A stretch of 64,000 nucleotides of DNA from Bacteroidota bacterium (GTDB lineage Bacteria > Bacteroidota > Bacteroidia > Bacteroidales > FEN-979): the NCBI GenBank assembly GCA_026391805.1, contig JAPLDJ010000017.1:19378-83377 (forward strand). Direction: 5' to 3'. Position 1 is the first letter of the stretch. The number at the start of each line of letters is the position of its first letter. The notes under the pieces were generated by a model. That model was given only the letters and a program-made list of their open reading frames with translations, made no database searches and had not been told where the DNA came from. Positions 1 through 64,000 of the stretch are shown piece after piece. Made by a program: the position numbers and the translations under genes.

Positions 1-50
1 TTTTGTATAAGTATTATTGAAGCCCTAATATTTTCATTTATTCTTCCAAT

Positions 51-851
51 ATGAAAACAATTTCCGTTTTGTTGATTCCCTTTGTTTTAACAGGGCTCAT
101 GATTGTCAGCATGAACCAGGCCTGGTCCCAGGACGTTAAAAATGAAGGTAAAGAATGGAATAACTTCAGAAAGATTGCTTTGGTTGTAACTACAATGGAA
201 AAACCCACAGGTCCTTCACTTCCGCTGGACAATGCAGTTAGAATTCAAAACCAGATAGATAAAATCTTGGAGGATATCATTAAAGTTGAACAAGACAGAT
301 TAAACTGGATCAGGGAAACCACTGTACAACAATTGAGCAATACTTTTCGGGCAAAAGTTCTTTGGGGCGATTCCTTGAATTCTTTGACCGGAATCCGGAA
401 TCTAAAGCCAAAGTATAAAAGGGTTGTTTCTGTTATGCTGGATGCCAGAAGAAGCTATCCGTTATTTGTGGCTGATACCGGTGACCTGAAACCGTTTCTC
501 ACCTATTACAGCGATGCCGAAAAGTTTTTCAGCAAGCCTGCAAATTATCAAACCATTATTGACGAAATTGGTCATACACTGCAAACAGATCTTATTGCCG
601 TTTGCAATGTACATTTTTCAATAAAAGTAATGGTTACTTACCATATTTATGTGACAACCGAGGTGTTTTTATTTTATCCTGACGGAACACTGCTTTCAGG
701 AGGAAGTGGTTCTACAGAGGGAGTGAAAAATACGTCAATGAAAGATGTGTTGGATTATAAATCTGCACTTTCGGTTTTTCCAACCTCGCTTTATCTAGCC
801 TTGGAAGAGATTAAGCAAGATATTTCAAAAAAACAGAAGAAAAACAAGTAG
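51..851 (+). CDS. hypothetical secreted protein
   Basis: 266-aa ORF with an ATG start. Signal-like N-terminus MKTISVLLIPFVLTGLMIVSMNQAWSQ. No catalytic motif recognised. Confidence 0.55.
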   Translation: MKTISVLLIPFVLTGLMIVSMNQAWSQDVKNEGKEWNNFRKIALVVTTMEKPTGPSLPLDNAVRIQNQIDKILEDIIKVEQDRLNWIRETTVQQLSNTFRAKVLWGDSLNSLTGIRNLKPKYKRVVSVMLDARRSYPLFVADTGDLKPFLTYYSDAEKFFSKPANYQTIIDEIGHTLQTDLIAVCNVHFSIKVMVTYHIYVTTEVFLFYPDGTLLSGGSGSTEGVKNTSMKDVLDYKSALSVFPTSLYLALEEIKQDISKKQKKNK

Positions 852-958
852 ATAATAGTTGACGATTCCTTTATAAAGTAACCAATCTAACGTTTCACTC
901 TTATCTCCCTTCGCTTAGCGAATTGTAATGCCGCTTTCCTGTCTTGTCAAATCTTTCG

Positions 959-1009
959 GCAGAATTTTAAATTCTGCTTCATCTGAGCGGAAATACAATT
1001 TCCGCTCAG
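959..1009 (+). terminator. two tandem hairpins downstream of 51..851
   Basis: Hairpin 1 is gcagaattt/aaattctgc (959-978). Hairpin 2 is ctgagcggaaat-aca-atttccgctcag (983-1009) with a 12-bp perfect stem. The T-run lies only at 1024-1030, so terminator function is tentative. Confidence 0.35.
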
Positions 1010-1086
1010 CGCAGGATTATTAATTTTTTTCCGCCTTCGGCCCTCCGCCTTCTGACTTCTCTTTTATCTTTACCGAAAATTAAGGG

Positions 1087-1824
1087 ATGCGGTTTCTGCT
1101 TGGTTTGCTTGCCTTATTCATCATCCCCGGATCAGCTGTTGCCTGCTGGGACGGGCTGATCCTTATTGCCCGCGATCCGCAGCTCTGGGTCCCTTTACTG
1201 GCAGGTTTCGGAGGAGGGATTTTACTTTACCTGCTCATCATCCGAAGGCTCCCCGGCATCTCCACCTTCGAGCATGAGCTCACACATGCACTGGTGGCGC
1301 TGCTCTTTTTCCGCAGGATCCATAAGTTCACGGTAACCTGGAAAAAAGGCGGACAGGTGCAATATTCGGGAAACTTCGGCGGGGAATTCGGGAACCTGCT
1401 GATCGGCATGGCGCCCTATTACCTTCCGACATTTTCACTTGCTGCCGTCCTCGTAAGACCATTTCTTCCAGCTACATGGTTCCCATGGTTTGACGGTATC
1501 ATCGGCTTTACCTTTGCCTACCATCTTTTCTCAACCGCAGAAGAGACAAAACAATCGTGGACCAAACAGTCCTTTACTGCTGCCGGCGACCGCCAGCCAA
1601 CGAAATCGGATATCGGTAAAGTAGGATATATATTTGCATTCCTGATCATTGCCGGCCTTGGGCTGTTCCTCCTCGGAATTGTCGTGCGGATGATCGGCCA
1701 GGGATACTCAGGGCTGTGGCCGTTTCTGAAACAGGTGGCGCGGGTTTCCTGGACCAACTATTCCGACCTGGCCATAGCAGCTTATTCCTACATTGCGCCC
1801 ATTCTGAAACACTGGTTTTCCTGA
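1087..1824 (+). CDS. polytopic membrane protein with HExxH motif (M50B-like/DUF3267-like putative zincin)
   Basis: 245 aa with several hydrophobic segments. FEHELTHALVALLFF places an HExxH motif at a membrane boundary. Confidence 0.5.
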   Translation: MRFLLGLLALFIIPGSAVACWDGLILIARDPQLWVPLLAGFGGGILLYLLIIRRLPGISTFEHELTHALVALLFFRRIHKFTVTWKKGGQVQYSGNFGGEFGNLLIGMAPYYLPTFSLAAVLVRPFLPATWFPWFDGIIGFTFAYHLFSTAEETKQSWTKQSFTAAGDRQPTKSDIGKVGYIFAFLIIAGLGLFLLGIVVRMIGQGYSGLWPFLKQVARVSWTNYSDLAIAAYSYIAPILKHWFS

Positions 1825-1996
1825 AAGGAAATGACCATAACCCCGGAACCGGCTTCTTCATCGACCAATAACCGGATAACAGCGAATACATTTTCTGTTT
1901 CTGCCTGCAGAGGTGAAATTTGTACCCTGACCCTGTAACGTTTGGGAAATACGGGAGTCTAATGACCGGCATCCTTAATAAATATTTTAGTGTACC

Positions 1997-2671
1997 ATGA
2001 TCACCTTACAGAAAATCCATAAATCATACGTCACTGGACAGAACAGCCTTCATGTGCTGAAGGGAATCGACCTGGAGATCAAAGCCGGGGAAATGATCTC
2101 GGTAATGGGGGCATCGGGATCGGGAAAGTCGACCCTGCTCAATATCCTCGGGATCCTTGATAACTATGATTCCGGCGAATATTCGCTGGACGGAATACCG
2201 ATCCGGAAGCTAAGCGAGCGCAAAGCTGCAGCCATGCGGAACAAACTGCTGGGATTTGTTTTCCAGTCGTTCAACCTGATCTCATTCAAGAATGCCATGG
2301 AGAACGTCGCTTTGCCCCTCTATTACCAGAAGGTCAGCAGGAAAAAACGGAACATCATCGCCATGGGATACCTGGAGCGCCTGGGATTGAAGGACTGGGC
2401 GCACCATCTGCCCAATGAGCTGTCGGGCGGACAAAAACAACGTGTAGCAATTGCCCGTGCACTGATCACGAATCCCAAGGTCATCCTGGCCGATGAACCT
2501 ACCGGTGCGCTGGACTCAGTGACATCCCTCGAGATGATGGACCTTCTCCAGGAGATCAACCGTACCGGGATTACCATGCTGATCGTTACGCACGAGCACG
2601 ACATCGCAGAACGTACCCAGAAAACCATAAGGATTACCGACGGGATGATCACGGAAATAATTAATAATTAG
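1997..2671 (+). CDS. ABC transporter ATP-binding protein, MacB/LolD type
   Basis: Walker A GASGSGKST, signature LSGGQKQR and Walker B ILADEPTGALD in a 224-aa protein. Confidence 0.9.
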   Translation: MITLQKIHKSYVTGQNSLHVLKGIDLEIKAGEMISVMGASGSGKSTLLNILGILDNYDSGEYSLDGIPIRKLSERKAAAMRNKLLGFVFQSFNLISFKNAMENVALPLYYQKVSRKKRNIIAMGYLERLGLKDWAHHLPNELSGGQKQRVAIARALITNPKVILADEPTGALDSVTSLEMMDLLQEINRTGITMLIVTHEHDIAERTQKTIRITDGMITEIINN

Positions 2672-2679
2672 GTTGTTTC

Positions 2680-2760
2680 GTCCGCCTGCGGCGGACTCGC
2701 AATGACAAAAAGGCGAACAGCGAACAGCGTTGCTTTGTCGCGGCGCTCCTCGCAATGACA
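2680..2760. repeat. intra-operon intergenic word repeats plus hairpin
   Basis: Hairpin gtccgcc-tgc-ggcggac (2680-2696). Tandem gcgaacagcgaacagcg. The 12-mer ctcgcaatgaca occurs twice (2696-2707 and 2749-2760). Confidence 0.7.
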
Positions 2761-2778
2761 GGCTGAGAAAAGAAAATT

Positions 2779-4017
2779 ATGTTTGAGATTGATAAGTGGC
2801 AGGAGATTTACAGCACGGTTAGGAAGAACAAGCTCCGGACGTTCCTCACAGGGTTCAGTGTGGCCTGGGGGATCTTCATGCTGATCATCCTGCTGGGATC
2901 CGGAAAAGGACTGGAGAACGGCGTGGCAGAACAGTTCAGGGGCGGAGCCACGAACGGGGTCTGGATCACAAGCGGAATCACCAGCATGAAATACAAAGGG
3001 CTGAAAGTCGGCAGGGAGATCAAATTCAACAATGAAGATTACAATGCCCTGAATGTTTCGGTGAAGGGACATGACCACATCTCAGCACGTCTGTTCCTTG
3101 GAAATAACCTGGTGTCGTATAAAAATGAATACGGATCCTTCTTTCTCTCACCCTGTCATCCTGATTATGGCTATATCAAGGAAATTGAGCTCATCGAGGG
3201 AAGGTTCCTGAACTACATCGATATCAGGGATTACAGGAAAGTAGCCGCCATAGGGGAGAAGGTCAAAACTGCCCTGTTCAAAAAAGGAGATACCACAGCC
3301 CTTGGCAAATACATTACCATTAACGGGGTGTTGTTTAAAGTCATCGGAATTTTCAGGGATTTCAGCAGGAATGACAACGAGCTAAAGCGCATCTACATCC
3401 CGATATCAACAGCCCAGCGGGTCTTCAACGGCGATAATGTCATACAGCAGATCTCCTTCACCACCGGGAGTGCAACGCCGGACGAGGCCAACCGGATGGT
3501 GGATAATTCCAAATCACTGCTTTCGAGGCGTCATACCTTTGATGTCAATGATCAGAGGGCCATCGAGGTGTGGAATAAAAGCGAGGATGTCAGGAGGTTT
3601 TCTGCCCTGTTTGCCGGGATCCGGATGTTCATCTGGATCATCGGGATCGGGACCATCATTGCCGGGGTGGTGGGCGTCAGCAATATCATGATGATCGTGG
3701 TGAAAGAACGCACCAAGGAGATCGGCGTACGGAAAGCCATTGGGGCAACACCGGTTTCGATCGTCGGACTGGTACTGCAGGAAGCTATTGTTATCACATC
3801 ATTTGCGGGTTATATCGGGCTTGTGCTGGGCGTCGGATTACTGGAGCTGATATCGAAAAAGATGCCGGCAAGCGACTTCTTCCAGAACCCGGAAGCCGAT
3901 TTTTCGCTGGCGGTCGGGGCCACCATATTGCTGATCGTGGCCGGTGCCGTTGCAGGATTTGTTCCTGCGATGAAAGCAGCGAAAGTGAGACCGGTGGAAG
4001 CGCTGAGAGACGAGTAA
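2779..4017 (+). CDS. ABC transporter permease, FtsX/MacB-like
   Basis: N-terminus MFEIDKWQEIYSTVRKNKLRTFLTGFSVAWGIFMLIILL. One TM helix, a large periplasmic domain, then a C-terminal 3-TM FtsX module (VKERTKEIGVRKAIGA). Confidence 0.85.
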   Translation: MFEIDKWQEIYSTVRKNKLRTFLTGFSVAWGIFMLIILLGSGKGLENGVAEQFRGGATNGVWITSGITSMKYKGLKVGREIKFNNEDYNALNVSVKGHDHISARLFLGNNLVSYKNEYGSFFLSPCHPDYGYIKEIELIEGRFLNYIDIRDYRKVAAIGEKVKTALFKKGDTTALGKYITINGVLFKVIGIFRDFSRNDNELKRIYIPISTAQRVFNGDNVIQQISFTTGSATPDEANRMVDNSKSLLSRRHTFDVNDQRAIEVWNKSEDVRRFSALFAGIRMFIWIIGIGTIIAGVVGVSNIMMIVVKERTKEIGVRKAIGATPVSIVGLVLQEAIVITSFAGYIGLVLGVGLLELISKKMPASDFFQNPEADFSLAVGATILLIVAGAVAGFVPAMKAAKVRPVEALRDE

Positions 4018-4053
4018 ATTTAATTACAAAATACAAATTACGAACTACATATC

Positions 4054-5316
4054 ATGTTTGATCTGGATCGGTGGCAGGAGATTTATCATGTGTTGCGCAA
4101 GAACAAGATGCGGACATTCCTTACCGCTTTTGGCGTTTTCTGGGGCATTTTCATGCTGGTGATAATGCTGGGTTCGGGAAATGGTTTGCAAAATGGCGTT
4201 ACACAGAATTTTGGCGACATGGCCACCAACAGCATCTTTGTGTGGGCACAGCAGACATCGGTTCCCTATAAAGGATTTTCACGGGGAAGAAGCTTCAATT
4301 TCGAGAACCGGGATGCAGATGCCATTCGTGCGGGTATTCCTGAGATCAAGTACCTTGCCCCGCGAACAAATGTCGGCGGTTTTAACGGAAGCAGCACGGC
4401 GATGCGCGGACTGAAATCAGGAGAGTTCGCTATATTCGGCGATTATCCTGATTATAACCTGATTGATCCGGTGAATATAACCCAGGGCAGGTTTATCAAT
4501 GATCTTGACATTAAGGAAAAACGAAAAGTCGTTGTTATCGGAAAGAGGATCTGCGAAATCCTTTTTGAACCGAAAGAGAACCCGATGAACCAGTACATCA
4601 AGATCAACGGCATGTATTTCAAGGTGGTCGGTATCTGTACATCAAAACGAACGGGAGAACAGGCCTCCCAGGAAAACCAGCGGATTTTTATGCCTTTTAC
4701 AACCCTACAGCGGACATTCAATTACGGCAATGCTGTTGGATTTTTTGCGGTTACTGCAAAAGAAGATGCCCCTATGACTGCGATGGAAGATAAAGTCATT
4801 TCACTGCTGAAAAAACAGCATTCCATTGCACCATCCGACGAAAATGCCATCGGCCATTTCAACCTTAAAAAGGAATTCGACAAAATGACAGGGTTGTTTT
4901 TCGGGATCAGGCTGCTTGTCTGGATTGTGGGGACAGGAACACTCCTGGCGGGCGTGATCGGGGTCAGCAACATCATGCTGGTAGTCGTAAAGGAACGGAC
5001 GAAAGAGATCGGCATTCAGCGGGCACTCGGGGCATCACCCTGGATAATTATTTCCGAGATCATCACAGAATCGGTTGTTCTGACAACATTTGCCGGATAT
5101 TTCGGCCTGGCCGCCGGCGTTGGTTTGCTGGAACTGATCAACTGGCTGCTGACAAAATCCGGGGCCAATACCGAAATGTTCGTTCATCCGGGAGTGAACT
5201 TTAATGTGGCTGTCACAGCGCTGGTCATCCTGGTTATTTCGGGAGCCCTTGCAGGATTTATCCCGGCACGAAGGGCCGTATCCGTTAAACCCATCGATGC
5301 ACTGAGGTACGAATAA
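4054..5316 (+). CDS. ABC transporter permease, FtsX/MacB-like (paralog of preceding gene)
   Basis: Same layout and conserved blocks as 2779..4017 (DRWQEIYHVLRKNKMRTFLT and VKERTKEIGIQRALGA). Confidence 0.85.
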   Translation: MFDLDRWQEIYHVLRKNKMRTFLTAFGVFWGIFMLVIMLGSGNGLQNGVTQNFGDMATNSIFVWAQQTSVPYKGFSRGRSFNFENRDADAIRAGIPEIKYLAPRTNVGGFNGSSTAMRGLKSGEFAIFGDYPDYNLIDPVNITQGRFINDLDIKEKRKVVVIGKRICEILFEPKENPMNQYIKINGMYFKVVGICTSKRTGEQASQENQRIFMPFTTLQRTFNYGNAVGFFAVTAKEDAPMTAMEDKVISLLKKQHSIAPSDENAIGHFNLKKEFDKMTGLFFGIRLLVWIVGTGTLLAGVIGVSNIMLVVVKERTKEIGIQRALGASPWIIISEIITESVVLTTFAGYFGLAAGVGLLELINWLLTKSGANTEMFVHPGVNFNVAVTALVILVISGALAGFIPARRAVSVKPIDALRYE

Positions 5317-5390
5317 ATTACGAATAAGGCCACTTTATTGCCATAAACAACTGAATAAAAGATTACATAAAAATTCAATAAACTGAACTG

Positions 5391-6494
5391 ATGAAGAAGA
5401 TATTGAAAATCGCGGCGCTTGTCATTATCCTGGGAATTTTTATCCTGACGATCGTCTACCTCTACAACAAATCACGCCAGAAGCCGGTCGTTTACCAGAC
5501 GGAAAAACCTTTTCATACAACCATAACCCGGAAAACCGTTGCTACCGGATCGGTTGTTCCGAGGAAAGAAATTGAGATCAAGCCTGTTGTTTCGGGTATC
5601 ATTGAGGAGATCTATGTGGAGGCCGGTAAAACCGTGCAAAAAGGTGACAACATCGCCAAGATCAGGATCATTCCCGACCTGGTGAACCTGAACAATGCAG
5701 AGGGCAGGCTCGACAGGGCAAAGATTGCTTACGAGGATGCCAAGATAAACTATGACCGGCAGGAGAAGCTCTTCAAGGAAGGTGTTGTGGCACAGGCCGA
5801 GTTTCAGCCCATCCAGGTTGCCTTCAAAAATGCAAAGCAGGAGGCGGATGCTGCCGAGGCCAACCTTGAGCTGATCCGTGAAGGGGTCAATAAAAAATCA
5901 GGGAAAGTGACAAATACCATTATCACTTCCACCATCGCCGGGATGATCCTTGATGTTCCGGTGAAAGTCGGGAGCAGCGTTATCGAGGCAAATAACTTTA
6001 ATGCAGGGACAACCATTGCAGCAGTGGCCGATGTGAAAGACATGATCTTCCAGGGGAAAGTGGATGAAACGGAAGTCGGGAAAATCAAACCGGGAATGAA
6101 CCTTTTACTGACGATCGGTGCGATTGAGAATGACACCTTCCTGGCTACATTAAAATACATTTCCCCAAAGGGTGCGCTTGAAAACGGTGCCGTGCAGTTT
6201 GAGATCAAGGCGGATGTCAACCTCCAGGCGGATCAGTTCATCCGGGCGGGCTACAGCGCCAATGCAGATATCGTTCTCGAGCGGAAAGCCAATGTGCTTG
6301 CCATAAAGGAAGGAAACCTGCTGTTTGAAGGCGATTCCTCCTACGTGGAAGTGGAAACCGGTCCGCAGAAATTTGAAAAAAGGCTGATCAAAACGGGACT
6401 CTCCGATGGGATCAACATTGAAGTGATATCAGGCCTTTCGGAAAAAGATAAAATTAAAGTACTTCAACTCAATATGGGGGCAGATAAAAAGTAA
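5391..6494 (+). CDS. efflux periplasmic adaptor (membrane fusion protein, HlyD/MacA family)
   Basis: N-terminal TM anchor, a lipoyl-like segment (GIIEEIYVEAGKTVQKGDNIAKI), a coiled-coil region and beta-barrel domains. It follows the ABC genes. Confidence 0.85.
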   Translation: MKKILKIAALVIILGIFILTIVYLYNKSRQKPVVYQTEKPFHTTITRKTVATGSVVPRKEIEIKPVVSGIIEEIYVEAGKTVQKGDNIAKIRIIPDLVNLNNAEGRLDRAKIAYEDAKINYDRQEKLFKEGVVAQAEFQPIQVAFKNAKQEADAAEANLELIREGVNKKSGKVTNTIITSTIAGMILDVPVKVGSSVIEANNFNAGTTIAAVADVKDMIFQGKVDETEVGKIKPGMNLLLTIGAIENDTFLATLKYISPKGALENGAVQFEIKADVNLQADQFIRAGYSANADIVLERKANVLAIKEGNLLFEGDSSYVEVETGPQKFEKRLIKTGLSDGINIEVISGLSEKDKIKVLQLNMGADKK

Positions 6495-6504
6495 TTCAGT
6501 TTTG

Positions 6505-6512
6505 TATCTTTG
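6505..6512 (+). promoter_or_regulatory. putative Bacteroidota -7 box (TAnnTTTG)
   Basis: tatctttg lies 22 nt upstream of the ATG at 6534. Confidence 0.4.
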
Positions 6513-6533
6513 GTGATCGAAAGGCCATAGCAT

Positions 6534-7361
6534 ATGCGCAGTAATATTTCGATCAAAACCCGTGAGTTATTCCGTTTTCTCGTCTATGCTTTCATCTGCT
6601 ATGCGCTCTTTATTTTTGTTTTCGCCTGGCTCTATTATGTAACTGACAGCATTGCCCTGACAGCTTATTCATCAACAGATATAGAAAAAGTTGATTTCGG
6701 GAAAGCGCTTTATTTCAGCATTGTTTCATTTCATACGATCGGATTCGGCGACATCCATCCCATCACCAACCTGGGACGGACACTCGTTATGATTCAATCG
6801 GGCATTTCGATCTTCTTCACGGCCATGTTTTCCGGCTTGCTGGTCTATTATGTGATCAAGCGGCCCAACGATATTTTCTCCACGCATAAGATTTATATCC
6901 GTTTCAGGGATGAGGCGTACTGGCTTTCGATCCGGCTGGGCAACAAAGGGCGGTCGATCATCGACCTGAAAGGAAGATTTGAAGCATGGACCATCGAAAA
7001 TAATTCACGGATCAGGGCATTCCAGAGCAGCCGTGAATTGCCCGACCTGGAGCGGATTCTCTATTATGACATCAACCTTGATGATCCCAAACACCATAAA
7101 CTGCGGATGGCCCTGCAGGAAGCGCTCCGGGGGAAATACCGGCTTCACATGAAGTTTTCGGTGATCGGGAATGACATCAGAACAGGGGAGCAGGTGGCTT
7201 TTGCGAAATACTTTGATTCTTCGGATCTCCTGTTCGGCCGGATCTTCCACAATGTCTATTCCTGGGATGAGAACGGCCACCGCAAAGATTTCCGCTGGAA
7301 GAATTTCGAACGGATCGAACCCCTTGATCCGGAAGGTATCCGGGCATTTGAGCAACGCTAA
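6534..7361 (+). CDS. two-TM potassium channel with cytoplasmic C-terminal domain (Kir-like layout)
   Basis: The selectivity filter HTIGFGD lies between two hydrophobic helices. It is followed by about 150 aa of beta-rich cytoplasmic domain. Confidence 0.75.
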   Translation: MRSNISIKTRELFRFLVYAFICYALFIFVFAWLYYVTDSIALTAYSSTDIEKVDFGKALYFSIVSFHTIGFGDIHPITNLGRTLVMIQSGISIFFTAMFSGLLVYYVIKRPNDIFSTHKIYIRFRDEAYWLSIRLGNKGRSIIDLKGRFEAWTIENNSRIRAFQSSRELPDLERILYYDINLDDPKHHKLRMALQEALRGKYRLHMKFSVIGNDIRTGEQVAFAKYFDSSDLLFGRIFHNVYSWDENGHRKDFRWKNFERIEPLDPEGIRAFEQR

Positions 7362-7386
7362 TCAATTCTTTTCCTTTCAATTTTTA

Positions 7387-7599
7387 CTGAAGTCTGAGGT
7401 CAGAGGGCTGAGGACTGAAGATCTGTGACCAATCTGTGTTAATCCGTGTAGATCTGTGGTGAGAAATAACGAGGTCGGATGGCTGATGTCGGAGGTCGGA
7501 AAAAAGAGAATGGAGGATAGAGGATGGAAAAGGTTCTGTGTAATCTGTGTAATCTGTGGTTAAAAAGATTATTACACGAAGAACCACGAAGGATCTGAG
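7387..7599. repeat. mosaic of at least five different short tandem word arrays
   Basis: In order: ctgaagt/ctgaggt/cagaggg/ctgagga; ctgtgacc/ctgtgtta/ccgtgtag/ctgtggtg; ggtcgga x3; gagaatggaggatagaggatgg; ctgtgtaat x2 then ctgtggtt; ttacacgaag/aaccacgaagg. Confidence 0.85.
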
Positions 7600-7660
7600 A
7601 AAGATTCAACCCATCCAATAATTTTTTCAATAATATTTTGATTTTAGAACGATTCTGCAT

Positions 7661-7668
7661 TATCTTTG
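7661..7668 (+). promoter_or_regulatory. putative -7 box (TAnnTTTG)
   Basis: tatctttg lies 45 nt upstream of the ATG at 7713. Confidence 0.45.
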
Positions 7669-7712
7669 CAAAGAATTAGTCTAAATAAAAACAATACAAA
7701 AGAAATTTACCA

Positions 7713-8849
7713 ATGAAAACATCAATATACTTCAGATCTTTTTTTACCCTTTTGGTGGTCTTTACCTTTAGTTTCGGAGGACATGCAACAAAATGGGTGG
7801 TACAAGTATCCAACTTTCAGTTTTCCCCGGCCAGCCTCCCGAATGTAAACCTCGGGGATACCATACGCTGGGAATGGGTGAGCGGATCGCATACCACAAC
7901 TTCTACAACTATTCCTGCAGGAGCATCAACCTGGGATAACCCTATCAACAGTTCGGTTACGAGCTTTGAATATGTGCCGGCAGTTCCCGGGCTCTTCAAC
8001 TATAAGTGCACACCTCATGCGTCAATGGGTATGACAGCAACTTTTACAGTTTCAGGATTTATCCCGACATTGACCGTCACCCCGTCGAACCAGAATGTTG
8101 CCTTTGTTGTGGGAACTACGAATTTTACCGTGACATCAAACTCCAGCTGGACGGCAGTCAGCAACCAGGCCTGGTGCACAGTTACGCCGCAGGGAACAGG
8201 AAACGGAACCATAACGGCAACTTATATCAGCAATCCTAATGTAACCCAGCGTGTGGCATCGATCACTGTTACGGTGAGCGGTATACCGGCGCAGGTGGTA
8301 ACTGTAACACAGGACGGAGCCCCGCGGCAACTGGCCGTCAGTCCATCCAACCAGAATGTATCCACGGCAGCCGGATCCACTGATTTTACGGTAACTTCAA
8401 ATACCGACTGGACTGCATCAAGCAATCAATCCTGGTGCACTGTAACTCCGTCTGGAACCGGTAACGGAACACTTACGGCTACCTATACCGACAATTCTTC
8501 AGGTCCACCGAGGGTTGCAACCATTACTGTTAATGTTGCAGGCCTTTCACCGCAAACTGTTACAGTTTCTCAGGGTGGAACAACAGGAATTGCAAATAAA
8601 TCCGGAAACAACTTCCTCATTTATCCGAACCCGACTTCAGGCGCCATTAACATCGTTCCTGCAGATCCGTCCAACAGTAAACTTGACATTATGGTCACGG
8701 ACATTACAGGAAGAATTATCCAGCACAAACCTGTTAATGAAGGCTCGCAGTTCATCGTTGACCTTTCAGAAAACATGAACGGAACCTATTTCGTCAAGAT
8801 TACCGGCGAAAACGGAACCCTGACAAGGAAAGTGATCCTCAGTAAATAG
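7713..8849 (+). CDS. T9SS-secreted cupredoxin (type-1 copper) protein with two BACON domains
   Basis: Signal peptide. His in SGSHTTT plus C-x2-H-x4-M in YKCTPHASMGM. Two repeats of the SWTA(V/S)SNQ(A/S)WCTVTP.GTGNGT(I/L)TATY type. C-terminal sorting domain FLIYPNPTSG...GTYFVKI...KVILSK. Confidence 0.8.
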   Translation: MKTSIYFRSFFTLLVVFTFSFGGHATKWVVQVSNFQFSPASLPNVNLGDTIRWEWVSGSHTTTSTTIPAGASTWDNPINSSVTSFEYVPAVPGLFNYKCTPHASMGMTATFTVSGFIPTLTVTPSNQNVAFVVGTTNFTVTSNSSWTAVSNQAWCTVTPQGTGNGTITATYISNPNVTQRVASITVTVSGIPAQVVTVTQDGAPRQLAVSPSNQNVSTAAGSTDFTVTSNTDWTASSNQSWCTVTPSGTGNGTLTATYTDNSSGPPRVATITVNVAGLSPQTVTVSQGGTTGIANKSGNNFLIYPNPTSGAINIVPADPSNSKLDIMVTDITGRIIQHKPVNEGSQFIVDLSENMNGTYFVKITGENGTLTRKVILSK

Positions 8850-8872
8850 TGCAGACTGTTTAAGAAAAGCAT

Positions 8873-8901
8873 AACCCGGGGCTTAGCTCCGGGTTTTTTT
8901 T
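8873..8901 (+). terminator. rho-independent terminator
   Basis: The stem aacccgg/ccgggtt is followed by a T9 run. Confidence 0.75.
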
Positions 8902-8911
8902 ATTTGTGACG

Positions 8912-8996
8912 AAAACTGGCGAATTAGTGAACTGGTGAACTGGCGAGGTAATTGTTTCTTGACTTTGTCACTCTGTTACTTTGTCACTTTGTTACT
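8912..8996. repeat. tandem words (aactggyga and gtcactttgt families)
   Basis: aaactggcgaattagtgaactggtgaactggcgagg is followed by gactttgtcactctgttactttgtcactttgttac. The second array overlaps the 3' end of the TfoX gene. Confidence 0.8.
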
Positions 8997-9323
8997 TTTC
9001 TTAGCAACCGTATTGAACTCCATCGCTACGTTCAGCCAATATTCCAGCTGTTCCTTTTTCTGCAGTACGTTCAGATCCACGTAGACCATTCCCTTCATCG
9101 GCTTGCCGGTAAAATCCATGGGTCTGCAGCCTTCCTTATTAAGCAGTTCCTCAGCCCTGTCGGGATCATGACGGATCATCAGGCGATCCTGAACCACACC
9201 GCCGAGCATCTTGTCGTTCACCATAAAACAGATACCGCCAAACATCTTTTTTATTTCGACTTTATGACTGGATGAAGAGATGATCTCAATCGTCCGGTCA
9301 GCTAATTCCTGGTTGTAGGGCAT
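8976..9323 (-). CDS. TfoX/Sxy N-terminal domain protein
   Basis: 115 aa. The pattern KKMFGGICFMVNDKMLGGVVQDRLMIRHDPD is typical of the TfoX_N domain. Confidence 0.7.
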   Translation of the reverse strand: MPYNQELADRTIEIISSSSHKVEIKKMFGGICFMVNDKMLGGVVQDRLMIRHDPDRAEELLNKEGCRPMDFTGKPMKGMVYVDLNVLQKKEQLEYWLNVAMEFNTVAKKSNKVTK

Positions 9324-9389
9324 GGCTTATAATTTTAGATTTACGGTTTACGATTTACGATTTCATTATGGATTTTCAGCTAACGATTT

Positions 9390-10325
9390 TCAGAAACGTT
9401 TGACGTAGCCGTGGCAGTAGGGAAGGGTTCCTTTGTGTTCGTAGTATTCCTGGTGGTAATCCTCTGCCTTCCAGAAAACGGAGGCCTTGCGGAGCTCGGT
9501 GACGATATTATATCCCTTATCTTTTAACAGTTTTATCAGTTTTTCGGCGACCTTTTTCTGTTCTTCGTTCCGATAGAATACGGCTGAGCGGTACTGCTCG
9601 CCATAATCAGGACCCTGGTGGTTCATCTGCGTGGGATCATGGATCTCGAAGAACATCCGGGCCACCGTTTCATAAGAAGTTACTAAAGGATCAAAAACAA
9701 CCTCAACGGCTTCATAATGGCCGGTCTTCCCAGTGCATACCTCTTCGTAGGTGGGATGATCCTTATGACCGCCGGTATAACCGGAGGTGACCGATTTCAC
9801 CCCTTTCAGCTTTTGCATGTAATATTCCACACCCCAGAAACAGCCGCCTGCAAAGATCGCAGTATCGGTCTTGGGAATTGATGCTTCAGGAACAAATTCA
9901 AGGGAGATGGAATTCACGCAGTGCCGGGAGTTTTTGGGAGTGAACTCTTCCCCCAGGAATACATGGCCCAGGTGTGCGCCGCATTTTGCGCACTGGATTT
10001 CCGTGCGCATCCCGTCGGCATCCGGTACCCGTTTAACTGCACCCTTGATCTCATCATCAAAACTGGGCCAGCCGCAATGGGCGTCAAATTTATCATCCGA
10101 CCGGTACAAGGGGGCTCCGCAGCGTTTGCAGGTGTATACACCCTTGCCGTCAAATTTTTCATACTTGCCGGTGAAAGGAGCTTCCGTGCCTTTATTTACA
10201 ATGACCCGTTCTTCTTCCGGGGTGAGTTTCCTGAATTCCATGGTCTTTTGATTTTGTCCCTGGGTACAGCCCCAGGCCGTGATTAAAACGAAAAAAAGCA
10301 AAAATAGAAATCTTCCCTGTATCAT
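9390..10325 (-). CDS. msrAB: bifunctional methionine sulfoxide reductase MsrB/MsrA, lipoprotein
   Basis: Lipobox ITAWGC. MsrB motifs CKRCGAPL, HCGWPSF, CAKCGAHLGHVF and RHCVNS. MsrA motif GGCFWGVE. Confidence 0.9.
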   Translation of the reverse strand: MIQGRFLFLLFFVLITAWGCTQGQNQKTMEFRKLTPEEERVIVNKGTEAPFTGKYEKFDGKGVYTCKRCGAPLYRSDDKFDAHCGWPSFDDEIKGAVKRVPDADGMRTEIQCAKCGAHLGHVFLGEEFTPKNSRHCVNSISLEFVPEASIPKTDTAIFAGGCFWGVEYYMQKLKGVKSVTSGYTGGHKDHPTYEEVCTGKTGHYEAVEVVFDPLVTSYETVARMFFEIHDPTQMNHQGPDYGEQYRSAVFYRNEEQKKVAEKLIKLLKDKGYNIVTELRKASVFWKAEDYHQEYYEHKGTLPYCHGYVKRF

Positions 10326-10414
10326 AGTAAATTTTATCCGGATTTAATAAAGACGATAAAAACGGTATTTTATTTCATGACCGGCGGATTATTTCCGGAT
10401 TCCCTGATAATTGG

Positions 10415-10422
10415 TACTTTTG
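10415..10422 (+). promoter_or_regulatory. putative -7 box (TAnnTTTG)
   Basis: tacttttg lies 23 nt upstream of the ATG at 10445. Confidence 0.45.
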
Positions 10423-10444
10423 CGATGAAATAAAAATACGATTC

Positions 10445-11413
10445 ATGAAGAAGATCCTTGGAATGGGCAATGCGCTTGTCGATATCATGATCCGGCTTGA
10501 AGACGATCAATACCTGAACCACCTGGAGCTTCCCAAGGGAAGCATGCAACTGGTGGATGCTTTGCGAAGCCAGGCCGTGCTGGAAAAATTTGAAAAGCAC
10601 CCGAAAAGCTTTTCTGCCGGGGGATCGGCTGCCAATACGATCCACGGGCTGGCCATGCTGGGCATTCCCACGGGGTACATCGGGGTGATCGGGGAAGATG
10701 AGCTTGGCGGATCGTTTGTAAAGGACATGATCAATGCCGGGGTGGAACCGCATATGATCCACAGCCTGCAGGAAACCGGCAGGGCCATCGCCCTTGTAAC
10801 GCCCGACTCGGAACGTACCTTTGCCACCTTTCTCGGGGCCGCCATCGAACTCGCGGCAGATCATCTTACAAAATTTAATTTTAAGCAATACAATTATCTG
10901 CATATCGAAGGATACCTCGTCCAGAACCATGACCTCATACGGTCGGCAGTATCCCTGGCAAAAGAGAACGGACTTACGGTCTCCCTCGACCTGGCAAGCT
11001 ACAATGTGGTGGAGGCCAACCTGGATTTCCTCCGGGAGATCGTTGCGAAGTACGTGGATATTGTTTTTGCAAATGAGGAAGAAGCCAAGGCCTTTACCGG
11101 CAAAGAACCCAGGGAAGCGCTGGACGAGATCGCCGGGATGGCGCACATCGCCGTGGTGAAGACCGGCTCAAAAGGGTCGCTGATCAGAAGCGGGGATGAA
11201 GTGGTGGAGATCGGGATCATTTCCGTAATCCCGGTTGATACTACCGGCGCAGGCGATCTCTATGCCTCCGGGTTTCTTTACGGACAATCGCTGGACCTTT
11301 CACTCGAAAAATGCGGGGAGATGGGAGCGCTCCTGGCAGGTCATGTGATCGAGGTGATAGGGTCGAAAATGGGAACGGAAAAGTGGAGGGAGATCATTGA
11401 GGGGTTAAAGTGA
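10445..11413 (+). CDS. PfkB-family carbohydrate/nucleoside kinase (adenosine kinase-like)
   Basis: N-terminal GMGNALVDI, and the DTTGAGD anion-hole motif near the C-terminus. Confidence 0.75.
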   Translation: MKKILGMGNALVDIMIRLEDDQYLNHLELPKGSMQLVDALRSQAVLEKFEKHPKSFSAGGSAANTIHGLAMLGIPTGYIGVIGEDELGGSFVKDMINAGVEPHMIHSLQETGRAIALVTPDSERTFATFLGAAIELAADHLTKFNFKQYNYLHIEGYLVQNHDLIRSAVSLAKENGLTVSLDLASYNVVEANLDFLREIVAKYVDIVFANEEEAKAFTGKEPREALDEIAGMAHIAVVKTGSKGSLIRSGDEVVEIGIISVIPVDTTGAGDLYASGFLYGQSLDLSLEKCGEMGALLAGHVIEVIGSKMGTEKWREIIEGLK

Positions 11414-11433
11414 ACAATCGAACAATCGATCAA

Positions 11434-11455
11434 CCCTGCCTGCCGGCAGGCAGGG
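11434..11455 (+). terminator. perfect 22-nt palindrome downstream of the kinase gene
   Basis: The sequence is ccctgcctgcc/ggcaggcaggg. No strong T-run follows. Confidence 0.4.
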
Positions 11456-11556
11456 ATATTTGAAGTTCGATCTGATTGCAGAAATCCGGCCCACCCACAC
11501 TCACACAACCAGGATCAAGCATTCAGCATCGAGCATCCATTCATCTTTCGGAAAGT

Positions 11557-11587
11557 TTTGATTATTAAGGCACATTTTTTACCTTTG
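11557..11587 (+). promoter_or_regulatory. putative -33 TTTG / -7 TAnnTTTG promoter
   Basis: TTTG at 11557-11560 and tacctttg at 11580-11587, separated by a 19-nt spacer. The ATG is at 11637. Confidence 0.5.
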
Positions 11588-11636
11588 CAACCCTTTTCAA
11601 TAATCCTATAAATCAACATCCTAAGAAAAACAGAAA

Positions 11637-13775
11637 ATGAAGGTTTTCCAGACGAACGAAATCAGGAACATCGCCCTCATCGGGGGTGCAAAATCAGGAA
11701 AGACAACACTGGGGGAAGCGATGCTCTTTGAAGGTGGTATCATCAGCCGGCGTGGCAGTGTTGAAGACAAAAATTCGGTATCAGATTACCGCCCGATCGA
11801 GCTCGAGCGCCAGAATTCGGTGGTTGCATCCGTTCTCTACACATTGTACGACAACAAAAAGATCAACATCATTGATACACCTGGTTTTGATGATTTCATC
11901 GGGGAAGTGGTAGCCGCCCTCAAGGTTGCCGACACTGCGCTGATGGTTGTAAATTCCGTGAACGGAGTTGAAGTCGGAACGGAGATCACATGGAGGTATA
12001 CCAATAAAAACCAGACCCCGGTTGTGTTCGTCATCAACCACCTTGACCAGGAACATGCCAATTTTGACGAGACCATCCGCCAGCTGCGCCAGCAATTCGG
12101 AAACAACGTCACCCTGATGCAGTACCCGGTGAATGCCGGTACAGGCTTCAACAGCATCATCGACCTTCTGCAGAAGAAATTATACAAATATCCGCAGGGT
12201 GGAGGAAAACCGGAGATCACGGATGTTCCCGACGGTGAAAAAGCCAAAGTGGATGAGATGCACAATGCACTGATCGAAGAGCTTGCTTCAAAGGATGAAG
12301 CCCTCATGGAAATCTTTTTTGAAAAGGGAACCCTTACGGAGGCTGAAATTTCAAAAGCGCTCCGGACTGGAATTGTGACCCGCTCCTTTTTTCCTGTCAT
12401 GTGCGTTAGCGCAAAACAGAACATGGGCGTGGGAAGGCTCCTCGAATTCATTGCCGCCAGCGTGCCATCACCTGATGTCATGCCAGGCACCAAAACAAAG
12501 GAAGGAAAAGAGCTGAAATGCAATCCTTCGGAACCTGCTTCGGCATTCGTCTTTAAAACCACCATTGAACAGCACCTTGGTGAAGTTTCCTTCTTTAAGG
12601 TTTATGCCGGGGAAATCACGGAGGCGATCGATATGATCAACCCGAACCGGAACAACTCCAAGGAACGTTTGTCGCAGCTGTTCGTGATCAACGGGAAGAA
12701 CCGCGAAAAGGTCGAAAAACTTGTAGCCGGCGATATCGGTGCCACCATCAAACTGAAAAACACCTTCACCAACAATACCCTCAATTCGCCCAAGAACGCT
12801 GATCTTATCATCGAACCCATTGTTTACCCGGAACCCAAATTCAGGGCTGCTGTTAAGGCCAAAAACCAGGGAGATGATGAAAAACTGGGCAGCTTCCTGA
12901 GTGAACTGACCAAAATGGATCCGACACTGGTGCTGCTTTATTCGAAAGAGCTCAAGCAGGTGATCCTGATGGGACAGGGCGAGCTTCACCTGAACATTGC
13001 AAAATGGCAGCTGGAGAACCTTGAGAAGATCGGCATTGAATTTATCGCACCGAAAATTCCTTACAGGGAAACCATCACCAAGCCTGCAAAATCGATGTAC
13101 CGCCACAAGAAACAATCGGGAGGTGCAGGTCAGTTTGGTGAAGTCCACATGATGATCGAACCGTTCCGCGAAGGGATGAAAGACCAGAACGAATTCCCGA
13201 TCCGCGGGAGAGATGTTATCGACCTTGACTGGGGCGGAAAACTGATCATGCAGAACTGCATCGTCGGCGGCGCCATTGATGCACGGTTCATACCGGCCAT
13301 CCTGAAGGGGATCATGGAAAAGATCGAAGAAGGCCCCCTCACCGGTTCCTATGCTCGGGATATCGTGGTGAGCATCTACGACGGAAAGATGCACCCGGTT
13401 GATTCGAATGAAATTTCCTTTAAGCTGGCAGGCCGTCATGCCTTCAAAGACGCATTCAAGAATGCAGGCCCCAAGATCCTGGAACCCATTTATGATATTG
13501 AAGTGATCGTTCCGGAAGAAAAGATGGGCGATGTGATGACCGATCTCCAGGGCCGCCGCGCCATCATCATGGGCATGGACAGCGAAGGAACTTACCAGAA
13601 GATCCTTGCAAAGGTTCCGCTGGCCGAGCTGAACCGTTATTCCACTGCGCTGAGCTCGCTCACCAGCGGACGCGCCACCTACGGAATGAAATTCGGCGAA
13701 TATACGCAGGTACCGAGTGACGTGCAGGACAAGCTGCTCAAAGCATACGAAGAACAGGAAAAGGAAGAAGAATAG
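11637..13775 (+). CDS. elongation factor G paralog (EF-G-like GTPase)
   Basis: 712 aa. G1 motif GGAKSGKTT, G3 motif DTPGFDDF, G4 motif NHLD, and the EF-G domain III-V signature GELHL. Confidence 0.85.
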   Translation: MKVFQTNEIRNIALIGGAKSGKTTLGEAMLFEGGIISRRGSVEDKNSVSDYRPIELERQNSVVASVLYTLYDNKKINIIDTPGFDDFIGEVVAALKVADTALMVVNSVNGVEVGTEITWRYTNKNQTPVVFVINHLDQEHANFDETIRQLRQQFGNNVTLMQYPVNAGTGFNSIIDLLQKKLYKYPQGGGKPEITDVPDGEKAKVDEMHNALIEELASKDEALMEIFFEKGTLTEAEISKALRTGIVTRSFFPVMCVSAKQNMGVGRLLEFIAASVPSPDVMPGTKTKEGKELKCNPSEPASAFVFKTTIEQHLGEVSFFKVYAGEITEAIDMINPNRNNSKERLSQLFVINGKNREKVEKLVAGDIGATIKLKNTFTNNTLNSPKNADLIIEPIVYPEPKFRAAVKAKNQGDDEKLGSFLSELTKMDPTLVLLYSKELKQVILMGQGELHLNIAKWQLENLEKIGIEFIAPKIPYRETITKPAKSMYRHKKQSGGAGQFGEVHMMIEPFREGMKDQNEFPIRGRDVIDLDWGGKLIMQNCIVGGAIDARFIPAILKGIMEKIEEGPLTGSYARDIVVSIYDGKMHPVDSNEISFKLAGRHAFKDAFKNAGPKILEPIYDIEVIVPEEKMGDVMTDLQGRRAIIMGMDSEGTYQKILAKVPLAELNRYSTALSSLTSGRATYGMKFGEYTQVPSDVQDKLLKAYEEQEKEEE

Positions 13776-13798
13776 GCCTAGTTTTATCAGGCCTGAAA

Positions 13799-13848
13799 CC
13801 CCCTCCCCAGCCTTCCCACTACCGGGAGGAAAACGGGCGGGGTTTTTT
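13799..13848 (+). terminator. GC-rich hairpin plus T6
   Basis: ccccctcccc...gggcgggg with an inner cttccc/gggagg pairing, followed by tttttt. Confidence 0.55.
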
Positions 13849-13872
13849 GTTTCAATTGATTGAAAAAGTAAA

Positions 13873-15126
13873 ATGGAAGAACCCGGAAGGAAACACGATG
13901 CATATGCCGTACTAAAGCTGAAAGATTTTAGGCTGTTTCTTTCGTTCCGTTTTTTCATGACCATTGCAGCCCAGATGCAGAGCATCATCGTAGGCTGGCA
14001 GGTGTATGAGCTGACGCATGATCCGCTGTCGCTCGGACTGATCGGTCTTTCAGAAGCCCTCCCGTTTATTGCGGTTGCGCTTTATGCTGGTCACATCGCC
14101 GACCGTTTCAGCCGGAAGAAGATCATCCTCTGGTTTGATGTCCTGTTCCTGCTGGCCAGCAGCTTTCTCCTGATCTGTACAATTTACCATGCCGGAATCA
14201 TCGGGCGGTTCGGTGTAGTCCCGATCTACCTCGGGGTTGCCGTTTCAGGCATTGCCCGCGCTTTTCTCTACCCGGCCACCATTGCACTTATGGCACAGAT
14301 TGTTCCCCGTTCGCTTTACACGAATTCAGCTACCTGGAACAGTACCTTATGGCACATCGCCGCTATCACCGGTCCGGCCATCGGAGGACTGGTATATGGC
14401 TTCTTTGGCGTTAAGATCGCCTATCTGACCGTGATCGTTTCGATGCTGATCTCATTTGTTTTACTGAGTATTGTGAGGAACCAGCCGGCTCCGGCCCGGA
14501 ATGAGAAAGAAAAATTAGTACCACGGCTCATGACCGGGATCCAGTTTGTTTTCAGCAACCAAATCCTGCTGGGAGCAATGACGCTCGACATGTTTGCCGT
14601 GCTGTTCGGGGGCGCGGTGGCCATGCTGCCGGTTTTTGCAGGGGAGGTGCTGAAAGTCGGTCCGCAGGGGCTTGGCGTTCTGCGTGCCGCTCCCATGGTT
14701 GGCGCTGTTCTTATGTCGATCATACTTGCTTACCGTCCGCCGATGGTAAGGGCAGGAAAGCTGCTCTTTATGGGAGTTGCAGGCTTTGGGCTGAGCATCA
14801 TCTGTTTTGCAATCTCCAGGAACTTTTATCTTTCCCTGGGATTGCTGGCCCTGAGCGGCATGTTCGACAACATCAGCGTGGTGATCCGGGCGTCGACGAT
14901 GCAACTGGTAACACCGGATGAAATGCGCGGACGTGTGGCATCGGTCAACAGCATCTTCATCGGCTCTTCCAACGAGATCGGCTCTTTTGAATCGGGTGTT
15001 GCTGCAAAGCTGATGGGACTGATCCCTTCGGTTATTTTCGGGGGATTGATGACGCTGGGGATTGTCGGAGCCACCGCCAAATGGGCGCCGAAACTGAGGA
15101 AACTGAACCTAAAGACAATTAAATAA
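13873..15126 (+). CDS. MFS transporter
   Basis: 417 aa with about 12 hydrophobic helices. The DRFSRKK loop lies after TM2. Confidence 0.8.
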   Translation: MEEPGRKHDAYAVLKLKDFRLFLSFRFFMTIAAQMQSIIVGWQVYELTHDPLSLGLIGLSEALPFIAVALYAGHIADRFSRKKIILWFDVLFLLASSFLLICTIYHAGIIGRFGVVPIYLGVAVSGIARAFLYPATIALMAQIVPRSLYTNSATWNSTLWHIAAITGPAIGGLVYGFFGVKIAYLTVIVSMLISFVLLSIVRNQPAPARNEKEKLVPRLMTGIQFVFSNQILLGAMTLDMFAVLFGGAVAMLPVFAGEVLKVGPQGLGVLRAAPMVGAVLMSIILAYRPPMVRAGKLLFMGVAGFGLSIICFAISRNFYLSLGLLALSGMFDNISVVIRASTMQLVTPDEMRGRVASVNSIFIGSSNEIGSFESGVAAKLMGLIPSVIFGGLMTLGIVGATAKWAPKLRKLNLKTIK

Positions 15127-15128
15127 AA

Positions 15129-15172
15129 ATTTCACGCGAAGGGCGCAAAGAATTACGCAAAGGACGCAAAGG
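15129..15172. repeat. single arm of the TTCACGCRAAG-GCGCAAAG-CGCAAAGG element family
   Basis: The sequence is atttcacgcgaagggcgcaaagaattacgcaaaggacgcaaagg. It is nearly identical in word order to 31217-31257. Confidence 0.8.
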
Positions 15173-15183
15173 CAGGGGTGATT

Positions 15184-15213
15184 CAATAAAAGGGCCGATT
15201 CATGAATCGGCCC
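15184..15213 (-). terminator. rho-independent terminator of the ADH gene
   Basis: Perfect palindrome gggccgattca/tgaatcggccc (15192-15213). On the minus strand it is followed by ttttatt. Confidence 0.65.
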
Positions 15214-15217
15214 CTAC

Positions 15218-16357
15218 TTACATAAACAACTCCACGATTCTGTGAAGGTCATCTGCCTTTAACGCATAATTTGCCCCGCTCACTTTATTAAACAAAAGGG
15301 TATCATAGATTTTTTGTTTATCGGCACTGATCCCTGTTTCGGACAAACGCACAGGACACGCAAGGGAACGAAACATCTCTTCGATCCGCCAGATCGATTC
15401 ATGGGATGTAAGGGATTCGTTGAAAATACCTGAGCCCAGCAATCCGATACGGTCAGGGTAATTCTTCTCAATGTGCTTTAGCCAGGCGGGATAGACAATT
15501 GTAAGCGAAGCACCATGCGGAATATCATAGAGCAGGGACAGTATATGCCCGATGCTGTGAACGCCCCAGTCGCCGGATTTCTTACCCTGCAAGGTCAGTC
15601 CGTTCAGGGCCATGGTAGCGGCATACATGATCTTCTCGCGGAGGGTGTAATTTTCAAGATCGTTCAGCAATGCGGGTCCGTAATCCATGGCTTCTTTAAC
15701 GATCGACAGGATGAAACGATCAGACAGGGTAGCATCACCAGCCCCAAACCATGCTTCGAAACTGTGTGCTATCAGGTCGGCGATCCCGTATGCCGTATAA
15801 TTGCGGGGAACCGTGAAGGTAAGCTGCGGATCGAGAAATGAATGGACAGGATACATCAGGGGCGATCCGTACCCGTCCTTGAATTTTTCACCGTGGTTGG
15901 AGATCACGGCAAAGGGATTCATCTCTGTTCCGGTTGCTGCCAGTGTCAGCACAGAGACCAGGGGAATTGCCTTTAGGGGTTTTGTTTTCCGGGTGATGAA
16001 ATCCCATGCAGGATGCTGAACCGGGATCGTGATGGAGATGATCTTGGCTGAATCGATCACACTGCCACCGCCAACGGCAAGAATGACATCAACCCCGTGC
16101 TCACGCCCGACGGCTGCAGCAGCGTCCACATCCTCGATGACCGGATTCGGCCGGATGCCATTGTATTCATAAACTTCGGCATGGATCTCCTTCAGGATTC
16201 CGATGACCTTGTCGTAAAGGCCGGTCTTCTTGATAGATCCTTTTCCATAAACAAGAAGAACTTTTTTCCCGTAAAGCTGAAGCGTATGTCCCAGTCCGGA
16301 AAGAACATCTTTACCGAAATGAAGGGAAGTGGGGTTATGAGCGATGAATGATTCCAT
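15218..16357 (-). CDS. iron-containing (group III) alcohol dehydrogenase, butanol-DH/YqhD-like
   Basis: Motifs GGGSVIDSAK and the His-rich site GVHSIGHILSLLYDIPHG. The start is set at MESFIAHNPT because the upstream in-frame ATG lies at or upstream of the predicted -7 box. Confidence 0.85.
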   Translation of the reverse strand: MESFIAHNPTSLHFGKDVLSGLGHTLQLYGKKVLLVYGKGSIKKTGLYDKVIGILKEIHAEVYEYNGIRPNPVIEDVDAAAAVGREHGVDVILAVGGGSVIDSAKIISITIPVQHPAWDFITRKTKPLKAIPLVSVLTLAATGTEMNPFAVISNHGEKFKDGYGSPLMYPVHSFLDPQLTFTVPRNYTAYGIADLIAHSFEAWFGAGDATLSDRFILSIVKEAMDYGPALLNDLENYTLREKIMYAATMALNGLTLQGKKSGDWGVHSIGHILSLLYDIPHGASLTIVYPAWLKHIEKNYPDRIGLLGSGIFNESLTSHESIWRIEEMFRSLACPVRLSETGISADKQKIYDTLLFNKVSGANYALKADDLHRIVELFM

Positions 16358-16381
16358 AATGTTGTTAAAGATTATAGGCGA

Positions 16382-16389
16382 CAAAAGTA
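16382..16389 (-). promoter_or_regulatory. putative -7 box (TAnnTTTG) for the ADH gene
   Basis: The minus strand reads tacttttg, 25 nt upstream of the ATG at 16357. Confidence 0.45.
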
Positions 16390-16411
16390 AGGAAAATCAC
16401 CACTTATTTTC

Positions 16412-16419
16412 TACCTTTG
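16412..16419 (+). promoter_or_regulatory. putative -7 box (TAnnTTTG) for kbl
   Basis: tacctttg lies 21 nt upstream of the ATG at 16440. Confidence 0.45.
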
Positions 16420-16439
16420 TTACCTGATTAACAACGAAT

Positions 16440-17639
16440 ATGTACGGTAAGTTCAAGGAGCATCTGCAGAAGCAGATCGATGCAATCATTTCAGAAGGAC
16501 TTTACAAGGAGGAACGGATTCTGACGACACCCCAGGGGGTTGAGATCAAGACCGACAAGGGTCAGAAGGTGTTGAATTTCTGTGCCAACAATTACCTCGG
16601 GTTATCGAATGATCCGAGGACGATGGCGGGTGCGAATTACACCTTTTTCCGTTATGGTTACGGGATGTCATCCGTGCGGTTCATCTGCGGTACACAGAAG
16701 ATCCACAAAGATCTTGAAGCAAAGTTGAGCGAGTTTCTTGGGATGGAAGATACCATCCTTTATTCATCGGCCTTTGATGCCAACGGAGGTGTTTTCGAAC
16801 CCTTGCTGAGCGAGCAGGATGCCATCATTTCCGATGAACTGAACCATGCCTCCATCATCGACGGGATCAGGCTTTGCAAGGCGCAGCGGTTCAAATACAA
16901 AAATAACGACATGGAGGACCTCGAGGAGGTTCTGCAGGATGCATGTGAGGCCCGGTTCAAGCTGATCGTCACCGACGGAGTGTTTTCCATGGACGGCATC
17001 ATCGCACAGGTCGACAAGATCTGCGACCTGGCGGAAAAATACAACGCGCTGGTCATGGTGGATGATTCACATGCCACCGGGTTTGTCGGGAAGACCGGCC
17101 GGGGAACAGTGGAATATTGCAATGCCCAGGGGCGGGTTGACATCATCTCGACGACCTTCGGGAAAGCGCTTGGAGGCGCATCCGGCGGATGTATCTCCGG
17201 CCGGAAGGAGATCGTTGAACTGTTGCGGCAGCGGTCGCGGCCCTATCTTTTTTCAAATACCCTTGCGCCTGCCATTACCGGCGCGACACTGGAGGTGCTG
17301 AACCTGCTTTCGGAAACCACCGTACTCAGAGACAGGCTTTTCAGGAATACGGAACGGTTCAGAAAAGGCATGGAACAGGCCGGTTTCAGGATCGTCGCAG
17401 GGATCCACCCCATCGTGCCGGTACTGTTCGGACATCTTCCCAATGATGCCAAACTCTCACAGGATTTTGCCAATGAATTGCTCGAAGAAGGCGTTTATGT
17501 GATCGGATTTTACTACCCGGTGGTCCCGAAAGGAAAATCCAGGATAAGGGTACAGATAAGTGCTGCACATTCGCTTGACCAGATCGACTTTGCCATTGAG
17601 AAGTTCACAATGGTCGGAAAGAAACTCGGAGCGATTTAA
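16440..17639 (+). CDS. kbl: glycine C-acetyltransferase (2-amino-3-ketobutyrate CoA ligase)-like alpha-oxoamine synthase
   Basis: 399 aa and collinear with E. coli Kbl as I recall it. Shared blocks are NFCANNYLGL, YGMSSVRFICGTQ, HASIIDGIRLC, DGVFSMDG, DDSHA, TFGKALGGASGG and RPYLFSN. Confidence 0.8.
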   Translation: MYGKFKEHLQKQIDAIISEGLYKEERILTTPQGVEIKTDKGQKVLNFCANNYLGLSNDPRTMAGANYTFFRYGYGMSSVRFICGTQKIHKDLEAKLSEFLGMEDTILYSSAFDANGGVFEPLLSEQDAIISDELNHASIIDGIRLCKAQRFKYKNNDMEDLEEVLQDACEARFKLIVTDGVFSMDGIIAQVDKICDLAEKYNALVMVDDSHATGFVGKTGRGTVEYCNAQGRVDIISTTFGKALGGASGGCISGRKEIVELLRQRSRPYLFSNTLAPAITGATLEVLNLLSETTVLRDRLFRNTERFRKGMEQAGFRIVAGIHPIVPVLFGHLPNDAKLSQDFANELLEEGVYVIGFYYPVVPKGKSRIRVQISAAHSLDQIDFAIEKFTMVGKKLGAI

Positions 17640-17663
17640 TTCAATCCATAAAAGAATTCACCC

Positions 17664-18044
17664 ATGATTTACGGAACTGGGACGGATATCATCGAAGTCG
17701 CCCGAATCAAAACGGTTATGGAACGCGACATCGGTTTCCGGGAAAAGATCTTTACCCCTGGAGAAATCGCCTATTGCGAGACAAAGAAGCACAAATTCGA
17801 AAATTATGCAGCCCGTTTTTCCGCCAAGGAAGCCTTCATGAAAGCCATTGGCACCGGCTGGAGATTCGGGATCCGGTTTGCCGATATCGATGTTTACCAT
17901 GATGAATATGGAAAGCCATTGATCCGCCTTACGGGTAAAGCAGAAGAACTCGCCCTGCGTGAAAGGATTTCAAAAATTCATGTATCTTTATCGCATGTTA
18001 AGGAGATCGCTACGGCGATCGTTATTGTAGAAAACGAGATCTGA
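17664..18044 (+). CDS. acpS: holo-[acyl-carrier-protein] synthase
   Basis: 126 aa. MIYGTGTDIIEVARI is the GxD(I/L)xE motif. The C-terminal block is IHVSLSHVKEIATA. Confidence 0.85.
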   Translation: MIYGTGTDIIEVARIKTVMERDIGFREKIFTPGEIAYCETKKHKFENYAARFSAKEAFMKAIGTGWRFGIRFADIDVYHDEYGKPLIRLTGKAEELALRERISKIHVSLSHVKEIATAIVIVENEI

Positions 18045-18127
18045 GGTCTGAAAATAGAAGATGGAGAATGGAGGATAGAAGACATACGTCATACGACATA
18101 TGACATACGAAAAATACATATGACAAA
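18041..18127. repeat. tandem word mosaic related to 7387-7599
   Basis: It shares tctgaggtc and the exact 16-mer gagaatggaggataga (18064-18079 = 7505-7520). This is followed by catacgtcatacgacatatgacatacga. Confidence 0.85.
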
Positions 18128-18182
18128 AACCAATTAACTCACATAAATCAACAGGTATTAACTAAAAACAGCGATTTCAACT

Positions 18183-19886
18183 ATGTCTAACATCGGTTCT
18201 TACGACGAACGAATCAAAAATTTTTCCTGGGCCATTGCGGAACAGGAACTGGATTACAAACCAGGGAATGTCATTAACATAGGCTGGTACTGCTCCGACC
18301 GGATCTGCCAGATGGGAAAGGCAGATAAACTGGGACTGATCTGGGAAGGCCAGGGAGGTGTGGAAAAAAAATACACTTACAACGACATCCGCATTGCCAC
18401 CAACACGATCGGACAGTTTCTGCGGGATCTCGGGATCAAGCCCGAAGACCGCGTCTGCCTCTTCATGGACAAGATCCCTGAACTCTACCTCGGTTTCCTT
18501 GGCATCCTGAAGACCGGTGCCATAGCGCAGCCGCTCTTCTCCGCCTTCGGCGATGAATCCCTTTTCATCCGCCTTGAAAATGCACAGACAAGGGCCGTCA
18601 TCACCCAGAAGAAACATGCACCGAAAGTCAGGAAGATCATTGAAAAGATGCCCTGGCTTGAATACCTGATCATCGTGGACCAGGATCCTGCAAAGCCTTT
18701 ACAGCAAAGGGAAGTCGCTCTGAATCTTGAGGAGCTTCCGAAGGTGGAGAAATTCGAAATCCATCCCACTTATGCTGAATCTCCTTCGGTGCTGCATTAT
18801 ACCTCCGGCACGACCGGACAGCCGAAAGGGGTGAAACATGTTCATTATTCACTGATCTCACAGTACCTCACCTCGAAATGGGTGCTTGACCTGCAGGATG
18901 ATGATATTTACTGGTGCACGGCCGATCCCGGCTGGGTGACAGGAACCTCCTACGGGATCATCGGGGCGTTCAGCAACGGGGTTACGCAATGCGTCATGGA
19001 TTCAGGATTCTCGGCAGAGAACTGGTACCGGTTCATCGAGAAGCACAGGATCACCATGTGGTATTCGGCACCGACGGCCATCCGCTCGCTGATGAAAGCC
19101 GGCGACGAGGTGATCAAGAAATTCGATCTCTCCTGCCTGCGTCACCTGGCCAGTGTTGGAGAGCCGCTGAATTCGGAAGCTGTCATCTGGTCCGAAAAAG
19201 TATTTGGGAAGCCTTTCCTCGATACCTATTGGCAAACAGAAACCGGTTCCATCATGATCTCGAATTACCCCGGCATGAAGATCAAACCCGGTTCCATGGG
19301 CAAGCCTTTTCCCGGGATCACGGCAACGGTTATCGATGCGGATAAGTTCGAACCCTTCGGCGAAACCGGCAAAATCGGGCTGATCGCAATCAAGCCCGGC
19401 TGGCCGTCGATGATGCGGATGTACTGGAACAACGAGGAGACCTATAAGAACAAATTCAAGAATGGCTGGTATCTTCCCGGCGACCGTTCAAGCATCGACA
19501 ATGAAGGCTATTTCTGGTTTGTGGGACGCGATGATGATGTCATCAATACAGGAGGACATCTTGTAAGCCCGTTCGAAGTTGAATCGGCATTGCTGGAACA
19601 CCCCGCTGTTGCTGAATCCGCCGTTGTCGCAAAACCCGACTTCGTCAACATGGAAGTCGTGAAAGCCTTTGTAACCCTGAAACCAGGATTTGTTGGCAGC
19701 AAAGACCTGGATCTTGACATCATGAACTTCGTACGGAAAAAACTTTCCCCGCTGGCCATGCCACAGGAGATCGAATTCATCGATTCATTGCCGAAAACAC
19801 GAAGCGGGAAGATCATGCGCAGGATCCTCCATGCGAAGGAGTGGGGAGAGGAGATTGGGGATACTAGCACATTGGAAAATGATTAA
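18183..19886 (+). CDS. AMP-forming acyl-CoA/acyl-carrier synthetase (adenylate-forming enzyme, short/medium-chain Acs-like)
   Basis: 567 aa. A3 motif YTSGTTGQPKG, A5 motif YWQTETG, A8 motif GRDDDVINTGGH, and A10 motif LPKTRSGKIMRR. Confidence 0.85.
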   Translation: MSNIGSYDERIKNFSWAIAEQELDYKPGNVINIGWYCSDRICQMGKADKLGLIWEGQGGVEKKYTYNDIRIATNTIGQFLRDLGIKPEDRVCLFMDKIPELYLGFLGILKTGAIAQPLFSAFGDESLFIRLENAQTRAVITQKKHAPKVRKIIEKMPWLEYLIIVDQDPAKPLQQREVALNLEELPKVEKFEIHPTYAESPSVLHYTSGTTGQPKGVKHVHYSLISQYLTSKWVLDLQDDDIYWCTADPGWVTGTSYGIIGAFSNGVTQCVMDSGFSAENWYRFIEKHRITMWYSAPTAIRSLMKAGDEVIKKFDLSCLRHLASVGEPLNSEAVIWSEKVFGKPFLDTYWQTETGSIMISNYPGMKIKPGSMGKPFPGITATVIDADKFEPFGETGKIGLIAIKPGWPSMMRMYWNNEETYKNKFKNGWYLPGDRSSIDNEGYFWFVGRDDDVINTGGHLVSPFEVESALLEHPAVAESAVVAKPDFVNMEVVKAFVTLKPGFVGSKDLDLDIMNFVRKKLSPLAMPQEIEFIDSLPKTRSGKIMRRILHAKEWGEEIGDTSTLEND

Positions 19887-19889
19887 AAA

Positions 19890-19921
19890 GTAGCGAAAGG
19901 CGAAAAGCGAAATAGCGAAAA
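19890..19921. repeat. GCGAAA-word array
   Basis: The sequence is gtagcgaaaggcgaaaagcgaaatagcgaaaa. Confidence 0.8.
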
Positions 19922-19959
19922 AATACATAATTATAAATTAAACAATAGGAGAAAACCTG

Positions 19960-20202
19960 ATGGAAGACATGAAAGAAATCATTAAACAGTATGTCATCAA
20001 TGAATATGTGGAAGATGACAGTGAAGTCACTTTCGACACGCCGCTTATCTCGGGCGGGATCGTCGATTCATTTTCAATGGTATCGCTCAAGCGGTTCCTC
20101 GAGAATAAATACAAGATCTCCATTCCGGATGACAAGGCCACACCCGAGGCGTTTGATTCGGTCAACAAGATCTGTTTACTGGTGAATGAATACTTAAAAT
20201 AA
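19960..20202 (+). CDS. stand-alone phosphopantetheine carrier protein (non-FAS type)
   Basis: 80 aa. The candidate attachment serine lies in GGIVDSFSMVSL. The size and helix pattern fit an ACP/PCP fold. Confidence 0.7.
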   Translation: MEDMKEIIKQYVINEYVEDDSEVTFDTPLISGGIVDSFSMVSLKRFLENKYKISIPDDKATPEAFDSVNKICLLVNEYLK

Positions 20203-20214
20203 CGGAGGTAACCT

Positions 20215-21462
20215 ATGGCATACAGCGACAAAGTACGCGGAACGTACCAGGAGATCATCAATGGGATGAAAGACGCAGGTCTTTTAAAAGTTGAACGCTA
20301 CATCCATTCTGCACAGGCTGCAGACATCGAAGTGGAATTTCCGGCAGGAGCTCCTCTGAAGAAAGTGATCAATATTTGCGCGAATAACTACCTTGGCCTC
20401 TCCAGTCATCCGGATGTGGTCAAAGCTGCCCATGAAGGCCTCGACTCCCATGGCTATGGCATGTCTTCCGTTCGCTTTATTTGCGGAACCCAGGATATTC
20501 ACCGTACTCTCGAAGGAATGGTCACAAAATTCCTGGGAACCGAAGACACCATCCTCTTCCCATCCTGCATGGATGCCAATGCCGGTGTGTTCGAAGCCGT
20601 TCTTACCAAAGACGATGTGATGATCTCCGACCGGCTGGTCCATGCATCGATCATCGACGGGATCCGCCTTTGCAGCGCCATGCATGATACCTACAAGCAT
20701 TCCGACATGGCCCACCTGGAGGAAAAGCTCCAGCTGCACAACGACAAACGCCTGAAGATGGTGATCACCGACGGCGTCTTCTCCATGGACGGCGATACCG
20801 CAAAGCTTGACCAGATGGCCGACCTGTGCGAAAAATACGATGCTTTGCTGTTCTGCGATGAATCGCATTCCAGCGGTTTCATCGGCAAGACCGGCCGCGG
20901 AACGCATGAAAAATGCGGCGTCATGGGACGGATGGACATCATCACCACCACCTTCGGAAAAGGCCTTGGAGGCGCATCCGGCGGTTGTGTATCCGGACGG
21001 AAAGAGCTCGTTGAAATGTGCCGCCAGAAAGCACGTCCGTATCTTTTCTCCAATACCATTGCACCACCGGTTGTGGCTGGTGTAATCAAGGTCCTCGAGA
21101 TCCTTTCGGCTACCACCGAACGTCGCGACAAATTGGAAAAGAACACCGAATTCTGGCGTAAGGGACTCACTGAAATGGGACTCATCATCAAAGAAGGTGA
21201 TACGCCGATTGTTCCTGTGATGCTCTTCAATGCAAAGCTTTCGCAGGATGTTTCCCGCGATCTCTATGAAGAGGGCATCTATGCCATCGGTTTCTTCTTC
21301 CCAGTTGTACCGCAAAGCCAGGCCAGGATCCGCACGCAGATCTCCGCCGGCCACGAGATCCACCATCTTGAAAAAGCACTGGCTGCCTTCAAGAAAGTAG
21401 GAGCAAAGTACAATATCCTTGGCAAGACCAAGCAGGAGATCATTGATATGTACGGTATGTAA
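20215..21462 (+). CDS. alpha-oxoamine synthase (Kbl/SPT-like PLP enzyme), paralog of 16440..17639
   Basis: 415 aa with NICANNYLGL, YGMSSVRFICGTQ, HASIIDGIRLC, DGVFSMDG, TFGKGLGGASGG and RPYLFSN. It starts 12 nt after the carrier-protein stop. Confidence 0.85.
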   Translation: MAYSDKVRGTYQEIINGMKDAGLLKVERYIHSAQAADIEVEFPAGAPLKKVINICANNYLGLSSHPDVVKAAHEGLDSHGYGMSSVRFICGTQDIHRTLEGMVTKFLGTEDTILFPSCMDANAGVFEAVLTKDDVMISDRLVHASIIDGIRLCSAMHDTYKHSDMAHLEEKLQLHNDKRLKMVITDGVFSMDGDTAKLDQMADLCEKYDALLFCDESHSSGFIGKTGRGTHEKCGVMGRMDIITTTFGKGLGGASGGCVSGRKELVEMCRQKARPYLFSNTIAPPVVAGVIKVLEILSATTERRDKLEKNTEFWRKGLTEMGLIIKEGDTPIVPVMLFNAKLSQDVSRDLYEEGIYAIGFFFPVVPQSQARIRTQISAGHEIHHLEKALAAFKKVGAKYNILGKTKQEIIDMYGM

Positions 21463-21467
21463 GCTCA

Positions 21468-21549
21468 AGTAGCGAAAAGCGAATTGGCGAAGTAGCGAAA
21501 ATTTTGACATTAATTTCGCCAACTCGCTACATCGCTTTTCGCTTTTTAT
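21468..21549 (+). repeat. imperfect palindrome built from GCGAAA words, probable terminator
   Basis: The outer stem agcgaaaagcga...tcgcttttcgct is 12 bp. An inner gcgaaaatt/aatttcgc pairing is present. It is followed by ttttt. Confidence 0.7.
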
Positions 21550-21567
21550 TTATGAAATAAAATAATC

Positions 21568-22125
21568 ATGGAACAAAAGTTAGCTAATCCTGCTCCGCTC
21601 GGGCTGATGGGGTTTGGAATGACCACGGTCCTGCTGAATATCCACAATGCAGGATTTTTTCCTGTGAGTGCGATGATCCTCGCCATGGGCATCTTTTACG
21701 GAGGGATTGCCCAGGTGATCGCGGGCATAATGGAATTCAGGAAAGGAAACACTTTCGGAATGACCGCATTCACATCCTATGGGATTTTCTGGATAACCCT
21801 TGTCGCCCTCTGGATCTTCCCGAACCTTGGCGCTGATAAAGGCATCAAGACGGATGAATCCTTCATGGGATGGTACCTTTTCCTCTGGGGCGTTTTCACC
21901 TTCTTCATGTGGATTGGTACCTGGAACAAGAACCGGGTGCTTCAGTTTGTCTTTTTATCCCTCTGGATCCTTTTCCTCCTTCTTGCATTGCGCGACTGGA
22001 CCGGCTGGGCAAGCTTCGGAATGATTGCCGGCTATGAAGGCATTCTTTGCGGGAGCTCGGCCATTTACCTTGCCATGGCGGAGGTGCTGGAGGAGGCGAG
22101 GGGGAAGAAAATACTTCCGTTTTAA
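21568..22125 (+). CDS. satP: GPR1/FUN34/YaaH-family acetate/succinate channel
   Basis: 185 aa with 6 TM helices. Family signature NPAPLGLMGFGMTT at the N-terminus. Confidence 0.85.
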   Translation: MEQKLANPAPLGLMGFGMTTVLLNIHNAGFFPVSAMILAMGIFYGGIAQVIAGIMEFRKGNTFGMTAFTSYGIFWITLVALWIFPNLGADKGIKTDESFMGWYLFLWGVFTFFMWIGTWNKNRVLQFVFLSLWILFLLLALRDWTGWASFGMIAGYEGILCGSSAIYLAMAEVLEEARGKKILPF

Positions 22126-22157
22126 TTTCGCCATTTCGCTTTTCGCTAATTCGCTAT
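22126..22157. repeat. GCGAAA-word array, inverted orientation
   Basis: The sequence is tttcgccatttcgcttttcgctaattcgctat. Confidence 0.75.
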
Positions 22158-22162
22158 TTATT

Positions 22163-22666
22163 ATGAAAACAACATTTTTTTCCATCCTCTTTTTTCTATC
22201 CTCCATCTTCATTTTTGCACAGGAAACCTACAAGCCTTACAATGAAAACGCCGATATCAGGGCTGACCTGAAGAAAGCCGTTCAGACCGCAAAGGAACAG
22301 CACAAGCACGTGCTGATCCAGTGGGGCGGCAACTGGTGCCCGTGGTGCATTCGTTTTCACAAGCTTGCTTCCAGCGAGCATCAGATCGACTCGATCATCA
22401 AGAAGGATTATGTATTTGTGCTTGCTAATGTTCCCAGGGAGAAAAGCAAGCGCGACATGGGCCTGTATGGCGAATACGGATATCCCAACCGGTTCGGCTT
22501 CCCGGTATTTGTCGTCCTCGACGGCAACGGGAAACAGCTTCACATCCAGGATTCAGGATTGCTGGAATACGCGAAAGCCCCGGGGTATGATACTTCCAAA
22601 GTAGTAAATTTCCTGAAAATGTGGAATGTTAAAGCGGTTGATCCGGCTTCGTACACAGGGAAGTAG
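22163..22666 (+). CDS. secreted thioredoxin-fold protein
   Basis: The start is set at MKTTFFSILFFLSSIFIFAQ (signal peptide). CxxC motif WGGNWCPWC. Confidence 0.7.
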   Translation: MKTTFFSILFFLSSIFIFAQETYKPYNENADIRADLKKAVQTAKEQHKHVLIQWGGNWCPWCIRFHKLASSEHQIDSIIKKDYVFVLANVPREKSKRDMGLYGEYGYPNRFGFPVFVVLDGNGKQLHIQDSGLLEYAKAPGYDTSKVVNFLKMWNVKAVDPASYTGK

Positions 22667-22715
22667 AGTTTCTATTGGGTTTATTTGAATACTGCTTCCG
22701 CCAAAGGGTGTTTGA

Positions 22716-23243
22716 TCATTTTGATGATCCCCCAATTTTATATCCGATCTTTTCCCTTGGTTGATTTTCTTCCCTGATAAGTTCTTTAATGGCCTCGAAA
22801 ACGAGGATGAATTTTTTATCATATTTTTCTTCAAGGGAATCAATACGTCTTATAAGATCTTTATTTGCATCAATCAATTTGCGAAGATTAACAAAAGCCC
22901 GCATGATGGCGATGTTGACCATAATTGCCCTTTTTGAGCGTAGCACGCTGGAAAGCATGGCAACCCCCTGTTCGGTAAAAGCAAAGGGCGGAAATGGCTT
23001 AAAACGGCTGTAAACACTGAGGTTATCACAATTTGTGATAACCTTCTCCCATTCTTCCCTGGTCAATACAAACATGAAATCATCGGGGAACCGGTCTATG
23101 TTTCTTCGGACCTGTTGCTTTAGAATGCGTGTCTCCATGTCATAAAGCCTGGCAAGGTCAAAATCAAACATGACCTTCTTTCCTCGCAGAAAATAGATTT
23201 GCTGAGCAAGTTCTTCCGCTGGAATTGGAAGTGTGTTTTCCAT
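22716..23243 (-). CDS. ORF6N (KilA-N-related) domain protein
   Basis: IYFLRGKKVMFDFDLARLYDMETRILKQQVRRNIDRFPDDFMFVLTREEW matches the ORF6N domain pattern common in Bacteroidota. Confidence 0.7.
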   Translation of the reverse strand: MENTLPIPAEELAQQIYFLRGKKVMFDFDLARLYDMETRILKQQVRRNIDRFPDDFMFVLTREEWEKVITNCDNLSVYSRFKPFPPFAFTEQGVAMLSSVLRSKRAIMVNIAIMRAFVNLRKLIDANKDLIRRIDSLEEKYDKKFILVFEAIKELIREENQPREKIGYKIGGSSK

Positions 23244-23300
23244 GTTTTTTCTGCTTAATCAGGTGAAGAAGCAAAAGGTAATGCGGAAAATCACATTTTT

Positions 23301-24662
23301 TTAAAAGAAGAAATACACTCCGAGAAGGCCGCGGAGGTTCCCTACTTCACTCTGATTATAGACATAGCCCTTTTCGTTGGTCTTGCCATACGCCGCAACT
23401 GTATATTCAATCTCGGCGGCGATCCTGAATTTTTTGATGTTCAGAATAAGGCGGGGAGAAATGCGGTAGAGGTAATCGATGTTGCTTCCCCGGGAATAAT
23501 AAGGACCGGTAACGGTTTCTCCGGCGCCAAGGTTTTTGCTGAAAGCGGCAAAAAGCCCGGGAACCCAGGTTTTCCCGTTGGTGGAAAATTCAAACCAGGT
23601 AGAAAGTGTACTTAACGCAGAATAACTTTCGGTTCCTTTGCCGGCATTGGAAATGTTTTTCACCGCATAGCCGCCCAGCATGGTAAATGCATAGTTGTTT
23701 GATCCGTAAAATCCGCCTGCTTTAAGGGTTATTTTCGAAAGGCGCAGTTTTGAAAAGAGGTTGAAGGAGAGTCCTGAAGTTGTCTCCGTGGATCTGTAGG
23801 TTGCAGTAACAGCATTATGATGAACCACGAGTCCGTCGACAACAGTATCGTATGCTTTTTTCTGGACCACCTCTGTTGAAAGTCTCGGCGTCAGCAGGAT
23901 GTAATCAACCCCGGCGCCGACCAGGAATTCGGTTCCTTTCGTTTCATTCTTGATGCCGTACTGGACCTGGAAATCCATTTCAGGAAGAACGGAATTCCGC
24001 AGGTATTTCGGGTTTGGTCCGTCGGGACCGTTGGAAGTAAAGTCCAATTGAGAAAGTGCGGTGAGAATCAGTTTAAAATGCCCGAGACTTTGCGTGACCC
24101 GGATCTGCGGGTTCCTGGAAAAGACGACAAAAGGAGCGCCGGTATTGAATGAAACGGTCTCAGGGGCACAGGTGGCTACGAACATGGGATGCCAGTATTG
24201 TCCCACCATCAGTTCCGTGTGCGTCCATGCCAGTTTCACCCAGGCATGCCTGAGCCGGAAGGAATTGATGGCACCGTTGGTGTTACCGAAAAATTCCCCT
24301 TCGATATAGGCGGAGGTTTTGGCCTTCAGGGCATCGGGACCGGTAAAAGCCCCAGCCAGCCTTGTCTGGATGGAGAGCATGTTAAAATTCGACTTTGCAT
24401 TGATGTCATTTCCTTCGGCATCTTTTACAATGGCGTCGGGATAGAGGAGGAACTGCCCCTCCCTTGAATTTACCGTCTGGCGGGAATCATAATAGATATC
24501 AGTTTTTACATAACCCGAGAAGGTGAAACCGATCAGGGGCGGCTTTTTCTCAGCCTTTTCAGTTTTCAGCGTATCTGCAGCTGGTTTCTCTTGTTTTGTC
24601 TGGGCAAACAATGAACCGGCAGAAAATGTAAGAACCAGGATAAAAGGTAAGATTCGCTTCAT
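23301..24662 (-). CDS. outer-membrane beta-barrel porin-like protein
   Basis: The start is set at MKRILPFILVLTFSAGSLFAQ. Alternating beta-strand pattern, with aromatic C-terminus GVYFFF. Confidence 0.6.
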   Translation of the reverse strand: MKRILPFILVLTFSAGSLFAQTKQEKPAADTLKTEKAEKKPPLIGFTFSGYVKTDIYYDSRQTVNSREGQFLLYPDAIVKDAEGNDINAKSNFNMLSIQTRLAGAFTGPDALKAKTSAYIEGEFFGNTNGAINSFRLRHAWVKLAWTHTELMVGQYWHPMFVATCAPETVSFNTGAPFVVFSRNPQIRVTQSLGHFKLILTALSQLDFTSNGPDGPNPKYLRNSVLPEMDFQVQYGIKNETKGTEFLVGAGVDYILLTPRLSTEVVQKKAYDTVVDGLVVHHNAVTATYRSTETTSGLSFNLFSKLRLSKITLKAGGFYGSNNYAFTMLGGYAVKNISNAGKGTESYSALSTLSTWFEFSTNGKTWVPGLFAAFSKNLGAGETVTGPYYSRGSNIDYLYRISPRLILNIKKFRIAAEIEYTVAAYGKTNEKGYVYNQSEVGNLRGLLGVYFFF

Positions 24663-24722
24663 AGCAGAGTGTTTTTGGGATGCAAAATACGTGAAAAATC
24701 CCGTCATTTCCTCAAGAACTCT

Positions 24723-24730
24723 TACCTTTG
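24723..24730 (+). promoter_or_regulatory. putative -7 box (TAnnTTTG)
   Basis: tacctttg lies 28 nt upstream of the ATG at 24758. Confidence 0.45.
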
Positions 24731-24757
24731 CGGCTGTTTCCGTACTCCCAGAACTCA

Positions 24758-27442
24758 ATGAACATCCACAATCTTGATCCCATCTTCAATCCTAAACGGA
24801 TTGCCCTCATCGGCGTAACCACCAACCCCAACAGCGTCAGCGGTAAAGTCCTGATCAACCTTGTCAGCAGCGGTTTCCGCGGCGTGGTTTACCCTGTCAA
24901 TCCCGATCATGAAGCCGTGATGGGCATACCATGTTATCCCGATATCAAAAGCCTTCCGAAAGTTCCCGACCTTGGCATCATCTGTTCACCGGCAGAAAAG
25001 GTTCCGGGATATTTGGAAGAATGCGGCGAAAAGGGCATCCTGGGCGTGATCATTATTTCTGCCGGTTTTAAGGAGACCGGGGAGAAGGGACATAAGCTTG
25101 AAGAGTCGATCAGTACGATCAGGAAGAAATACGATGGGATGCGGATCATCGGGCCGAACTGCCTCGGGATCATCGTTCCCTCATTGCAGCTCAACGCCAG
25201 CTTTGCGGCAGCCATGCCCAAATCCGGGAACATTGCCTTCATTTCTCAATCGGGGGCCTTGTGCACTTCGGTACTTGACTGGGCCATGGAAGGGAAGATC
25301 GGGTTCAGCCAGTTTGTATCGATCGGCAACAGCATCGACGTGGAATTCGGCGATCTCATTGATTATTTCGGGGAAGATGAAAATACGAAATGCATCATTC
25401 TTTACATTGAATCGATCTCCAATGCCCGGAAATTCATGACGGCTGCACGTGCATTTGCGCGAAAAAAGCCAATCATTGTTTACAAGGCAGGAAGGTTCCC
25501 GGAATCAGCGCAGGTTGCAGCCTCACACACAGGGGCCATGGCCTCGGAAGATGCAGTATACGACGCTGCCTTCCAGCGTGCAGGACTGGCCCGGGTTTAT
25601 GAGATCGGAGATATTTTCAGCGTAGCCGAGCTGATCGGAAGAAATAAATATCCGCGGGGCCCGCGGCTGGGGATCATCACAAATGCCGGCGGACCCGGTG
25701 TGATGGCAACCGATGCCCTGGTGGCATCAAACGGTGTGCTGGCCGAACTGTCGGAAGTGACAATGGCAAAGCTCAACGAGAACCTTCCGGCTTTCTGGTC
25801 GCACGGGAACCCGGTGGATGTTCTCGGAGATGCAAGGGCAAAACGTGTTTCAAAAGCAACACAAATTGTTCTTGAAGACGAAAACGTGGATGCGGTGCTG
25901 GTGATCCTTACACCCCAGGCGATGACCAATCCGAATGCCACGGCAAAAGAGATCAGCCTCCTTGCCGCATCAACCACGAAACCCATCCTGGCTGCCTGGC
26001 TGGGTGGACAGAGCATGCATGAGGCCGACGACATCCTGGTTGAAGCAGGAATTCCCTCCTATAAAACACCCGAACAGGCCATCCGTGCCTTTATGACGAT
26101 GGTTTCTTATTCACGGAACCTGGAAATACTGTATGAAACACCCCGTGATATTCCTGTTGAGTTCAGCGTCGACCGGATTCGCCTGAGAGAGGAATTCAAA
26201 CAGATCATCGAACAGAATGAAGCCATCCTTCCGGAGGAGACCTCGAAAACCATTCTCGAATCCTACGGGATACCGACCACAAGGCCTATTATTGCTGCAA
26301 CTGACGAAGAGGCTGTCATTGCCGCAGAGCAAATCGGTTACCCGGTGGTCATGAAGATCCATTCCCCTGATATCACACATAAATCTGACGTGGGAGGTGT
26401 CATCCTGAACATTTCAGATCGTATCCAGGTGAAGAATGCATTTCTGAAAATCAGGGAATCTGTTCTTGCGCATAACTCATCTGCACGCATAACGGGTGTT
26501 ACAGTACAAAAAATGATCTCCTCAAAGGATGCCGTTGAACTCATCCTCGGGATCAAAAAAGACAACATTTTCGGAACAGTGCTGATGGTCGGCATGGGCG
26601 GCATCACGGCTGAACTGTTCAGCGATAAGGCGCTTGGATTTCCGCCCCTGAATGAAAGCCTTGCCCGCCGGATGCTCGAATCCCTGAAGATTTATCCGCT
26701 GCTCAAAGGATACCGGGGAAGCAAGCCGAAGAAGATCGATGAACTGATACAGGTACTGATAAGGTTATCGTACCTTGCTGCCGACTACCCGGAGATCGCA
26801 GAGCTTGACATCAATCCGCTGCTGGTCACATCCAAAGAGGTAATCGCGCTGGACGGAAGGATCGTTATTGATCCGGGAATAGTGCGGCAGGAGAATCATC
26901 CGTATGCCCATCTCGCCCTTCATCCGTACCCGGAAGAACTGGTTAAAGAAGTAATACTGGAAGACGGAACCCGGTTGATCCTGCGGCCCATCAAGCCTGA
27001 AGACGAACCCCTCTGGCTTTCGATGATCGGTCGCTGTACCAAAGAGAGCCTCTATTCACGGTTCAGGTATTTTTTCCACTGGGAATCGCACGAAGTGGCC
27101 ACACGGTACTGCTACATTGATTATGACAGGGAAATTGCAATTGTTGCAGAGTTGAACGATGAGGAGGGAAAGAAGCTGCTCGGAGTAGGACGTCTTATCG
27201 CCGATCCCGACCACGAGAACGTGGAATATGCGATCCTGATCGAAGATGCCTGGCAGCAAAAAGATCTCGGCAACCTGCTGACGGATTATTGTCTTAAAAT
27301 TGCCGGTACATGGAACCTGAAGCGGTTTATTGCCCAGACCACTACCGACAACAAGCGGATGATCTTCGTTTTCCGCAAGCGGGGATTTGAGGTCAGCATT
27401 AATTCGCAGGATTCCACAGTCGATGTGACGAAGGAATTATAG
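24758..27442 (+). CDS. ADP-forming acetyl-CoA synthetase-like / GNAT fusion (Pat-type protein lysine acetyltransferase)
   Basis: N-terminal CoA-binding and succinyl-CoA-synthetase-like flavodoxin domains (IALIGVTTNPNSVSGK, GPNCLGI, SQSGAL). An ATP-grasp domain follows. C-terminal GNAT domain (LRPIKPEDEPLW...RKRGFEV). Confidence 0.85.
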   Translation: MNIHNLDPIFNPKRIALIGVTTNPNSVSGKVLINLVSSGFRGVVYPVNPDHEAVMGIPCYPDIKSLPKVPDLGIICSPAEKVPGYLEECGEKGILGVIIISAGFKETGEKGHKLEESISTIRKKYDGMRIIGPNCLGIIVPSLQLNASFAAAMPKSGNIAFISQSGALCTSVLDWAMEGKIGFSQFVSIGNSIDVEFGDLIDYFGEDENTKCIILYIESISNARKFMTAARAFARKKPIIVYKAGRFPESAQVAASHTGAMASEDAVYDAAFQRAGLARVYEIGDIFSVAELIGRNKYPRGPRLGIITNAGGPGVMATDALVASNGVLAELSEVTMAKLNENLPAFWSHGNPVDVLGDARAKRVSKATQIVLEDENVDAVLVILTPQAMTNPNATAKEISLLAASTTKPILAAWLGGQSMHEADDILVEAGIPSYKTPEQAIRAFMTMVSYSRNLEILYETPRDIPVEFSVDRIRLREEFKQIIEQNEAILPEETSKTILESYGIPTTRPIIAATDEEAVIAAEQIGYPVVMKIHSPDITHKSDVGGVILNISDRIQVKNAFLKIRESVLAHNSSARITGVTVQKMISSKDAVELILGIKKDNIFGTVLMVGMGGITAELFSDKALGFPPLNESLARRMLESLKIYPLLKGYRGSKPKKIDELIQVLIRLSYLAADYPEIAELDINPLLVTSKEVIALDGRIVIDPGIVRQENHPYAHLALHPYPEELVKEVILEDGTRLILRPIKPEDEPLWLSMIGRCTKESLYSRFRYFFHWESHEVATRYCYIDYDREIAIVAELNDEEGKKLLGVGRLIADPDHENVEYAILIEDAWQQKDLGNLLTDYCLKIAGTWNLKRFIAQTTTDNKRMIFVFRKRGFEVSINSQDSTVDVTKEL

Positions 27443-27491
27443 ACAGATAATAAAACCTGCCGGATATCGTTTTTAAATAAAACTTAATTCT

Positions 27492-28037
27492 ATGAATCGA
27501 ATATTGACCGTATTGATCGTTGTTCTGATTGCATCCGTGGGTACATCCTATGCAGGCACGCATCCGAACCAGAAAAAACTGATCGGAACCTGGAAAGCCG
27601 TCAAGGTTGAAAGATATAACATGCCTAGCATGCCGGCACAGGCCTCTTCAACTGCATCACCCGCTTCAAAAGCCAAAGCCACTCCCGGCGATACAGTTTC
27701 TGCAGCCAATCAGGCTAAGAAAATGGAAGAACAGCTGGCCCGGATTATCCAGGTAGAAGAACGTTCCACCCTGACCATAAATGCCGATAAAACGGCCGTC
27801 AAGGAAGTTCCCGGAAAAACCATTCATGCAAAGTGGAAACTGAAGAACAAAGGAACCAAACTGATCGTCGATCTCCAGGAAACCGGTAAAAAAATGAACA
27901 TCGACATACTCAGGATAAATGATACAAGTATTGTGGTTGTGACAAACCTGCCGGTCGGAGGCCTGAAAGTTACCTATAAGAAGCAGAAAACCGTGGCTCC
28001 GAAAGAGACCCCAACGGAAGCGCCGAAGAAGAAATAG
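27492..28037 (+). CDS. hypothetical secreted protein (lipocalin-like beta-barrel layout)
   Basis: Signal peptide, an LIGTWKAVKVE start typical of small lipocalin-like domains, and a Ser/Ala-rich linker. Confidence 0.5.
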   Translation: MNRILTVLIVVLIASVGTSYAGTHPNQKKLIGTWKAVKVERYNMPSMPAQASSTASPASKAKATPGDTVSAANQAKKMEEQLARIIQVEERSTLTINADKTAVKEVPGKTIHAKWKLKNKGTKLIVDLQETGKKMNIDILRINDTSIVVVTNLPVGGLKVTYKKQKTVAPKETPTEAPKKK

Positions 28038-28076
28038 TTTTTAAATCCCGTGAAGGTTTTTGAATAATCGAATCAG

Positions 28077-28127
28077 CCTCATCCCCTGCACCCCTTCTCC
28101 TTCAGGAGAAGGGGACGGGGGTTGAGG
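28077..28127. repeat. GC-rich REP-like extended hairpin
   Basis: cctca-tcccc-tgca-ccccttctcc-ttca-ggagaagggg-ac-ggggg-ttgagg. It lies between convergent genes. Confidence 0.7.
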
Positions 28128-28249
28128 TGCATGCGTTAATTTTCCGGGGCTTGCCCTGGGGTTCATACCCGTGAATAACGAATTCTGATTTCAGATATGA
28201 TTTCGAAAATCGTTAATCGAATGTTCGAGTATTCCTTTTGCCGGAAGAG

Positions 28250-29187
28250 TTATTTCTGAAGTTTCTTCCCCACCTCGGTGATCATCAGTTCAACCATTTT
28301 AGGAAGATCGTACTCGCAGGTAAGTCCCCAGTCCTTGCGGGCCACGGCGTCATCGATGCAGGCAGGCCAGGAATCTGCAATGGCCTGGCGGAAATCGGGC
28401 TTGTAGGTGATCTCAAATTCAGGGATGTGTTTCTTAGCTGCTGAGGGTTAAAACAGATGCCACCCACGTTGTAGCTTGAACGCAAAGATAATGCTGAGGC
28501 ATCCGCTTCCATAAGGTCGATGGTTGCCTTGATGGCATCCGACATGAACATCATCGGAAGATCCGATTGCGGACCAAGGAAACATTCATACTTTTTCTTC
28601 CTGACAGCTTCGTAAAAAATCTCAACGGCGTAATCAGTAGTTCCGCCGCCGGCCTCGGTCTTGTAGCTGATCAGTCCGGGGTAGCGAAGACTCCGGGTAT
28701 CGACTCCATATTTCTGGTAATAGTATTCGATCCACCGCTCGCCTGCCAGCTTGCTGATGCCGTAAACGGTATTCGGTTCCATGATCGTAAACTGCGGTGT
28801 ATTGTAACGTGGTGTTGTGGGACCGAAAACAGCAATGGAACTTGGCCAGAACACTTTTTTGATCTTCAGCTCGCGGGCCAGCTCAAGGACATTGATCAGG
28901 CTCTTCATGTTGATATCCCATGATGCCAGGGGACGCTTTTCGGCATTCCCGGAGAGGATGGCTGCAAGATGGTACACCTGTGTGATCCTTTCATGTTCAA
29001 GGATAAGTTGCAGTTTTGCCGTATCCATCACATCGAGGATCTCAAACTTGCCCGTTTCAGCGATCTCTGCGGGTGCAGGACGGATATCGGTTGCGATTAC
29101 ATTTTGATCCCCATAACGGTTCCGTAATTCGAGTGTAAGTTCCGAACCGATCTGCCCGGAACAGCCAATGACGAGTATTTTTTCCAT
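28250..29187 (-). pseudogene. tdh: L-threonine 3-dehydrogenase (SDR/epimerase-type), interrupted by an apparent 1-nt deletion near 28445-28447
   Basis: N-terminus MEKILVIGCSGQIGSELTLELRNRYG. The reading frame degenerates after ...YNVGGICFNP. The adjacent frame then reads AKKHIPEFEITYKPDFRQAIADSWPACIDDAVARKDWGLTCEYDLPKMVELMITEVGKKLQK up to the stop at 28250-28252. The total length of 938 nt is not a multiple of 3. Confidence 0.8.
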
Positions 29188-29269
29188 GGAAGAAAATTTA
29201 GATATATTTTCTGTAAAAGTAGAAAGAATTTGTTATTCCGTAATGGCTGAAGCCATTCATTTTGCAGGA

Positions 29270-30814
29270 TCAGAAGGGACTCCGGACCTCCCTGACCCTC
29301 TTTTCCCAGAAAGGATTAAAACGCGCAACCGGATTTATACCTAGATACACCGATGTGCCATATTCACGCGCAAGCGGATTACTGATCTTTCCGATCAGCC
29401 GGATATCCGGGAAAAGTTGATGAACATCTTCTCCAAGCTCGTCATTGATATAAATGAGTGAACGGATCTCAACCGGCAATTTCCGGGGTGCCCAGTAATA
29501 GAAGCTCTCGGAAAAACAGACCGGATCAGGAAGCCCATATTTTTTTCCAAGGATCGTAATGGCTCCCGCCTGTCCGTAATTTTCGCAATAGATCAGGCAG
29601 GACTTTTTGTCCGGAACCTGCGAGTAAGCCTTTGCTGCGATCGCTGCAAGCTCATCCCATCCGAGCATGTCTGCATAATCCTGCGGAAGCGCATGATAAT
29701 TTCCCTTCTCATCACGAAGGATGTCGTTATAACCGGTTTTCTTTTGCACCATGGCAAATCCTTCAGCCAGTGATTTTGCCCCGGATATAGGGATCCCGGC
29801 AGGAAGGATGGGGATTGTCAAAAGGATAAGCAGGGAAGCGAGGACCACCCGCGGTGTGCGGGAATGCAGGAAATTTTCCCAGAATACAGCTCCTGCAGCC
29901 ACAAGAAAAGGATAAATACCCGCTGTGTAATAACTTTTCCCCTGTAGTATCAGAAGAATGATGACCACCAGGATGCATGAAATGACAAGCAGGCGTAAGG
30001 CTTTCAGCTTTTTCGAGAAAAGCAGGAAGGAAATTCCCGGAACAACCAGGAAAATAGCAGCAAAGAGCATAAACAGCTGGTCGGTGAGAAATGCAACCCG
30101 GTTGACGTGCACAAGCTGTGAATTTTTCAGCGCATCCATGTGCATGATCACGGGAAGGTTGTGTGCGATCTGCCAGACAATGTTTGGTAAAATGATGATG
30201 AAGGCGAGAATGACTCCTGTCCAGAAGGATTTTTTGGTGAATATTTCCCGTTTCGAAGAAAAGATAAAAACTAGAACCAGGCAGAAAAGCTGAAGGAAGA
30301 TCATGTATTTGTTCATGATCCCCAGGCCGGAAACAATCCCGAGCAGGATCAGCCAGCCGTTCTTTTTGGTATTGATCCAGCGGATGACCAGGTAAAAAAC
30401 CAGGGTCCAGAAAAAGACGTCAAACAATACCGGCTGAAACATATAAAATCCGCGCAGGTTTAAAGGGAATACAAGGATGCCGATGCCGGCCAGTATACGG
30501 GCATAGGGACCACCCTTCAGTTCCTTTGCAATTGCAGCAGCAAGGAATACCATTATCCCGCTGAAAAGTGCCGGCAGAAAACGGGCAGCAAAAAGGGTTG
30601 ATCCAAAAAGATGGATCATGCACCAGGCCATGAACCCGGTGAACGGAGGTACGGAGGCATATCCGGCGGAGAAGTGGTGCCCGAGTGAAAAATAAAGCAG
30701 TTCATCCCGGAAAAATCCGAGGGTATTGTAAAAACAAAGGTGAACTGCAACGTTTGCAAGGGCAATTAAAAGTATCCACAGGAGCGTGTAACGCTGAGGT
30801 GAGGAAGTTTTCAT
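29270..30814 (-). CDS. GT39/ArnT-like membrane glycosyltransferase
   Basis: About 12 TM helices. N-terminal loop FFRDELLYFSLG, which is the DE/PMT-ArnT-type layout. C-terminal periplasmic domain. Confidence 0.75.
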   Translation of the reverse strand: MKTSSPQRYTLLWILLIALANVAVHLCFYNTLGFFRDELLYFSLGHHFSAGYASVPPFTGFMAWCMIHLFGSTLFAARFLPALFSGIMVFLAAAIAKELKGGPYARILAGIGILVFPLNLRGFYMFQPVLFDVFFWTLVFYLVIRWINTKKNGWLILLGIVSGLGIMNKYMIFLQLFCLVLVFIFSSKREIFTKKSFWTGVILAFIIILPNIVWQIAHNLPVIMHMDALKNSQLVHVNRVAFLTDQLFMLFAAIFLVVPGISFLLFSKKLKALRLLVISCILVVIILLILQGKSYYTAGIYPFLVAAGAVFWENFLHSRTPRVVLASLLILLTIPILPAGIPISGAKSLAEGFAMVQKKTGYNDILRDEKGNYHALPQDYADMLGWDELAAIAAKAYSQVPDKKSCLIYCENYGQAGAITILGKKYGLPDPVCFSESFYYWAPRKLPVEIRSLIYINDELGEDVHQLFPDIRLIGKISNPLAREYGTSVYLGINPVARFNPFWEKRVREVRSPF

Positions 30815-30859
30815 AACCGACCGTATTTCCAGGAATGCAGAAACATCCTGCAATCCGTG

Positions 30860-31207
30860 TTATTCCCTGACAAAATGCGGCATGTCGAAGGGGATCTCCA
30901 GCGACAGTTCCACCAACCCGCCGAATTCTTCTCCCCTGTACCATGGCGCCTGGTAGATCAGCTTCTTTTTCCCTTTTTTCTCGATGGTATAAACGTTCTT
31001 TTCCCGGGTGGTCATGATCTCCCGGATCTTTTCATTGGAATAATCCTGGTGGCAGTCTTTGAGGTTCTTTCCGATCAGTTCCCGTCCGCCGTACTTCTCA
31101 AAATTGGTCACGGCTTTTTCATTCAGGTAGATGATCGTTCCCTCCGGATCGCTGACGATCACGGCGCCATCGAGTTTTTCAAAGTAGTCCATCATGTAAG
31201 GTTTCAT
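30860..31207 (-). CDS. stand-alone PAS domain protein
   Basis: 115 aa from the first ATG. The DGAVIVSDPEGTIIYLNEKA...NLKDCH pattern is a PAS pattern. The upstream TTG extension runs into the repeat element. Confidence 0.65.
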   Translation of the reverse strand: MKPYMMDYFEKLDGAVIVSDPEGTIIYLNEKAVTNFEKYGGRELIGKNLKDCHQDYSNEKIREIMTTREKNVYTIEKKGKKKLIYQAPWYRGEEFGGLVELSLEIPFDMPHFVRE

Positions 31208-31216
31208 TAATTTAAT

Positions 31217-31320
31217 TTCACGCAAAGAGCGCAAAGTTATCGCAAAGGTCGCAAAGATGAATTAACGAAAAAACTATTCTTGGCGTTCTTTGCGAAATTC
31301 CTTTGCGCACTTTGCGTGAA
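31217..31320. repeat. 104-bp imperfect palindrome of GCAAAG words
   Basis: The left arm is ttcacgcaaag-agcgcaaag-ttatcgcaaagg-tcgcaaaga. The reverse complement of the right arm is ttcacgcaaag-tgcgcaaagg-aatttcgcaaag-aacgccaaga. Confidence 0.85.
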
Positions 31321-31327
31321 AAACAGT

Positions 31328-31382
31328 ATAAAAAAGACTTCCTGCAGATTCCCGGTGTTTCCACCGTTCTGCAGGAAGTCTT
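31328..31382 (-). terminator. rho-independent terminator of 31407..31724
   Basis: 15-bp perfect stem aagacttcctgcaga/tctgcaggaagtctt. On the minus strand it is followed by tttttt. Confidence 0.75.
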
Positions 31383-31406
31383 CCTAAATAAAAAATAGCC
31401 GAATCC

Positions 31407-31724
31407 TTATTTTTTTAGAGGCTCAGCTTTTTTTTCAGCTGGCTTAGCAGGTTCTGCTTTCTTTGCAGGTTCAGCCTTCTTGGGCTCTTCCTTCTTAGCA
31501 GGTTCAGCCTTCTTTTCATGCGGCTTAGCAGGCTCAGCTTTCTTTTCTGTTGGTTTTGCAGGCTCAGTCTTCTTTTCAGCCGGTTTTGCAGTTTCTTTCG
31601 CTGCCGGTTGTGTGGTCTTTACTTCTTTCTTTTCAGTTTTGGTATCCTTTTTTGCAGGTTCCTGGGCAAACAATACTGCTGAACCAAATAAAGCAACAAG
31701 GATTAATGCCAATGCTTTTTTCAT
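31407..31724 (-). CDS. secreted low-complexity K/E/P/A-repeat protein
   Basis: Signal peptide MKKALALILVALFGSAVLFAQ. It is followed by iterations of EKKAEPAKP-like units. Confidence 0.6.
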   Translation of the reverse strand: MKKALALILVALFGSAVLFAQEPAKKDTKTEKKEVKTTQPAAKETAKPAEKKTEPAKPTEKKAEPAKPHEKKAEPAKKEEPKKAEPAKKAEPAKPAEKKAEPLKK

Positions 31725-31904
31725 AGTTTTGTTTTTTTTAATTTTGAGATGATGTTAATTATGATTTGCGTGCAAAGTTGAAACCGAAACCTAAAGAAAT
31801 TCTGTAGTTCTGAACTTTTTTTCGATCCGGAGAATTTTTTTCCGTTACACGTTACACATGATTCGTAATTTTATTGTTCATCTATGGCGATATCGCGGTT
31901 CATC

Positions 31905-31981
31905 ACCACAGATTTGCACAGATTTTTCACAGATTAGATTTGGTCACTTTGTTACTCTGTGACTTTGTCACTTTGTCACTT
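31905..31981. repeat. tandem words (cacagatt x3, gtcactttgt x4)
   Basis: The sequence is caccacagatttgcacagatttttcacagatt...ggtcactttgttactctgtgactttgtcactttgtcact. The same word families occur at 7424-7460 and 8961-8996. Confidence 0.85.
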
Positions 31982-32046
31982 ATCATCACTGCACCATGAA
32001 TTTATTTCCCAATTATTGCTACTTTTACTCTCCGAATCCAACCGTC

Positions 32047-33528
32047 ATGGAATCCACCCTTTACCTATATAATACCCTGAGCCGGACAAAAGAACTCTTT
32101 CTGCCCATCAGACCTCCATTTGTCGGCATGTATGTTTGCGGGCCGACTGTTTACGGGGATCCGCACCTGGGCCATGCGCGGCCGGCCATTACCTTCGACC
32201 TGGTTTTCCGTTACCTGCAACACCTTGGATACAAGGTCCGGTATGTCCGCAATATCACGGATGTGGGGCATCTTGAAAATGATGAGGACGAAGGGGAAGA
32301 TAAGATCGCCAAAAAAGCCAGGGTGGAACAGCTCGAGCCGATGGAAGTGGCCCAGTATTATTCCGACCGCTATTTCCTGTTCATGGATGCACTGAATGTA
32401 CAACGCCCAAGTATTGAGCCAAGGGCTTCGGGACACATCATCGAGCAGATTGACATGATAAAAAAGATCCTGGAGGCAGGATATGCTTATGAGGTGAATG
32501 GTTCCGTTTATTTCGACGTCCTTAAATACAATGAAAAGTTCAATTACGGGAGACTTTCCGGAAGGGTTCTTGAAGACCTGATCTCCAATACCCGCGTCCT
32601 GGAAGGACAAGATGAGAAAAGAAATCCGTCTGATTTTGCCCTGTGGAAAAAAGCCCAGCCGGAACACATCATGCGCTGGCCCTCCCCGTGGAGTGATGGT
32701 TTCCCCGGCTGGCACCTTGAATGTTCTGCCATGGGTAAAAAATACCTCGGCGAGCATTTCGATATCCACGGTGGCGGCATGGATCTTCTCTTCCCGCACC
32801 ATGAATCGGAAATTGCACAGTCGCGCATCGCCAACGGTTCCGATTCGGTCAAATACTGGATGCACAACAACATGATCACCATCAACGGGCAGAAGATGGG
32901 GAAATCGCTGGGTAATTTTATTACGCTGGAGGAATTCTTTACAGGAAAACATCCCGGTCTTGCCCAGGCTTACAGCCCGATGACCATCCGGTTCTTTATC
33001 CTGCAGGCTCATTACCGCAGCACCCTCGACTTCTCCAACGAAGCCTTGCAGGCGGCAGAAAAAGGTTTGAAAAAACTGATGACCGGAATTGAGACGTTGC
33101 AAACACTTTCTCCAACGGGTTCCGGCGATAAAGCGTCTTCAGTCAACATTCAGAAACTTGCTGCTGATTGTTACGATGTGATGAACGACGATTTTAACAG
33201 CCCGATGCTGATCGCAAACCTCTTCGAAGGTGTCAGGATCATCAATCTTTTAAAAGAAAATAAAGAAACCATCAACAGCCCTGATCTTGAATTGCTGAAA
33301 CAAACTTTTAACACTTTTGTTTTCGATATCCTTGGATTGAAAGAAGAAAAAGCCGGCGGGCAGGATGAAATCATGTCCGGGCTTATGGATCTTATCCTTG
33401 AATTAAGGAAAGACTCACGGCAGAAAAAGGATTTCTCCACTTCCGACAGAATTCGCGACGCATTGCAAAAGCTGAATGTTTCGGTGAAGGACACGAAAGA
33501 TGGTGCAACGTGGGAAATAGCGAATTAG
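32047..33528 (+). CDS. cysS: cysteine--tRNA ligase
   Basis: HIGH-type motif HLGHARP, KMSKS-type motif KMGKSLGN, and zinc-site residues (CGPTVY, HLECSAM). The start is set at [13 protein letters not shown]. Confidence 0.93.
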
Positions 33529-33593
33529 CGAAAAGCGCTTAGCGCTTAGCGCCTGGCGCCGAACGAAAAATAACAATTAATAACAATAATCTT

Positions 33594-35282
33594 ATGAAAA
33601 GTTTAAAATTCTTACTGTCGCTGCTCATTTCAGCATCGCTGCTCATGAGCTGCCAGTCAAAAAAGGAGAACATGAAAAAGGAATTGGTTGATTTCATCAA
33701 AAAATTCGATTCTGTTTACATTCCGCTGTACAAGTCGGTGAACATTGCCAGCTGGGATGCATCCATTACCGGGAAGCCCGAGGACTTTAAAAAATCGGAA
33801 GAGATGCAGATGCAGATCGTAAAACTTTTTGCCGATAAGGAATCATTGAAAAAACTGGAAGAGATCAAGGTTTCCGGACTGATTACGGATACCCTGCTGC
33901 TTCGCCAGCTCGATGTGATGTACCGTGCGTTCCTCATGGCAAAAGCCGATACGGCAAAACTGAATGCAATGGTGCGCATGCAAACCGCCATCGAACAGAA
34001 ATACGGGAATTTCCGTGCCGAGGTAAAGGGGAAAAAGCTCAACGATAATGAAATTGAAGATGTCCTGAAACATTCAAAGGATGTCAACCAGCAGAAAGAG
34101 GTGTGGATCGCCCAGAAAAAAATCGGTCCTGTGGTTGCTGCAGATATCATCGCCCTGGTGAAGAAAAGGAACGAGATCGCAAAGGACCTGGGTTTCAAAA
34201 ACTATCATGAGATGAGCCTTTCGCTCAGCGAGCAGGATCCGAAAAACATCAGCCAACTTTTCGGGCAGCTCGACAGCATGACACGGAGTGCTTTTGCAGA
34301 AGTCAAGGGTGAAATTGACAATTACTTTGTAAAATACTACAACCTGAAAAGCAAGGATGAACTGCGGCCCTGGAATTACCAGAACCGGTTCTTCCAGGAA
34401 GCGCCAAAGATCTACGAACAGGACCTCGATCAGTATTATAAAGGAAAGAACCTTGAACAACTGGATGCAGTCTATTATACTGGCATCGGACTGCCGATGG
34501 ATGAGATCCTGAAGAACAGCGATCTTTACGGGAAACCCGGAAAGAACCAGCATGATTACTGCACCGATATCGACAAGAACGGCGATGTTCGCATGCTCTG
34601 CAACATTGTACCCAACGAAACCTGGATGGGAACGATACTGCACGAATCCGGACATGCCGTCTACTTTGCAGCGATTAACCGCGATCTGCCTTTTATTTTA
34701 AGGGATCCGGCCCATACTTTCACAACCGAAGCCATTGCGGAGATGTTCGGCAGGTTTGCTACGAATCCACAATGGATAAAGGATAACCTGGGCATTTCTG
34801 ACGAGGAGAAAATGAAAATAGCAGAAAACAGCCTGAAAACCCTGCGGATCCAGCAACTGGTATTCAGCCGGTGGGCCCAGCTGATGTACAACTTTGAAAA
34901 GAGCATGTACGAAAATCCCGACCAGGACCTGAACAAGCTCTGGTGGGATCTTGCAGAAAAGTACCAGATGCTGAAACGGCCGGAAGGACGCAACGAACCC
35001 GACTGGGCCACCAAGATCCACATTGCACTGTATCCCTGCTATTATCACAACTACCTGCTGGGCGAGCTTCTGGCCTCACAGCTCTATTACTACATCGTAA
35101 AGAACATCGTGAAATCAGAGGATTACAAATTCCAGAGTTTTACCGGCAATAAGGAAGTTGGTACATTCCTGAAGGAAAAGGTTTTTGCGCCGGGATCAAG
35201 GTATTACTGGGACGACATGATCGAAAAGGCAACAGGGGAGAAGCTGACGCCTAAATACTATGCAAAGCAGTTTGTGAAGTAA
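33594..35282 (+). CDS. M2-family (ACE-like peptidyl-dipeptidase) zinc metallopeptidase, lipoprotein
   Basis: Lipobox LLMSC. LHESGHAVYFAAINRDLPFILRDPAHTFTTEAIAEM parallels the ACE HHEMGH...[21 protein letters not shown] active-site block. Confidence 0.7.
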   Translation: MKSLKFLLSLLISASLLMSCQSKKENMKKELVDFIKKFDSVYIPLYKSVNIASWDASITGKPEDFKKSEEMQMQIVKLFADKESLKKLEEIKVSGLITDTLLLRQLDVMYRAFLMAKADTAKLNAMVRMQTAIEQKYGNFRAEVKGKKLNDNEIEDVLKHSKDVNQQKEVWIAQKKIGPVVAADIIALVKKRNEIAKDLGFKNYHEMSLSLSEQDPKNISQLFGQLDSMTRSAFAEVKGEIDNYFVKYYNLKSKDELRPWNYQNRFFQEAPKIYEQDLDQYYKGKNLEQLDAVYYTGIGLPMDEILKNSDLYGKPGKNQHDYCTDIDKNGDVRMLCNIVPNETWMGTILHESGHAVYFAAINRDLPFILRDPAHTFTTEAIAEMFGRFATNPQWIKDNLGISDEEKMKIAENSLKTLRIQQLVFSRWAQLMYNFEKSMYENPDQDLNKLWWDLAEKYQMLKRPEGRNEPDWATKIHIALYPCYYHNYLLGELLASQLYYYIVKNIVKSEDYKFQSFTGNKEVGTFLKEKVFAPGSRYYWDDMIEKATGEKLTPKYYAKQFVK

Positions 35283-35370
35283 TTGATAATTGATATTGGA
35301 TAATTGACAATCTGAATCATTTCTTTTAAGACCTTTACAGAGAAACTAAAAGTCGTAAAAATCAGTTTTT

Positions 35371-35487
35371 AACCACCAAGGCGCATAAGGTAAACACAAA
35401 GGATCACAAAGGAATCGGAAAGCCGCCATTATTCCTTTGTGACCTTTGTGCAAATCCTTAGTATCCTTCGTGGTTTTTTCGTTGGGG
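35371..35487. repeat. ~105-bp imperfect palindrome of CA(C/A)AAGG words plus T-run and conserved tail
   Basis: The arms are aaccaccaagg-cgcataagg-taaacacaaagg-atcacaaagg-aat ... att-cctttgtga-cctttgtgcaaat-ccttagtat-ccttcgtggtt. This is followed by ttttttcgttgggg. Confidence 0.8.
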
Positions 35488-35494
35488 CCGGCAT

Positions 35495-36136
35495 TTACCG
35501 CTGACCAAAGTCGTAGCTGAGGAGATCCCAAGACTCACTATACCCAAGTCCCAAGTCAAGCAAACCGATATGTGTTTTGACAAACCCGATTTTATTGACA
35601 AACCAGTTGTTCTCGTCATATAAATAATTAGGCCCCCATTGGTGCGTGACAATATTAATTGCATCTGTGAATATACCTGCGGAGGTTTGCACAGTATCCT
35701 TTGCAATCACACTTGTCGAGTCCATATCGCCTCCCCAGCCTTTTCCAACTGTTAATGGAAATAAGATTGTTCTGAAGACATAGAACAGCGAATTTTGGTT
35801 GGGAACAGAATAGGGATGACGGTAAAATTTGATGGTATCGTTGATATCTGTTACAAAATTCGTATCCGATCCATCTGGGTACTCCAGCAACCAGACCTTA
35901 GCATTTTCTCCGTTTGGCAACTGTTTCGTTCCAATAATACGAACCTTCAAGGTATCGGGGACAGTGTCGAAGTTGATTAACACCAGGTATTTCCACTTAT
36001 ACCCGACCTGGTTTGGAAAATTATCTATTTGCGGTGTGTTTATTATCGGAGAAGAAGAAGGTTCAGCGTTGTCTTTATTGCAGCTGCCGTTTGCAAGCAG
36101 TGCCAGGAGACTTAACAGGATCAAAGTTTTTCTCAT
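35495..36136 (-). CDS. hypothetical lipoprotein
   Basis: The first ATG gives MRKTLILLSLLALLANGSC (lipobox). No recognisable domain. Confidence 0.55.
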   Translation of the reverse strand: MRKTLILLSLLALLANGSCNKDNAEPSSSPIINTPQIDNFPNQVGYKWKYLVLINFDTVPDTLKVRIIGTKQLPNGENAKVWLLEYPDGSDTNFVTDINDTIKFYRHPYSVPNQNSLFYVFRTILFPLTVGKGWGGDMDSTSVIAKDTVQTSAGIFTDAINIVTHQWGPNYLYDENNWFVNKIGFVKTHIGLLDLGLGYSESWDLLSYDFGQR

Positions 36137-36314
36137 CTTTACAAATTTTGTGCTCAAGGAATTCTGGCATCCCGTCAGCTCCCTTTTTTGGGATCAGCAT
36201 TTTTCACCTCAAAGTTAATTAAACCGATGACCGAAGTCAATAGGATTGAGAAAAAAAGAAAGAGGCAATCCATTGGAATCACCCCTTTCCAGTCTCCTTT
36301 AGCCAAAAAAGATG

Positions 36315-37148
36315 TTACGGCATCGTGATGGGATAAACCGTACCATTTACCGTTGCGGTGGCCTGGTCGTCGCAGGCGCCGCTTCCGAAATCAAGGATGA
36401 TCAGCGGAGAATCCTGCGGCTGGATCTCCATCGTTCCGCTCTGGATCCATTCGCAGTTCAGTTTCTTTTTTAAAGGATTCGTGATCGTGCAGGAATAGGT
36501 TTTGCCGTCCGAGTTCGTACCATTTGAAAAACCGGTCATTTGGTACACGTCGTCCCACCACATCCAGGTTGTGGCTTCTCCTTCGAGCCATTCAAGGACT
36601 GTATTCTCATTATAAGTAATGGTTCCGCCGTTATTTGCTTTGACGATGCTTCCTGCAACAACGGTTGTCCAGGAAAGATGGCCTGAATTGTTCCGCCCGT
36701 TGTTGGTGATGGTTTTGGTGCCAAGTACCTGGTTGTCGGCCATGAAGAAATTCTCAAAGGTATATGTGATAACCGTTCCGGGCTGCCAATAGTCGCCATT
36801 GACGGTGACAAACATTTTCCCCCTGCGGTAGACGCCGTCATCGCATTTGCAGTTCACAGGTCCGAAATCAATGGTTAGTTTGAAAGGAAAGACATTTAAG
36901 TCAAGCGTCGCGAGCACACAGGTGCCCATATACACCGTGTCGGAAAGGGAGGATTTCAGCTTTGCTCCGGCCATGGCCTTGTCGGACCAGTTTTTTACAT
37001 CGCCGTAGACATTGTTTGCGAGTGCATTGTCGGTGGCCGCAGTAACATCCGCTTTTTTGTTGTTGGTGTCATTCTTCTTACATCCGGGTAAGAAGATCAC
37101 CGTTGCTGACAAAATCAGCAACCCGCATAAGATTCCGGTTACTTTCAT
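36315..37148 (-). CDS. hypothetical lipoprotein
   Basis: MKVTGILCGLLILSATVIFLPGC (lipobox). Cys-rich beta-type sequence with no recognisable domain. Confidence 0.55.
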   Translation of the reverse strand: MKVTGILCGLLILSATVIFLPGCKKNDTNNKKADVTAATDNALANNVYGDVKNWSDKAMAGAKLKSSLSDTVYMGTCVLATLDLNVFPFKLTIDFGPVNCKCDDGVYRRGKMFVTVNGDYWQPGTVITYTFENFFMADNQVLGTKTITNNGRNNSGHLSWTTVVAGSIVKANNGGTITYNENTVLEWLEGEATTWMWWDDVYQMTGFSNGTNSDGKTYSCTITNPLKKKLNCEWIQSGTMEIQPQDSPLIILDFGSGACDDQATATVNGTVYPITMP

Positions 37149-37323
37149 AGCTGCTTGGTTTTAGGGTTAATAAAAGAAGAACTGAAATGATTGAACAAAA
37201 AGGTGGGTAGAGGGTTTCTCTATAATTGTTCTTCTTTTTGAGGAAGAGTCGGAAATTGGAACCGGGTCTGAACATTATTTAAACGAAGGCAGACGGGAAA
37301 TAGTATATAAAAAAAGAAATCCT

Positions 37324-37494
37324 CGTGGGTTTTATTTTTTCGTTCTGGGGCTGACTAAAAAGTCCTTATTCGCCTTTGTGAAGACCTTTGTCGCCTTTGT
37401 GGTTAAATTTTAAGTGATTGAACCACAAAGGACACGAAGTACACACAAAGTTGCACAAAGAAAAATATTCTGCATACTTTTTCTTTTTAGTCAA
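37324..37494. repeat. nested imperfect palindrome (CACAAAGG words) with conserved tail
   Basis: The tail cgtgggttttattttttcgttctgggg resembles 35468-35487. Outer pair ctgactaaaaag/ctttttagtcaa. Inner arms cgcctttgtg-aagacctttgtcg-cctttgtggtt ... aaccacaaagg-acacgaagtacacacaaag-ttgcacaaag. Confidence 0.8.
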
Positions 37495-37527
37495 CCTCCC
37501 GGGGGATGAGGTGAGTAATCAGAATTC

Positions 37528-38808
37528 TTATACTGCCATCACCAGGTAATAGTTCTTCTTTCCTTTCTGAACGAGGATGTATTTCCCCTGAAGAAGACAG
37601 GATTCTGAAACCAGAAAGTCTTCGGTGACTTTTCCCTTGTTCACGGAAACACCGCCTTCCTTCAGCATGCGGCGGGCCTCGCCTTTGGAAGCAAAGATCT
37701 GCGTGGTACCTGCCAGGAAATCAACAATATTTATTTTTTTCTCAACTTCGCTTTTCGCCACTTCGCTTTTCGGAACACCCTCGAAGACCGAGAGCAACGT
37801 GTCTGCTGACAGCTTTTTCAGGGTCTCTGTGGTTCCTTTGCCGAAGAGGATTTCAGATGCTTCTATCGAAGAGAGGTAATCTTCTTCCGAATGCACGCGG
37901 ATGGTGATCTCTTTTGCCAGCAATTTCTGCAGCGAGCGGAGATGAGGCGCTTCGGCGTGCTGCCGGATGGCTGCATCGATCTCCTCTTTTGAGAGCAGGG
38001 TGAATTTCTTAATGTATTCTGCCGCATCTTCATCGCTGGTGTTAAGCCAGAACTGGTAAAATTTGTAGGGAGAGGTTTTTTTGGGATCGAGCCAGATGTT
38101 GCCCTCTTCGGTCTTGCCGAATTTGCCGCCATCGGCCTTGGTGATGAGCGGACAGGTAAGGGCATACGCCTCTCCGCCAAGTTTCCGGCGGATCAGTTCG
38201 GTGCCGGTCAGGATATTGCCCCACTGGTCGGAGCCGCCCATCTGGAGTTTGCAGTTTTTGTGTTCGTAAAGCCAGCAGAAATCATAGCCTTGAAGAAGCT
38301 GGTAGCTGAATTCGGTGAAGGAGATGCCAGACCCGGATTCCATACGGTTTTTTACGGAATCCTTCGCCATCATGTAATTCACGGTGATGTGCTTGCCGAT
38401 CTCACGGAGGAACTGGAGAAACCCGAACTCCTTCGTCCAGTCGTAATTGTTCACCATAATGGCGGGGTTGACCGGCGTTTCGAAATCGAGGAATTTTTCG
38501 AGCTGCTTTCGGATGCAATCCTGGTTGTACCGGAGCACATTTTCGTCCAGCAGGTTCCGCTCCTCCGACTTGCCCGAGGGATCGCCCACCATGCCGGTAG
38601 CGCCACCGACCAGTGCAACGGGCCGGTGACCGGCACGCTGGAAATGGACCAGCATCATGATCGATGCAAGGTTCCCGATGTGAAGGGAATCGGAAGTGGG
38701 ATCGTAACCAATGTACGCCGCAGTAGTCTCTTTCGCCAGTTGCTCTTCAGTTCCGGGCGTCACATCATGGATCATTCCCCTCCAGCGGAGTTCTTCTATG
38801 AAGTTCAT
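37528..38808 (-). CDS. tyrS: tyrosine--tRNA ligase
   Basis: The start is set at [19 protein letters not shown]-type motif SLHIGNL, KMSKS-type motif KFGKTE, and a C-terminal S4-like domain. Confidence 0.93.
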
Positions 38809-38824
38809 CTGCATTCCTTTTTTG

Positions 38825-38832
38825 CAAAAGTA
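38825..38832 (-). promoter_or_regulatory. putative -7 box (TAnnTTTG) for tyrS
   Basis: The minus strand reads tacttttg, 17 nt upstream of the ATG at 38808. Confidence 0.45.
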
Positions 38833-38896
38833 GGAAAATCCTGCAATTCCGAACCTGAACAGAACCTGACATGGTTCCAGAGGTTTGAAACGTTCG

Positions 38897-38904
38897 TATC
38901 TTTG
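38897..38904 (+). promoter_or_regulatory. putative -7 box (TAnnTTTG)
   Basis: tatctttg lies 22 nt upstream of the TTG start at 38926. Confidence 0.4.
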
Positions 38905-38925
38905 CATGAATAAAAGACCAACGAT

Positions 38926-41859
38926 TTGGGAAGATTTTCTTTAATACTGTTCCTGTTATTATTTCTTTCTTTGGAGGATGATGCCGTGGCCGGTCAGGAT
39001 GTCCGGCATCCTGACAGGGTAATGAAGCCGGTCTATTTTGATGTATCCCCGCCTTTACGCGATCTGGTTCATATGTCTAATGGCCCGGCTGATGAGTCCT
39101 GGAAAGAAGGATTCGTAAAGAACAATTTTAATTTTAATAAACATACACGGAAATCATACGACTCTTTGGATTATGCTGACCAGGCTGTTCAGCATTTCCA
39201 GGGATCTTACCAGCCATTGGCGCCGCTACAGAATTTTGAAGGAGTCGGTATGCTAAATAATCTCCTCCCACCCGACACCCATGGAGATGTCGGGCCGAAT
39301 CATTATTTCCAGGTGGTGAATACATCCTATGCTATTTATAGTAAAAGCGGGACATTACTTCTTGGACCAAATGCGAACTATACAGTCTGGTTGGGGATGC
39401 CGAATAATGCGAACAGCGGAGACCCTACCGTGTTGTATGATGAACAGGCTGACCGCTGGCTTTTTGCACAGTTCTCCCTTCCGAATGGCAGTTCTGCGCC
39501 TTTTTACCTGATGATTGCCGTATCCCAGACCCCCGATCCGACCGGCGCCTGGTACCGGTATCAGTATTCTTTTCCTGACCTGCCCGATTATCCCAAATAC
39601 GGGATATGGCGCGACAGTTATTTCTTGTCGATAAACAAATTTACGCCCGTTAACTATAACTGGAATGGGGCCGGAGCTGCAGCGATGAACCGTAAAGCTA
39701 TGCTTAAAGGAGATCCCGCCGCCGCACTGGTACTATTCAATTTCCCAGTGAGCGACGAAGCCGGATCACTTCTTCCGGTCGATTGTGACGGCCCGTTCCC
39801 CCCGGCCGGAACACCCGGATATTTTGCTTACCTATCAGATTATATCACTTACCATCTTGGCATTTATGAGTTGCACGCCGACTGGGTTACCCCGGCCAAT
39901 TCCACCATCGGCAATTTTACTTCGCTGCCGGTCACTTCTTTCAATGCATACTTCACAAATGGCATAGCACAAAACGGGACCACTGTCCAGCTTGATCCGC
40001 TTTCCGACAGGCTCATGTACCGTCTTCAATACCATGTTTTCGGAGATCATTCCTCGATGGTCTGTAACCATACGGTCAATACCGGTTCGGAAGTGGCAGG
40101 GGTAAGATGGTACGAACTAAGGAATGCAGGCAGCGGCTGGTCGGTTTACCAGCAATCAACTTACGCCCCCGACGCCAATAGCCGGTGGATGGGCAGCATC
40201 GCCATGGACCAGAACGGCAACATGGCCCTTGGTTATTCCGTTTCCAGCAGTTCCATGTATCCATCCATCTATTATACAGGAAGGTTGTCAGGTGATGCAA
40301 TCAATACAATGACACAGGCAGAATCGGTCATTATTAATGGCGGAGGAGCACAACTTCATTGGGTGCAACGATGGGGAGATTACAGCAGCATGTCGGTTGA
40401 TCCCACCCAATGCGGTACCTTCTGGTACACCCAGGAATATTACCAATACACCGCATCCTACGATTGGAAAACCCGGATTGCATCATTCCAGTTGCCTGCA
40501 GGGACCCTCACAACAGATTTTTTAGCGGATAATACCACTCCTGCATTAACTGATACAGTCGCTTTTTCCGACTTGTCAGCCGGATGTCCCACGATCTGGA
40601 GCTGGAGTTTCAGTCCTGCCACGGTCACTTATCTCAGCGGAACGACATCCTCTTCCCGGAACCCAAAGGTCAAATTCAACTCCACCGGGATCTATGATGT
40701 GACTTTATCGGCCTCAGCCGGCGGTTCGCCAGTTGATAAAACCCGGACATCCTATATCCATGCAGGCACACCCGGGTTATGGACAGGGGTTACTTCTTCC
40801 GATTGGAGTACGCCTTCAAACTGGCATAACCTGCAGGTTCCGGGAGCTGCAACGAACATCACGATACCGGCTTCAGCTCCGTTCATGCCGTCTATTACCG
40901 GGGATCTTACCGTGGGCAACCAATGCAGCAGCATCACCTTGTCGGGCGGGAATTCGCAGTTGACTGTACCCGGAAGCCTGACCATAAATTCCGGCTATTC
41001 GGTGACGGTAAATAATTCAGGATTGATCCAGGTCGGAAAGGACTGGAATGATTACGGCACATTCGCGCCGGGTACGGGAACGGTGGAATTTATCACCACA
41101 AGCCCCGGTAAAATCCCGGGAGGATATAAACCCAACATGACGATGAATGATTACTACCGGAATATATTCACCGTAGGAATGAGAGAGCTTTCAGGAGGAT
41201 CGGCCGGACCCACCGGCGATGATGCCACATCTGTCGTCAGCATCGGGTTTAACTTTTCTTATATGGGAATCAATTATTCCCAGATAAAAATATCAACCAA
41301 CGGATGGGCCTCGCTGAACCAGAGCGGATATTCCTGGATGTATGACAATGTTGCACTTTTCGGTATTGCAGATCCGAACACAACCCTGGCTCCGTGGTTC
41401 GATAATCTGGGTGCAGATGGCACTTCGGCCATCACCTATAAAACAGAAGGATCAGCGCCGGACAGGATTTTTACCGTAGAATGGAAAAACATGCTTTCAT
41501 ACACCGGGGCCTTTGCCAAACTGAATTTCCAATTGAAGCTTTATGAGACGACCAACATTATCGAATTTCTTTATGGAAATGTTGTTGCCGGGATACACCA
41601 TACCGCCGAAGGTGCTTCGATTGGTATCGAAGATGCGACCGGCGGTCCGGTTCATTTCATTGAAGCTACAACCGGATCACGAACAACCGGAATAATAAAC
41701 CTTACCAGCAGTTCAAACTGGCCGACGGTTAATTACAGGTTCGGCCCCACTCCTTTATCCGCAGAAAATTTCTATAATCTGACGATCAGCAAAAGCGGAG
41801 GGTCATTTTCAAATGAACGCGAGATAATCGTAGATGGGAATATGACCATTAATCCCTGA
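38926..41859 (+). CDS. large secreted multidomain protein with a PKD-like domain
   Basis: 977 aa with a TTG start and hydrophobic N-terminus. PKD-like block [22 protein letters not shown]...[13 protein letters not shown]. No T9SS sorting domain at the C-terminus. Confidence 0.65.
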
Positions 41860-41874
41860 AAGTCCCCGCCATTT

Positions 41875-42441
41875 TCAGGAATAAAATAAAAGGAATAGAG
41901 CCGGAAGGATGATCCCGATGAGGGTAAGCCAGGCGCCGCGTTTTAAGATCCCGTTCTTCCCCTTGAGGACAAACATCCCCGTGATGGCAAGAAAGATCAG
42001 GGCTACGGCATAGAGATCGGAAAACCAGGTGTACAGTTTTTTGATGTTATTGTAATGAAGAAGGTTGAACTCTCGGATGCCGTATAGCGGGGTTTTTTTC
42101 TCCAGTTGTGCATCACCGTTACTCAGATCGATGTACAGAGAACCCATCGTCAGAAAGATCTCCAGCGAGTTGGTTCCCATGATATGACTTTTATAATGGT
42201 CCTTTTCGCCGATGTAATCAAGAACCGAAAAGACATAGGTCTGGGTAACCTGGCCGTCTTTCGGCAATGCGACCTTGAATTCCTTGTATGATTTGGCGTA
42301 ATCAGGGTGAATGAGATCACCCGACTTGAAGTGATTGAGCACGATCCCTGAGATCGCATAGATCAGCGTCATGCCTATGCAGAGGTAACCGACATCACGG
42401 TGAATGGCATTATTCCAACGCCGGAGCGTTTTGATCTGCAT
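41875..42441 (-). CDS. PepSY-associated TM helix family membrane protein
   Basis: N-terminus LRRWNNAIHRDVGYLCIGMTLIYAISGIVLNH is typical of PepSY_TM. Hydrophobic helices are present near both ends of the protein. Confidence 0.65.
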   Translation of the reverse strand: MQIKTLRRWNNAIHRDVGYLCIGMTLIYAISGIVLNHFKSGDLIHPDYAKSYKEFKVALPKDGQVTQTYVFSVLDYIGEKDHYKSHIMGTNSLEIFLTMGSLYIDLSNGDAQLEKKTPLYGIREFNLLHYNNIKKLYTWFSDLYAVALIFLAITGMFVLKGKNGILKRGAWLTLIGIILPALFLLFYS

Positions 42442-42443
42442 GG

Positions 42444-42998
42444 TTATTTCTTAAGCTCTTCAAATTTATCTGCTTCCACCGAATAGAATGAGAGGTGGTC
42501 TTTTCCGCTCTTCTTCAGGTCGTCGCGGAGCGCATAGATCTGATCCAGCTTGTCCTGGACTCCCTGGTCTTCATGACCCTTTGCGCCCGAATGAACCCCT
42601 GCCTCATGGTTTTCAACGGGTTTCTTTACTTCATTCTCCCATTCATTGAGGTATTTCTCGTCGATCTTCTCTTCTTTGAGGATCCCGAAAACACGAACAC
42701 GGCTTCCCACCAGTTTTTCATCGAACTTGGTAATATCCTTACCGGCGGTCACTTCTACACGGATGCTGTCGTTTCCGTCCACAAGGAACATGCGTTTTCC
42801 GCTGTGCTTGCAGGTATGGAGAACGGTACCTTCAATGATGATTGCCTTGTCGACAAGACCGGCAGCCTGCTGCTCAAATGTAAGCACGGCAACCTTTACG
42901 GCATCAGCCGTTTCGGTGTTATTTTGTCCTGAATTGCATGAAACCATCACCAAGAGAATGAATCCTAACGCGAAGAACAATCCTTTCGTTTTTACCAT
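42444..42998 (-). CDS. hypothetical lipoprotein (OB-fold-like N-domain, His/Glu-rich C-terminal half)
   Basis: The first ATG gives MVKTKGLFFALGFILLVMVSC (lipobox). There is a 2-nt gap to the downstream PepSY_TM gene. Confidence 0.55.
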   Translation of the reverse strand: MVKTKGLFFALGFILLVMVSCNSGQNNTETADAVKVAVLTFEQQAAGLVDKAIIIEGTVLHTCKHSGKRMFLVDGNDSIRVEVTAGKDITKFDEKLVGSRVRVFGILKEEKIDEKYLNEWENEVKKPVENHEAGVHSGAKGHEDQGVQDKLDQIYALRDDLKKSGKDHLSFYSVEADKFEELKK

Positions 42999-43092
42999 GG
43001 GGGTAGTTTTAGGTTTATGCAAAGATGGTAAAATCTTTTATGAATCAAAATAAAAAAAATAAACGCACCCCGCCTTCAGCTTCGAAGCTGTC

Positions 43093-43206
43093 TCAAAAGT
43101 TGGTTTCTCGCAGAGAACGCAAAGAATATATATCAGGAATTAAACCCTTTGCGAATTTTGCGAAAATCTTTGCGGCCTTTGCGTGAACGATTTTTAACCT
43201 TTTGAT
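43093..43206. repeat. asymmetric GCAAAG-word palindrome
   Basis: Left arm tcgcagagaacgcaaagaa. Right arm ccctttgcgaattttgcgaaaatctttgcggcctttgcgtgaa. Flanking pair tcaaaagttgg/taaccttttga. Confidence 0.7.
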
Positions 43207-43260
43207 ACAACCTCATTGAGGGGGTGAGTTCTTCAGGTTCGGTTCAACACAAATGAATGA

Positions 43261-43635
43261 TCAGGGCTTCCCTTGCTGCTGACGCTGACGTTCCTGGAAC
43301 TGTGCCTTCATCTCTTTGACGGCATTCTCATACTGCTTATAAAGCTTTTCGTTGTTCAGGCTCTTTTTTACTTTTGCATCCCTTGTTTTTTCAAGGGGTT
43401 CCATTTTTGCCGGATCCTTGTAAGCCTGCTGGGCATGCACATCGTCAAAAAATTTCGTGTAAATAAAGACAAGATTTGACTTCTGCGTTTCGTTAAAAGT
43501 CACCGTTTTTGAGATCCGGTCAACCGTATTCTTGGCCCTGTCGGCAGAAGTCATCGATTTTCCGTTGGGATGCTGGGCGACGGATGTGAGCACCATCATC
43601 CCTGCAATAACACCTGATAAGATTATTTTTTTCAC
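43261..43635 (-). CDS. hypothetical periplasmic helical protein
   Basis: A GTG start gives the signal peptide VKKIILSGVIAGMMVLTSVAQ. The longer ORF would overlap the upstream gene by 50 nt. Confidence 0.45.
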   Translation of the reverse strand: MKKIILSGVIAGMMVLTSVAQHPNGKSMTSADRAKNTVDRISKTVTFNETQKSNLVFIYTKFFDDVHAQQAYKDPAKMEPLEKTRDAKVKKSLNNEKLYKQYENAVKEMKAQFQERQRQQQGKP

Positions 43636-43693
43636 CTGTTTAGGATTAGTTTGAGAAAAGATAAATTTACTAAGAAACGTCCAGATCCTAATT

Positions 43694-45214
43694 TTAATAT
43701 ACTGTAAAAGGCATTTTAAATTTATGGCAGATGAGCTGTGCAACGGTACGGGCAGATTTGATGGCTACGGGCAATCCTCCGCCGGGTTGTGTCCAGTGCC
43801 CGGCCAGGTAAAAATTCTGCAGTCCGGGCAATTCCGTTTCCACCGGGGAGATTGCCACCAGGTTCTTTCCCGGCAACCAGCCCTGGGAGCTTCCTTTCCA
43901 GTTATTGGTATATCGGTGGTAGGTAGCAGGTGTAGCAATATCAATCTCTTCAATGGCTTCCCGGATATTTCCGAATTTTTCTTCCAGGACGGAAATGATC
44001 TCTTCGGCGAACTTTGTCTTTTGCCGCAAGTATTCTTCAGGATCTGATTTTCGCTGGTTGATCCAGTACTCACCGTTTTTCGTATAAAATTTCACGGAAA
44101 CAACAGATTTACCGGCAGGAGCAATTGTAGGATCATAATTGTTGAAGTGAACTTCCATCCTGGAATAAGGAGTCCCGTCCGGGGAAATGATTTCGTTGGT
44201 CAACGGGAACCGGACCATGTGCGGCTGATCCCGGAAGCTTCGGGATACGCCCAGTGAGAGCAGGAAAACGGAATAGAACACTTCCAGTTTTTGCTGCTGC
44301 CCGAGTTCAAGTATCTTTTTGCTGACGTATTTCCCTTTCAGTACCCTGAAAACCGTATCGTGCCAGTCGGCTGCTGATACCGTAACATCGGAATGAACAA
44401 TACTGCCATCGGAAAGCCTGATCCCTGAGGCCTTTCCGTTTTCAGTCAGGATCTCGTCAACCCCCGAATTATACCTGATCCTGCCTCCCAGCTGAAGGTA
44501 CTTTTCTTCGATCTTTTTTGCAAATCTGAGGGATCCGCCAATGGGGTAACCCACACCTGATTTATCGTTGAATGCCAGCGGCATAATGATGATAAGCAGC
44601 GGCATCTCGTCCCCGTCGAAAAGGAGCCTGAACGCCTCCTTCAGGAAAGGATCCCGGATATTCTGCGCAAATTCATAATTGGTTTTTTTTCTCCACTTCA
44701 GGAGGAAAAGCAGGTCGGGAAGATACCGGATAAACATGATCTTTTTCGTGAAAGGAAGCAGTTCCGGAACCGATTTTATCATCGGCGGATATTCATATCG
44801 CTGGATCTTCCGCATGGAGCGGATCAGTTTCCGGATAATCCGTGAATCGGCGGGGGAAAGGTCAATGAGATAGGCTGATAATTTTTCGAGGTTTGTGTAA
44901 AGATGAAATACCTTGCTCCCATGGCGGTCGACGGTATCCCGTACCTCAATATCCATCCGTACATCATGGTTCCGGAATTCGATGGAATCCATGTCAATCA
45001 GTTCTGACCAGAGCTGATAAAAAGGGTTGCTGGCATTGGAACCCAGCAGCCATTGGATGCAGCCGTCGAAGGTGTACTCACCGCATTTCCAGCTGGTACA
45101 AACTCCTCCGGGTTTTGAATGTTTTTCGAAGATCTCCGTTTCAAAACCGTTCATCTGCAGGTAACATCCTGCCGATAACCCTGCAACCCCTGCCCCGATG
45201 ATGCTTACTTTCAT
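43694..45214 (-). CDS. FAD/NAD(P)-dependent oxidoreductase, phytoene desaturase (CrtI)-like family
   Basis: Dinucleotide fold MKVSIIGAGVAGLSAGCYL...FEKHSKPGG. C-terminal block LAGHWTQPGGGLP. Confidence 0.8.
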   Translation of the reverse strand: MKVSIIGAGVAGLSAGCYLQMNGFETEIFEKHSKPGGVCTSWKCGEYTFDGCIQWLLGSNASNPFYQLWSELIDMDSIEFRNHDVRMDIEVRDTVDRHGSKVFHLYTNLEKLSAYLIDLSPADSRIIRKLIRSMRKIQRYEYPPMIKSVPELLPFTKKIMFIRYLPDLLFLLKWRKKTNYEFAQNIRDPFLKEAFRLLFDGDEMPLLIIIMPLAFNDKSGVGYPIGGSLRFAKKIEEKYLQLGGRIRYNSGVDEILTENGKASGIRLSDGSIVHSDVTVSAADWHDTVFRVLKGKYVSKKILELGQQQKLEVFYSVFLLSLGVSRSFRDQPHMVRFPLTNEIISPDGTPYSRMEVHFNNYDPTIAPAGKSVVSVKFYTKNGEYWINQRKSDPEEYLRQKTKFAEEIISVLEEKFGNIREAIEEIDIATPATYHRYTNNWKGSSQGWLPGKNLVAISPVETELPGLQNFYLAGHWTQPGGGLPVAIKSARTVAQLICHKFKMPFTVY

Positions 45215-45216
45215 GA

Positions 45217-45738
45217 TTACGGACAATTCTGTTCAACCAGCATCAGCTTTGTTACATCAAACCCTTGTTCCTTTGCCTTCTCCAAAAGATGCTGATAGTC
45301 CTGGTCATCCATTTTCTTTGTCCTGCTGAGGATCCAGAGGTATTTCCGCGAAGGGTCTCCTACCAGTACAAAACGGTAAGACGGATCCAGCGCCAGGATC
45401 CAGTAATCACCGGAAAAAGGCCAGAAAAAACGAACCTTTAATTTTGCCGGATAAGTTTTATCTGGAACCCAGGCCACACCGCTGGCCACCTTCGTTTCCG
45501 ACGGATCACTGATCTTCTGCCCTTTGTTTACAACTGTGATCCGGCCGTTATCACGAAGCGTATAGGTTGCTGTCGCGCATTTCAATCCCCGTTCAAAGGA
45601 ATTCGGTAAACGTGCGATCTCATACCAGGTTCCGGTATACCTTTTCAGGTCCACATATCCGATTGCAGTTACTTCTGCTATACCGGATTCTGAAAGAAAA
45701 GAAAAAAAAGACATAATGATCAGGAGTAAGGATTTCAA
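45217..45738 (-). CDS. blc: bacterial lipocalin (Blc-like)
   Basis: Lipocalin SCR1 block KRYTGTWYEIARLPNSFERG. The TTG at 45738 supplies a signal-like KSLLLIIMSFFSFLS segment. The first ATG is at 45714. Confidence 0.75.
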   Translation of the reverse strand: MKSLLLIIMSFFSFLSESGIAEVTAIGYVDLKRYTGTWYEIARLPNSFERGLKCATATYTLRDNGRITVVNKGQKISDPSETKVASGVAWVPDKTYPAKLKVRFFWPFSGDYWILALDPSYRFVLVGDPSRKYLWILSRTKKMDDQDYQHLLEKAKEQGFDVTKLMLVEQNCP

Positions 45739-45830
45739 GGCAAATGATTTTAATGAAAAACAGAATGTTGAAAATGGTCTATGAGGCCATCCGGCACAAA
45801 GATACGAAATGAATGCCTCTGCGGAATTGC

Positions 45831-45838
45831 TATCTTTG
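45831..45838 (+). promoter_or_regulatory. putative -7 box (TAnnTTTG)
   Basis: tatctttg lies 21 nt upstream of the ATG at 45859. Confidence 0.45.
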
Positions 45839-45858
45839 CACGGCAAAATCGATTTACT

Positions 45859-46899
45859 ATGATACTGGTTACAGGAGGCACCGGGCTGCTTGGATCACAT
45901 TTGCTTTTTGAACTTGCGCGGATGGGACGAAAAGTAAGGGCCATCAGGCGGGAAAGCAGCGATACCTCCATGGTACGGAAAGTCTTCTCCTACTATTGTG
46001 AGAACCCGGATGAACTCCTGGAAAACATTGAATGGTTCGACGCCGACCTGATGGATTTCGGTGCAGTTGAAGATTCACTTGAAGGGATCCGGGAAGTTTA
46101 CCATGTCGGAGCTGTTGTCTCCTTTTACCCGGCCGACCATAAGGCCATGCTGAAGGTGAACATCGAAGGAACTGCCAACCTGGTCAACCTATCGATGGAG
46201 AAAGGCGTGGAGAAATTCTGCTATGTGAGTTCTGTCGCAACACTGGGCCGCGGAGAAAACGGAAGCCCGACCAATGAAGAAGATTTCTGGGTAACCACCC
46301 GCAGGAATACGATCTACGGCATCAGCAAATACGGTGCTGAAAGGGAAGTTTGGCGCGGCATGGAAGAAGGCCTGAACGCTGTGATCGTCAATCCTTCCTT
46401 TATCCTCGGACCGGGATTCTGGAACGACAATTCCGGCCTGTTCCGGCTTGTTTGGGAAGGGCTAAAATACTATACCGGCGCCGTGAACGGCTATGTGGAT
46501 GCAAGGGACATTGTAAAAGCCATGATTCTGCTGATGGACCGGAACATCTTTAATGACCGGTTCATTCTTTCAGCCGAAAACATTACCTATGAAAAACTTT
46601 TCGGAGCCATGGCGAAATACCTGGGGAAACCGGCGCCCTCGGTGAAGATCCCTTATATTGTTCCGTCACTGATCTGGAGGCTGGATGCCGCACGCACCTT
46701 TATCACACGGTCAACGCCGTTCCTGACAAAAGAGATGGCCCACACCATGCGGCAGAATTATTCCTATACCAACGAAAAAATCAGGAAAACACTCGACTTT
46801 GAGTTCACGCCGCTGGAGCAGTCGATCAGGGAGATCTGTGAGATCTATCTGAAAGAAAAAAGCGAAAAGCGAAAAGCGAAAAGCGAAATACAAAAATAA
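45859..46899 (+). CDS. NAD-dependent epimerase/dehydratase-family (extended SDR) protein
   Basis: MILVTGGTGLLGSHL Rossmann motif and catalytic YGISK. The last ~13 codons are encoded by a tandem repeat. Confidence 0.8.
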   Translation: MILVTGGTGLLGSHLLFELARMGRKVRAIRRESSDTSMVRKVFSYYCENPDELLENIEWFDADLMDFGAVEDSLEGIREVYHVGAVVSFYPADHKAMLKVNIEGTANLVNLSMEKGVEKFCYVSSVATLGRGENGSPTNEEDFWVTTRRNTIYGISKYGAEREVWRGMEEGLNAVIVNPSFILGPGFWNDNSGLFRLVWEGLKYYTGAVNGYVDARDIVKAMILLMDRNIFNDRFILSAENITYEKLFGAMAKYLGKPAPSVKIPYIVPSLIWRLDAARTFITRSTPFLTKEMAHTMRQNYSYTNEKIRKTLDFEFTPLEQSIREICEIYLKEKSEKRKAKSEIQK

Positions 46900-46915
46900 C
46901 TCACCAGCTCACCAG
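46862..46915. repeat. 7-nt tandem gcgaaaa x4 followed by ctcaccag x2
   Basis: The sequence is gcgaaaagcgaaaagcgaaaagcgaaat (46862-46889) ... actcaccagctcaccagtt. The second array is the reverse complement of the aactggtga words at 8925-8947. Confidence 0.85.
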
Positions 46916-46921
46916 TTGAAG

Positions 46922-48364
46922 TTATTCCGGAATATTATTTCTATAGTGGTAGTATCTCTCCACAATATCATCCACGAACCTTGCTGCTCCTTCATTCATG
47001 GAAAACTCGAACGTCGAATCAGGCGGAGGGTTCGGGTCTTTCAGCGACCTGCGGGTAAGGTAATATCCCACATTCCCATACCAGCGGTTTGGGTCTTTAC
47101 CGTATTGTGAAGCCCTCTCACGGGCGGAGAGCACCTTTCCCAGGCCGACGTTATAAGAGGCAAGGATGAAATGGATCCGTTCCCGTGGATTGGTGATTTC
47201 GCCAGGAAGCTGTTCGTTGAGCCATTTCAGGAATCTGACACCTGCAGCAATCTGCGTCGACGGCGACGAAAGGCTGTCCATTCCGAATTTATTTGCGGTT
47301 TCCGGCATCAGCTGCATCAGCCCGGATGCATTCCGCGATGAGACAACACCGAGATGAAAATTCGATTCCTCATAGATGAGCGATGCCAGCAAACGCCAGT
47401 CCCACGAAATATTTTTACTCAGGGTGCGGATCACTTCATCAAACGGGGAGATCTTTTTTCCTTTTACGGAGAAAAAATCGTTTCTGAAATAATTCGGAAC
47501 GACCGGATTATCAAAATAGGTCAGGTAGGCCTGCTTGAGCTGTCTGTTCTTTTTGATCCCCGTGACCCACTCGTTGATCTTCATCAGCAGGGAATCTGAA
47601 CTGTGGATGACGCCCCATCCGTAATCATGGAAGCCCGCAACGATCAGTTCTGCAGTGAGGTTCGGATAGGCGCGCTTGACGATCATGGCCAGGTTCTCAT
47701 CGCAGATGGTATAGTTGATCCTGCCATCTGCAACCATCGTGATCAGCTGAACGGCATTTATATCCGGCTCTTCAACCAGGACGATATTCTTTCCCGCCCT
47801 CCGGAGAAACCTTGCCATCAAAGGCCTTGCAAATAAATTACGCTGGATGTGGATCGTATCCTTAATAAAATCGGAAGGAGATTTTATAAAATGGGTATCC
47901 GGCGTTTTTGAACTGCCGGATGGTCGCCGCTGAACCAGTACCAGCCGCGTTTCGCCGAGCGTTTCCGAAAAATGGACGATCTGTTTTCCCTCCCCGGTGA
48001 CCGGGAGGTTGAAGGCGATCACATCTCCGACGTTCATATCGAGGTAGTAATAAAGTTTCGAGATGTCATTGGAGGCAACGATCTTCAGCGGAACGCCAAG
48101 GTGATCGGCAAAAGACCGCAGAAGGCTCAGCTGGAATCCCATGGGTTCCCCGCGGTAGATGAAATAATCGAGCGAGTTCCGGTCGGTAAGGGCAATCAGG
48201 TAACCCCTCTCTTTGATCTTCAGCAATGCATCCTTTGCAGGATCCTCATCCTTCATCTCATAAAAATAACGTACCGCTGCCAGGGCTAAAACGACGATCA
48301 GGAATGGGATCAGGATCCACCTGTTTCGTTTTCTGATACGGATATTTTTCCAGCGTTGCATCAT
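46922..48364 (-). CDS. mltF: MltF-like lytic transglycosylase (solute-binding domain + SLT domain)
   Basis: N-terminal TM helix, then an SBP_bac_3-like domain. SLT catalytic block LIYEESNFHLGVVSSRNASGLMQLMP. Confidence 0.8.
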   Translation of the reverse strand: MMQRWKNIRIRKRNRWILIPFLIVVLALAAVRYFYEMKDEDPAKDALLKIKERGYLIALTDRNSLDYFIYRGEPMGFQLSLLRSFADHLGVPLKIVASNDISKLYYYLDMNVGDVIAFNLPVTGEGKQIVHFSETLGETRLVLVQRRPSGSSKTPDTHFIKSPSDFIKDTIHIQRNLFARPLMARFLRRAGKNIVLVEEPDINAVQLITMVADGRINYTICDENLAMIVKRAYPNLTAELIVAGFHDYGWGVIHSSDSLLMKINEWVTGIKKNRQLKQAYLTYFDNPVVPNYFRNDFFSVKGKKISPFDEVIRTLSKNISWDWRLLASLIYEESNFHLGVVSSRNASGLMQLMPETANKFGMDSLSSPSTQIAAGVRFLKWLNEQLPGEITNPRERIHFILASYNVGLGKVLSARERASQYGKDPNRWYGNVGYYLTRRSLKDPNPPPDSTFEFSMNEGAARFVDDIVERYYHYRNNIPE

Positions 48365-48366
48365 TT

Positions 48367-49485
48367 TCAGGATACTTTCCGGTAGCGCCTTATGGCGAAA
48401 CTGATGATAATGACCGCGTATGCCACGAGCGGAAAAAACGAGTTCCTGATGTCATGAAACCCCGATCCTTTCAGCATTACCATCCGCATGATCCGGATAA
48501 AATAAGCGATCGGGTTAACGCGGTCAAGGTTCTGCGCCCACACGGGCATGCTTTCGATCGACGTAAAGAGACCGCTCATCAGGATGAAGATCACCATAAA
48601 AAAGAACGAGACCAGCATCGACTGCTGCTGGGTATTGGTCATGGTCGAAACCAGCAACCCGAATCCCAAAATTACAAATAGATAAACACCTGCCGAAAGA
48701 AAAATCAGCCAGAGGTTACCGATGATCGGGATGTTGAAAAGCAGTTTCCCGATGGTAAGGCCGAACGCCAGCTCAAAAAGTGCAATGATCCAGAAAGGCA
48801 GAAGTTTCCCGGCGATGAACTGCACCTTCCGGATCGGGGTGACATTGATCTGTTCGATGGTGCCGATCTCTTTTTCCCGCACAATGTTCATTCCTGACAA
48901 TAAAAGCCCGATGATGGTCACCAGCAACACAAGGATGCCCGGCACCATATAGGTTTTGTAGTTCAGTTTCGGATTATACCAATAAGAGGGCGATATCCGG
49001 ATGTTTTTTGTCGAAGACAGCATAACCGGACTCAGCCAGTCAACCAGGATCTCCCGGTTGAAATCCATGATGATCATCATCGTATAGGCATTGATCAGTC
49101 CTGCCGAAGCGCCGTTGATGGCATTGATCACGACCTGGACACCGGCTGCATTCTCCTTCACAAGCTTCTTTTCAAATCCGTAAGGAATGTGCAGGATCAT
49201 ATCAACCGTTCCTTTTTTCATCTCCGTTTCAGCCTCCTTGTCGGAAAATGAAGTGTGGGCGAGGAGGAAAAATGGAGACCCCTGGAACTTACCCACCATC
49301 TTCCGCGAAGTTGTCGACATATCGAGATCGATGACGGCGAACCGGATGTTCTTCATCTCGAAGGTGGCTGCATGAACAAGGATCAGGAGCTGTATGATCG
49401 GCACTACAAAGATGATCGGCATCATCATCCGGTTCCGGAACACCTGGATAAACTCTTTCTGGATGATGAATAAAACGGTCCTCAT
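48367..49485 (-). CDS. ABC-2 type transporter permease (YbhS/YbhR-like)
   Basis: 372 aa with one N-terminal TM helix, a large loop and a 5-TM C-terminal ABC-2 domain. Confidence 0.85.
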   Translation of the reverse strand: MRTVLFIIQKEFIQVFRNRMMMPIIFVVPIIQLLILVHAATFEMKNIRFAVIDLDMSTTSRKMVGKFQGSPFFLLAHTSFSDKEAETEMKKGTVDMILHIPYGFEKKLVKENAAGVQVVINAINGASAGLINAYTMMIIMDFNREILVDWLSPVMLSSTKNIRISPSYWYNPKLNYKTYMVPGILVLLVTIIGLLLSGMNIVREKEIGTIEQINVTPIRKVQFIAGKLLPFWIIALFELAFGLTIGKLLFNIPIIGNLWLIFLSAGVYLFVILGFGLLVSTMTNTQQQSMLVSFFFMVIFILMSGLFTSIESMPVWAQNLDRVNPIAYFIRIMRMVMLKGSGFHDIRNSFFPLVAYAVIIISFAIRRYRKVS

Positions 49486-49491
49486 GGTGCC

Positions 49492-50595
49492 TTATGCTAA
49501 ACGGATCTTGAATTTTTTTACGCTGAGCAGGATGAATGCAAGGGTGAACAAAACCAGGATTCCTGTCTCCTTCCAGATATAGGTAAGACCATTTCCTTTC
49601 AGCATGATGCTTTTTATGATGATGATAAAGTATTTCGGCGGCATGATCTGGCAGAACCACTGAAGGATCCACGGCATGTTCTCGATCGGGAAGATGAAAC
49701 CCGAAAGAAGGATCGTCGGAAGCATCAGTGCCACCAGTGAAAGCGTCATGGCGACTTGCTGGCTGCTCGTAATGCTGGAGATCAGGATCCCGAGCGAAAG
49801 GGCCACGCTGATGTAAAGAATGCTTTCTGCCAGCAACAGGATGATGCTGCCCTGAATCGGAACGCCAAAAACAAATTTCCCCATCCCGAGGATGATGCAG
49901 GCATCGATAAATGCCAGGGCCACGTAGGGAATGACTTTCCCCACGATGATCTGGATGGGGCGAAGGGGCGATACCAGCAGAAGCTCCATCGTCCCGAGCT
50001 CTTTTTCGCGGGTGATCGACAGCGATGTCATTAATGCCGAGATCAGCATCAGCAGCATGGCCATGATGCCGGGGACAAACATATAAACCCCTTTCAGTTC
50101 GGGATTATACTGCATTCTTACCTCGGGGATGATCTTCAGCGGGACCTGTTCAATATTGATGGAAATAAGGTAATTGTTGATGATCCCGGAGGCATAGTTC
50201 ACAAGGATGTTGGCGGTGTTCGGGTCGGAAGCATCCCCCAGGATCTGGATGTCGGCTTTTCCTTCACGTCCGAGTTTTTCTGCAAAATTCTTCCCGAAAA
50301 CCAGCACCAGCGTCGTCTTCCCTTCCCTGAACGCAGGACCGATCTCGTTGTAACTGGAAAGGTTTTTTTCAAGGATGAAGTATCCGGAAGAAAGTATCTT
50401 CTCTGTGATCCTTCGCGTTACTTCGTCCTTCGAAGGATCCAGGATGGCGATCCGTGCATCCTTGATCTCATTGGTGATCACGTATCCGAACAAAAGCAGC
50501 TGAACGGCGGGCATGCCAAAAAGGATCAGCAGGGTGCGGTAATCCCTGAAGATGTGATAAAATTCCTTGATGACAAATCCTGCGAATCGCCTCAT
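49492..50595 (-). CDS. ABC-2 type transporter permease (paralog)
   Basis: Same architecture as 48367..49485. Confidence 0.85.
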   Translation of the reverse strand: MRRFAGFVIKEFYHIFRDYRTLLILFGMPAVQLLLFGYVITNEIKDARIAILDPSKDEVTRRITEKILSSGYFILEKNLSSYNEIGPAFREGKTTLVLVFGKNFAEKLGREGKADIQILGDASDPNTANILVNYASGIINNYLISINIEQVPLKIIPEVRMQYNPELKGVYMFVPGIMAMLLMLISALMTSLSITREKELGTMELLLVSPLRPIQIIVGKVIPYVALAFIDACIILGMGKFVFGVPIQGSIILLLAESILYISVALSLGILISSITSSQQVAMTLSLVALMLPTILLSGFIFPIENMPWILQWFCQIMPPKYFIIIIKSIMLKGNGLTYIWKETGILVLFTLAFILLSVKKFKIRLA

Positions 50596-51038
50596 ATCAT
50601 CCCCTTGTTTTTGACAAAGCTGTAAAAGAACCGGTAAGCCGAAACCAGCAGGGGAATTCCCATGGTCAGGAAGAAGGTGTAGATGTAATCCAGGTTTATA
50701 AGTCCCGAAAGCCGGAGCGTAATACCTCCGCTGATCATGATGGCCATCATCAGGTAGCTCCGGAAATTAAAGAAGGAGAAAAAACAGGGATTGTCAATCT
50801 TGATCAGGGTGATCCGGTTGATGTGTTTTTTTGATATCCGCGCAAAGAGAAGGATGTAAAAAAGGATTCCGAAAATAATTCCGATACCAATCTCAAGTGC
50901 AAGGTGATGGTTAACCCCGATTAAGTGTATAAGTGACCGTGAGATCAGGATGCCCCCGGCAATGGTCCATGCACAGCCGGCAATGAGCAAAAGGCTCCTT
51001 TTGCTTACTGCAGGTTTTATCCGTTCAAAAAATTTCAT
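50592..51038 (-). CDS. small 4-TM membrane protein of unknown function
   Basis: 148 aa with four hydrophobic segments. A 4-nt ATGA-type overlap links it to the downstream permease gene. Confidence 0.55.
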   Translation of the reverse strand: MKFFERIKPAVSKRSLLLIAGCAWTIAGGILISRSLIHLIGVNHHLALEIGIGIIFGILFYILLFARISKKHINRITLIKIDNPCFFSFFNFRSYLMMAIMISGGITLRLSGLINLDYIYTFFLTMGIPLLVSAYRFFYSFVKNKGMI

Positions 51039-51052
51039 CGTTCAGTTCAGTT

Positions 51053-51796
51053 TTAAGCTTCCACTTTAACTCTTGCGAGTTTCAGGAAGACCTCATTCAT
51101 ATTGGCCGCATCGTATTTTTTCTTCAATACAGGCGGGGTGTCCAGCGCGGCGATCTTTCCGTCGACCATGATGGTTACCCGGTCACAGTATTCCGCTTCG
51201 TCCATGTAATGTGTGGTGACAAACACCGTGATGCCGTCTCTTGCCGCCTCGTAGATCAGGTTCCAGAACTGCCGCCGGGTGATCGGATCGACACCGCCTG
51301 TCGGCTCATCCAGGAACACGATCTTCGGGTCGTGGATGATGGCCACCGAGAACGCCAGCTTTTGCTTCCATCCCTGCGGAATATCGCGGATCAGCTTGTC
51401 CTTTGCATCTTCCAGGTTCAGACGTTTCATCAGCGAACCGGCCCGGCTTTCAATTTCTTTCCTGCTGAGTCCATAGATCCCGGCATAGAAACGGATGTTT
51501 TCATAAACCGTCAGGTCGTCGTACAACGAAAATTTCTGGCTCATGTACCCGATGTTCCGCTTGATCTGGTCCCGTTGCGAATAAATGTCAAACCCGGCTA
51601 CCTTAACCTCTCCCGAAGTAGGATAAGACAACCCGCAGAGGATACGGATGGCGGTGGTTTTCCCCGCCCCGTTTGCACCGAGGAACCCGAAGATCTCGCC
51701 TTTCCGTACCTCAAAGGTCAGGTGGTCGTTCGCTACAAAATGGCCGAACTTTTTAACCAGGTTTTTGACGGTGATGATGTTATCGTTGTTTGTCAT
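51053..51796 (-). CDS. ABC transporter ATP-binding protein
   Basis: Walker A GANGAGKTT, a degenerate signature QGWKQKL and Walker B VFLDEPTGGVD. Confidence 0.9.
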   Translation of the reverse strand: MTNNDNIITVKNLVKKFGHFVANDHLTFEVRKGEIFGFLGANGAGKTTAIRILCGLSYPTSGEVKVAGFDIYSQRDQIKRNIGYMSQKFSLYDDLTVYENIRFYAGIYGLSRKEIESRAGSLMKRLNLEDAKDKLIRDIPQGWKQKLAFSVAIIHDPKIVFLDEPTGGVDPITRRQFWNLIYEAARDGITVFVTTHYMDEAEYCDRVTIMVDGKIAALDTPPVLKKKYDAANMNEVFLKLARVKVEA

Positions 51797-51833
51797 AGGG
51801 TTTTGCCTGGCGCAAAGCGCTCAGCGCATTGCG

Positions 51834-52751
51834 CTATTTATTAATCATCAGTTCCATAAAACAATCCTCAATATTCGGCTGAATCCTGCTGATCCCGATT
51901 TCCTCATGTCCTTTACAGGCAAGGTACTCCCGGAGCAGATTCGCAGGCAACGCTTCTTTTTCGCACGCCAAATGCGCAGCATGGCCGAAGGCATGAACAC
52001 TTTTCACGCCAGGATATACCTGTAGATCCTGAAGCAGGCGGTAGATATCTTTCGACTCCACCGACCAGAGCTCGTTCGGATATTCGGAAACCACTTCAGC
52101 CGGCGTGCTGATCTTCATGATCTTTCCGTCCTGGATGAGCGCAACACGGTCGCAGAGGCTGGCTTCGTCCATGTAAGGTGTCGAAACCAGGATGGTGATG
52201 TTGCTCTCCTTCAGCCGGCGGAGCATTTCCCAGAATTCCATACGGGAAACTGCATCCACCCCTGTGGTTGGTTCATCCAGGAACAGGATTGCAGGCTTGT
52301 GGATCAGGGCACAACAAAGTGCAAGCTTCTGTTTCATCCCGCCTGACAGTTTCCCCGCTCTTCTTTTCCTGAAGGGTTCGATCTGGGAATAGATCTCCCG
52401 GATCTGGTCGTAATTTTCTTCAACGGTCGTACCAAAGATTGTGGCGTAAAACCAGAGGTTCTCCTCCACGCTCAGATCCATGTACAAAGAAAACCGTCCC
52501 GGCATGTACCCGAGGATCTTCCGGATCTTTTTAAAATCCTTTACTACATCAAGTCCTTCAACTGACGCGGTTCCTTTTTCCGGCAGCAGCAATGTTGCCA
52601 GGATGTGGAACAAAGTCGTTTTCCCGGCCCCGTCGGGACCGATGAAGCCAAACAATTCACCACGGGAAACCCCGAATGAGATATCATCCAGGGCTTTTAC
52701 ATTCCCGTAGCTGTGACTTATATTGCTGACTTTTATTGAAGGATCTTCCAT
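51834..52751 (-). CDS. ABC transporter ATP-binding protein
   Basis: The start is set at MEDPSIKVSNISHSYG. Walker A GPDGAGKTT, signature LSGGMKQKL and Walker B LFLDEPTTGVD. Confidence 0.9.
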   Translation of the reverse strand: MEDPSIKVSNISHSYGNVKALDDISFGVSRGELFGFIGPDGAGKTTLFHILATLLLPEKGTASVEGLDVVKDFKKIRKILGYMPGRFSLYMDLSVEENLWFYATIFGTTVEENYDQIREIYSQIEPFRKRRAGKLSGGMKQKLALCCALIHKPAILFLDEPTTGVDAVSRMEFWEMLRRLKESNITILVSTPYMDEASLCDRVALIQDGKIMKISTPAEVVSEYPNELWSVESKDIYRLLQDLQVYPGVKSVHAFGHAAHLACEKEALPANLLREYLACKGHEEIGISRIQPNIEDCFMELMINK

Positions 52752-52764
52752 GAAAAAACCCGAA

Positions 52765-53235
52765 CTATTGAAGTATGGTTTTGGTCCAGTATGTGGTTCT
52801 TCCCAGCAGGGAGACACCAACATAACCACGTATCTTCAGAAGGTTGGGCGAGTCTTTGCTGAATTCCATCTTGCAGCTGTAAGTCTTGCCGTTCTTAGGA
52901 TCATAAATGGTTCCGTCATGCCATTCATCATCTCCGTCAAAAACAAAATTCTTCAGAATAACCAGCCCCAGGAGCGGAACACTCTGCAATTTCACATCCG
53001 GATTCAGGTTGTCTGTCCTGGGTTTCCCTGTATTCTTGTCATTCGGTTCTTTCAGCCAGACTACCTTGGCAAAGAATTTATTCCCCTCCTGGTAGATCTG
53101 GACTTTACTGGTTTTTTCCTCGTTGTACCAGAAGCCGAGGACATCGGCGGCCTTGTGTTTCTGGGCAAATGTTTTTCCGCCCAGCAGCGCGAAAAGCGCA
53201 AAAAGGGCAAAAATGATGGTTCCTGATTTTTTCAT
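52765..53235 (-). CDS. DUF2147-like periplasmic protein
   Basis: Signal peptide. The GFWYNEEKTSKVQIY...GTIYDPKNGKTYSCKM pattern is as I recall it for DUF2147. Confidence 0.6.
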   Translation of the reverse strand: MKKSGTIIFALFALFALLGGKTFAQKHKAADVLGFWYNEEKTSKVQIYQEGNKFFAKVVWLKEPNDKNTGKPRTDNLNPDVKLQSVPLLGLVILKNFVFDGDDEWHDGTIYDPKNGKTYSCKMEFSKDSPNLLKIRGYVGVSLLGRTTYWTKTILQ

Positions 53236-53261
53236 GGTTTTCGGTTTTGGTTGATACTGAT

Positions 53262-54155
53262 TTATTTTACTGGCATGAATTTGATTTCCCCGGGCATACC
53301 TATCTTCAGGGTGCCGTCGTTTTTTACCCTGACCTTTGCGGCATAGACAAGGTTCACCCGTTCTTCTTTGGTCTGGATCGTCTTGGGCGTGAATTCGGCG
53401 GATTGCGAGATCCAGGTGACCGTTCCCCCGACTGTGCTGTTGGTATTTTCATCCTTGTCGAAACTGACCTGCACAGCCTGGCCGATTTTGATATAGGGCA
53501 ACTGTACCCCGCTGACATAAACCCGCAGATCAAGGGTATTCAGGTTGGCAATCTTGTAAATGGGTTTTCCATAGGTAGTCACTTCATTCGGTTCAGCATA
53601 TTTGGTAAGGACAGTCCCCTTGATCGGATTGATGATATGGGCATCGGCAATCGACTTTTTAATCTGGTCCACCTGCTTATTGAAGGTCGAAACCTGTGCA
53701 TCAAGGCTTGAATACTGCGAATGGACGGAAGCGATCTGTTTATCGATCAGGTTTAGGCTGGCCTGGATATCATCCATCTGTTTCTGTGTAGCGGCGCCGT
53801 CTTTCATCAGCCGCTCCACCCGGGCCTTGTCAACCATTACGTTCGCTTTGTTCTGTTCAAGAACGGCGATCTGTGCAGCCAGGTCATCCCTCCGTGCTGA
53901 AGTTGCCACCTGTTGTTCGCGGGTCTGGCTCCGCTTCAGGTCCATGTCGAGGGTGTCAATAACACCTACAAGTTGGTTTGAATCGAGGAGCTGTCCCTCT
54001 TCAACTCTCAGGAACAGGATCTTTCCGTTGGCCAGCGCAGAAACGGTAACTTCGGTTGCTTCAAATGTTCCGTAGGCATCGGGTTTGTCCTTATCGCTTT
54101 TACAGGAAAACAGGATAAGAAAGAGCGGTAGTAATGCTAAAAGTCCTTTTTTCAT
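53262..54155 (-). CDS. HlyD-family periplasmic adaptor (YbhG-like), lipoprotein
   Basis: Lipobox LILFSC, a long coiled-coil region and a C-terminal beta-barrel domain. Confidence 0.85.
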   Translation of the reverse strand: MKKGLLALLPLFLILFSCKSDKDKPDAYGTFEATEVTVSALANGKILFLRVEEGQLLDSNQLVGVIDTLDMDLKRSQTREQQVATSARRDDLAAQIAVLEQNKANVMVDKARVERLMKDGAATQKQMDDIQASLNLIDKQIASVHSQYSSLDAQVSTFNKQVDQIKKSIADAHIINPIKGTVLTKYAEPNEVTTYGKPIYKIANLNTLDLRVYVSGVQLPYIKIGQAVQVSFDKDENTNSTVGGTVTWISQSAEFTPKTIQTKEERVNLVYAAKVRVKNDGTLKIGMPGEIKFMPVK

Positions 54156-54193
54156 TGGTATGCTGTTTTTATTCTTTAATTTTCACGATAAAA

Positions 54194-55474
54194 TTACAAT
54201 TTGCCAAGTATGTAAAGGTAGGCGATCTTCGCCTTCACCAACTGGATGCGGTGCAGCTCGAATGACAGTTTTGCCGTCTTTTCTTCATTCAAACGGGAGA
54301 TGTAATCGCTGGAAGTGATCACGCCGTTGTCGAGCTGGGAAGAGGAGGCAAGGGAAATTCGTTTCCGCAATTCTATGATCTCCTCATCTTTTTTTTGCAG
54401 CTCTTTCAGCTTCACGATCTCTGCGAGTCCTCTGTCGGATTCGATTTTCAGGTTCTTTTCAAAAGTCTCTTTTTGTGCCCCGATGATATCGCCCTGGATC
54501 TCATAGATCTTCTTTTCATTTTTACTGAGGTTCCAGTTCCAGATGTTCCAGGTCAGTTTGGCGCCAACGATCCACCATGGCGTAAAATCATTTGAAAGCA
54601 TGTTCAGTCCCAGTCGTCCGTATCCGGCCTGGCCGTATGCGGATAACTTCGGATTCCAGCGGGTGTTGACCATGTCTTTCAGGACTCCTGATTTTGCTTG
54701 CTGAATGTTGTACCATTGCAGTTCGGGGCGTTTGTCTTCAAATGCGGTTGATGCGATCTGGACAACCGGAATGACTAGCCGGGAATTTTCGGGGATGGTG
54801 GAAGAGGTAAGCTCCGACAGCACCTGGAAGGCCACGGAACGGTCGTTCCGGTTTTCGATCAGCTGCTGGTCGATCTTGATGGTTTCCGCCTCAAGGGCGT
54901 CGGCATTGGAGGCCAGGGAAAACCCGTTGGCAACAGCCGACCGGATCTCCTTCAGTTTCGATTCCAGCTGATCTTTGGTGCTGTTGAGGATCGCTTCATT
55001 CTGCTGAAACATAAAAATGCTGAAGTAAGCCAGGTTGATCCGGTCTTTTATCTTATAAAGCTCAACCTCAAGGCTTTTCTGATCAGCCTGGAGACTGACG
55101 GTCTCCAGCTTTTTCTGGTAACCGGTCACACTTCCGTCATAAATAGACTGATTCACATCAAAAGTGATCCTGTACCAATCTTTGCTGATTTTCGGAATCG
55201 GTAAGGAAGATAACTGGGGCGGCAAATTGGACCCCAGTTCGGTTACATCCGACTGAAGACTTGCACTTCCGTTGAGGTTCAGCTGGGGCAGGTAATTCTT
55301 GTTCAGGTTCTTTATTTTCAGATCACTGGACCGATCCATCATGCCTGCCTGACGGGTAAGGGGATAGGTTTTCTCTGCCCGGGCGTAGCAGTCGTAAAGT
55401 GTAACCGTATCGGTTTGCCCGATCACGGAAGACTGTAGTATCAAAGTCCCTAACAGGATTACAATTCGTTTCAT
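54194..55474 (-). CDS. TolC-family outer-membrane efflux protein
   Basis: 426 aa with a signal peptide and two tandem helical-repeat halves typical of the OEP family. Confidence 0.85.
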   Translation of the reverse strand: MKRIVILLGTLILQSSVIGQTDTVTLYDCYARAEKTYPLTRQAGMMDRSSDLKIKNLNKNYLPQLNLNGSASLQSDVTELGSNLPPQLSSLPIPKISKDWYRITFDVNQSIYDGSVTGYQKKLETVSLQADQKSLEVELYKIKDRINLAYFSIFMFQQNEAILNSTKDQLESKLKEIRSAVANGFSLASNADALEAETIKIDQQLIENRNDRSVAFQVLSELTSSTIPENSRLVIPVVQIASTAFEDKRPELQWYNIQQAKSGVLKDMVNTRWNPKLSAYGQAGYGRLGLNMLSNDFTPWWIVGAKLTWNIWNWNLSKNEKKIYEIQGDIIGAQKETFEKNLKIESDRGLAEIVKLKELQKKDEEIIELRKRISLASSSQLDNGVITSSDYISRLNEEKTAKLSFELHRIQLVKAKIAYLYILGKL

Positions 55475-56079
55475 TTTTTTGTGATTGCGTTCATGATAAA
55501 CTCCGGAAGTTCCTTTTTCCGTTTCTCTATGAATTCATCATATTCTTTTTCCGAAAAATTAAATATGACTTTTAAAAGAGGTTTTGCAACGACAGGAAAA
55601 ATGCACATGGAAAGAACATTGATAAAAAGATCCCGTGGATCGACATTTTCAATCCGGGCGTCCCGCATGGAATCCCTCAGTTTTTCGTACAAAAATAAAG
55701 GCTGAACGGGAACTGAGTGAAAAACATCAATGATCTTGTCAGGGTTCTGGTTGATCTCGGAAAGGATGAATCCCGGTATGAAAGAGTTTTTCTGCAGAAA
55801 CCCGATGTACTCGTTAATCATTTTCCCCAGTTTTTCTTCCAGCGGATCATCCGATCCTACCGTAAGGAACAGCCGTGAAAAGATATCCTTGAAGGCATCC
55901 TGAAAAACAGCATTGAAAAGATTCTCCTTCGTCCTGAAATAATAATGCAGCAATGCCTTGTTGATACCTGCTTCATCAGCGATCTCCTGCATGCGCGTTC
56001 CATCATAACCCTTGCGATGGAAGATCTTCTTCGCAGCTTCCAGGATCTTTTCTTCGGTACAGTGAGGAGTGTTAACCAT
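55471..56079 (-). CDS. TetR/AcrR-family transcriptional regulator
   Basis: N-terminal HTH ILEAAKKIFHRKGYDGTRMQEIADEAGINKALLHYYFRTKENLF. A 4-nt overlap links it to the TolC gene. Confidence 0.88.
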   Translation of the reverse strand: MVNTPHCTEEKILEAAKKIFHRKGYDGTRMQEIADEAGINKALLHYYFRTKENLFNAVFQDAFKDIFSRLFLTVGSDDPLEEKLGKMINEYIGFLQKNSFIPGFILSEINQNPDKIIDVFHSVPVQPLFLYEKLRDSMRDARIENVDPRDLFINVLSMCIFPVVAKPLLKVIFNFSEKEYDEFIEKRKKELPEFIMNAITKK

Positions 56080-56103
56080 TAGGTTTAACCATATAGTTTA
56101 ACC
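56071..56103. promoter_or_regulatory. candidate TetR operator: three TTAACCA repeats at 13-bp spacing
   Basis: The sequence is gtgTTAACCAtt aggtTTAACCAta tagtTTAACCAaa. The ttaacc cores sit at 56072, 56085 and 56098. The repeats lie between the -7 box and the start codon and overlap the start codon. Confidence 0.35.
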
Positions 56104-56110
56104 AAACGGT

Positions 56111-56118
56111 CAAAAGTA
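56111..56118 (-). promoter_or_regulatory. putative -7 box (TAnnTTTG) of the efflux operon
   Basis: The minus strand reads tacttttg, 32 nt upstream of the ATG at 56079. Confidence 0.45.
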
Positions 56119-56157
56119 ATACAAATTTTTATTCTGAAACAATTTATATCAATTATT

Positions 56158-57903
56158 TTACCGCGGGATCTTGATCTTCTGTCCTGGCTTCAGGCGCTGA
56201 GTATTGGTAATGTTGTTCTCCTTTTTGATATCTGCCACCGTAACATCGAATTTTTCAGCAATCTCCCAGAGTGTATCCCCCTGCTGGATAGTATACCAGA
56301 CGAATTTCGGTGCGGCTGGTTTGGTTGTCTTTGGGGATGATGCTGGAGGATTGGCTGCAGGCTTTGCGGTTGTTTCGGAACGTGTTGAGACGACTTTCAG
56401 CTTCTGTCCCACAAGGAGATTGGAACTCTTCAGGTTGTTCCAGGTCATCAGGTCCTGAATCGTGCAGCCGTATTTCTGCGCAATCTTTCCCAGGGATTCT
56501 CCGCTTGCTACCGTATGATATTTCGGGGTGACTTCGGGAAACGGTTTCTCTTCCTTTTCAGGCTTTGTACCTGAATCTGTTGTCGGACGAGGAGGCTGAT
56601 TCAGACTTTCCGGAAAATAGGATTTCCCGGTTCCGCTGTATACCAGGAGGTTTTGTTTCGGCCTGACATAATTCTTTGACAGGCCATTGAGGGCTTTTAA
56701 TTCCGAAACTGACATGTGGAACTTCTTTGCGATGCTGGCCATTGTTTCCCCTTTTTTCACCTTGTACTCAAGGGTCGGGCGGTTGTTGTTCAGGGTCAGC
56801 ATCATCAGAGAATCACGGGCAATTCCCGACTTTGTCTTATATGCATACAAGGCTGCCTCATTGTTGATGAAATCACCGATGTATTTTTTCCTCAGCCTTA
56901 ATTTATAAGGTGTTTCCGCCGTGGCCGGGATGATGCCCTGTTTAAAGGAAGGATTCAGGAACTGCACCTCTTCATAAGGAATATGAAGCATCTCGGAAAT
57001 CTGGTTAAAAGTCAGGGGGTTTCTCACAGTAACAGTATCGATCTCATAAAAAAGGATCCCGGGATCAATAGGATAAATCTTATGTTCCGCCGAATAGGTC
57101 ATGACATAGCTGGCGGCAATGAAGGCCGGTACATACGACCGGGTTTCCTTCGGAAGGAATTTCTGGATGACCCAGAAATTTTTTGCCCCGCCGGCCCTGC
57201 GGATGGCCTTATTGACATTCCCCGGTCCGGAATTGTAGGCGGCCAGCGCCAGCGACCAGTTTCCGTAAATTTCATAAAGATCGGTAAGATGCTCGCAGGC
57301 AGCCACCGTCGATTTGACAGGATCAAAACGGTCATCGGTATAAGAAGAGATCTTCAGCCCGTAAACCTTCCCTGTTCCGTACATGAATTGCCACAAACCC
57401 TTTGCGCCTGCCCTGGAATTGGCCACCGGGTTCAGTGCCGACTCAATAACGGCAAGGTATTTCAGCTCAAGCGGCATGTTGTATTTGTCGAGCTGTTCCT
57501 CGAACAGGGGGAAATAGATCTGCGCCAACCCCAGGATGCGCGAGGTCAGGCCTCTTTTCCTGTACGCATAGAGGTCGATGAATTTCCTGACATCTGCGTT
57601 ATATACATATTCGAAAGGCGATTGAAGACTCATCCCGGTGATCCTGTCACGATAAACGGAATCAGGAAAATAGGGGATCTGATCGGAACCGCTGATTGTA
57701 TTTGTTTCTGAGGAACCCGGTTTCAGGAACCTGGAATTTTCAAACACCTTCAGTCCTGCGAGACTATCGAGCATGGAAACAACCGGATCATCTTCCACAA
57801 AGCCCTTTTTTGCCGCACTGGTATCGGGCAGGACAGGTTCCTGTGCCCATAAAAAAGTTGAAAAAAGCAGAAAGATCAAAACCGGAAATTTCCTGATGAA
57901 CAT
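56158..57903 (-). CDS. MltD-like lytic transglycosylase with three LysM domains
   Basis: SLT block AVIESALNPVANSRAGAKGLWQFMYGTG. Three LysM repeats (YKVKKGETMASIAKKF, HTVASGESLGKIAQKY, YTIQQGDTLWEIAEKF). Confidence 0.85.
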   Translation of the reverse strand: MFIRKFPVLIFLLFSTFLWAQEPVLPDTSAAKKGFVEDDPVVSMLDSLAGLKVFENSRFLKPGSSETNTISGSDQIPYFPDSVYRDRITGMSLQSPFEYVYNADVRKFIDLYAYRKRGLTSRILGLAQIYFPLFEEQLDKYNMPLELKYLAVIESALNPVANSRAGAKGLWQFMYGTGKVYGLKISSYTDDRFDPVKSTVAACEHLTDLYEIYGNWSLALAAYNSGPGNVNKAIRRAGGAKNFWVIQKFLPKETRSYVPAFIAASYVMTYSAEHKIYPIDPGILFYEIDTVTVRNPLTFNQISEMLHIPYEEVQFLNPSFKQGIIPATAETPYKLRLRKKYIGDFINNEAALYAYKTKSGIARDSLMMLTLNNNRPTLEYKVKKGETMASIAKKFHMSVSELKALNGLSKNYVRPKQNLLVYSGTGKSYFPESLNQPPRPTTDSGTKPEKEEKPFPEVTPKYHTVASGESLGKIAQKYGCTIQDLMTWNNLKSSNLLVGQKLKVVSTRSETTAKPAANPPASSPKTTKPAAPKFVWYTIQQGDTLWEIAEKFDVTVADIKKENNITNTQRLKPGQKIKIPR

Positions 57904-57939
57904 AAATGAGGATTAAATCAATTATAAAACAGATCGTTG

Positions 57940-57947
57940 CAAATTTA
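57940..57947 (-). promoter_or_regulatory. putative -7 box (TAnnTTTG)
   Basis: The minus strand reads taaatttg, 37 nt upstream of the ATG at 57903. Confidence 0.4.
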
Positions 57948-58013
57948 GCGGATAAACAGATAAGAGTAATCAGGACGGGAAAAAGTGATTAACAATGAAT
58001 TGTTAATGAGGGA

Positions 58014-58889
58014 TCAGAGATTTTCCACATGAATCGTAACCTCGGTATGATTGATCGACCGCTTGATCTCCTCTTCAATGGCATCGCAGAGGGCATGTGC
58101 ATTCTTTACAGTCATCTCGGCCGGTACGTTGAGATGGAAATCAACATAACGGTAATTTCCGGCTTTGCGGGTGCGCAGGCCATGATAACTCATGGTATCT
58201 GAACAATTTGCGCTGATCAGTTTTTTGATCAATTCGACCTCTTCGTGTGAAAGTGCTTCGTCAAGCAGGGGGGAATAAGCTTTTTTAAACAGGATAAAGG
58301 ATTCTCTGAGGATGAGTAATGCAACCAGGATGGCGATGACAGGATCAAGGTATGTAATGAGGGGACTTTTGAAAAAATAACCCAGAACCAGCATCAGGAA
58401 AAGACCGCCTGCCACACCCATCGACGTGTACACATCCACCTTCAGGTGGAGCGCATCCGCTTCCAGTGCAATGGAATCGGTCTCCTTGGCAACTTTGTAG
58501 AGCTTGCGGGAAACCAGAAAATTCACGATTGCAGATATCGCCATCACGACGATTCCAAGGCCGATCTTTTCTATGTCCTTCGGATGAATGATCTTTCTGA
58601 CCGCTTCCATAATGATCCATGCCGATGCGACGAAGATCAGGATGGCCTCAACGACACCGGAAATGTTCTCAAATTTTCCATGTCCGTAGGGATGTCTTTC
58701 GTCGGCCGGGGTATCGGAAATCCTGACGGAGAAAAATGCAATGATCGCAGCCAGCAGGTCCATGAAGGAATGAATGGCTTCGGACAAAATACTGATGGAA
58801 CCGCTTAAAAAGCCCACCACAACCTTCATGATGATCAGCAGGGTGTTGGATAATACTGACAGACGTGCAATGCTTGTTTTCCTGTTCAT
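58014..58889 (-). CDS. cation diffusion facilitator (CDF) family transporter
   Basis: The SEAIHSFMDLL and HPYGHGKFE motifs, 6 TM helices and a C-terminal cytoplasmic domain. Confidence 0.88.
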   Translation of the reverse strand: MNRKTSIARLSVLSNTLLIIMKVVVGFLSGSISILSEAIHSFMDLLAAIIAFFSVRISDTPADERHPYGHGKFENISGVVEAILIFVASAWIIMEAVRKIIHPKDIEKIGLGIVVMAISAIVNFLVSRKLYKVAKETDSIALEADALHLKVDVYTSMGVAGGLFLMLVLGYFFKSPLITYLDPVIAILVALLILRESFILFKKAYSPLLDEALSHEEVELIKKLISANCSDTMSYHGLRTRKAGNYRYVDFHLNVPAEMTVKNAHALCDAIEEEIKRSINHTEVTIHVENL

Positions 58890-58906
58890 GCCGAGAAAAT
58901 GGACAA

Positions 58907-58914
58907 CAAAAATA
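58907..58914 (-). promoter_or_regulatory. putative -7 box (TAnnTTTG)
   Basis: The minus strand reads tatttttg, 18 nt upstream of the ATG at 58889. Confidence 0.45.
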
Positions 58915-59013
58915 CATTCCTTCCGGAATAATTTAATTTTTCCGGGTAGAAGTTATTACCAGTTTTTAAAAAAGATAAAGCCGGAATGGGGTTGAGTCCT
59001 TGAAAGAGATTTT

Positions 59014-59021
59014 TATCTTTG
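59014..59021 (+). promoter_or_regulatory. putative -7 box (TAnnTTTG)
   Basis: tatctttg lies 23 nt upstream of the ATG at 59044. Confidence 0.45.
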
Positions 59022-59043
59022 TGATTGATAAATCCTTCCCCTC

Positions 59044-61068
59044 ATGAAAAAATTCTTTTATCTCTTTTCTCTATTCTTTTTTCTTTATACCGCAGCATCT
59101 GCACAGGTAAAAAACCCTGAACCATGGCAGCTGGGTCACTGGTTATCGGCCGAGGAAATGCTAAAGAAAGACCTGATAGGGCGTGGCTTTGTTGAAACCC
59201 CGCCTCCGGTCGGACCGGTAAGGAATGTTGCTGAATTCGACAGGATGCAGGCGGTGCTGGTGCGCTACCCCTTCGGCATTCCTATCAGCCTTGTTAAAGA
59301 GATGGCCAATGATATCATGGTTACCACCATCGTTCTCAATTCCTCCCAGCAGGCCACTGTTACAAGCCAGTACCAGGCGGCAGGCGTAAACATGGCCCAT
59401 TGCAATTTTCTGCTGGCGCCATCAGATTCTTACTGGACCAGGGATTACGGTCCCTGGTTTGAATCAGACGGAGACAACCACATTGGAATCGTGGATTTTC
59501 CATACAACCGTCCCCGTCCCAACGATGACGAAATTCCAAAAAAAGTTGCTGACATGCTTGGTATTCCTTGGTACGGAATGAATGTGATCCATACCGGCGG
59601 CAATTACATGACCGACGGCATGGGGATCTCCTCCTCAACCACATTGGTATGGACGGAAAATCCAACGCAGACGCATGATTCCATCGCAGATAAATTCCGT
59701 AACTACCTTGGGATAGATCCTTACCTCGTTGTTGAAGATCCGAACGGAACCTACATTGATCATATTGATTGCTGGGGAAAATACCTGGCGCCCGACAAGA
59801 TCCTGATCCGGAAAGTTCCAACTTCCCATCCGCAATACGCTGCGATCGAAGCCACAGCAGCTTATTACGCTTCCACGCCCTGTTCCTATGGATACAACTA
59901 CCGTGTTTCTCGCGTGAACACGCCAAACGATCAGCCCTATACAAATTCGCTGATCCTGAACAACAAGGTCTTCGTTCCAACCATGAGCTCTTCCTGGGAC
60001 GACAGCGCGATTGTGGCTTATCAGAGAGCCATGCCAGGGTACCAGGTCATAGGGGTCCTCGGGAATCCGGCCACACCATGGGTTTCCACCGATGCCCTGC
60101 ACTGCCGGAACATGGGAATCGCCGACATCGGCCAACTTTACATCCGCCACATTCCGCTTACCGGTAACCAGCCTGCCCAGGATAATTTTGTTCTCAATGC
60201 CGACCTGATCCCCTGCAGCGATTCGGCCATCTACAGCGATTCAGTGCTGATCTGGTACAAGGTCAACAATGGTGCTTACCAGGTAAAGCATATGACCAAT
60301 ACGACCGGCAACCATTATACCGGGATGATTCCCAAGCAACCGTCCGGAAGCATTATAAGTTATTACCTCTATGCTGCCGATAAATCCGGTCACAACGCCA
60401 TCCTGCCGATCATGGGTCCTGCCGACCCGTTCATGTTCACGGCCGTATATACCGATATCACCGCCATCCCCGATACCCTCTGGTTTCACACCCTCGCTGA
60501 CTGCATAACCGGGAAAGCAACCCGTTTGCACAACTACGCAGCAACAGGAATTTCCCTCATATCGGTAGAACAGTCCGGCTCAACTGGATGGTATGTTGAT
60601 TCCATGACGGTGTCTGCATTCCCTCACATGATGAACCCGGGTGATTCCGAATTTGTCCATGTGAGGTTTGTAATACCTTTAACCAATTCTGTTCCGGGAT
60701 ATTTTCTTGATACGATGGATGTAGTCAGCGAGCTGGGCCTGCACCGTGTGATCATCCTTGTCAACGACAGCCTTTTCACGGGTGTTCAGAATGCCGGTGT
60801 GACTGAAGGAACCCTGCTTGGACAGAATTTCCCGAACCCTTTCAAAGGCTCGACAACGATCCGGTATTTTCTGCCGGAACGATCCAGGGTAAAACTGGAA
60901 ATTCTTGATGCTTTCGGGCAGATAGTTTCTGTATTGACGGATACAGAAAAAGAGAGCGGATCCTCTACTGTAAAATTTGATGCGGGAGGTCTTCCTGCCG
61001 GGATCTATTATTACCGCCTGGTTACCGAAAAGGCGACGGTCACGAAAAAGATGCTGCTATACAGGTAG
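59044..61068 (+). CDS. T9SS-secreted PAD_porph-family deiminase, PPAD-like (peptidylarginine deiminase-like)
   Basis: Signal peptide. Blocks VLVRYPFGIP, SYWTRDYGPWF, YNRPRPNDDE, TGGNYMTDG, HIDCWGKYLAPDKILIRKVP, QPYTNSLILNN and TDALHCRN. An Ig-like region and an extra ~110-aa domain follow. T9SS sorting domain NFPNPFKGSTTIRY...GIYYYRL...KMLLYR. Confidence 0.8.
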   Translation: MKKFFYLFSLFFFLYTAASAQVKNPEPWQLGHWLSAEEMLKKDLIGRGFVETPPPVGPVRNVAEFDRMQAVLVRYPFGIPISLVKEMANDIMVTTIVLNSSQQATVTSQYQAAGVNMAHCNFLLAPSDSYWTRDYGPWFESDGDNHIGIVDFPYNRPRPNDDEIPKKVADMLGIPWYGMNVIHTGGNYMTDGMGISSSTTLVWTENPTQTHDSIADKFRNYLGIDPYLVVEDPNGTYIDHIDCWGKYLAPDKILIRKVPTSHPQYAAIEATAAYYASTPCSYGYNYRVSRVNTPNDQPYTNSLILNNKVFVPTMSSSWDDSAIVAYQRAMPGYQVIGVLGNPATPWVSTDALHCRNMGIADIGQLYIRHIPLTGNQPAQDNFVLNADLIPCSDSAIYSDSVLIWYKVNNGAYQVKHMTNTTGNHYTGMIPKQPSGSIISYYLYAADKSGHNAILPIMGPADPFMFTAVYTDITAIPDTLWFHTLADCITGKATRLHNYAATGISLISVEQSGSTGWYVDSMTVSAFPHMMNPGDSEFVHVRFVIPLTNSVPGYFLDTMDVVSELGLHRVIILVNDSLFTGVQNAGVTEGTLLGQNFPNPFKGSTTIRYFLPERSRVKLEILDAFGQIVSVLTDTEKESGSSTVKFDAGGLPAGIYYYRLVTEKATVTKKMLLYR

Positions 61069-61069
61069 A

Positions 61070-62578
61070 TTATTTTTCAGGACGCATCTGCGGAAAGAAG
61101 AGAACATCCTGGATCGAGGGTGAATCCGTCATGATCATGGTAAGGCGGTCGATGCCGATGCCAAGGCCGGACGTCGGCGGCATTCCGAATTCAAGGGCCC
61201 TCAGGAAATCTTCATCAAGCACCATCGATTCCATATCCCCGCGCTTGCCCAGTTCAAGCTGAGCCTCGAACCGTTCACGCTGATCGATCGGGTCGTTCAG
61301 TTCGGTGAAGGCATTGCAGATCTCCTTCCTGTTACAGATGGCTTCGAACCGTTCCACAAGCCCTTCCTTGGTACGGTGCTTCTTTGCCAGCGGCGACATT
61401 TCAACAGGATAATCGGTGATGAAAGTAGGCTGGATAAGATTGGGCTCGCATTTTTCCCCGAAGATCTGGTCGATGATCTTTCCCTTTGCCATGGTCGGGT
61501 CGGTTGGAACATTCATGCTTTTCGCAAGGGACAGGAGTTCCTGTTCATTCATTCCTGAAATATCAGTACTGGTATAGTGTTGGATCACTTCGTACATGGT
61601 GAACCTTTTCCAGGGCCGTTTGAAATCGATCATGTTTTCTCCAACCTTCACTTCAGTTGTTCCGTGCAGATCAAGGGCGATCTTCTCCACCATCTCCTCC
61701 ACAAGGTTCATCATCCATTCATAATCTTTATACGCAACATACAATTCCATCTGGGTGAACTCGGGATTGTGGAACCGGTCCATCCCTTCATTGCGGAAAT
61801 CCTTCGAAAACTCATAAACCCCGTCGTACCCGCCAACGATCAGCCGCTTCAGGTAAAGCTCATTCGCAATCCTCAGATAGAGAGTAACGTCAAGGGAATT
61901 GTGATAGGTTGTAAATGGCCGTGCAGCCGCGCCGCCATACAATGGCTGAAGGATGGGTGTTTCTACTTCCAGGTATTTCCGGTCATTCAGGAATGACCGC
62001 ATCGAGTTGACCAGAATGGCGCGTTTAACAAATGCTTCACGGACATGAGGGTTCACAATCAGGTCAACGTACCGCTGGCGGTAACGCTGCTCGGGATCGG
62101 TAAAGGCATCGAAAAGGGTATCTTCCTTTTCCTTCACGATCGGAAGCGGCCGCAGGGATTTGCTAAGCAGCTTAAGTGATCTGACATGGATGGTGATCTC
62201 ACCCATCTGTGTAATGAAAACATAACCTGTCACACCAACGATATCGCCAATATCGAGAAGTTTCTTGAAAACTGTATTGTATAAAGTCTTGTCCTCTCCT
62301 GGGCAGATATCATCGCGTTTTACATACAACTGTATCCTGCCTGCCGAATCCTGGATCTCAACAAATGATGCTGCACCCATGATCCTGCGGCTCATGATCC
62401 TGCCGGAAATACTGATATCCTGAAAAAGGGTATTATCCTCCGCGAATTTTTTCTTTATTTCGGAAGAGTGGGCGGTTACTTCAAAGGTTTCTGGCGGATA
62501 AGGATTGATCCCTAACCGAATAAGTTCATTCAGTGAATCGCGGCGGATCTTTTCCTGCTCGCTCAGTACATGTGGCAT
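61070..62578 (-). CDS. lysS: lysine--tRNA ligase (class II)
   Basis: 502 aa with an N-terminal OB anticodon-binding domain. Class II motifs ([32 protein letters not shown]). Confidence 0.93.
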
Positions 62579-62594
62579 GATTTCGGATTTTCGG

Positions 62595-62602
62595 CAAAGA
62601 TA
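62595..62602 (-). promoter_or_regulatory. putative -7 box (TAnnTTTG) for lysS
   Basis: The minus strand reads tatctttg, 17 nt upstream of the ATG at 62578. Confidence 0.45.
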
Positions 62603-62624
62603 AGGGAAATCTTTGAGTCAGGTC

Positions 62625-63350
62625 TTACCCCAGCACCGTATGCAGCACATGGTGGGACTGTATTTCCCTGAATCCGGCAACATGGAGCCGGTAATAAACC
62701 AGGATGGCTTCCAGTAACGCATCGCGGGTCTTCACAGAAATATGAACCGAAGCCGTTTCATTTTCAGGTGTCACTAAAAGCTGATGCATGATTTTACTCG
62801 TTTCGGCATCAAGATAATCCCGGTGTTCCGGAACGGCTCCCTGGAATGTCCCTTCCCTGAGGTTAAAAATGGGCGTCCGTTCCGAAAAGTTCATTTGTGG
62901 CATGCAGCCAAGATACCTGGTTAGGTGAAGCGAGAAGACCAGGTGAAAAAGAGCAAGGTTTTCCGTCGTGCTGTCGAGGTGAAGACAGGAATCATAAAGG
63001 AATGAAAAAAGTTCGGGATGCGGTTCTTCTTCATGAATGGTCTTATAGATAAGCTCATTGATGAAAAGCGCGACAGAACTCTTACGGATGTCGAAGGGAA
63101 TGGATTGATAAGGATGGGAATAATGGGCTTCCTTCAGCGTCTGAAGGGATGTTTTTTCTTTGTGATACACAACCAGGTCAAGCAGTGTCAGCGGCTGAAA
63201 CAGACCCGGTTTCATTCTTGCATGCTGCTTGCGGGTTCCTTTTACCAGGTACGGCTGCAATCCGAAGAGTTCGGTATAGATCTTTACAACGCTGCTGGTT
63301 TCAGAGTACTTGGTTGCATGTAACGCGATTCCCTTTGTCTGATGAAGCAT
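62625..63350 (-). CDS. recO: DNA repair protein RecO
   Basis: 241 aa. The N-terminal OB fold TKGIALHATKYSETSSVVKIYTELFG and overall layout are typical of RecO. Confidence 0.8.
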   Translation of the reverse strand: MLHQTKGIALHATKYSETSSVVKIYTELFGLQPYLVKGTRKQHARMKPGLFQPLTLLDLVVYHKEKTSLQTLKEAHYSHPYQSIPFDIRKSSVALFINELIYKTIHEEEPHPELFSFLYDSCLHLDSTTENLALFHLVFSLHLTRYLGCMPQMNFSERTPIFNLREGTFQGAVPEHRDYLDAETSKIMHQLLVTPENETASVHISVKTRDALLEAILVYYRLHVAGFREIQSHHVLHTVLG

Positions 63351-64000
63351 CAGTTAATGATGAGTATCCTGGTTACGACTTTTTCCGAACCCTTGGCATT
63401 CCCGGCGGTTACGAGATAAACCCCGGTTTTTGCTTTCCGTCCGTCGAAGTTCTTCCCGTCCCATACTGCCATGCCTCCGTCCGCCTTGGTCGTGTAAATA
63501 AGATTTCCTTCAATGTCTGTGATCCTGACCTCTGCATTTGTCACCAGTCCTTTGATCCCGATCATTCCTTCATAATCTTCTTTTACCGGGTTCGGGAATG
63601 CATATACATTCGAGAAACTTTCCCCGCCTTCGGTGGCTGTTCCCTGGTATGAGATCAGTCCCCGGTCGGTGCCAACAAAAACCTCACCTGTCCCTGGATT
63701 AATTGTCAGCCCAAGAATGTTATCGGAAAACAGTGGACTGTTTTCGGTGGTGAAATGATAGATCTGCCGGGTTCCGTCTTCCGAGAAAAGGTACAATCCG
63801 CCGCCTTCGGTGCCGATCCATTTCCGGTTTGCGCCGTCGACAGCCAGTGCAGTGACTTTTTCATTTTCCATCAGGTACTGGACATAAGCCCCTTGCTGAA
63901 CAAGGATCTGCTGTGCATCGAAATCCTGCCCGGTAAATATATTTTCAGGATTGTAAAAAACGCCGATCCCTTTTTCGGTCCCGACCCAAACCTGTCCGTT
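63350..64000 (-). CDS. C-terminal part of a beta-propeller (Reg_prop-type repeats) protein with T9SS sorting domain, PorZ-like; 5' end lies outside the window
   Basis: The frame stays open to position 64000. Repeats of the WIGTEGGGLYLF and VFVGTDRGLISY type. Sorting domain VYAFPNPVKEDYEG...GVYLVTAG...RILIIN. The stop codon overlaps the recO start. Confidence 0.6.
   Translation of the reverse strand, partial: NGQVWVGTEKGIGVFYNPENIFTGQDFDAQQILVQQGAYVQYLMENEKVTALAVDGANRKWIGTEGGGLYLFSEDGTRQIYHFTTENSPLFSDNILGLTINPGTGEVFVGTDRGLISYQGTATEGGESFSNVYAFPNPVKEDYEGMIGIKGLVTNAEVRITDIEGNLIYTTKADGGMAVWDGKNFDGRKAKTGVYLVTAGNAKGSEKVVTRILIIN

Follow-up and report, generated by a model that had tools for sequence, protein, structure and literature searches.

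Within the alpha-oxoamine synthase (AOS) family, SxtA and the BioF of E. coli are able to take acyl groups of short or medium length from an ACP. SxtA, a multidomain PKS-like protein of saxitoxin synthesis, has arginine as its condensation partner, and BioF condenses pimeloyl-ACP from fatty-acid synthesis with alanine. The putative "acyl-CoA synthetase" of Caulobacter transfers acyl groups to its own carrier, AcpR, and not to CoA, and the serine palmitoyltransferase (SPT) prefers acyl-AcpR (PMC9386255).

A comparable cassette is present in the window, the whole stretch of 64,000 nucleotides that was analyzed, from a Bacteroidota bacterium (GCA_026391805.1, contig JAPLDJ010000017.1). It is tentatively read as an operon for a carrier-protein-dependent Kbl reaction, in which acetate would be loaded on a private carrier and condensed with glycine by the second of two AOS enzymes, AOS2. 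The operon is widely conserved in anaerobic sediment bacteria, yet no description of it was found in the searchable literature. This agrees with the earlier note on this DNA, which had proposed an undescribed system, as does the finding that AOS2 belongs to a distinct clade.

Gene content and conservation of the cassette

The five open reading frames of the operon have the order, strand and positions that the earlier note had given them, with 12 nt between the carrier stop and the AOS2 start (Table 1). AOS1 and AOS2 lie 2575 nt apart and are 53% identical across 397 residues in a pairwise alignment. Their common blocks, YGMSSVRFICGTQ, HASIIDGIRLC, DGVFSMDG, TTFGK(A/G)LGGASGGC, and RPYLFSNT, were recovered by alignment, and the motifs YTSGTTGQPKG and PKTRSGK in the ligase and GGIVDSFSMV in the carrier were likewise confirmed. 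Family scans identified Aminotran_1_2 in both AOS1 and AOS2, ACPS (holo-ACP synthase), and AMP-binding and AMP-binding_C in the ligase.

Table 1. Features of the cassette and its surroundings in the window.
Feature	Position	Strand	Description and basis
AOS1	16440..17639	+	399 aa; CoA-type Kbl (glycine C-acetyltransferase) of the orthodox kind; opens the operon in this lineage
AcpS-type 4'-phosphopantetheinyl transferase	17664..18044	+	126 aa; family scans
AcsA-type adenylate-forming enzyme (ligase)	18183..19886	+	567 aa; proposed acetate:[carrier protein] ligase
Dedicated carrier protein	19960..20202	+	80 aa; PCP/DltC-like; predicted phosphopantetheine site Ser37
AOS2	20215..21462	+	415 aa; Kbl-derived alpha-oxoamine synthase; proposed user of acetyl-S-carrier
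Terminator-like hairpin with U-run	21467..21550	+	closes the operon 3' of AOS2; fold energy
SatP/YaaH-family acetate transporter	21568..22125	+	NF038013, 274 bits (cut-off 50)
Pat-like protein	24728..27442	+	CoA_binding, Succ_CoA_lig, and ATP-grasp_5 (ADP-forming acyl-CoA-synthetase-like) plus GNAT domains
SDR-type L-threonine 3-dehydrogenase (tdh)	28256..29187	-	homologue of the SDRs of loci L004 and L001

Gene content, gene order, and co-inheritance were directly established through two synteny surveys, one of 80 carrier-centred genome loci and one of 80 AOS2-centred metagenome loci from an independent collection. In the first, the carrier was followed by AOS2 in 75/75 loci and the ligase was adjacent, 5' of the carrier, in 66/71. 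In the second, the carrier was 5' of AOS2 in 72/72 loci and the ligase was next to the carrier in 48/49. In 54/65 genome loci AcpS was immediately 5' of the ligase, and in 43/49 metagenome loci it was 5' of AOS2, so a PPTase gene usually accompanies the cassette. The gap between carrier and AOS2 is typically 10-16 nt (median 16 nt). Of 51 loci, 34 had an AOS1-type gene upstream, and a different Kbl-like gene was present in eight others.

Recurrence of the cassette as a unit is far beyond chance in both surveys. Pairwise identities of the ligase, carrier, and AOS2 co-vary (rho 0.76-0.87), and across phyla the ligase and AOS2 are at least 72-74% identical. The hosts include Bacteroidales, Zixibacteria, Aminicenantes, and Delongbacteria, and all of those seen belong to lineages of anoxic sediment, peat, or lake water. 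The flanks of ligase-carrier-AOS2 are unrelated among several phyla, yet the carrier still adjoins both enzymes. The cassette is a genuine, strongly conserved unit, and the near-perfect synteny in both directions supports the earlier proposal that the adenylate-forming enzyme, its own carrier, and the AOS act as a unit.

The ligase and its carrier

The ligase passes the acetate--CoA ligase model NF003313, although marginally (746 bits against a cut-off of 729), and scores at most 304 bits on long-chain fatty-acid ligase models (cut-off 476). Its closest solved relative is a 572-aa Acs (9g79, E=3.6e-165, 47% identity). The acetate pocket (Val, Thr, Val, Trp) equals V310, T311, V386, and W414 of Salmonella enterica Acs and is invariant in 70/70 members, as is the catalytic Lys, whereas the pocket Trp varies among outgroups. 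Because this pocket is invariant, the acid is probably limited to about C2. The enzyme thus appears to be of the acetate-activating AcsA type and not the generic acyl-AMP ligase that had been suggested earlier. Its clade is isolated, with the nearest representatives about 50% identical, and it has 21 clade-specific invariant positions, nine of which are in the C-terminal domain (489-554). These nine surround position 518, the retained equivalent of R584 in S. enterica Acs. Since it keeps this residue and passes the acetate--CoA ligase model, the ligase may still use CoA. No residue diagnostic for carrier use was found when the clade was compared with outgroups; R526->Leu is also present in the latter.

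The best NCBIfam match of the carrier is an ACP family, at E=2.5e-17 and under that family's cut-off. Residues 28-66 are at least 95% invariant among 69 sequences, and the pI is 4.4. Helix II contains Lys/Arg, unlike the acidic pattern of AcpP. In the AlphaFold model (pLDDT 85.4), Ser37 is at the start of helix II. The best fold matches are PigG and PltL (TM 0.80-0.87), the carrier of a glycine:[carrier protein] ligase (4h2u), and DltC; PigG, PltL, and the 4h2u carrier together span TM 0.77-0.87. The modeled carrier therefore resembles stand-alone peptidyl carriers such as PigG and PltL, and its fold seems nearest to carriers that are served by stand-alone adenylating enzymes, with a predicted modifiable serine. 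The AcpS (PF01648, E=4.8e-17; TIGR00516, 103 bits, cut-off 59.8) presumably converts the apo-carrier to the holo form.

The two alpha-oxoamine synthases

AOS1 scores 619 and 613 bits on two Kbl equivalogs of NCBIfam, above their cut-offs of 460 and 493, and groups with the Kbl enzymes of E. coli, 7v58, and Coxiella in the tree. Its CoA-adenosine pocket retains both the Asn and the Arg-x-Lys/Arg motif. AOS2 also passes the Kbl equivalog (551 bits, cut-off 460) and falls below the cut-offs of the Bacteroidota SPT model (302 bits, 640) and of BioF (346 bits, 426). Against solved enzymes, it matches Kbl best (E=1e-133, with 52-54% identity), far ahead of SPT (1e-62) and cysteate acyltransferase (3e-47). 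The 75 AOS that adjoin a carrier all fall into a single tight clade within Kbl, which is found only beside the carrier. The 11 catalytic and substrate residues that were checked, the glycine-binding ones included, are invariant. Of the pattern that the earlier note took to refute its proposal, a place within Kbl together with lost synteny, only one half applies: AOS2 does nest in Kbl and has residues of the acetyl/glycine type, yet it remains in tight synteny with the ligase and carrier.

The clade has changes of its own. These are N->V just before the PLP-stacking (catalytic) His, R->H at the CoA-adenosine position and R->T two residues after it, an insert (F-P-x-G), and a C-terminal tail that is likewise conserved. 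Further fixed changes (F->M, H->T, and GD->FN) are beside the active site. The basic residues of the CoA-adenosine pocket are lost in AOS2 and kept in co-resident Kbl copies. The R->H position is the equivalent of Lys156 in ALAS, which contacts the CoA ribose and whose mutation raises the Km for succinyl-CoA 23-fold (PMC4615937). By homology with ALAS, rather than from a Kbl-CoA structure, the lost Arg may indicate that a carrier is used instead of CoA.

Neighboring genes

The genes around the cassette point to acetate and threonine, a context that the earlier note had overlooked. The hairpin behind AOS2 has a fold energy of -35.8 kcal/mol (z=-4.5; 0/200 shuffles were equally stable), and three other loci have hairpins of different sequence at the same place. 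It stands between AOS2 and the SatP gene. A SatP gene is 3' of AOS2 in 27/71 and 20/68 loci of the two surveys, so it is frequent and not obligatory. A Pat-like gene is near the cassette in 13 Bacteroidota loci, two Aminicenantes loci, and one Zixibacteria locus. From the known relation of Pat and Acs, this protein is possibly an acetylation regulator of the ligase.

L-threonine 3-dehydrogenase either makes or uses 2-amino-3-ketobutyrate. The SDRs to which the tdh product is homologous (Table 1) match solved enzymes of this kind (7ol1, E=1.6e-125). In Zixibacteria, tdh is directly 5' of AcpS-ligase-carrier-AOS2, at one other locus it is directly 3' of AOS2, and in several Bacteroidales it is upstream of AOS1 and divergent. 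Together with a normal CoA-type Kbl, which is co-transcribed with the cassette in many loci, it is a recurrent neighbor, adjacent in several phyla. An apparent frameshift in tdh at 28435 was closed by 13 nt found in the contig of another run.

Proposed function

The pathway can be set out in four steps. AcpS would place phosphopantetheine on Ser37 of the carrier. The AcsA-derived ligase would adenylate acetate and pass the acetyl group to the carrier thiol and not to CoA. AOS2, as a PLP enzyme, would then condense acetyl-S-carrier with glycine to 2-amino-3-ketobutyrate, which the neighboring threonine dehydrogenase could interconvert with L-threonine. If it were not captured, 2-amino-3-ketobutyrate would decay to aminoacetone.

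Family placement and residue conservation, like gene content and order, are direct observations; acetate and glycine as substrates, the carrier as partner of both enzymes, and the direction are inferred. Acetate is favored because NF003313 is passed and the four pocket residues are invariant, and glycine/acetyl chemistry because AOS2 passes the Kbl equivalog with its 11 checked residues unchanged. Use of a carrier instead of CoA is favored by the separate clade of AOS2, its R->H and R->T changes, its insert, and its tail, by the predicted modifiable serine and the fold of the carrier, and by the accompanying PPTase gene. The link to threonine comes from the adjacency of tdh in several phyla. 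If the carrier is a substrate, the loading and condensing direction is slightly better than an even bet and the reverse slightly worse than one. The leaning to loading comes from the acetate transporter often found 3' and from the AasR/AcpR, PigI/PigG, and PltF/PltL pairs, which run that way. To our knowledge, ligase/carrier pairs work in the loading direction, and we know of none that works in reverse.

The private carrier could form a thioester pool apart from acetyl-CoA, in which ATP hydrolysis can keep the acetylated fraction high. If this reading is true, a high acetyl-carrier fraction could drive a condensation that is unfavorable at the cellular acetyl-CoA/CoA ratio. Two-carbon units would travel on a carrier of their own and not on coenzyme A, much as fatty acids are built on ACP and degraded on CoA. 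Several points appear to count against it. Both AOS2 and the ligase also pass curated models of CoA-dependent enzymes. If AOS2 and the co-transcribed CoA-type Kbl ran in opposite directions, acetyl groups would pass futilely from acetyl-carrier to acetyl-CoA. SatP lies beyond the terminator-like hairpin and is present in only about one third of loci.

Alternative explanations

The same carrier chemistry could be run catabolically for energy conservation, although this is somewhat unlikely. Tdh would oxidize threonine, AOS2 and the holo-carrier thiol would cleave 2-amino-3-ketobutyrate to glycine and acetyl-S-carrier, and the reversed ligase would turn acetyl-S-carrier, AMP, and PPi into acetate, ATP, and holo-carrier. 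Acetate would leave through SatP, as proteins of this family could also export it, and the private carrier would set an acetyl-thioester/thiol ratio apart from that of CoA that makes ATP formation favorable. Physiologically, Kbl usually runs as a cleaving enzyme, the co-located or co-transcribed tdh and CoA-type Kbl would be coherent if all cleave, and the hosts seen are all from anoxic lineages. For Syntrophus aciditrophicus, ATP formation from acetyl-CoA, AMP, and PPi by an AMP-forming Acs is documented (PMC4992975, PMC13404658). The CoA-binding loop reported to bias SaAcs1 aligns to a segment absent from AcsA-type enzymes. However, the cited ligase/carrier precedents run in the loading direction, and it is unclear what a new carrier would gain when acetyl-CoA from an ordinary Kbl could already give ATP by standard routes. 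A quite unlikely alternative is an acetate-to-threonine/glycine operon of an ordinary acetyl-CoA synthetase and a CoA-dependent Kbl paralogue, in which neither enzyme would use the carrier or AcpS as a substrate; these two would instead regulate AOS2, support its structure, or serve another pathway. The equivalog cut-offs passed by both enzymes and the lack of a diagnostic carrier-specific residue in the ligase fit this. Against it, the carrier adjoins AOS2 in all 75 and all 72 loci and adjoins the ligase in several phyla whose flanks are unrelated, its core is almost invariant, a PPTase accompanies it, and only the co-resident Kbl keeps the CoA-adenosine basic residues; the margin of the ligase over its cut-off is slim and its clade isolated.

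A small product had been one branch of the earlier interpretation, and it remains compatible with the data insofar as 2-amino-3-ketobutyrate is itself an aminoketone that decays to aminoacetone. It is very unlikely that acetyl-carrier and glycine, or another small amino acid, give an unstable aminoketone destined to be a diffusible signal or to dimerize to alkylpyrazines. The carrier is of a type known from secondary metabolism, the fixed changes by the AOS2 active site could alter product handling, and both aminoacetone and alkylpyrazines are known to arise from the 2-amino-3-ketobutyrate of Tdh/Kbl (PMC9814548). Yet AOS2 keeps its glycine and PLP chemistry residues unaltered, and the very high conservation across phyla, with no recurrent genes for tailoring, export, or receptors beside the core in the surveyed neighborhoods, looks like primary metabolism. 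The other branch, activation of a fatty acid to make a sphingoid or capnoid long-chain base, is close to refuted. The domain architecture matches AasR/AcpR/SPT, and Bacteroidota SPT resembles Kbl in sequence, as do cysteate acyltransferases. However, the acetate pocket with its Trp wall is invariant, the ligase fails the long-chain models, AOS2 fails the SPT model by a wide margin, and no ceramide or sulfonolipid genes were seen in the surveyed neighborhoods.

Comparison with known systems

The AasR/AcpR/SPT system of Caulobacter crescentus (CC_1165, CC_1163, and CC_1162; PMC9386255) is the best model for the cassette's probable mode of action, as both bring together an ANL ligase, a small carrier, and an AOS. 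It differs in its long-chain acid, FadD/Aas-like ligase, serine palmitoyltransferase, and lipid base product. The cassette has an AcsA-type ligase, a Kbl-clade AOS, a PCP-like carrier, an included PPTase, and a threonine/glycine context, and the sequences are not orthologous. The Tdh-Kbl pathway (E. coli Kbl, 1fc4; Cupriavidus necator Tdh/Kbl, 7bxp) is alike in that AOS2 is Kbl-like with the checked catalytic residues kept and in that tdh and a normal kbl neighbor the cassette. Classical Kbl uses free CoA/acetyl-CoA with no carrier, ligase, or PPTase partner, unlike AOS2, which has its own clade, an altered CoA-adenosine pocket, an insert, and a C-terminal tail.

The short AcsA-type Acs enzymes (9g79; NF003313) share their length class, acetate pocket, catalytic Lys, and possibly a nearby Pat-type acetyltransferase with the ligase, which differs in its isolated clade beside a carrier and AOS and in its proposed acceptor, a carrier thiol instead of CoA. 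AOS2 is set apart from BioF by its score below the BioF cut-off. The carriers of PigG/PigI, PltL/PltF, the glycine:[carrier protein] ligase (4h2u), and DltC/DltA have the folds nearest to that of the cassette. They hold amino acids in secondary-metabolite and cell-wall pathways, whereas the partner enzyme of this carrier has a hydrophobic acetate pocket.

Gene organization

The region contains five genes on the forward strand, and each was found exactly where the earlier note had placed it (table below). The gene families that had been assigned from the sequence are backed by Pfam and NCBIfam scans. AOS1 and AOS2 are 53% identical, and their alignment agrees with the sequence blocks that had been described as common to both.

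Genes of the cassette and its surroundings in the window
Feature	Coordinates	Strand	Length	Remarks
AOS1, CoA-type Kbl	16440-17639	+	399 aa	
AcpS, PPTase	17664-18044	+	126 aa	
Adenylate-forming ligase	18183-19886	+	567 aa	
Carrier protein	19960-20202	+	80 aa	
AOS2, alpha-oxoamine synthase	20215-21462	+	415 aa	start 12 nt past carrier stop
SatP/YaaH-family acetate transporter	21568-22125			next gene after AOS2; 274 bits, cut-off 50
ORF6N-domain protein	22716-23243	-	175 aa	between thioredoxin-like and porin-like genes, downstream of cassette
Predicted outer-membrane porin-like protein	23301-24758	-	485 aa	without Pfam match
Pat-like protein	24728-27442	+	904 aa	CoA_binding, Succ_CoA_lig, ATP-grasp_5 and C-terminal GNAT
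tdh, SDR-type L-threonine 3-dehydrogenase	about 28256-29187	-		51-52% identical to copies in surveyed loci

Folding predicted a strong hairpin with a U-run 3' of AOS2 in the window (-35.8 kcal/mol, z=-4.5). In relatives, hairpin-capable repeats of other sequence occupy the same place. Thus, transcription of the operon probably ends after AOS2, and SatP would be merely loosely attached. No riboswitch or other known RNA was found upstream of or in the operon at gathering thresholds, and matches with E<=1 were at chance level only. A scan for sigma-70 promoters and terminators gave the same counts as shuffled controls. No RNA run with the locus was found when RNA-seq data were searched for co-transcription.

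The spacers around the cassette (18045-18182 and 21463-21567 in the window; 5541-5678 in L008, the locus of a close relative) contain many short GC-poor repeats. These differ among close relatives, for example CATACG/CATATGACA in the window versus GCGAATAG in L008. The conserved portion is only the approximately 45 nt ahead of the ligase start codon. An inverted repeat at 18083-18109, in the spacer between AcpS and the ligase, was considered as an operator and ruled out because it is not kept in close relatives.

Conservation of the cassette

The cassette is abundant. Relatives of the carrier are present in at least 480 species-representative genomes, searched with the carrier as the query and one genome per species, and relatives of AOS2 are present on at least 588 contigs of an independent metagenome collection, searched in reverse with AOS2 as the query. 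The best 80 loci of each survey were examined. That the ligase, carrier, and AOS genes form a unit, which the earlier note had proposed to check by their neighborhoods, was borne out by both. In the carrier-centered survey, counted over loci with enough sequence to judge, AOS2 lies directly past the carrier in 75/75 loci (median gap, 16 nt), the ligase lies directly ahead of the carrier in 66/71, and AcpS lies directly ahead of the ligase in 54/65. An AOS1-type Kbl (at least 70% identity) is upstream in 34/51 loci, another Kbl-like gene (50-70%) is nearby in 8 more, and SatP comes after AOS2 in 27/71. Upstream of AOS2 in the metagenome survey were the carrier (72/72), the ligase (48/49), and AcpS (43/49).

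All of the best 80 carrier loci (80/80) are from MAGs. Their hosts are Bacteroidales (Prolixibacteraceae, Lentimicrobiaceae, Rikenellaceae, and Draconibacterium), Delongbacteria, Zixibacteria, Aminicenantes, and Terriglobia; a Tenuifilaceae MAG (L006) likewise holds the trio of ligase, carrier, and AOS. Three loci (L020, L022, and L054) are from MAGs labelled Hyphomicrobiales, Alphaproteobacteria, and Proteobacteria. The contigs were probably mis-binned, since their cassette parts are 81-91% identical to those of the window, and L022 shares its flanking gene order with L025 and L029 from Bacteroidales.

The genes that flank the cassette are wholly different from phylum to phylum. Some loci have inserts between AOS1 and AcpS, but these vary from locus to locus and were ruled out as added pathway members. 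Thus, the conserved core is (AcpS)-ligase-carrier-AOS2. Ligase, carrier, and AOS2 co-vary in pairwise identity (Spearman 0.76-0.87). Across phyla all three are at least 63-74% identical, and AcpS falls to 26-29%. The best 120 database clusters of the carrier family have 83-94% identity to the query.

Alpha-oxoamine synthases

Both AOS proteins are Kbl by curated models. AOS2 scored 551 bits on NF005394 (cut-off 460) and 548 on TIGR01822 (cut-off 493), and AOS1 scored 619 and 613 bits on the same equivalogs. Both are far under the cut-offs for BioF, ALAS, CqsA-type synthases, and all three SPT models. By sequence, AOS2 is neither a BioF (TIGR00858, 346 bits, cut-off 426) nor a Bacteroidota SPT (NF047600, 302 bits, cut-off 640), and over the SPT models it reached 224-302 bits against cut-offs of 500-670. 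Its closest solved structures are Kbl enzymes (E=1.8e-133 to 1.6e-125), with a solved SPT (1e-62) and the cysteate-C-fatty acyltransferase 28eh (3.4e-47) much more distant.

In a neighbor-joining tree without support values, the carrier-adjacent AOS (75/75) cluster tightly in a single clade, which branches on a long stem within the broad radiation of Kbl. The nearest solved relative of AOS2 is the Kbl of C. necator, and the sister group of its clade is a second AOS copy found directly after AOS2 in Delongbacteria-type loci. AOS1 falls with the E. coli, 7v58, and Coxiella Kbl. The phylogeny had been suggested as a way of telling AOS2 from orthodox Kbl, and its outcome is divided; AOS2 does nest inside Kbl and has acetyl/glycine-type residues, yet it forms a separate tight clade. 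On the Kbl model the Delongbacteria second copy scored 599 bits and the Kbl of L020 scored 582 bits. Therefore, most loci pair a normal Kbl with AOS2.

Eleven catalytic and substrate-binding positions were checked, among them the PLP lysine, the PLP-stacking His, the pyridine-N Asp, and the carboxylate Arg. These are invariant in the AOS2 clade (75/75) and in the Kbl references (42/42). By these residues, the chemistry and the glycine site of AOS2 appear unaltered. Other positions, numbered by the 1fc4 chain, are changed. The residue before the stacking His is Asn in 100% of Kbl and Val in AOS2. The segment CKAKRYRYANND of Kbl is replaced by CSAMHDTYKHSD in AOS2, which includes Arg153 to His and Arg155 to Thr. 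Phe115 to Met, His328 to Thr, and Gly336-Asp337 to Phe-Asn are also fixed, and AOS2 has an F-P-x-G insert near the N-terminus and, at the C-terminus, a conserved tail some 14 residues long (ILGKTKQEIIDMYG). The Delongbacteria second copy retains Asn, Arg, and Arg, yet it has the insert and the tail in common with AOS2.

Arg153 is located 14 residues past the catalytic His, which is the same spacing as between His142 and Lys156 in R. capsulatus ALAS, and the segment presumably aligns without gaps between the two families at Arg153/Lys156. The position of ALAS Lys156 is Arg in 98% of the Kbl references and His in 96% of the AOS2 clade. [quoted passage not shown] No usable residue-level CoA contacts in Kbl were found in the structural paper PMC9814548. 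The replaced residues suggest, and do not prove, that AOS2 is a Kbl in which recognition of the nucleotide part of CoA has been lost.

Seven new His are fixed among the clade-specific positions of AOS2 (65, 73, 157, 162, 167, 175, and 384), and AOS2 has 15 His versus 7 in AOS1. Metal binding, pH sensing, and carrier docking are possible roles for them. New basic residues of AOS2 (R140, K171, R303, K326, K387, and K406) are, together with the insert and the tail, candidates for the site at which the carrier would dock. Zixibacteria possess a third AOS-family gene just 3' of AOS2 (L075:6054-7379 and L082:11573-12997). It is very divergent, has an N-terminal extension, and scored 311-322 bits on the Kbl model, under every curated cut-off. 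In the Delongbacteria-type loci (L047, L053, L058, L064, L067, L070, and L071), the cassette is always followed by the second AOS copy, a CoA-type Kbl, and this is followed by a protein of approximately 1254 aa that starts with a Ser/Thr-kinase-like domain. That order may be functional linkage or merely local synteny.

Ligase

The ligase had been described as an acyl-AMP ligase and can now be assigned to the AcsA type. It narrowly passes the short AcsA-type acetate--CoA ligase model NF003313 (746 bits, cut-off 729), and among solved structures it is closest to 9g79, an acetyl-CoA synthetase of 572 aa (E=3.6e-165). On long-chain-fatty-acid--CoA ligase models it reached at most 304 bits (cut-off 476). 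Its clade is isolated. Among 1.8 billion cluster representatives, the closest full-length relatives are AcsA-like proteins of about 50% identity.

Ligase residues were numbered by hand on a HMMER alignment to S. enterica Acs, whose acetate pocket we take to be V310, T311, V386, and W414. The equivalents of these residues and of the catalytic Lys609 are invariant in 70/70 members of the ligase family, and in many outgroups the pocket Trp position is F, G, S, C, or Y. This pattern points to acetate as the most likely acid, with propionate as a minor substrate at most.

The acyl acceptor is harder to read. Arg584 of S. enterica Acs presumably contacts the 3'-phosphate of CoA, and its equivalent (position 518) is retained. 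There are 21 clade-specific invariant positions in the 70 members. The C-terminal domain contains nine of them (489-554), of which seven, at 489-526, lie around the R584 equivalent. The C-terminal positions may bear on the acyl acceptor, which is suggestive and not diagnostic. The change of R526 to Leu, present in all members, was ruled out as a signature of carrier use and is not counted as evidence because several outgroup AcsA-like proteins have the same Leu. Acyl-ACP synthetases have evolved from acyl-CoA synthetases several times, with no simple signature (PMC9386255).

A database protein, P0122, was considered as a ligase-carrier or ligase-AOS fusion and ruled out. It is a 949-aa AcsA-type acetyl-CoA synthetase whose conserved YWC|TADPGW motif is split by an intein that has a homing-endonuclease-like insert.

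Carrier protein

The carrier has a pI of 4.4, and residues 28-66 are at least 95% invariant in 69 sequences. Ser37 lies in an invariant GGIVDSFSMV, and an alignment-based AlphaFold model (pLDDT 85.4) places it at the start of helix II. A PPTase gene, AcpS, adjoins, and Ser37 is the putative phosphopantetheine site. The best NCBIfam match (E=2.5e-17) is under the cut-off of that family, as for a divergent carrier protein. Its label, 'ACP_for_OlsHI', was dropped as a functional lead because of that score. OlsH is reported to need neither ACP nor CoA (OlsH paper).

The best structural matches of the carrier model are PigG and PltL (TM 0.80-0.87, rmsd 1.5-1.9 A), and further matches are the carrier of the B. 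japonicum glycine:[carrier protein] ligase and DltC. All of these are type II carriers of the stand-alone kind, loaded by adenylating enzymes that likewise stand alone, and they rank above the FAS AcpP. Helix II has Lys44 and Arg45 in place of the acidic AcpP pattern. The earlier claim that the serine lies in a non-FAS context is correct. A single-sequence AlphaFold model had given an uninformative fold search (TM about 0.3) and was superseded by the alignment-based one.

Threonine dehydrogenase and other neighbors

An 'Epimerase'-family SDR gene was present beside the cassette in two of the first loci fetched. Compared with solved structures, the SDR of the Zixibacteria locus L004 matched the L-threonine 3-dehydrogenase 7ol1 (E=1.6e-125) and 17 further solved sequences, natural and engineered, of the SDR-type L-threonine 3-dehydrogenase family (E<=2e-78). 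The Zixibacteria loci L063 and L075 have the order tdh-AcpS-ligase-carrier-AOS2 on one strand, as does L066 by tblastn; L004 is without AcpS. In L020, tdh is directly after AOS2. In the Bacteroidales loci L001, L013, L019, L026, L078, and L085, it is divergent and upstream of AOS1. Tdh makes or uses 2-amino-3-ketobutyrate, the substrate of Kbl, so the cassette is tied to threonine/glycine chemistry.

The tdh of the window reads as frameshifted at 28435. A matching contig of sequencing run X2 has 13 extra nt (TATCTCATCGGCC) that restore the frame, and contigs of runs X1 and X3 stop at exactly this base with unrelated loose ends. A pseudogene is therefore less likely than an assembly problem or a strain/structural variant. 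The frameshift is probably an assembly artefact.

Genes for the Pat-like protein lie close to the cassette in 13 loci of Bacteroidota, in Aminicenantes (L074 and L080), and in Zixibacteria (L066). By analogy with Pat and Acs, the protein may acetylate the catalytic lysine of the ligase and thereby regulate it. Alternatively, it may be a working ADP-forming acetyl-CoA synthetase. Homologues of the porin-like protein are near the cassette in 22 loci, including one of Aminicenantes (L074). The ORF6N family is common in phage and mobile-element regulators.

Proposed function

We infer the substrates, the use of the carrier, and the direction from sequence and context. AcpS would turn the carrier into its holo form. 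The Acs-derived ligase would make acetyl-AMP and hand the acetyl group to the carrier. AOS2 would interconvert glycine and acetyl-S-carrier with 2-amino-3-ketobutyrate, which Tdh would connect to threonine. With a private carrier, the cell could have a thioester pool that is acetylated independently of acetyl-CoA. A biochemical precedent is the AasR/AcpR/SPT system, in which the product of a gene annotated as 'acyl-CoA synthetase' loads no carrier but its cognate one, and the acyl-carrier is the preferred substrate of the AOS (PMC9386255).

We lean slightly toward loading and condensing over cleavage. The cited ligase and carrier precedents run in this direction, an acetate transporter is often near, and the ligase is of the high-affinity AMP-forming type. 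Cleavage with formation of ATP, by an Acs-type enzyme run backwards on acetyl-carrier, is a somewhat less likely alternative. In its favor, the cassette occurs in anaerobes and is accompanied by tdh and a CoA-type Kbl, and a backward-running Acs is known in Syntrophus aciditrophicus (PMC4992975, PMC13404658). We put it a little below an even chance that part of the central C2/amino-acid metabolism of anaerobic Bacteroidales, Zixibacteria, Aminicenantes, and Delongbacteria relies on a private protein-bound thioester and not on CoA. This would be an ATP-coupled, carrier-dependent conversion between threonine and glycine plus acetate, with either threonine built from glycine and external acetate or ATP made from acetyl-carrier, AMP, and PPi.

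Other products had been suggested for the cassette in the earlier note. A lipid (sphingoid or capnoid) base is essentially excluded by the acetate pocket of the ligase, by its score of at most 304 bits on the long-chain models, and by the 224-302 bits of AOS2 on the SPT models. A small aminoketone or pyrazine product stays a minor possibility.

Significance and comparison with known systems

In textbooks, both Kbl and Acs work with CoA. Should the carrier be their actual thioester partner here, primary metabolism would use a dedicated carrier protein for the acetyl group, and the principle of a private carrier pool would reach beyond lipid and secondary metabolism into that of threonine, glycine, and acetate. 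The cassette belongs to uncultured anaerobes from sediments, peat, and lakes, settings in which carbon flow is driven by the turnover of acetate and amino acids. The literature searched, subscription-only papers aside, contained no description of the cassette, a carrier-dependent Kbl, or an acetate:[carrier protein] ligase, and nothing relevant on acetyl-ACP with Kbl. If the proposed function is true, the cassette would, to our knowledge, provide the first example of each enzyme, the acetate:[carrier protein] ligase and the carrier-dependent Kbl.

Curated models give the two cassette enzymes the names of an ordinary Kbl and an ordinary Acs. Since they are Kbl and AcsA by sequence, annotation pipelines will name them so, and automatic annotation therefore conceals the system in every genome in which it is present. 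AOS2 passes the Kbl equivalogs and has the Kbl active-site residues, but the Arg, Arg, and Asn of the presumed CoA site are replaced by His157, Thr159, and Val142 (AOS2 numbering). The ligase passes NF003313 and has the acetate pocket of AcsA, but its context questions CoA as the acceptor. CoA as the thioester partner, which is defining for Kbl and AcsA, is thus called into question by the context and by the AOS2 substitutions. As in AasR/AcpR/SPT, genes for an ANL ligase, a small carrier, and an AOS co-occur as a unit. However, the AOS of the cassette is not an SPT and the ligase is not a long-chain one; they are of the Kbl and Acs types, respectively, and the group transferred would be a C2 acyl. 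By analogy, the cassette may work like AasR/AcpR/SPT, yet it is not a member of that system.
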